Part shown: in pieces, positions 1 to 25,546 of the stretch
Numbering within the stretch: position 1 is the stretch's first letter
Layout of the letters: each line of letters starts with the position of its first letter
Source of the DNA: Candidatus Eiseniibacteriota bacterium
GTDB taxonomy: Bacteria; Eisenbacteria; RBG-16-71-46; DASYSL01
Assembly: GCA_040005445.1 (NCBI GenBank)
Contig: JBDTYW010000001.1
Coordinates: forward strand, 1-25,546
Length of the DNA: 25,546 nucleotides
Direction of reading: 5' to 3'
Notes under the pieces: generated by a model
The model's input: only the letters and a program-made list of their open reading frames with translations
Databases searched by the model: none
Told to the model about the DNA's origin: nothing
Program-made: the position numbers and the translations under genes

Positions 1-37
1 TCCCATAGTTTCCCCTGCCGTTTCGCTGGAGGAATCC

Positions 38-3000
38 ATGAAGCGATTTTGGCCTGCGCTCGCGATGCTCGCGCTGGGCATCGTATCGGCGTCGTCGCCG
101 GCGAGCGCCCAGACGTGTTCGATCGGCGGGCACAACGAGACCAGTGAGAATTTTGCCGCTGCCTCCTGGGCGATTTCGAACATGTCGCCGGGCAGCGTTC
201 CCGGCGCCCTGCCCGGGACCCACCTCTTGATCAGCGAGGTCGCCCCACGGGGGGCGGGGACCGGCGCCGCTTCCGACTCGAGCGAGTACATCGAGATCTA
301 CAATCCGACGAGCCGCCCGGTCTCGCTCGACGACAAGTACATCAGCGACGACGCCAGCTATTACCGCATTGTCAACGGTCCCTACGCGGTCGCGAGCAAC
401 ACCGACTTCGCCCTGAGATTCCCCGCGGGGCTGTCGTTGCTCCCGGGTAGGACGCTCGTCCTGTGCGTGACCAAGGCCGGCTTCGCCGGTAGCGGCGCAT
501 CGGCGGGGTCGGCGCAGTACTTCCTCGAGATGAAGGACTCCAACGGCAGCGCGAGCGACGACATGGTGATCCTCACGCCGAACACAGTGTTCGCGCTGAG
601 CGGGGGCCTGCTCACGAACCCGAGCACGTCGAACGGCGAGTGGGTCGTGCTGTACTGCTGGAACGGGACCTCCGACCGCGTGTGCGACGTCGACTACGCG
701 AGCTGGGGCGCGAACTCGACGTCGAACGCGAAGATGGACAAGACGGGAGTCTCGATCGACGGCCCCGATCCGGGCGCGGCCACGTCCGCGTACAACGCGG
801 ACACGTCGGCGGCCTCGCAGAGCAATCTCGGCACGGCGGCGCTGGCCAAGCCCAACACCTACCAGCGCGTCGCTGCGGAGTCCGGCGAGGTCGCGCTCGG
901 CGGCAATGGCTGCCTCGGCCAGGCCGTGGTGGGCGCGGTCGACTGGGTGCCGGTGCGCGGCCCGACGGGCGAGCCCAATATCCGCTTTCACATCCGCTGG
1001 CAGAATCCGGATGGGGATGCGCCCTCGAGCCAGTTCAGCGGGCAGATGTCGTCGCAGATGTTCGGGGTGTTCCAACCGGACTATGGGCCGATCGGGCAGT
1101 TCACGGTTCCGCCGATGCAGCCCTCGAGCTTCTTCGACGTGTTCCTCGAAATCCCGCTGAGCCAGCTTCCCCCGCCGCCCCAGAAGATCCTGCCGGGCGG
1201 CGGCGCCGGCAAGCCGGGCACGGTCACGACCGCCGGCGGAGGCGCGCCGGTGGTGAACGTCGACTGCCCACCCGACACGAACTGGGCCGGCAACGTCGAC
1301 ATCGTCTGGTCCGGCAACGGGCAGGGCGGCCAGGTCAACAAGCACTATGGCGATCTGCTCACCTGCATCGGCGGTGCGCCGTCCTACATCCACGTGCGCG
1401 GCAGCAACTGTGCGGTGCCGATGCCGTGGACCGTCTCCGGCGTGTGTCCCGGCTACAGCGTCACGCTCGTGAACGAGGACCTGAGCCCCGCGCCGAACCC
1501 GGTGCCGGTGGGTTGGTCCGGCTATATCTGCGTCTCGGTGGCGCCGCCGGTGCCTTCCGGCACAAGCTGCTGCTTCGGGATCACGTTCATCTGCTCGGGC
1601 GCGGCCAGCACGATCGACATCTGCTCGACCGCGTGCGACTGCCAGCAGCACCCGCCGACGCTGAGCGCCGTCGACTGGACGACGAACGGCGGAATTGTCA
1701 CGTTCCACCAGCACTGGACGAATCCGAGTTCGAGCGATGCCTCGGACCCGGTGAGCGGCGACATGAGCTCGCAGGCGTTTGGCGTCTACCTGCCGAACTA
1801 CGGTCCGATCGGGCACTTCGACGTGCCGCCGATCGCCCCGTCGAGCTTCTTCGACGTGTTCTTCGACGTGCCGCTGTCGAGCCTGCCGCCGAACCCGGCG
1901 GTGACCGTGCCGGGCGGTCCGCCCGCGGCGGGCACCCCGTGCTACTTCGAAGGCCACTGGCACGGCAACGTCGACGTGAGCTGGAGCGGCCCCGGCGGAT
2001 CGGGGCAGGTCAACAAGCACTTCGGCGAGATGCCGGTGTGCCCGGGCGCGGCACCGACGACGCTGTTCGTCGAGACCTCGTGCGCCAGCACGACGGGTGC
2101 GACCTGGAGCATCGCGGGATTGTGCCCGGGCTTCAGCGCGACGCTGCTCAATACCGACAACACGCCGGCGCCGAACCCGGTGCCTCCGGGCTGGATCGGG
2201 CTGATCGCGGTCTCCGCCGCGCCCGGGACTCCGATCGGGGCCACGTGTTGCTTCACGGTCAACTTCGACTGCGGCGGCGTACCCGGCGTGATCGACGTGT
2301 GCGTGAAGGCCTGCGCCTGCACGCGGCCGCAACCCACGCTCGGGGTCCTCGACTGGACGCGGGTCGGCAGCGACATCCGCTTCCACATGCGGTGGGAGAA
2401 TCCGTCGAACTCGTCCGACACCGACCCGATCAATGGGCAGATGAACTCGCAGCCGTTCGGCGCGTTCGCTCCCGACTACGGGCCGATCGGGCAGTTCACG
2501 GTCCCGCCGATCGCGCCGTCGAGCTTCTTCGACGTCTTCTTCGACGTCGCGCTCAGCAGCCTGCCGCCGGAACCGCAGAAGATCCTGCCGGGCGGCGGAC
2601 CGAACGCGGTCGCGCCGAAGGGCGCTTCGACCGACTCGCAGTGCCCGCCCGACACGAGCTGGTCCGGCAATGTCGACATCAACTGGGCCGGGCCGGGAGC
2701 CGGAGGCCAGGTGAATCGGCACTTCACCGGGCTGCTGGTCAATCCGGGCGTCGGGTCGAGCCACGTGCACACGCTGATCTTCTGCAACGACCCGGTCGGG
2801 GCGTCGTGGACGATTGCCGGCCTGTGCCCGGGCTGGCACGCGACGCTGCTCAACGAGGACTTCACTCCGGCGCCGAACCCGGTTCCGCCCGGCTGGACGG
2901 GCTGGATCAGCGTCGCGGCGGATGCGGGCGTGCTTCCGGGCACGTCGTGCTGCTTCACCGTCACGTTCGTCTGCGACGGGCGGCCGGGCGTCATCGACGT

Positions 3001-3337
3001 CTGCGCCGAGGCCTGTTCCTGGGCCGTCAGCACCGACGTCGTCCCGAACCCGCAGGGGCTCGAGTTCGGCATCCTGCGCACCGCGCCGAATCCGTCGTCG
3101 GGCGACATGTCGATCGCGTTCGTGGTCCCGAAGAGCGATCACGTGTTCGTCGGCATCTACGATCTCGCCGGCCGGCGCGTGCGCACGCTCTATGCGGGCG
3201 CTGCGGAAGCCGGCGCCAAGTCGCTACGCTGGGACGGCCGCGGGGACGGCGGAATCCGCCTGTCGTCCGGCGCGTACTTCGTGAAGCTGGATGACGGCAT
3301 GCAGCAGACGACCCGGAAACTGTTGCTGACGAGGTAG
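38..3337 (+). CDS. Secreted protein: signal peptide, lamin-tail-domain-like N-terminus, three Cys-rich repeats, C-terminal FlgD Ig-like (T9SS-like) sorting domain
   Basis: GGAGGA RBS before the ATG; signal peptide [24 protein letters not shown]; LTD-like LLISEV...EYIEIYNPT...[10 protein letters not shown]; C-terminal PNPSS...[12 protein letters not shown]...WDGRGDGG...SGAYFVKL; GC-rich third codon positions. Confidence 0.9.
929..1642 (+). repeat. Intragenic protein repeat 1 (238 aa)
   Basis: Motif order VDW...FH.RW.NP...YGPIGQF.VPP...SSFFDVF...GNVDI.W...GQVNKH...CPG...PAPNPVP.GW...CCF...ID.C. Confidence 0.9.
1661..2320 (+). repeat. Intragenic protein repeat 2 (220 aa)
   Basis: Same motif order as repeat 1; also visible in the DNA (tcgagcttcttcgacgt; gcgccgaacccggt). 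Confidence 0.9.
2339..3022 (+). repeat. Intragenic protein repeat 3 (228 aa)
   Basis: Same motif order as repeats 1 and 2. Confidence 0.9.
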
Positions 3338-3367
3338 GCGGGTCGTTCGTCGTCGTCGGCCGCAAAT

Positions 3368-3397
3368 CGGGCCCCGGGGAGCATTCCTCGGGGCCCG
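3368..3397. terminator. GC-rich hairpin between convergent genes (probable bidirectional terminator)
   Basis: cgggccccgggga-gcat-tcctcggggcccg: 13-bp stem with one G-U pair, 30 nt after the stop at 3337; no strong U-tract. Confidence 0.55.
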
Positions 3398-3456
3398 TCG
3401 CATTGCGCGCGAACCGTTCCCGACCTGCGGTTGCTCGGGATCGACCCGCCGTCGAT

Positions 3457-3719
3457 CTGAACGGGGGTCAGAAAGGTTCGCTCCTCGCGCCGGATGAATC
3501 GTCCCTCGTGCGCCTCGCGAAAGTTCGCCGCGCCCTGCGCGTCGGCGCGGATCCGCGTGCGGTAGGCTTCGTACGCCGCCAGGCTCTCGAAGGAGATCAG
3601 CCCGAACGCGACGTCATTCGTGCCCTCGTGCGGCATCCAGTAGCCCACGAGCGCGCCGCCGCAGCGCGGGATGATCTCGAGCCAGCGCCGCGCGTAGTCC
3701 TCGAACGCAGCGCGCGCAT
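3457..3719 (-). pseudogene. NIPSNAP-family protein, apparently broken
   Basis: Core [51 protein letters not shown]...EERTFL is NIPSNAP-like. The AGGAG-preceded ATG (3719) is out of frame with the core, the first beta-strand is missing, and there is no stop at the expected end. Confidence 0.7.
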
Positions 3720-3787
3720 GGGCGGCTCCTGTCGTCGGGGTGAACGGGTTTGCGTCTCGGCGCAAGCCTGGCGCAGGCGTCGCCCCG

Positions 3788-3813
3788 GATGCTTCGATGA
3801 CGGTCGAAGCATC
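3788..3813. promoter_or_regulatory. Palindromic operator, probably for the adjacent ArsR regulator
   Basis: Perfect inverted repeat GATGCTTCGA-N6-TCGAAGCATC between the divergent genes. Confidence 0.7.
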
Positions 3814-3829
3814 GGCGGCCGCATCGCTC

Positions 3830-3835
3830 TATAGT
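3830..3835 (+). promoter_or_regulatory. -10 element TATAGT of the arsR-like gene (leaderless transcript likely)
   Basis: TATAGT, 6 nt, then ATG at 3842; no Shine-Dalgarno sequence. Confidence 0.5.
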
Positions 3836-3841
3836 CATCCC

Positions 3842-4513
3842 ATGATTTCACGCCACCGATTGGCCGAGGTCGCCGCTCTGCTCGGGGATCCCGCGCGCGC
3901 GGGCATGGTGACCGCGTTGTGGGACGGCAGTGCGCGCCCCGCAGGGGAGCTCGCGCGCCTCGTCGGCGTCACGCCCGCGACCGCGAGCGCGCACCTCGCG
4001 AAGCTGGTCACCGGTGGCGTGCTGTGCGTCGAGCCACGCGGGCGTCACCGCTACTATCGCCTCGCCGGCCCGCCCGTCGCGCACGCGCTCGTGCCCGCGC
4101 CACCGGCTGCCCGCGCAAGAGCCACGGAGCCCGTGCCTCCGCTCCAACGCGCCCGCCTCTGCTATGACCACCTCGCCGGACAACTCGGAGTCGCGGTCAG
4201 CGACGGGCTGGTCTCCCGGCGCCTGCTCGTGCTCGAGGGCGGCGCGTATGCGCTGCCGCCGGCGGGGCGGCGCTGGTTCGAGAGGCTGGGCATCGAGGTG
4301 GGGGCGCTCGAGCGGGGTCGCCGCCCGCTGCTGCGCAGTTGCATTGACTGGACGGAGCGGCGGGAACATCTCGGGGGTGCGCTCGGCGCGGCGCTTGCGA
4401 CCCACCTGATCGAGCGCGATTGGCTGCGGAGGGAGCGTGGGGCGCGGTCGCTGCTCGTGACCACGGCCGGGCGGCGGGAACTCGCGCGCGCGCTCGGCCT
4501 GCGCATACCCTAG
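3842..4513 (+). CDS. ArsR/SmtB-family transcriptional regulator (CYDHLAG subtype)
   Basis: LGDPARAGMVTALWDG...GELARLVGVTPATASAHLAKL...GRHRYYRL; C-terminal CYDHLAG and CIDWTERREHLGG motifs. Start moved from 3740 to ATG 3842. Confidence 0.9.
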   Translation: MISRHRLAEVAALLGDPARAGMVTALWDGSARPAGELARLVGVTPATASAHLAKLVTGGVLCVEPRGRHRYYRLAGPPVAHALVPAPPAARARATEPVPPLQRARLCYDHLAGQLGVAVSDGLVSRRLLVLEGGAYALPPAGRRWFERLGIEVGALERGRRPLLRSCIDWTERREHLGGALGAALATHLIERDWLRRERGARSLLVTTAGRRELARALGLRIP

Positions 4514-5142
4514 GGCTGGATGTAGCCCTTGCGGATGGCGTAGCGGACGAGGCTCGCGGTCTCGTGGATGTCGAGCTTGGCGACGAGGCGGCGCCGGTGC
4601 GTCTCGACGGTCTTGACGCTGATCCCCAATTCGCCGGCGATCTCCTTCATCGACTGCCCCTCGGCGATCAGCTGCAGGACCTGGCGCTCCCGGCCACTCA
4701 GGCGCTCCGTCATCGCGGCCTCGTTCGCGCGAAACGCCCGCAGCGCCTCGCGCGAGACGCCCTCGCTCAGGTACAACGCCCCGCGCGACACCTCGTGGAT
4801 CGCCTGGACGAGGTCGGCCGAGGAGCGGGTCTTCAGTACGTAGCCGTTGACGCCCGCATAGAGCGCGTCGAGCACGTACTGTTCCTCGGTGTAGTTGGTC
4901 AGGATGATCGTCTTGGTGTCCGGCGACAGCTTCGCGATCTCGCGCGCCGCGTTCAGGCCGTTGAGGAGCGGCATCGCGAGATCGAGCACGGCCACGTCGG
5001 GACGGTGATGCTCGGTCAGTTTGACCGCCTGCCGGCCGTCGGCGGCCTCCCCGACCACCTCGAACTCCTCCTTCTCCAGCAAGCTCCGCAGGCCCTGGGC
5101 GAAGATCGGGTGGTCGTCGGCAATCAAAACGCGCAGGGACAT
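4510..5142 (-). CDS. NarL/FixJ-family response regulator (REC + LuxR HTH)
   Basis: IADDH...VLDLAMP (phospho-Asp)...YVLK; HTH LSGRERQVLQLIAEGQSMKEIA...KTVETHR. Confidence 0.95.
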   Translation of the reverse strand: MSLRVLIADDHPIFAQGLRSLLEKEEFEVVGEAADGRQAVKLTEHHRPDVAVLDLAMPLLNGLNAAREIAKLSPDTKTIILTNYTEEQYVLDALYAGVNGYVLKTRSSADLVQAIHEVSRGALYLSEGVSREALRAFRANEAAMTERLSGRERQVLQLIAEGQSMKEIAGELGISVKTVETHRRRLVAKLDIHETASLVRYAIRKGYIQP

Positions 5143-5144
5143 GG

Positions 5145-6104
5145 TCAGGCCTCCAGCGGAATCTGCATGAGCAACTCGGCGCCCTTGCCGGGCGCGGACG
5201 TGATCTGGAGCGTTCCCCGGAGGGAATCGAGCCTCTCCCGGATGCCGATGAGGCCGAGGCCGCGATCCCCGTCGAGCTCGATCGCCGTCTCGGGGTCGAA
5301 ACCGACGCCGTCGTCGATCACCCAGCAGGTGATCCCCAGCGGCTTGCGGACCACGCGCACCGTGATGTGCTTCGGATGGGCGTGCCTGATCGCGTTGTTC
5401 AGGGCCTCCTGGACCATGCGATAGAGCGCGGTCTCCACGGCCGGCGGGAGTCGCTCCTGCGGGGAGCCTTCGACCGCGATCGGCACGCCGGCCCGGTGCG
5501 AGACGCCCTTCGCGAGGAAGTCGAGGGCCGGGATCAGTCCGAGGTCGTCGAGGATCGTCGGCCTCAGCTCGTGAGCCAGGCGCCTCAACTGACGATCGAC
5601 CTCCCCGAGCAGGTCCCGGATATGGGACAGTTTTTCGGTGCCTTGCGGGGACAGGTCCCTCGCCAGTTCCTCGACGGCGAGGTGGGTCGAGGCAAGCAGC
5701 CCGCCGGCCTCTTCGTGCAGGGCGTGCGCGATGCGCTTCGCCTCGCCCTCGATACGATCGTTCATGTGGCGCAATGCGGCGATCGCTTCGCGATAGGAGC
5801 GGTGGCTCATCTCGAACGGCATCAGGCTCTCGACGAAGAATTCCTCGGCGCGCGAGATCAACGGCGGTTCGCCATTCGTGACTGACGGCGCGGGGATGAC
5901 CAGCTTCATCGCCTCGTGATGGAGCGCGGCGATGCCGAGCACGCCCGACCCGGCGGACAGGGCCTGACGGCCCAGCTCGTACGCCCTCTGCAACGCCGCC
6001 TCGCCCGGGTCCGCGAGATAGTCGCGAAGGGACTGCACGTACTTGCGCTGCAATTCGCTCAGGACCTTGCTCATGCGCGGGCTGCCGGACGTGTCTCGTC
6101 CCAT
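5145..6104 (-). CDS. Cytoplasmic histidine kinase: RsbU N-terminal-like domain + HisKA_3 + HATPase_c
   Basis: N-terminus Y..L..YL...GEAAL...H...EFFVESL aligns by eye to the RsbU N-domain; H-box IAHALHEE; N-box QEALNNAIRHA; G1 DDGVGF; G2 GLGLIGIRER; no TM segment. Start uncertain (6119, 6104 or 6074). Confidence 0.85.
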   Translation of the reverse strand: MGRDTSGSPRMSKVLSELQRKYVQSLRDYLADPGEAALQRAYELGRQALSAGSGVLGIAALHHEAMKLVIPAPSVTNGEPPLISRAEEFFVESLMPFEMSHRSYREAIAALRHMNDRIEGEAKRIAHALHEEAGGLLASTHLAVEELARDLSPQGTEKLSHIRDLLGEVDRQLRRLAHELRPTILDDLGLIPALDFLAKGVSHRAGVPIAVEGSPQERLPPAVETALYRMVQEALNNAIRHAHPKHITVRVVRKPLGITCWVIDDGVGFDPETAIELDGDRGLGLIGIRERLDSLRGTLQITSAPGKGAELLMQIPLEA

Positions 6105-6120
6105 CGAGTTTGTCCCCAAC

Positions 6121-6525
6121 TTACGTTCGCCACTTGCGCGCAGTCACGGTCGTCCCCTTGCCGATTTCCGAAATGACTTCCATCTGGTCCATCAATACGC
6201 GAACTCCCCGCAGACCCAGACTCGAAACCGCGTACCCCGCCTGTAGGACGAATGCGACATTGGGGATTCCCGGGCCGGAGTCGCGGGCGATCAATGTGAT
6301 CCCGGGCCGGTCGCCATTGCTGCTGGATTGGCTGAGGAGAATCTCCCCATTCCCGGCATAGTCGAGAATGTTGCGCGCCAACTCTGAAAGGGCCCCCGCG
6401 ATCATCGCCCGTTCGGCGAGCGGGAACCCCATCTCCGCGGCCATCGTTCGCGCAGCTTCGCGTGCCTTGATGACGTCCTGTTCGCTCGTAATGACCAAGC
6501 GGTCCTCGGATTTCGTAAGAGCCAG
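6121..6525 (-). CDS. rsbT: RsbT-like anti-sigma regulatory factor / serine kinase
   Basis: SEQDVIKAR...MGF...ALSELARNILDYAGNG...DSGPGI...LMD...GKGTTVTARKW follows RsbT along its length. Start uncertain (CTG 6525 or TTG 6498); the upstream part of the 6705 ORF looks non-coding. Confidence 0.85.
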   Translation of the reverse strand: MALTKSEDRLVITSEQDVIKAREAARTMAAEMGFPLAERAMIAGALSELARNILDYAGNGEILLSQSSSNGDRPGITLIARDSGPGIPNVAFVLQAGYAVSSLGLRGVRVLMDQMEVISEIGKGTTVTARKWRT

Positions 6526-7484
6526 TCCCGGACTTCCCGCGCGCAGGGCCGGGACAAGCCTCGATGTATGGGCGCCCACCGGAGAGGCGCATCCCAGGGC
6601 GACGATTCGCGCTCCTTCGCGCGAGAGCCAGCATAATCCCGACCCCCGGCCCCCGGACAAGGAAAACCTGCCGGGAACGGCTGAAGGGGGCGCGGCCCGC
6701 TCCAACCCGGTGGCCCCAGCCGCTTTCGGGAGCCGCCCAGGCTGGGTTCATTGTCGTTTGTTTCATGCGCCGACCTTCCGATACGGCCGCACTCGCCGGC
6801 TTGTGGCCGGTTGTGCGAGATCCTGTCACTCACGCGCGGACCGTGGATGATGTGATGGAACGGCGGCGCGCTGACGGGGAGCGCGACATCCAGGGCGAGT
6901 TCGAGACCTCGGTCGTGGAGAACCCGCAGTGTGCGCGCTCCCACGGCCAGATCCCGCACCGCGCGGGATACTCGACACGGATGTCGAAGTGGCCAGCACC
7001 TCTGACATCGTGCGCATACCCACGCGGCGCAAAGCTTGCGAGACCATCCTGACGAGGGCCAATGGATCACGAGATCATCAACGCACAATACATAAGCGAT
7101 GGAGTGCGACGCGCGCGATTGGGGCAATGCCTGATTATGCTGTCGGGTAATTCCGTACGATAGACCACGAAGAAGTGGCTGTGAGTCCGACTCGCGATCT
7201 TGTGCGCGATTGGCCTTGTGCTTCGCCGAACTCCGGAACACTGTCGGGAGAGTTCTCGCTCGATGCAGGAGGCGGTCCTTGAGATCCGGTCTCCGACTCG
7301 CAAGCGAGCCCACGAATCGCCTGACCAACCCGCCTCGGTTGGCCTGCGGTCGATCCCACCCGACCGCGCAGCGGCAACGATTCCGAAGGTTCCGAACATA
7401 GCTTCTATCTTTGCCTTCACGCCGACCGCGAGCAGTCGCGAGTCGTGCGACCGTCTTCGATCACCCCTGAACAGGAGCCCGTTC

Positions 7485-8207
7485 ATGCGTTACACAATGT
7501 CGATGGTCACGGCCGCGTTGCTCTCGGCTGTCGTTCTCCAGGGTTGTGGCGGCGACAACAAGGTTGCCCCCATCAACACGAACCCCGCCTCTGTTCCCCT
7601 CGGCGCGATCGTGTCCGGGAGCAACAGTTTCCGGGTGCTTGCGGGCTCCACGGTAGCGAACACCGGCAATACCACGGTTGCCGGCGATGTCGGCGTATGG
7701 GCGGGCGCGTCGGTCACCGGCTTCGGACCGGGGACGATGACCGGCAACGGTGGAGTTGCCCACTCGGCCGACGTCGCCGCGCAGTTGGCCCAGTCGGACC
7801 TGACGATTGCCTACAACAACGCGGCCGGTCGCGCCGCGGGCGCCGCAGTGGCCGGAAACATCGGAGGGCAGACGCTGACTCCGGGCGTGTACACCTCCGC
7901 GTCATCGCTCGAAATCTCCTCGGGGAATCTCACGCTCAACGGCAATTCGGCCGGAGTGTTCATCTTCCAGATCCCGAGCACGCTGACCGTGACCGCGGGT
8001 CGCCAGGTCATCCTGACCGGCGGCGCGCAGGCCTCGAACGTGTACTGGCAGGTCGGTAGCTCGGCCACGCTGGGCACGACCGCGAACTTCAGCGGAATCA
8101 TCCTCGCGAATTCGTCGATCACGCTGGCGACCGGCGCCACGCTGCACGGTCGCGCGCTCGCGCGAGTCGGCGGAGTCGCGCTGGATTCGAACATCGTCGG
8201 TCCGTAG
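7485..8207 (+). CDS. DUF3494 ice-binding-like protein, predicted lipoprotein
   Basis: AGGAG RBS at 7473-7477; lipobox VLQG-C; FRVLAGSTVANTG, GQTLTPGVY, VFIFQI, GGAQASNVYWQVGSSATLG, GRALA motifs. Confidence 0.92.
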   Translation: MRYTMSMVTAALLSAVVLQGCGGDNKVAPINTNPASVPLGAIVSGSNSFRVLAGSTVANTGNTTVAGDVGVWAGASVTGFGPGTMTGNGGVAHSADVAAQLAQSDLTIAYNNAAGRAAGAAVAGNIGGQTLTPGVYTSASSLEISSGNLTLNGNSAGVFIFQIPSTLTVTAGRQVILTGGAQASNVYWQVGSSATLGTTANFSGIILANSSITLATGATLHGRALARVGGVALDSNIVGP

Positions 8208-8244
8208 GGGACCGAATCGCCCGCAAGGGGCGTCGGACGATCAG

Positions 8245-8276
8245 CGGTGAACGCGGTCGCGGACCGTCGTTCACCG
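8245..8276. terminator. Intrinsic terminator-like hairpin between convergent genes
   Basis: cggtgaacg-cggtc-gcg-gaccg-t-cgttcaccg followed by tttccgttt; overlaps the SDR stop codon. Confidence 0.65.
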
Positions 8277-9749
8277 TTTCCGTTTCACGGCGAGGGCGCG
8301 CCGCGCGATCCCGTCGATCAGCCCGCTGAAGATCAGGGCGTGCAGTGGGTACAGCGCGTACCAGTAGAGCCAGCCGAGCAGGCCGCGCGGCGCGAAGAAC
8401 GCACTCTGCGAGAGCAGCGTCCGCCCGTCCTCGCCGGAGGCGGCCTCGAACTGCAGCCAGGCCTCGCCGGGCAGCTTCATCTCCGCGCGCAGGCGGATCA
8501 TGCGCTCCGGCTCCACCGCCTCCACTCGCCAGAAATCGAGCGCATCGCCGACCCGCAGGCGATCGGCGTCGCGACGGCCGCGGCGCAGCCCGACGCCCCC
8601 CATCAGCCGATCGAGCCACCCCCGCACCTTCCACGCCCAGTTCATGTAGAACCAACCGCGTTCGCCCCCCAGGCCGGTGAACACCCCGTACGCGGTCCCA
8701 GCCGGCACGTCGATCACGCGCTGGCGCCGCTCGCGGATCATGCCCTCCTGGTTCGTCAGCACGACTGCCGGCATGTCGCCCTGCGTCGTGCTCAAGGCGT
8801 CGCTCCAGGCGGTCTCGACGTTGCTCGCCTGCAACTGCGCGAGCGTGCGTTCGACCGACGTGCGATAGGACACGGGCCGGATCTCGGGGAAGAGCTCGCG
8901 GGCGGCGGGATCGCGCACGATGTTCTCGTTGCGCAGGCCCTCGACCAGCGGGCGCGCGATGGCCGCGGGGATGGGCGTGACGATGTTTACCCAGTACGAC
9001 GACAGGCGCGGCGTGAGCACCGGGACCGGGACCATCCACCGCTTGAGCCCGCGCACCTCGGCGTAGGTCATCATCATCTCGCCGTAGGTGACGATCTCCG
9101 AACCGCCGATCTCGACGATGCGGCTGCTGCTTTGGGGGACGGCGAGCGCCGCAGTGAGGTACTCGAGCACCTCGCGAATGCCGATCGGCTGGGTGCGCGT
9201 ATACACCCAGCGCGGGCAGACCATGATCGGCACGCGCTCGGTCAGGTAGCGGATCATCTCGAACGACACGCTGCCCGAGCCGACGATGACGCCTGCGCGG
9301 AATTCGGTGACGGGCACGCCGGCGCTGCGCAGCGCATCGCCGGTCTGCTGCCGCGAACGCAGGTGTTCCGAGAGCGTGGGAGAGGCTTCGGCAAGTCCGC
9401 CGAGATAGAGAATTCGCTCCACCCCGGCGGCACGCGCGGTGGCGCCGAACGTCTCGGCAGCGGCGAGGTCGCGTCGATGGAAGTCCGACCCGCTTCCGAG
9501 GCTGTGGACGAGGTAGTAGGCGGCCCACACGCCCGGCATGGCCGGCGCGAGGCTTGCGGCGTCGAGCACGTCGCCGGTCACGATCTCGACGGACTCGTGC
9601 CAGCGTCGTCCCTCCAGTCGCGAGGGATCGCGCACCAGGCAGCGCACGCGGTAGCCGAGGTCGAGCAGGCGGGGGACCAACCTGCCGCCGATGTAGCCGG
9701 TGGCGCCGGTCACGAGGACCAGGCCGCGGTCCGCGGCTTTTGCGGGCAT
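8271..9749 (-). CDS. Atypical SDR / NAD(P)-binding oxidoreductase with C-terminal DUF2867 (YbjT-like)
   Basis: AAAGGAGG RBS; VTGATGYIGG Rossmann motif; AYYLVHS; FRAGVIVGSGS.SFE; C-terminal W..RG..DR..GG.GL...DFWRV...LRAEMKLPG.AWL. Confidence 0.92.
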   Translation of the reverse strand: MPAKAADRGLVLVTGATGYIGGRLVPRLLDLGYRVRCLVRDPSRLEGRRWHESVEIVTGDVLDAASLAPAMPGVWAAYYLVHSLGSGSDFHRRDLAAAETFGATARAAGVERILYLGGLAEASPTLSEHLRSRQQTGDALRSAGVPVTEFRAGVIVGSGSVSFEMIRYLTERVPIMVCPRWVYTRTQPIGIREVLEYLTAALAVPQSSSRIVEIGGSEIVTYGEMMMTYAEVRGLKRWMVPVPVLTPRLSSYWVNIVTPIPAAIARPLVEGLRNENIVRDPAARELFPEIRPVSYRTSVERTLAQLQASNVETAWSDALSTTQGDMPAVVLTNQEGMIRERRQRVIDVPAGTAYGVFTGLGGERGWFYMNWAWKVRGWLDRLMGGVGLRRGRRDADRLRVGDALDFWRVEAVEPERMIRLRAEMKLPGEAWLQFEAASGEDGRTLLSQSAFFAPRGLLGWLYWYALYPLHALIFSGLIDGIARRALAVKRKR

Positions 9750-9881
9750 GTTGCCTCCTTTCGTCAAGGAACACGTCCGCGATCGCACTGATTGCGCGAC
9801 GGCGTGGCCCAAGCGGAGTATGGTCCAAAGACGGGCAAATACAACGATGACAAGGCGACCCCACCTCGGAGGAACCGCACG

Positions 9882-11325
9882 ATGCCCACGACGACGCTGC
9901 CCGGGATCATCCAGGGCGGTATGGGAATCGGTCTCTCGGATTGGAAACTTGCGCGGGCGGTGTCCAGCCGCGGCCAGCTCGGCGTGGTCTCGGGTTCGCT
10001 GATCGACGTCGTCTTCATTCGCCGGTTGCAGGACGGCGATCCCGGCGGGCACATGCGCCGTGCGATGGAACGCTTTCCGCTCCGGCACGTCGCCGAGCAG
10101 GCGCTCGCGCGCTATTTCAGGCCCGGCGGCCGCTCTCCCGGCGAACCCTACGCCGCACTTCCGATGTACCAGCAGGCGATGACCGGCGCGCGGCGGCAAC
10201 TCACGATGCTCGCCGCATTCGTCGAGGTTTACCTCGCGCGCGAGGGGCACGACGGTCCCGTCGGCATGAACTTGCTCACGAAGATCGCTCTCCCGAATCC
10301 GGAGCTGCTCTACGGAGCGATGATCGCGGGCGTGGACGTGATCCTGATGGGGGCCGGAATACCGCGGGAGATCCCGGGGGTGCTCGACCATCTCGTACGA
10401 CACGAGCCGGTCGTGATGCGACTCGAGGTCGAGGGCGCCACGCCCGATGCCGTCCACGAGTTTCACATGGATCCGCGCGAGCTCTGGGAAGGCGAGCTTC
10501 CGCAGTTGCGCCGACCCGACTTCCTGCCGATCGTCTCTAGCCATGCGCTCGCCACGTTGTTCGCGCGCAAATTCGCGGGCGGCGTCGCGGGGCTCGTGCT
10601 CGAGGGTCCGACCGCGGGTGGGCACAACGCGCCACCCCGCGGCGATCTCGTGCTCGACGACCGGGGCCAGCCCGTCTACGGCGAGCGCGACGAGGTGGAT
10701 CTCGAAGCGGTGAAAAAGCTCGGCCTGCCGTTCTGGCTCGCCGGTGGTCAGGGACACCGGGGCGCGGTGCGAGCGGCGCGGGAGCGCGGGGCGGCGGGCG
10801 TGCAGGTGGGCACCCTGTTCGCGTTCTGTGACGAGTCCGGGCTCGAAGGCGGGCTCAGGCAGTCGGTGCTCGAGAGCGCGCGCCGAAATGCCGTGCACGT
10901 CCACACCGATCCCCTGGCGTCGCCCACGGGCTATCCATTCAAGGTCGTCCGCTGGGACGGGATCCCGCCGGCCGAGCGCGAACGAATCTGCGACCTGGGC
11001 TACCTGCGCACGCCGTACCAGACACCCGAGGGTCGCGTCGGCTACCGATGCCCGAGCGAGCCGGAGGACGCGTTCGTGCGCAAGGGCGGGACCATGGAGG
11101 CCACCATCGGCCGTCGTTGCCTGTGCAATGCGCTACTCGCAAACGTCGGGCTCGCGCAGGCCCGCGCACACGGGGCGGTGGAGCCGCCGATGCTCACGAG
11201 CGGGGATGACCTCGAGCAGATCGGGGAGTTCCTCGGCGACCTAACGCACTACGGCGTCGACGAAGTCATCTCGTACCTGCTCGACGATGGCCGGCCGCTC
11301 GCACGATCCGGCGGCGAGGCGCCCG

Positions 11326-11333
<8 letters not shown>
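9882..11333 (+). CDS. Nitronate monooxygenase / FabK-like FMN enzyme
   Basis: GGAGGA RBS; IIQGGMGIG; EGPTAGGHN; LAGG; GVQVGT.F; Cys-rich C-terminus. Confidence 0.85.
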
Positions 11334-12339
<1,006 letters not shown>

Positions 12340-12370
12340 GGTTTCCTCGTGGGGGTTGGGGGGAGTGGAG

Positions 12371-13465
12371 CTAAGAGCCGGGACGACGCCGAGGCTTGCG
12401 GCCGCCGGGCGGCGACCCCATCCAGCCGCGGCGGCGGAAGTAGAGCACCATGCCGAGCGCGACCAGCACCATGACGCCGAGCACGAGGAAGTAGCCCCAG
12501 CGCTCGCGCAGCTCCGGCATGTATTCGAAGTTCATGCCGTAGATGCCCGCGAGAAACGTCAGCGGGATGAAGATGCTCGCCATCAGCGTCAGCACTTTCA
12601 TGATCTCGTTCGTGCGGTGGCCGAGATTCGACACAAACACGTCGGACAGTCCGGTTGCAAGGTCGCGTGTCGAGTCGATCAGTTCCGCGATCTGCGCCAT
12701 GTGGTCCTGCGTGTCGCGCAGGTAGTTGCGGACCGTGTCCGAGAGGAACGGCGAGCGCTCGCGCACGAGCGCGCTCACCATCTCCCGCTGGGGCCAGCCG
12801 ATGCGCCGGAGAATCACGAGCTGGCGGCGCAACTGGTGGATCTCGCCGAGCGATCCCGGCGACATCTCGTCGAGCACGTCGTCCTCGAGGTCGTCCAGCT
12901 TCTGGGAGAGGCTCTCGACGATCGGGTAGTAGAGGTCGACCATCGTGTCGATCAACGCGTAGGCGAGATAGTCGGGACCGGACTCGCGGATCGGGCCGAT
13001 GCCCGAGCGCAGCCGCTCGCGCACGGGCTCGAACAGGCCCAGACGGTCCTTCTGGAACGTCAGCAGGAATCGCGGCCCAATGACGAAGCACACCTGCGGC
13101 GTGCGGATCACACCTTCGTCATCCAGTTGCGGCACGCGCGAGATCACGAGTTGGTATCCGTCGTAGGGCTCGGACTTCGCCCGCTGGGGAGCGTTGACGG
13201 CGTCCTCGAGCGCGAGCGGGGAGAGCCCGAAGATGCGCGCGAGCGTGCGCAACACCTCTTCGTCGCCGAAGCCCTGCACGTCCACCCAAGTCACTTCGTC
13301 GGACCTGAGCATCGCGGGGATCTCGTCCGGGTGCGCCACCGGGACGGACTCGACCCGGTCCGCGGCATAGCGCACCAGGTGGATCTTCGGCGGGGGCGAG
13401 CCCTCCGGGATGACGAGCGTGCCGGGACGCGATCCCGGGAGGGGATGATCCTTATGAAACGCCAT
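12371..13465 (-). CDS. corA: Magnesium/cobalt transporter CorA
   Basis: TWVDVQG...[14 protein letters not shown]; MKVLT...[21 protein letters not shown] (GMN motif). Confidence 0.95.
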
Positions 13466-14332
13466 CGGGGCCCTCTCCGAGCACGCGAACCGTGAGCGGC
13501 CGGGCGGGGTCGAAATGGACGTCGCGCTGGGGGAACGCGATCACGACGCCGGCCTCGCGCAGGCGCGCGTCGATCCCGTGGCGGACGGCGCTCTCGACCA
13601 TGCGGCGGTCGATGATCGCCTTGGCGCGGACCCAGAAATAGACGTCGAACTGGAGCGAGTTGTCGCCGAAATCGGCGAACACGATGCGCGGCTCGCGCTC
13701 CTTGAGGATCTGCGGGTTCGCATCGATCACCTCGAGCAGGAGGCGCTCGACGTCCCGCGTCGGTGACCCGTAGGCCACGCCGACGCGCACGCTCGTGCGC
13801 AGGATGTCGTCGGAGAGCGTGAGATTCACCACCATGTTGTCGAGGAAGAAACTGTTCGGGAGGATGATGTGCGTGTTGTTCGCCGCCCGGATGCGCGTGC
13901 TGCGCGGCCCGATGCGCTCCACCGTGCCGTGGATGCCCTCGATCTCGACGAGGTCCCCGGCGCGAATCGGGCGCTCGAGGTGGATCAGGATCCCGCTGAT
14001 GAAGTTGCGCATCACCTGCTGACTGCCGAAGCCCACGCCGATCGCGACCGCGCCACCGGCCAGCGTGAACACCGTCATCGGGAAGTGGATGATCGTCAGC
14101 GAGGTGAACCCGAACACCACGAACAATACGTAGAACCCGAGCGTTTCGATCGCGGTCGTGGCGCCTTCGTCCATGCCCGATCGTCGCGCCATGGCCCGCG
14201 AGATCGTGCGGCTGAGCAGGCGCGAGACGAAGTAGCCGGCGACGAACAGGAGCAGCGCGGTGGCGATCGCGCCGACCGTGATCGACTCGCCCTCGACGGT
14301 CGCGATCGCGTAGTGCCAGACGACGCCGAAGT

Positions 14333-14336
<4 letters not shown>
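13452..14336 (-). CDS. mscS: Small-conductance mechanosensitive channel, MscS family
   Basis: GAVAIGVGFGSQQVMRNFISGILI..ERPIRAGD; PNS; VGVAYGS; F.DFGDNSLQF; IAFPQRDVH. ATG 14336 overlaps the antiporter TGA (ATGA). Confidence 0.92.
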
Positions 14337-15616
<1,280 letters not shown>

Positions 15617-15624
15617 GTCCACCC

Positions 15625-15653
15625 ATAGTGGGAGAGCATGCCGCACGCGTCAA
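15625..15653 (-). promoter_or_regulatory. Sigma70-like promoter of the antiporter operon
   Basis: TTGACG-N17-CACTAT on the minus strand, ending 8 nt before ATG 15616. Confidence 0.55.
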
Positions 15654-15679
15654 CCGCGGGCACGCGCGGGCCCCGGGGG

Positions 15680-15709
15680 TTGCGGCTCGGGCGCGGCTCC
15701 CCCTAGACT
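15680..15709 (+). promoter_or_regulatory. Sigma70-like promoter of the MFS gene (leaderless likely)
   Basis: TTGCGG-N18-TAGACT, 6 nt before ATG 15716; no SD. Confidence 0.5.
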
Positions 15710-15715
15710 GCGCGC

Positions 15716-17005
15716 ATGGCCGATCCAGAGCACTCCCCGCTCGACCTCCTGGCGACGCCCTGGCGCCGGCGGTTCCTGTTCGCGGCGCTCTACTTCGCCG
15801 AGGGTGCGCCGATCGGCTTCATCTGGTGGTACCTGCCGACGCAGCTGCGCCTCGCCGGCGTCCCGATCGACCAGATCACGCGCCTGACCGCGCTCCTCGT
15901 CCTCCCGTGGACGCTCAAGTTCGTCTGGGCGCCCGCGCTCGACGGCCTCCGTCGCCGCGGCTTCTCCTACCGGCGCTGGGCGTTCCTCGCGCAGTCGGCG
16001 ATGGCGCTCGCGCTGGTTCCGCTCCTCCTGCTCGATCCGGCGACGCAGTTCCCGTGGATCGTGGCCTGCCTGCTCGCCCATTCGTTCGCCGCGGCGACGC
16101 AGGACGTGGCGATCGACGGCCTCGCGATCACGACCACGCCCGAGGGACAGCGCGGCGGTCTGAATGGATGGATGCAGGCCGGCATGCTGATCGGGCGGTC
16201 GATGTTCGGGGGCGTCGCGCTGATGGTGGCGGCGAACTTCGATCCGCGCGCCGTTCCCGCGGGCCTTTTGATCGCGATTGTCGGCACGCTGGCGCTCCTG
16301 TTCTTCGCCCGCGAGCGCGCGCCCGCGAGCGGCGCGGGCGAAGCCGGGCTGCTCGCCACGATCCGCGCCGCGCTCGGGCGACGAACGACCTGGCTCGGCC
16401 TCGGGTTCGCGCTGATCTCGGGGGCGGGCTTCGAGGCGGTGGGGGCGGTCGCGGGTCCGTTCTTGGTCGACCGCGGTCAGGGCGGCGCCGCGATCGGGGG
16501 CTTCCTCGCGTTCCCTGCGGTGATCGCGACCGTGGTCGGGGGCTTCTTGGGCGGCGCGATCGCGGATCGTCTCGGCGGCGCGCGCGCGGTGACCGGCGCG
16601 CTGCTCGGGCTGGCGGTGGTGATCTTCGTGCTCGCCGGCGCGACCGGCGCGAGCCCCGGGGAGACCTACGCGCTGCTGACCGCGGTCTACTTCGGCATCG
16701 GCACGTTCACCGCGTCGTCCTACGCGCTGTTCATGGACCTCACCGATTCCCGGCTGGGCGCGACGCAGTTCAGCAGCTACATGGCCGCGACCAACGCCTG
16801 CGAGGCGTGGGCCGGCCTGCTGGTCGGCCGGCTCGTCGTGCAGTCGGGCTATGGATTCGCGTTCGGGGTGCTGGCGGCGATCTCGCTCGTCGGCGTGCCG
16901 ATCGCCCTCCTGATTTCCCGGGCGCAGCGCCGCGAGCTCAGGCTCGCGGGCGAAATCTCGGATCGAGGTCTTCCAGGTCCGACGGTTGCGCCTCGGCCGG
17001 GTTGA
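15716..17005 (+). CDS. MFS transporter, AmpG/RhtX-like
   Basis: LYFAEGAPIG; PWTLKFVWAPALD; ATQDVAIDG; ATQFSSY.A; about 12 hydrophobic segments. Confidence 0.85.
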   Translation: MADPEHSPLDLLATPWRRRFLFAALYFAEGAPIGFIWWYLPTQLRLAGVPIDQITRLTALLVLPWTLKFVWAPALDGLRRRGFSYRRWAFLAQSAMALALVPLLLLDPATQFPWIVACLLAHSFAAATQDVAIDGLAITTTPEGQRGGLNGWMQAGMLIGRSMFGGVALMVAANFDPRAVPAGLLIAIVGTLALLFFARERAPASGAGEAGLLATIRAALGRRTTWLGLGFALISGAGFEAVGAVAGPFLVDRGQGGAAIGGFLAFPAVIATVVGGFLGGAIADRLGGARAVTGALLGLAVVIFVLAGATGASPGETYALLTAVYFGIGTFTASSYALFMDLTDSRLGATQFSSYMAATNACEAWAGLLVGRLVVQSGYGFAFGVLAAISLVGVPIALLISRAQRRELRLAGEISDRGLPGPTVAPRPG

Positions 17006-17624
17006 GCCACTCGATGAGCGCCGCGTAGCCGAGGCTCTCCGGGTCGGCCTTGAGATAACCGGGGATGACCTGGAGCACGTGGAACCCCTCGCGCAACTGG
17101 AACGACAGCGTCGGCCCGTTGATCTCCCCGCGCACGACGCGCTCGACGTACTCCTCGGCGCTCATCCGTTTCGCGTAGCGATGGTAGCCGCGCAACCGGG
17201 CGGCCGCGCGGATGCGCAGGAGCCCGAGCCGGATCGCCAGGTCGCGGCGGGCGTGGTAGAGCATGGCGCCGACGCCCGAGCGCTGGATGTCGGGATCGAC
17301 CATGACCTCGGCGCCGTAGAGCGTGCGGCCGCGCGCGGGGTCGTGGTTCGTGAACATGCCGCTGTCCGTGAAGTCGCGCCACGAGGCCGTCGGCTCGTAG
17401 TCGTCCCAGCGCACGATCAGGCTCGCGGCCATACCCGCGATGCCGGGGTGCCCCGGACGCTCGGCCACGAGCTGGCCCTCGGGGAAGATCCGAAGGTGCG
17501 ACGCAAGCTGGTCGCGGTTCCAGGGCGGCGCGTCGACATAGACCCGCTTCGTGAGCTCGATGATGCCCTCGAAGTCCCCCGGTTCCATGTTGCGCACGCG
17601 CGTGCGGGTGCGCGGGCCTGTCAC
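16938..17624 (-). CDS. GNAT N-acetyltransferase (YkwB-like)
   Basis: GTG start in a GTGA overlap with the upstream stop, AAGGA RBS; W..DQL.SHL..FPEGQ.VA; LYGAEVMVDP..QRSGVG..LY; DP.LSFQL..GF; Y...DPES.GYA.L.EW.N. Confidence 0.85.
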   Translation of the reverse strand: MTGPRTRTRVRNMEPGDFEGIIELTKRVYVDAPPWNRDQLASHLRIFPEGQLVAERPGHPGIAGMAASLIVRWDDYEPTASWRDFTDSGMFTNHDPARGRTLYGAEVMVDPDIQRSGVGAMLYHARRDLAIRLGLLRIRAAARLRGYHRYAKRMSAEEYVERVVRGEINGPTLSFQLREGFHVLQVIPGYLKADPESLGYAALIEWLNPAEAQPSDLEDLDPRFRPRA

Positions 17625-18508
17625 AGGGTGACTTCCTTGAGCAGGCGCGCTACCTCGGACGTGTGCTGGCTGTCCCGCAGGGGAAGCACCGTGCCCGAGC
17701 TGCGAGCCTCGCGCAGCGTGGCGAGGTTGAGCTCGCCGATGACCATGGTCTCCTGGTTCGGCACGCCCTCGGCGAGGATGCCGTCGCGCGCGAACGGGAA
17801 ATCGCTCGGCGTCAGGATCGAGGCCTGCCCGTAATTGAGGGAGACCGCCGGCACCATCGGCAGCGAGCCCACGGTCGAGGCGTGGATCACGTAGAGCTGG
17901 TTCTCGATCGTGCGCGCGTGCGCGCAGTAGCGCACGCGGAGGAAGCCCTGGCGGTCGTCGGTGCAGCTCGGCACGAGCAGCATGTCGGCACCTGCGCGCG
18001 CGGCGACGCGCGCCAGCTCCGGGAACTCGACGTCGTAGCAGATCGTGATCGCGACCTTGCCGAACGAGGTCTCGAACACCTTCAGGTGGTCCCCCGGAGT
18101 CACGAACCACTCCTCCGACTCGAAGCGCGTCATGTGCAACTTGCTCTGGGATTCGTGCTCTCCGCGCGGGTTGAACAGGAACGACTCGTTGCGCACCGTG
18201 TCCGCGCCATTGCGCTTGACAGGGATCGTCCCGGCGCAGATGTACATGCCGGAGCGCCGTGCCATGCCGCGCATCATCTCCACGAAGCGAGTCTCCTCGG
18301 ACGCGAGGCCGGCGACCTGCTCGGGAATCGGCCGACGGATGTCGCCGAGCGTGAGGAGTTGCAGCGTGAAGTATTCGGGGAACACGAGGAGCTGGCACTT
18401 GTAGTCGGCCGCGGTCTCGACGAGACCTTCGACCTGCGCCTGGAATGCCTCGAAGCTGGCGACGGGGCGGATGTAGTACTGGAGGGTTGCGACGCGAATC
18501 CGGTCCAT
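17621..18508 (-). CDS. Carbon-nitrogen hydrolase (nitrilase superfamily amidase)
   Basis: Catalytic triad motifs FPEY (Glu), QSKLHMT (Lys), ICYDVEFPE (Cys); AGGAG RBS. Confidence 0.93.
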   Translation of the reverse strand: MDRIRVATLQYYIRPVASFEAFQAQVEGLVETAADYKCQLLVFPEYFTLQLLTLGDIRRPIPEQVAGLASEETRFVEMMRGMARRSGMYICAGTIPVKRNGADTVRNESFLFNPRGEHESQSKLHMTRFESEEWFVTPGDHLKVFETSFGKVAITICYDVEFPELARVAARAGADMLLVPSCTDDRQGFLRVRYCAHARTIENQLYVIHASTVGSLPMVPAVSLNYGQASILTPSDFPFARDGILAEGVPNQETMVIGELNLATLREARSSGTVLPLRDSQHTSEVARLLKEVTL

Positions 18509-18649
18509 GGAGTCTCCTGGTCGACGACGGGGCGGCGGCGCGGGGTCGCCGCGGTCCGGGGCCCAGTCTACATGCCCGGTGCAGACTTCCCTAGCCCTGC
18601 ACGGCGCGCTCGCGCCTCTGCGCCACGTGCCACCGCACGCTGTCCGCGT

Positions 18650-19213
18650 TCATGGCGATGGCTCCAGGGGCTTCCCGTCGATCCGTCGTCGCTGGTCGCG
18701 CAGGCCGTCCACCCGATAGAGCTTCCAGGCGCCCGCCGTATTCCGCCAGGTCTCGCGCTGGGTGACCCAGCTCTCGACGTGGTGCACGAGGCCGTCGCCG
18801 CGCAGCGCCATGCGGTCCGCATGCTGGCGGACGACGGTGCGCGCGAGGTCGCCTTCGACTTCGAGGCTGTCGATGTCGAACGTCAACGCGATCCAGCGGT
18901 CGATCCCGTTGAGCAGGCCCTGGGTCGCGAGCGCCATCTCGGCGGAGTCGTGCACCGCGCTGTCCGGGGTCACGCTGTGAAAGTCGTTCGTGCGGAGCGC
19001 CATGATCGCGCCGAAGTCCTTGGCGAGGAACGCCCGGCGGTTCGCTTCATAGCGCTGAACGAGTTCGCGCCGGACGGAAGCCACGTCGAGCGTGCGCGCC
19101 GGCGCGCCGGCGGGGGGCGGGTTCCCGTGGGCGCAGCCCGCTGCGAACACCGCAAGGAACACCAGGATGCCGCGCCGGCCGGCGGATGCCGTGGAGCGAG
19201 GGAGGGCGGCCAT
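18650..19213 (-). CDS. NTF2-like (DUF4440/SnoaL-like) putative lipoprotein
   Basis: Lipobox-like LAVFAAG-C; helix followed by strands (AFLAKD...DF...EVEGDLA...RETW....G.WKL). Confidence 0.7.
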   Translation of the reverse strand: MAALPRSTASAGRRGILVFLAVFAAGCAHGNPPPAGAPARTLDVASVRRELVQRYEANRRAFLAKDFGAIMALRTNDFHSVTPDSAVHDSAEMALATQGLLNGIDRWIALTFDIDSLEVEGDLARTVVRQHADRMALRGDGLVHHVESWVTQRETWRNTAGAWKLYRVDGLRDQRRRIDGKPLEPSP

Positions 19214-19217
19214 CGCG

Positions 19218-19274
19218 CTATCCGTCCACGCCGTGCTCGAGCTGGCGCGGATCGCTTTCGGCGTCGAAGGCCAT
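19218..19274 (-). CDS. Small ORF, 18 aa (MAFDAESDPRQLEHGVDG)
   Basis: GGAGG about 10 nt upstream; mostly G/C third positions; stop 4 nt before the next ATG. Confidence 0.35.
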   Translation of the reverse strand: MAFDAESDPRQLEHGVDG

Positions 19275-19332
19275 GGCCGAGGTTCCTCCCGGGAGCGCGG
19301 TCGCTCCCCGGGCGTGAGGGTCGGCCGCGAGA

Positions 19333-20004
19333 TCAGGCGCCGCTCGCCGGGACGAGCGGCCGCTCGTGCAGGAGCTGCGCATAGTAGAGGGTATTGCGCG
19401 CGAGATTCTTCGCCATGTGCTTCGTGGCGTCGTTGACCAGGCGCTGCTCGCGGTCCTTCGCGGGCGGCTGCCCGACCTCGCCCACCCAGTAGGCGGCGCA
19501 TTCCGGCGGGAGCGTGAAGCCCATGAAGGTCAGCACCATCATGATCGTGCCGAGCGTCGAGAGCGCCCCGTCCTCGCTGCCTGTGATCACGACGCCTGCG
19601 ACCTTGTTGTAGAGCGCGCTGCGCCCGCTGGCAATGTATTCCTCGTCGAGCGCGTCCATGCGCTCGATCACCCGCTGCATCAGGCTCGAGCGGCCGCCCC
19701 ACCAGACCGGCGTCGCGAACAGCACGATGTCGGCGGCCTTGAGCTTCGGAACGATCTCGGGCCACCGGTCGGTCTTGCTCTCGCGGAAGCCGAGGCCGAC
19801 GGGCAGGTCGAGGTCGGCCAGGCGGACGACCTCGCTCTCGAGCTTCGGGTGGAGCGCCCGCATGTTCTCGACCACCATCTCGGCCAGCTCGCCGGTGTTC
19901 GAGATCTCGGGCGCGTGCTTGAGCGAGGCGTTGAGCACGAGCACGCGCAGAAGCGCGTCGGGCGCGGGCATCTCACAGTCGCCGCAGGGCTTGATCTTGT
20001 ACAT
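19333..20004 (-). CDS. Flavodoxin-like NAD(P)H-dependent FMN reductase family protein
   Basis: GGAGG RBS; LVLNASLK...SNT; ADIVLFATPVWWG..SSL.QRVIERMD; YNKVAGVVITGSEDG. Confidence 0.88.
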   Translation of the reverse strand: MYKIKPCGDCEMPAPDALLRVLVLNASLKHAPEISNTGELAEMVVENMRALHPKLESEVVRLADLDLPVGLGFRESKTDRWPEIVPKLKAADIVLFATPVWWGGRSSLMQRVIERMDALDEEYIASGRSALYNKVAGVVITGSEDGALSTLGTIMMVLTFMGFTLPPECAAYWVGEVGQPPAKDREQRLVNDATKHMAKNLARNTLYYAQLLHERPLVPASGA

Positions 20005-20032
20005 GGTCCGGCCTCCGGGGCAGGAGCGAGCT

Positions 20033-20623
20033 TCAGGGTTTCGCCAGCACCTCGAGGGCCTGCTCGGCCGCGACGCGATCGCCGTGGCCCTCGCTGATGC
20101 GGGCGTAGGTGACCCGACCCTTCCGGTCGAGCACGAACAGGGCCGGGTGGGAGGTCTCCTGCTCCGCGTCCCAGCGCAGGTGATAGGCATCGGTCATGGT
20201 GTAGCCCGGATCCGGCAGGACGTAGAAGTGCCTGGGATAGTCGCGACCCTGCACGAATTCCTTCGCGTGATCCCACAGGCCTTCCGACGGTCCGGGATAG
20301 ACGAACACGACGTGCGCCTTCGCCTTCTTGAACCCGTCCGCCCGGGTGAGGAAATCGCCCACCTGCTTCGTGCAGAACGGGCACTGGTACCCGGGATAGC
20401 CGCGCAGCATCAGGAGGACCACGGGGCCCTTCTTGACGAGGGAGGACAGGCGGATCGTGCCGCCGCTCAGCGCGGGCAGCGCGAAGTCTGGCGCGATGTC
20501 CCCGACCACGGGCGTCCTGCTTTCCTCGTCGGCGCGCGCGGCGCCTGGGAACGAGTTCGTCAGCATGGTGAGCGACATTACGAGAAGGAATGGAACGATT
20601 CGATGGTGAAGACGAGAGTGCAT
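20033..20623 (-). CDS. AhpC/TSA peroxiredoxin-like redoxin, possibly exported
   Basis: GD.APDFALP; YQCPFC; DP; PALFVLDRKG.V; hydrophobic N-terminus ending AARA; GGAG RBS. Confidence 0.85.
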   Translation of the reverse strand: MHSRLHHRIVPFLLVMSLTMLTNSFPGAARADEESRTPVVGDIAPDFALPALSGGTIRLSSLVKKGPVVLLMLRGYPGYQCPFCTKQVGDFLTRADGFKKAKAHVVFVYPGPSEGLWDHAKEFVQGRDYPRHFYVLPDPGYTMTDAYHLRWDAEQETSHPALFVLDRKGRVTYARISEGHGDRVAAEQALEVLAKP

Positions 20624-20684
20624 GATGGTTCTCCAGGATGTGGCGGGACGGGCGCGGGGAGCGGAAACGATCGCCCCGAGCCAT

Positions 20685-21209
20685 CTACTGCGTCAGGCGC
20701 TCGATGTGACCGTCGGGGAAGCGCTCCCCGGGACCCGGAGCCGACTCGAGCACCAGGATTCGCTCTTCGATGTCCGTCCCGGGCGACTCGTCCTCGACGC
20801 GCACCTCGCCCGCGACGCGGAACCCGCACTTCTCGAGCACGCGCTGCGAGCCGGGATTGTTCACGGAGACGTGGGCGAACAGCGGCCGCGTGTGCACGAT
20901 CCCGAGAAACTCGGAGAGCGCCCGCGTGGCGATGCCCCGCCCCCAGTGAGCCCGGTCGATCCAGTAGCCGAGCTCCCGCCGGGCGTCCTTCTCCCAGCTC
21001 CCGATGTTGCCGACGACTTCGCCATCGCACAGGATCGCGCGCTTGATCACGGATGTGTCGGCAAGGATCTTCGCCCAGTGTGCCACGTGCGCGGCCTCGT
21101 CGCGCGCCGGGAACGCGGCCATCCGCGTCGCCTCGGGGTCGCGCTGGTGCTCGAAGAAGACGGGGATGTCCTCGGCGGCCACCTCGCGCAAGCGGATCTC
21201 GTGCGTCAT
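20685..21209 (-). CDS. GNAT N-acetyltransferase (RimJ/RimL-like)
   Basis: ELGYWIDRAHWGRGIATRAL; N..SQRVLEKCGF; start taken at MTHEIRLREV (21209). Confidence 0.88.
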   Translation of the reverse strand: MTHEIRLREVAAEDIPVFFEHQRDPEATRMAAFPARDEAAHVAHWAKILADTSVIKRAILCDGEVVGNIGSWEKDARRELGYWIDRAHWGRGIATRALSEFLGIVHTRPLFAHVSVNNPGSQRVLEKCGFRVAGEVRVEDESPGTDIEERILVLESAPGPGERFPDGHIERLTQ

Positions 21210-21267
21210 TCCGAACCCCCTGGGCCGCCGGTGACCCTCACGACGTCCCCGCACCCATCGCCATTCC

Positions 21268-21382
21268 TCCTGCGGGTCCGGGACGTAGTCCGCGGACGCC
21301 TGCATCGATCCGGTCTCGAGACTCACGCGCCGGCAGCCGCGCTCGCGGGCCACGGCCAGGAGGTGTTCGAGCAGCGCGGCAT
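21268..21382 (-). pseudogene. Fragment of a YedL-like GNAT acetyltransferase
   Basis: ALLEHLLAVARERGCRRVSLETGSMQA-ADYVPDP matches the C-terminal third of that GNAT type; the N-terminal part and the usual segment between ETGSM and DY.PDP are absent; ATG 21382 is out of frame. Confidence 0.65.
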
Positions 21383-21386
21383 GGCC

Positions 21387-21559
21387 TCATGCGCGGGGTT
21401 CCAGCAGCTCCAATCGATTGCCGAACGGGTCCATCACGTAGACCCGATCGTGACCCGGCAGCTTGTCGTCCTCGGTCACCTCGACGCCGGCATCGCGAGC
21501 TGGACATGGTCGATCTTCACGATGCCGCCCGGTTGGCGCGGCAGGGAACGTCCGGACAT
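21387..21559 (-). pseudogene. VOC/glyoxalase gene with a large frameshifting internal deletion
   Basis: N-terminal IVKIDHVQLAMPA (stop at 21476-21478) and C-terminal RDAGVEVTED..LPG..RVYV.DPFGNRLELLEP are in different frames and share 13 nt at 21485-21497. Confidence 0.8.
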
Positions 21560-21567
21560 GACCGCGC

Positions 21568-21939
21568 CTACACGTGCTGGTCGAGGAGGACCGGGTTGCC
21601 GTCGGGGTCGACGGCGAAGAGGCTCGCGGGGCCGGTCGTCGATTCATCGGCCTCGGACGTCAACGGGACGCCTGCCGCCTTCAACAGGCGCTGCAACTCG
21701 CGCACGTCGGTGAACTCGGGGAGCTTCTGCGCGTTGCTGTCCCATCCCGGGTTGAACGTCAGGATGTTCTTGTCGAACATGCCCTGGAACAGGCCGATCA
21801 CGTGGTCGCCGTTCTTCAGGATCAGCCAGTTCTGTTCGGCATTGCCGCCGAAGACCGTGAAGCCGAACTTCTCGTAGAAGGCCTTCGACGCGGCAAGGTC
21901 CTTGACCGCCAGGCTGATCGAAAACGCTCCGAGGTTCAT
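21568..21939 (-). CDS. VOC/glyoxalase family protein
   Basis: AGGAGG RBS; [22 protein letters not shown]; [12 protein letters not shown]. Confidence 0.92.
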
Positions 21940-21948
21940 GCGCTCCTC

Positions 21949-22686
21949 CTATTCGTTCGTGGGGGCTTCGGGTGGATCGTTCTTGACCACGTTCGCCGGC
22001 TCGGCGATCGCCAGCTCCTTCAGGTTCGCCAGCGCGCGGGACAAGAGCAGCCCGAGCATGACGAACGTGATCGCGATGCCGGCGATGTCGAACACCGTCA
22101 TCTCGACGCCGAACAGCTTGAACGGCAGCGGGGTCAGCGCCCCCGCGAGCAGGTTGAGCGCGAGCAGCACGATGCGCACCTCGGTCGGGCCGAGCGACCC
22201 GTAACCATAGCTGAATCGGCCAAACACGTAGGTCTCGAGATACACGTTGATCGACAGCATCAGGTACGCGATCACACCCGCGAACCCGACCGACAGCAAC
22301 ATATAAGGAGAGAGACCGAGCCCGAGGCCGATCGCCGTGGTCGAGTAGGCGTCGGTCAGGTGGTCGAGGTAGAAACCGTAGCGCGGCCGCTGGATCTTCC
22401 GCACGCGCGCGAGCGTGCCGTCGAGGCTGTCGCCCAACCAGTGCAGCACGATCCCGAGCGATGCGCCGTAGAGCCAGAGCGGGTTCGCGTTCGACTTCAT
22501 GTAGCAGAACGCGATCCACGTCGCGGCCACGATCCCGAGGCCCGTCAGGTGGTCGGGCATGACCCAGCGCGGCAGCCGGGCAGCGATGCGGGGGAGCGCC
22601 CACTTCTCGAAGCGGGCGACTAGGAAGTCCGCCTTGCGCTCGGCGTCCTTGTGCGGCTGGGGCGTTTCGGTCACGCGGGCCTCCAC
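21949..22686 (-). CDS. CDP-alcohol phosphatidyltransferase family protein
   Basis: PDHLT; signature DSLDGTLARVR......YGFYLDHLTD; GPTE.R. Confidence 0.9.
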   Translation of the reverse strand: MEARVTETPQPHKDAERKADFLVARFEKWALPRIAARLPRWVMPDHLTGLGIVAATWIAFCYMKSNANPLWLYGASLGIVLHWLGDSLDGTLARVRKIQRPRYGFYLDHLTDAYSTTAIGLGLGLSPYMLLSVGFAGVIAYLMLSINVYLETYVFGRFSYGYGSLGPTEVRIVLLALNLLAGALTPLPFKLFGVEMTVFDIAGIAITFVMLGLLLSRALANLKELAIAEPANVVKNDPPEAPTNE

Positions 22687-22843
22687 GGCGGGGTGGATCC
22701 GGGGACGCTAGCGCATCCCGGGCGAATCGGCTACATTTCCCCCGTCCGGCAGGCCGCCGGCCCACATTCCCTCCGCAATCGTCGTCCCTCTCTTGCGTGA
22801 AGGCGGGCCCGCGCCGGCCCAGTGATTTCCCACCGGAGGATCC

Positions 22844-24016
22844 ATGGCCGTCTTCAACGGAGTCGACTTCCTGCGCATCGACGATCTCCTGACCGACGAG
22901 GAGAAGACCATTCGCCAGGCGGTGCGCGATTGGGTCGAGGAGAAGTACCTGCCGCTGGTCGAGCACCACTACGAGGCTGCGACGTTCCCGATGGAGGTCA
23001 TTCCGCAGATCGCCGAGCTCGGCCTCCTGGGCGCGAACCTCCCGGTCGAGTACGGTTGCGCAGGCATCGGCGACGTGGCGTACGGGCTCGCCATGCAGGA
23101 GCTCGAGCGCGGCGACTCCGGCCTGCGCTCGTTCGTCTCGGTGCAGGGCGCGCTCGTGATGTACCCGATCTACGCTTACGGCTCCGAAGAGCAGAAGAAG
23201 TTCTGGCTGCCGAAGCTCGCGGCCGGCGAGAAGATCGGCTGCTTCGGCCTGACCGAGCCCGACTTCGGCTCGAACCCCGCCGGGATGAAGACCACCGCGA
23301 AGACCGTCGACGGCGGCTACGTGCTGAACGGCGCGAAGATGTGGATCACGAACGGCACGATCGCCGACGTCGCGGTGGTGTGGGCGCGGCTCGACGGCGG
23401 CTCGATTCGCGGCTTCCTCGTCGAGAAGGGCACGAAGGGCTTCAGCGCGCCGGAGCAAAAGCGCAAGTATTCCTTGCGCGCCTCGGTCACGAGCGAGCTG
23501 ATCCTGCAGGACGTCCACGTCGGCAAGGATGCGCTGCTGCCGAACGGCGAGGGCCTCAAGGCGCCGCTCGGCTGCCTGACGCAGGCGCGCTACGGCATCA
23601 GCTGGGGCGTGCTCGGCGCGGCGATGGCTTGCTACCACATTGCGCTGGAATATTCGAAGGTGCGGATCATGTTCGACAAGCCGATCGGCTCGTTCCAGCT
23701 CATCCAGGCGAAGCTCGCCGACATGATCACCGAGATCACGAAGGGCCAGCTGCTCGCGCTCCAGGTCGGCCGCCTCAAGGAGCAGAAGCTGCACACGCCC
23801 GAGATGGTCTCGATGGCGAAGCGCAACAACTGCGAGATCGCGCTCGACATCGCACGCGAGTCGCGCGACATCATGGGCGCGAACGGCATCACGGGCGAGT
23901 ACCCGGTGATGCGCCACATGTGCAACCTCGAGTCGGTGAAGACCTACGAGGGCACGCACAATATTCACACGCTCGTGCTCGGCGAGGCCGTCACCGGCCT
24001 GCCCGCCTACCGGTAA
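22844..24016 (+). CDS. gcdH: Acyl-CoA dehydrogenase, glutaryl-CoA dehydrogenase-like
   Basis: GGAGGA RBS; ELERGDSGLRSFVSVQ..LVM.PI; CFGLTEPD.GSNP; KMWITNG; TYEGTH.IH with the catalytic Glu. Confidence 0.85.
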   Translation: MAVFNGVDFLRIDDLLTDEEKTIRQAVRDWVEEKYLPLVEHHYEAATFPMEVIPQIAELGLLGANLPVEYGCAGIGDVAYGLAMQELERGDSGLRSFVSVQGALVMYPIYAYGSEEQKKFWLPKLAAGEKIGCFGLTEPDFGSNPAGMKTTAKTVDGGYVLNGAKMWITNGTIADVAVVWARLDGGSIRGFLVEKGTKGFSAPEQKRKYSLRASVTSELILQDVHVGKDALLPNGEGLKAPLGCLTQARYGISWGVLGAAMACYHIALEYSKVRIMFDKPIGSFQLIQAKLADMITEITKGQLLALQVGRLKEQKLHTPEMVSMAKRNNCEIALDIARESRDIMGANGITGEYPVMRHMCNLESVKTYEGTHNIHTLVLGEAVTGLPAYR

Positions 24017-24131
24017 TCCCGGTGGAGGCGCTTGCCGAGCCACGCCGGTAGCCCACCGCGGGTGTATACTCCGACCTGACGATTTCGCGATTTCGATCCT
24101 GCTTCGTGCATCGCAACCAGGACATGACTTC

Positions 24132-25546
24132 ATGAGCGCACACAACGACCGTCCCCGCACCCTGGGCCAGCTCGTGGCGCAGGGCTACCGCCCTCGCACC
24201 GTCAAGGAGGAGATGCGCGAGAACTTGATCGCGCGCATCCAGTCCGGCGCGGAGCTGTTCCCCGGCATCATCGGCTACGACAAGACGGTCATCCCGCAGC
24301 TCGAGAACGCGATCCTCTCGCGCCACGACTTCATCCTGCTCGGTCTGCGCGGCCAGGCCAAGACCCGCATCCTGCGCCAGCTCAAGTCGTTCCTCGACGA
24401 GGCGGTGCCGGTGATCGAGGGCTGCGAGATCCACGACGAGCCGACCGCGCCGATCTGCGCCCCGTGCAAGCGCCTCGCGCGCGAGCTGGGCGACGCGCTG
24501 CCGATCGCATGGATCGGGCGCGACGCGCGCTACAACGAGAAGCTCGCCACGCCCGACGTCTCGATTGCGGACCTGATCGGCGATATCGACCCGATCAAGG
24601 CCGCGACCAAGAAGCTCGCGTTCGCCGACGAGGAGGTCATCCACTACGGGCTCGTGCCGCGCACGAACCGCGGCATCTTCGCGATCAACGAGGTGCCCGA
24701 CCTCCAGCCGCGCATCCAGGTCGGGTTGCTCAACATCCTCGAAGAGAAGGACGTGCAGATCCGGGGATTCCCGGTGCGCATCCCGCTCGACATGCTGCTC
24801 GTGTTCTCCGCGAATCCCGAGGACTACACGAACCGCGGCAACATCATCACGCCGCTGCGCGACCGCATCGCGTCGCAGATCATGACGCACTACCCGCTCG
24901 CGCTCGAGGACGGCATCACGATCACCGACCAGGAGGCGTGGACCCAGCGCGCGAGCGCGGTCAAGGTGGACGTGCCGTACTACTTCAAGGAACTGATCGA
25001 GGAGGTCGCGGTTCAGGCGCGCAAGTCCGAGTATGTCGATCAAAGCTCGGGCGTGTCCGCGCGCATGACGATCTCGCTCATGGAGAACCTGGTCTCGAAC
25101 GCCGAGCGCCGCGGCTTGCGCACCGGCGAGGCGACCGTGCGACCGCGCCTGGCGGATCTGTACGGGGCCGTGTCGGCGATCTCGGGCAAGGTCGAGCTGG
25201 TTTACGAGGGCGAGCAGGAGGGCTCGGCGAACGTCGCGCGCCACCTGATCGGCAAGGCGGTCAAGGCGCTGTTCGCGCGCACGTTCCCCGACGCATACAA
25301 GACGCGCGGCAAGGATGCTTCGACCAACCAGGTCTACAAGCCGATCGTCGACTGGTTCGCCTCGGGCAAGACGATCGAGATCTCGGACGAGTCGAGCGCC
25401 GAGGAGTTCGCCCAGGGCCTGCGAGCAGTCCAGGGCCTCGAGCCGCTCGCGGTCAAGCACCTGCAGGCGTTGGACGCGTCCGAGCTCGGCCCCGCGATGG
25501 AGTTCGTGCTCGAGGGCCTGCACCAGCACTCGATCCTCTCGCGCGA
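24132..25546 (+). CDS. ChlI/MoxR-like AAA+ ATPase ('magnesium chelatase-like'), truncated by the window end and absent from the ORF track
   Basis: My translation from ATG 24132: Walker A-like GLRGQAKT; EKLATPDVSIADLIGDIDP; Walker B IFAINEVPDL; SANPEDYTNRG; LRDRI. Very high GC3; spot-checked stretches show no stop. Confidence 0.9.
   Translation, partial: MSAHNDRPRTLGQLVAQGYRPRTVKEEMRENLIARIQSGAELFPGIIGYDKTVIPQLENAILSRHDFILLGLRGQAKTRILRQLKSFLDEAVPVIEGCEIHDEPTAPICAPCKRLARELGDALPIAWIGRDARYNEKLATPDVSIADLIGDIDPIKAATKKLAFADEEVIHYGLVPRTNRGIFAINEVPDLQPRIQVGLLNILEEKDVQIRGFPVRIPLDMLLVFSANPEDYTNRGNIITPLRDRIASQIMTHYPLALEDGITITDQEAWTQRASAVKVDVPYYFKELIEEVAVQARKSEYVDQSSGVSARMTISLMENLVSNAERRGLRTGEATVRPRLADLYGAVSAISGKVELVYEGEQEGSANVARHLIGKAVKALFARTFPDAYKTRGKDASTNQVYKPIVDWFASGKTIEISDESSAEEFAQGLRAVQGLEPLAVKHLQALDASELGPAMEFVLEGLHQHSILSR

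Follow-up and report, generated by a model that had tools for sequence, protein, structure and literature searches.

In Bacillus subtilis, the RsbT-RsbU partner switch constitutes the environmental branch of sigma-B activation, and RsbT reportedly activates RsbU there without needing kinase activity. To our knowledge, a response to RsbT has been shown only for a PP2C phosphatase and for one GGDEF enzyme, and we know of no bench test of the histidine kinase outputs of stressosome-type modules outside the Bacillales. As relayed by PMC12143880, the only experimentally tested output other than sigma-B is the MtR-MtS-MtT-MtX-MtG system of Moorella thermoacetica (Quin et al. 2012), in which the RsbT homolog likewise controls a non-phosphatase enzyme through RsbU_N; according to the same account the enzyme is a diguanylate cyclase of the GGDEF type and the system retains its stressosome genes, unlike the locus reported here. 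The action of RsbT on an RsbU_N histidine kinase has already been proposed for modules of the form rsbR-rsbS-rsbT-rsbX-kinase-regulator (Heinz 2022, PMC9237108; Baral 2025, PMC12143880), and an AlphaFold model of an RsbU_N-NreB kinase, a proposed RsbT target, has been published (Baral et al. 2025, PMC12143880). The initial annotation of the present DNA, which had described such a wiring as poorly described, therefore went too far, as RsbU_N kinases downstream of rsbRSTX are known from comparative genomics (PMC9237108, PMC12143880).

Our analysis highlights an operon that is a cut-down form of this known six-gene stress-sensing module. It lies in the window, by which we mean the whole stretch of 25,546 nucleotides that was analyzed, and consists of three co-directional, tightly packed genes on the minus strand, as had been noted from the outset. 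These encode an RsbT-like 'switch kinase' of 125 aa (6121-6498; GHKL, HATPase_c_2 type) with a predicted TTG start; a soluble histidine kinase (5145-6074; 309 aa, or 319 aa with the ATG at 6104); and a NarL/FixJ-type response regulator (4510-5142; 210 aa). The spacing between rsbT and the kinase gene is 16 nt (ATG 6104) or 46 nt (ATG 6074), and that between the kinase and regulator genes is 2 nt. Within the kinase open reading frame (5145-6119), which adjoins the rsbT stop codon (6121-6123), we favor the start at ATG 6074 because most homologs are 309 aa, the commonest length, while one 319-aa relative matches ATG 6104. The most likely start of rsbT is TTG 6498, since GAGGA, a likely ribosome-binding site (6503-6507, minus strand), is read 5 nt upstream and the predicted N-terminus aligns with the N-termini of homologs; the in-frame CTG at 6525, to which the gene had initially been extended, is less likely.

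The same three-gene order was seen at 13 loci, upholding the expectation that the trio is conserved, and its nearest counterparts are the 'Vibrio-type' or minimal stressosome loci (PMC9237108), whose gene order matches and which encode the same RsbT, an RsbU_N+HisKA_3+HATPase_c kinase of ~309-320 aa and a NarL-type regulator of 210 aa. The kinases of these rsbRSTX two-component loci are 42-54% identical to that of the window, whose clade nests among them in the tree, yet the window trio is without rsbR, rsbS and rsbX, its rsbT abuts the kinase gene where rsbX otherwise separates the two, and its RsbT is under relatively weaker constraint and, in this lineage, carries an ATP lid that has been shortened. 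The six-gene order rsbR-rsbS-rsbT-rsbX-kinase-regulator occurs at more than 20 loci in several phyla, being Pfam-verified in L017 and also seen in L047, L048, L049 and 18 further loci. Trio-type loci, which have no STAS or PP2C gene and in which 9-109 nt separate rsbT from the kinase gene downstream, comprise the window, L007, L008, L009, L016, L031, L035, L038, L050, L054 and the P0003 and P0004 contigs; tblastn with RsbX matched in all six-gene loci and in none of these. A tree of the kinases groups the trio loci in one clade (support 99/94), with a six-gene locus as its sister (support 97/96). The three-gene form is a derived clade inside the six-gene form there, and L016 represents a second, independent loss.

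In the kinase, Pfam assigns RsbU_N, HisKA_3 (DHp) and HATPase_c, in that order, and a helical linker follows RsbU_N. The RsbU_N domain (PF08673; 5775-6074, minus strand, kinase residues 1-100, with E25 and the family motif PFEMSHR) scored 34.6 bits against a cut-off of 25.5 over residues 26-104 of the kinase open reading frame (hmmscan) and 37.6 bits in a profile search of the whole genome, so that the resemblance to RsbU first suspected is now a domain match. HATPase_c scored 53.7 bits; HisKA_3, at 21.9 bits, falls slightly below its cut-off of 24 in the window kinase and passes in L016 (37.2 bits) and L017 (34.9 bits). The Pfam scan found no other sensor or transmembrane domain in the kinase, leaving RsbU_N as its sole input, in agreement with the initial annotation. 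A homology search with the kinase sequence alone returned 6 close relatives, and the wider survey was made by searching genomes with PF08673; the kinase homologs (n = 6130) are mostly 309 aa long with the same domains.

The glutamate of the GEAAL motif (E25 of the 309-aa kinase) had been equated with E24 of RsbU, and it indeed aligns with E24 of B. subtilis N-RsbU (PDB 2J70/1W53) and is invariant in 28/28 and 42/42 aligned homologs. As a single sequence the window RsbU_N region gave no match in the PDB and a profile search was required; the profile of 28 kinase N-domains matched B. subtilis N-RsbU (2J70, 2J6Z and 1W53, E 2e-6 to 7e-6, the range extending to 5e-5 with 2J6Y, which was also matched). 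The Y28I change in B. subtilis RsbU abolishes RsbT binding, and the equivalent of Y28 is Gln29 in the window kinase, at a position that is variable across the family, which speaks against docking of RsbT. Among the other RsbT-contact residues of B. subtilis RsbU, which are E24, Y28, I74 and I78 (PMC12143880), the I74 equivalent is Val/Leu in the family alignment and the I78 equivalent is a Met in kinases of the trio clade and a Ser in the majority of six-gene loci. The window system resembles B. subtilis RsbT-RsbU in pairing an RsbT-type GHKL protein with a protein bearing an N-terminal RsbU_N, in the invariant E24 match and in the helical linker between RsbU_N and effector (PMC12143880), but differs in that the effector is a histidine kinase and not a PP2C phosphatase, that the Y28 match is not conserved, and that the RsbV/RsbW/sigma-B cascade and RsbR/RsbS/RsbX are lacking.

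An AlphaFold2 model of the kinase (mean pLDDT 82.6) contains helices at 3-21, 25-40 and 45-59, followed by one continuous 67-residue helix at 72-138 that bears His120, in keeping with a helical-bundle fold for RsbU_N. RsbU_N is thus predicted to run into the phospho-acceptor helix as a single helix, and the model shares the published RsbU_N-NreB architecture (PMC12143880). His120 (codon 5715-5717, minus strand), the predicted phospho-acceptor within the H-box RIAHALHEE, is invariant in 42/42 aligned kinases, among which H120, N227, D254/G256/G258 and G272-G277 vary little or not at all. The top solved folds for the model are DesK and VraS, both of the HisKA_3 type (Foldseek; DesK E 1e-10). The DesK-DesR system of B. 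subtilis provides the best solved match for the DHp and catalytic core and employs the same regulator class, but DesK senses via transmembrane helices, whereas the window kinase is soluble and has RsbU_N as its only input domain. The regulator carries a receiver (Response_reg, 104.3 bits) and a GerE/LuxR helix-turn-helix (GerE, 68.9 bits); its best NCBIfam matches are MctR, UvrY/GacA and NarL, all below equivalog cut-offs, and the acidic pocket of the receiver can be read as DD at residues 9-10 together with the Asp in VAVLDLAMP. The output would be a His-Asp relay that ends in a LuxR-type regulator, taking the place of a PP2C phosphatase and a sigma factor, much as had been anticipated.

The RsbT-like protein matches Pfam HATPase_c_2 at 28.9 bits (cut-off 27.4), is 42-51% identical by tblastn to RsbT of rsbR-rsbS-rsbT-rsbX operons, including the Pfam-verified six-gene loci, and has JGI homologs named 'serine/threonine-protein kinase RsbT'. 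Searched against the PDB as a single sequence, it found SpoIIAB alone, and weakly, so a profile search was required. The N-box (SELARN) and G1 (DSGPGI) are retained, and both motifs (ELxRN and DxGPGI) are invariant among trio-type RsbT. This suggests that nucleotide binding by RsbT, and perhaps also a substrate, may still matter, as the simple picture of an activating subunit leaves such invariance unexplained. The ATP lid/G2 of the window RsbT reads GYAVS---SLGLRGV and is 3 residues shorter than that of every six-gene RsbT, the deletion removing one Gly-x-Gly unit in the window's lineage. It is common to the nearest relatives (P0122-P0127, 61-80% identical), and an assembly error is ruled out because six independent relatives carry the same deletion. 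RsbT in trio loci is under purifying selection, with a dN/dS of 0.22-0.39 that is similar to that of the kinase, and its reading frame is intact at all trio loci, in two phyla. Of 21 trio pairs, 20 show lower conservation of RsbT than of the kinase, whereas in six-gene loci it is the more conserved of the two in every pair (120/120), a reversal that fits the loss of the RsbR/RsbS interfaces with one function kept.

We consider it probable that the trio operon descends from the six-gene module and has lost rsbR and rsbS, which encode the sensor and scaffold, as well as rsbX, the gene for the reset phosphatase, with RsbT acting on the kinase. On this reading RsbT could not act as a released partner, since no RsbR/RsbS cage would hold it and no RsbX would reset it. 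By analogy with B. subtilis RsbT-RsbU, RsbT would bind the dimeric RsbU_N together with the first part of the long helix leading on into the DHp helix, and in doing so would stabilize the kinase-active dimer. His120 would then be autophosphorylated and the phosphoryl group passed to the receiver Asp of the regulator, which would switch on target genes. RsbT would have to be either a constitutive activating subunit, its abundance determining how active the kinase is, or else something that switches in response to another input, for example its nucleotide state. Docking of RsbT on the RsbU_N of the kinase, which was the central proposal of the initial annotation, gains backing from homology, the invariant E24 equivalent, the strict synteny and the predicted single helix.

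A different role for the conserved nucleotide site would be that RsbT is still a Ser/Thr kinase and passes the signal on by phosphorylation, not by binding alone, its substrate being the histidine kinase itself, the NarL-type regulator or a single-domain STAS protein encoded elsewhere. We regard this as unlikely. In its favor, the N-box and G1 are invariant, and the genome does encode a STAS protein of 118 aa in which the usual site has Ser/Thr (INSTALG); however, the lid in the window's lineage is short of 3 residues that include one Gly-x-Gly unit, and RsbU_N is a binding domain and not a known RsbT substrate. The STAS gene, moreover, is flanked by TPR and MotA/ExbB-type genes in an unrelated context that is found phylum-wide, whether the trio is present in a genome or not.

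It is quite unlikely, in our view, that the trio is a true stressosome output for which RsbR and RsbS encoded elsewhere hold RsbT and release it onto the kinase under stress. The six-gene form is common and ancestral, and G204 holds both the trio and a complete six-gene module, so sequestration in trans may occur in some hosts; with the window's genome at 53% completeness, the contigs that are missing could also carry rsbR and rsbS. The locus itself speaks against such an arrangement, as the open reading frame list and Pfam revealed no rsbR, rsbS or rsbX there, and Pfam found neither a STAS gene near the trio in the window nor an RsbX-type PP2C gene between rsbT and the kinase gene, where there are only 16 or 46 nt. 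Genome-wide, an RsbR query found no match in the window's genome (at 53% completeness), in which the STAS matches are confined to a SulP-like gene and the 118-aa gene, the latter with no rsbR-like gene beside it. A search for RsbR, a protein with 81-87% identity across phyla, found none in 8 of the 9 trio genomes searched, including G118 (same genus, 91% complete, with one STAS match genome-wide) and G038 (98% complete). The faster divergence of trio RsbT relative to the kinase is likewise the opposite of what six-gene loci display. We therefore depart from the initial description of a rewired stressosome output: with rsbRSX missing and RsbR not found in G118 and 7 other trio genomes, the locus is better seen as what remains after gene loss.

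The docking evidence would also fit if RsbT inhibited the kinase or set it to a phosphatase mode, in the style of an anti-kinase, instead of activating it. HisKA_3 kinases like DesK, the best fold match, toggle between a kinase and a phosphatase state by way of the helix that enters the DHp. We find this distinctly improbable, since both tested RsbT-type proteins activate an RsbU_N enzyme, namely B. subtilis RsbU and, as relayed by PMC12143880, Moorella MtG. That rsbT is a decaying, functionless remnant beside a kinase that works alone is scarcely credible, for although the shortened ATP lid, the TTG start, the faster evolution of RsbT than of the kinase in trio loci and the existence of same-clade kinases without an adjoining rsbT (L043) could be read that way, the frame is intact at all trio loci in both phyla, dN/dS is kinase-like, the lid deletion has itself been kept by relatives of 61-80% identity, and gene order and short spacing are maintained.

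The trio represents the smallest natural version of RsbT-to-histidine-kinase wiring, consisting of three soluble proteins and lacking both the cage and the reset phosphatase. With it one can ask directly whether RsbT on RsbU_N switches a histidine kinase, what controls unsequestered RsbT, and whether RsbT could signal on its own. Side by side, the six-gene and three-gene loci offer a natural experiment for separating the portions of RsbT that serve the cage from those that serve the output, and the contrast between them reveals a reversed relative constraint on RsbT and a progressively remodeled ATP lid.

Between rsbT and a divergent gene for an ice-binding-like (DUF3494, PF11999) lipoprotein (7485-8207, plus strand) lie ~990 nt without a detectable gene (6499-7484), with a GC content of 0.63-0.65 against 0.68-0.72 in the flanks and a conserved 88-nt hairpin (6951-7038). 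Pfam returned no match for any open reading frame in this interval, and a decayed rsbR, rsbS or other gene was rejected on that ground. Because two near relatives carry a Crp/cNMP gene immediately upstream of rsbT, a six-frame search of the window for cNMP_binding was made, with no match. A structured RNA was likewise dismissed, as Rfam gave no match in 6300-7700 at E up to 1. The promoter search found no sigma-70-like promoter, and the two terminator-like matches both fall within the kinase gene and occur at background rate.

The product of the ice-binding-like gene scores 193.6 bits with Pfam Ice_binding. Across 12 genomes there are 10 PF11999 matches, 7 of them no more than 10 kb away from a gene for an RsbU_N kinase, and in L004/L008 and the P0004 contig the trio is directly followed by the ice-binding-like gene. 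This recurrent linkage offers a concrete candidate target, and the lipoprotein gene is likely to be controlled by the regulator, a proposal drawn from gene neighborhood alone because the upstream regions share no DNA motif (k-mer sharing among 15 sequences upstream of rsbT and of ice-binding-like genes was no better than in shuffles). More speculatively, RsbT after the loss of the stressosome might have become an autonomous regulatory subunit of the histidine kinase, a pseudokinase-like switch with a remodeled lid that is driven by nucleotide state or by abundance; the minimal pathway of three proteins might then control the ice-binding-like surface lipoprotein, and in some lineages also an OmpA-type protein encoded next to it, in an envelope or cold-related response, though we hold this to be unlikely. 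A link to cold habitats is unsupported, as the sequencing runs that contain the window's DNA are labeled root, soil and rhizosphere metagenomes. In G118, adjacency of an ice-binding-like gene to the trio is not demonstrable because contigs break inside rsbT; the other contig has an M48 peptidase gene upstream.

As the initial annotation had described, three closely spaced, co-directional open reading frames share the minus strand of the window, whose GC content is about 68%. They encode a small GHKL protein of 125 residues (6121-6498; Pfam HATPase_c_2 and HATPase_c), a histidine kinase (open reading frame 5145-6119; RsbU_N, HisKA_3 and HATPase_c) and a response regulator of 210 residues (4510-5142; Response_reg and GerE). 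We take rsbT as 6121-6498 because the TTG at 6498 has GAGGA upstream and a protein beginning there aligns at its N-terminus with the homologs; this start is preferred to the in-frame CTG at 6525 proposed earlier. The majority of kinase homologs have 309 residues, pointing to the ATG at 6074, and one 319-residue relative matches the ATG at 6104; these starts lie 46 and 16 nt, respectively, from the rsbT stop. The regulator begins 2 nt after the kinase stop, and no terminator-like site between the trio genes rises above background. An ArsR/HTH_20-type regulator gene (3740-4513, plus strand) converges on the response-regulator gene with a 4-nt overlap of their ends, and the same neighbor occurs in the window's genus-mate, G118.

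The RsbU_N domain suspected in the kinase is recovered by Pfam at 34.6 bits (cut-off 25.5), while HisKA_3 reaches 21.9 bits (cut-off 24). A PDB search with the single RsbU_N-region sequence gave no match; a profile of 28 kinase N-domains matches the B. subtilis N-RsbU structures 2J70, 2J6Z, 1W53 and 2J6Y (E 2e-6 to 5e-5). Of the RsbU positions that have been linked to RsbT binding, namely E24, Y28, I74 and I78 (PMC12143880), E24 pairs in the profile alignment with the invariant kinase E25, the Glu of GEAAL, just as had been claimed. I74 corresponds to a hydrophobic residue, I78 to Met within the window's own clade and to Ser in the majority of other kinases, and Y28 to a variable position that is Gln in the window. 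With the E24 position invariant and the Y28 position variable, one key contact is kept and one is not. In an AlphaFold2 model computed from 42 homologs (mean pLDDT 82.6), three N-terminal helices precede a single 67-residue helix (72-138) that joins the fourth RsbU_N helix to the DHp helix bearing the invariant His120; DHp helix 2 and the catalytic domain come next. Among solved structures, the HisKA_3 kinases DesK and VraS have the most similar folds, and the kinase looks catalytically competent because its H, N, G1 and G2 boxes show little or no variation across the 42 aligned sequences. In our preferred reading, RsbT would bind RsbU_N and the linker and favor a kinase-active dimer, from which the signal would pass by His-Asp transfer to the NarL-type regulator. 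That the signal is instead carried by Ser/Thr phosphorylation appears unlikely to us.

The idea that RsbT acts on such a kinase, the central proposal of the initial annotation, is an existing hypothesis, since published work already proposes RsbT acting on RsbU_N outputs. The four-gene rsbRSTX module is widespread, and in some Proteobacteria an RsbU_N-like domain heads the protein encoded downstream of rsbX, a start that 'strongly suggests' RsbT as its input (Heinz et al. 2022, PMC9237108). An RsbU_N-NreB kinase has also been modeled as a dimer with AlphaFold2, and RsbT was proposed to rigidify the linker so that the effector domains dimerize (Baral et al. 2025, PMC12143880). A search of the literature outside subscription journals turned up no paper on a version lacking the stressosome genes.

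Matches to PF08673 are sparse, occurring in 16 of 201 genomes of the window's phylum and 15 of 401 Acidobacteriota genomes; of the relatives that carry a name, a Candidatus Eisenbacteria MAG stands closest to the window. Neighborhoods were assigned to types in tblastn searches that took as queries the window's proteins together with the RsbR, RsbS, RsbT and RsbX of L017, a locus verified by Pfam. The six-gene form, rsbR-rsbS-rsbT-rsbX-kinase-regulator, accounts for 18 loci, plus three cut by contig ends, and its order also appears on three contigs of metagenomic or MAG origin, of which one carries the label Binatia and another Nitrospirales. The three-gene form, in which rsbT lies 9-109 nt ahead of the kinase with neither a STAS nor a PP2C gene, is present in the window and recurs in G118 (where the contig begins inside rsbT), G038, five Acidobacteriota/Polarisedimenticolia genomes, G489 and four further contigs. 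Three loci hold an RsbU_N kinase without an adjacent rsbT. In G489 the match of the trio-type kinase (L038:9310-10238) to the query is broken into three segments that lie in different frames; the gene may be frameshifted or the assembly wrong. The contigs of the two nearest metagenomic relatives after G118 (P0003 and P0004) carry a cNMP_binding/Crp-type gene immediately upstream of rsbT on the same strand, of which the window holds no trace. Among six-gene-type loci, one has a second RsbU_N kinase, of HisKA type and 343 residues, after the module (L047:7668-8699), so that one RsbT may act on two kinases there; in another (L034:8829-9938, G465) RsbU_N heads a 369-residue protein dissimilar to the catalytic half of the window's kinase, which would be a different output domain.

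The other part of the earlier interpretation, the link to a stressosome, is not supported. RsbR is a sensitive probe because it is 81-87% identical between phyla, and it found no match in eight of the nine trio genomes, among them those of G118 and G038, which are 91% and 98% complete, respectively. Searches with PF01740 are in agreement, giving a single STAS match in the entire G118 genome and, in G201, only a STAS pair adjoining an RsbW-like gene; the STAS sites that remain in G202 and G038 resemble neither RsbR nor RsbS. The window's genome has two STAS matches, one SulP-like and the other a 118-residue gene between TPR and MotA/ExbB-type genes, and stressosome absence cannot be claimed for it because it is only 53% complete. 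This incompleteness leaves room for an unlinked stressosome that holds the window's RsbT, an arrangement possible for G204, the sole trio genome with RsbR, at a separate six-gene locus; it does not fit G118 or G038, and we consider it quite unlikely. Under direct signaling from RsbT to the kinase, RsbT is neither sequestered nor reset, so control would have to lie in its amount or in some feature of the protein itself. The trio is of value as a minimal natural system for testing RsbT-to-kinase signaling.

In a maximum-likelihood tree of 31 kinases, those of the window, G118 and six Acidobacteriota trios, joined by one further kinase that lacks an adjacent rsbT, form a clade (support 99/94) that is sister to a six-gene locus (97/96), both lying inside the six-gene loci. 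The G038 kinase nests apart, among six-gene loci of its own order, and the tree requires at least two changes of locus type. The simplest reading is that rsbR, rsbS and rsbX were lost at least twice, a direction that we infer rather than prove because the root is a midpoint root. Lateral transfer would fit the spread of the window's clade over two phyla, its presence in only two of six genomes of the window's genus and the lower GC of the region. Within the six-gene operons, RsbR (L017:2536-3429; 81-87% identical) and RsbS (72-77%) of a genome from the window's phylum are closer to their Acidobacteriota counterparts (L029-L042) than is the kinase (only about 47-59%), which points either to a stressosome core under very strong constraint or to a 5' operon portion that was transferred recently.

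Trio-type RsbT retains its N-box and G1, and its lid/G2 region changes stepwise from GYSTSGxLGLGLPGV in six-gene loci through SYSVAGGLGLGLRGV in Acidobacteriota trios to GYAVS---SLGLRGV in the window. The same three-residue deletion recurs in six relatives that share 61-80% identity with the window's RsbT, which rules out an assembly error and marks it as a lineage trait. In every one of 120 six-gene pairs RsbT is better conserved than the kinase (mean identity 61% versus 47%), and in 20 of 21 trio pairs it is less conserved (62% versus 68%), the pairs being non-independent. In trio loci dN/dS is 0.22-0.39 for RsbT, near the 0.21-0.34 of the kinase. RsbT is thus kept by selection but relieved of part of its constraints. 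This pattern would be expected if RsbT still needed its interface with RsbU_N but no longer those with RsbR/RsbS, and perhaps not its kinase activity either; B. subtilis RsbT reportedly activates RsbU without needing its own kinase activity. We regard it as distinctly improbable that RsbT inhibits the kinase or turns it to a phosphatase mode, and selection and synteny make a dead rsbT remnant very improbable.

The trio is also of value for its link to an ice-binding-like (PF11999) lipoprotein gene, found at 7485-8207 and divergent from rsbT. In the 12 genomes with trio-type or rsbT-less RsbU_N kinases, PF11999 has ten matches in eight genomes; seven of them fall no more than 10 kb from the kinase gene (the window, L004/L008, L007, L031, L040 and L041) and show four or more arrangements: divergent and upstream of rsbT; next downstream with an OmpA-type gene after it; downstream but on the other strand; and 4-6 kb distant. 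It is again the next gene downstream on one further metagenomic contig, and the six-gene loci showed no such gene up to about 8 kb away. This proximity is far beyond chance because the gene is usually single-copy in a genome of 3-5 Mb. Since no shared DNA motif was found upstream of rsbT and the ice-binding-like genes, it is by neighborhood that the gene becomes a possible target of the regulator. An OmpA/OprF-type gene follows it in two lineages. Upstream of rsbT, in a gene-free region, an 88-nt stretch (6951-7038) is 91% identical to a copy in G118 (L051:2134-2219) that adjoins an M48 peptidase gene, compared with only 81-84% for the coding flanks. The stretch occurs once in the window's genome and matches no Rfam family; its minus strand is predicted to form a long hairpin (-55.5 kcal/mol, z -3.0, with 0 of 200 shuffles as good).
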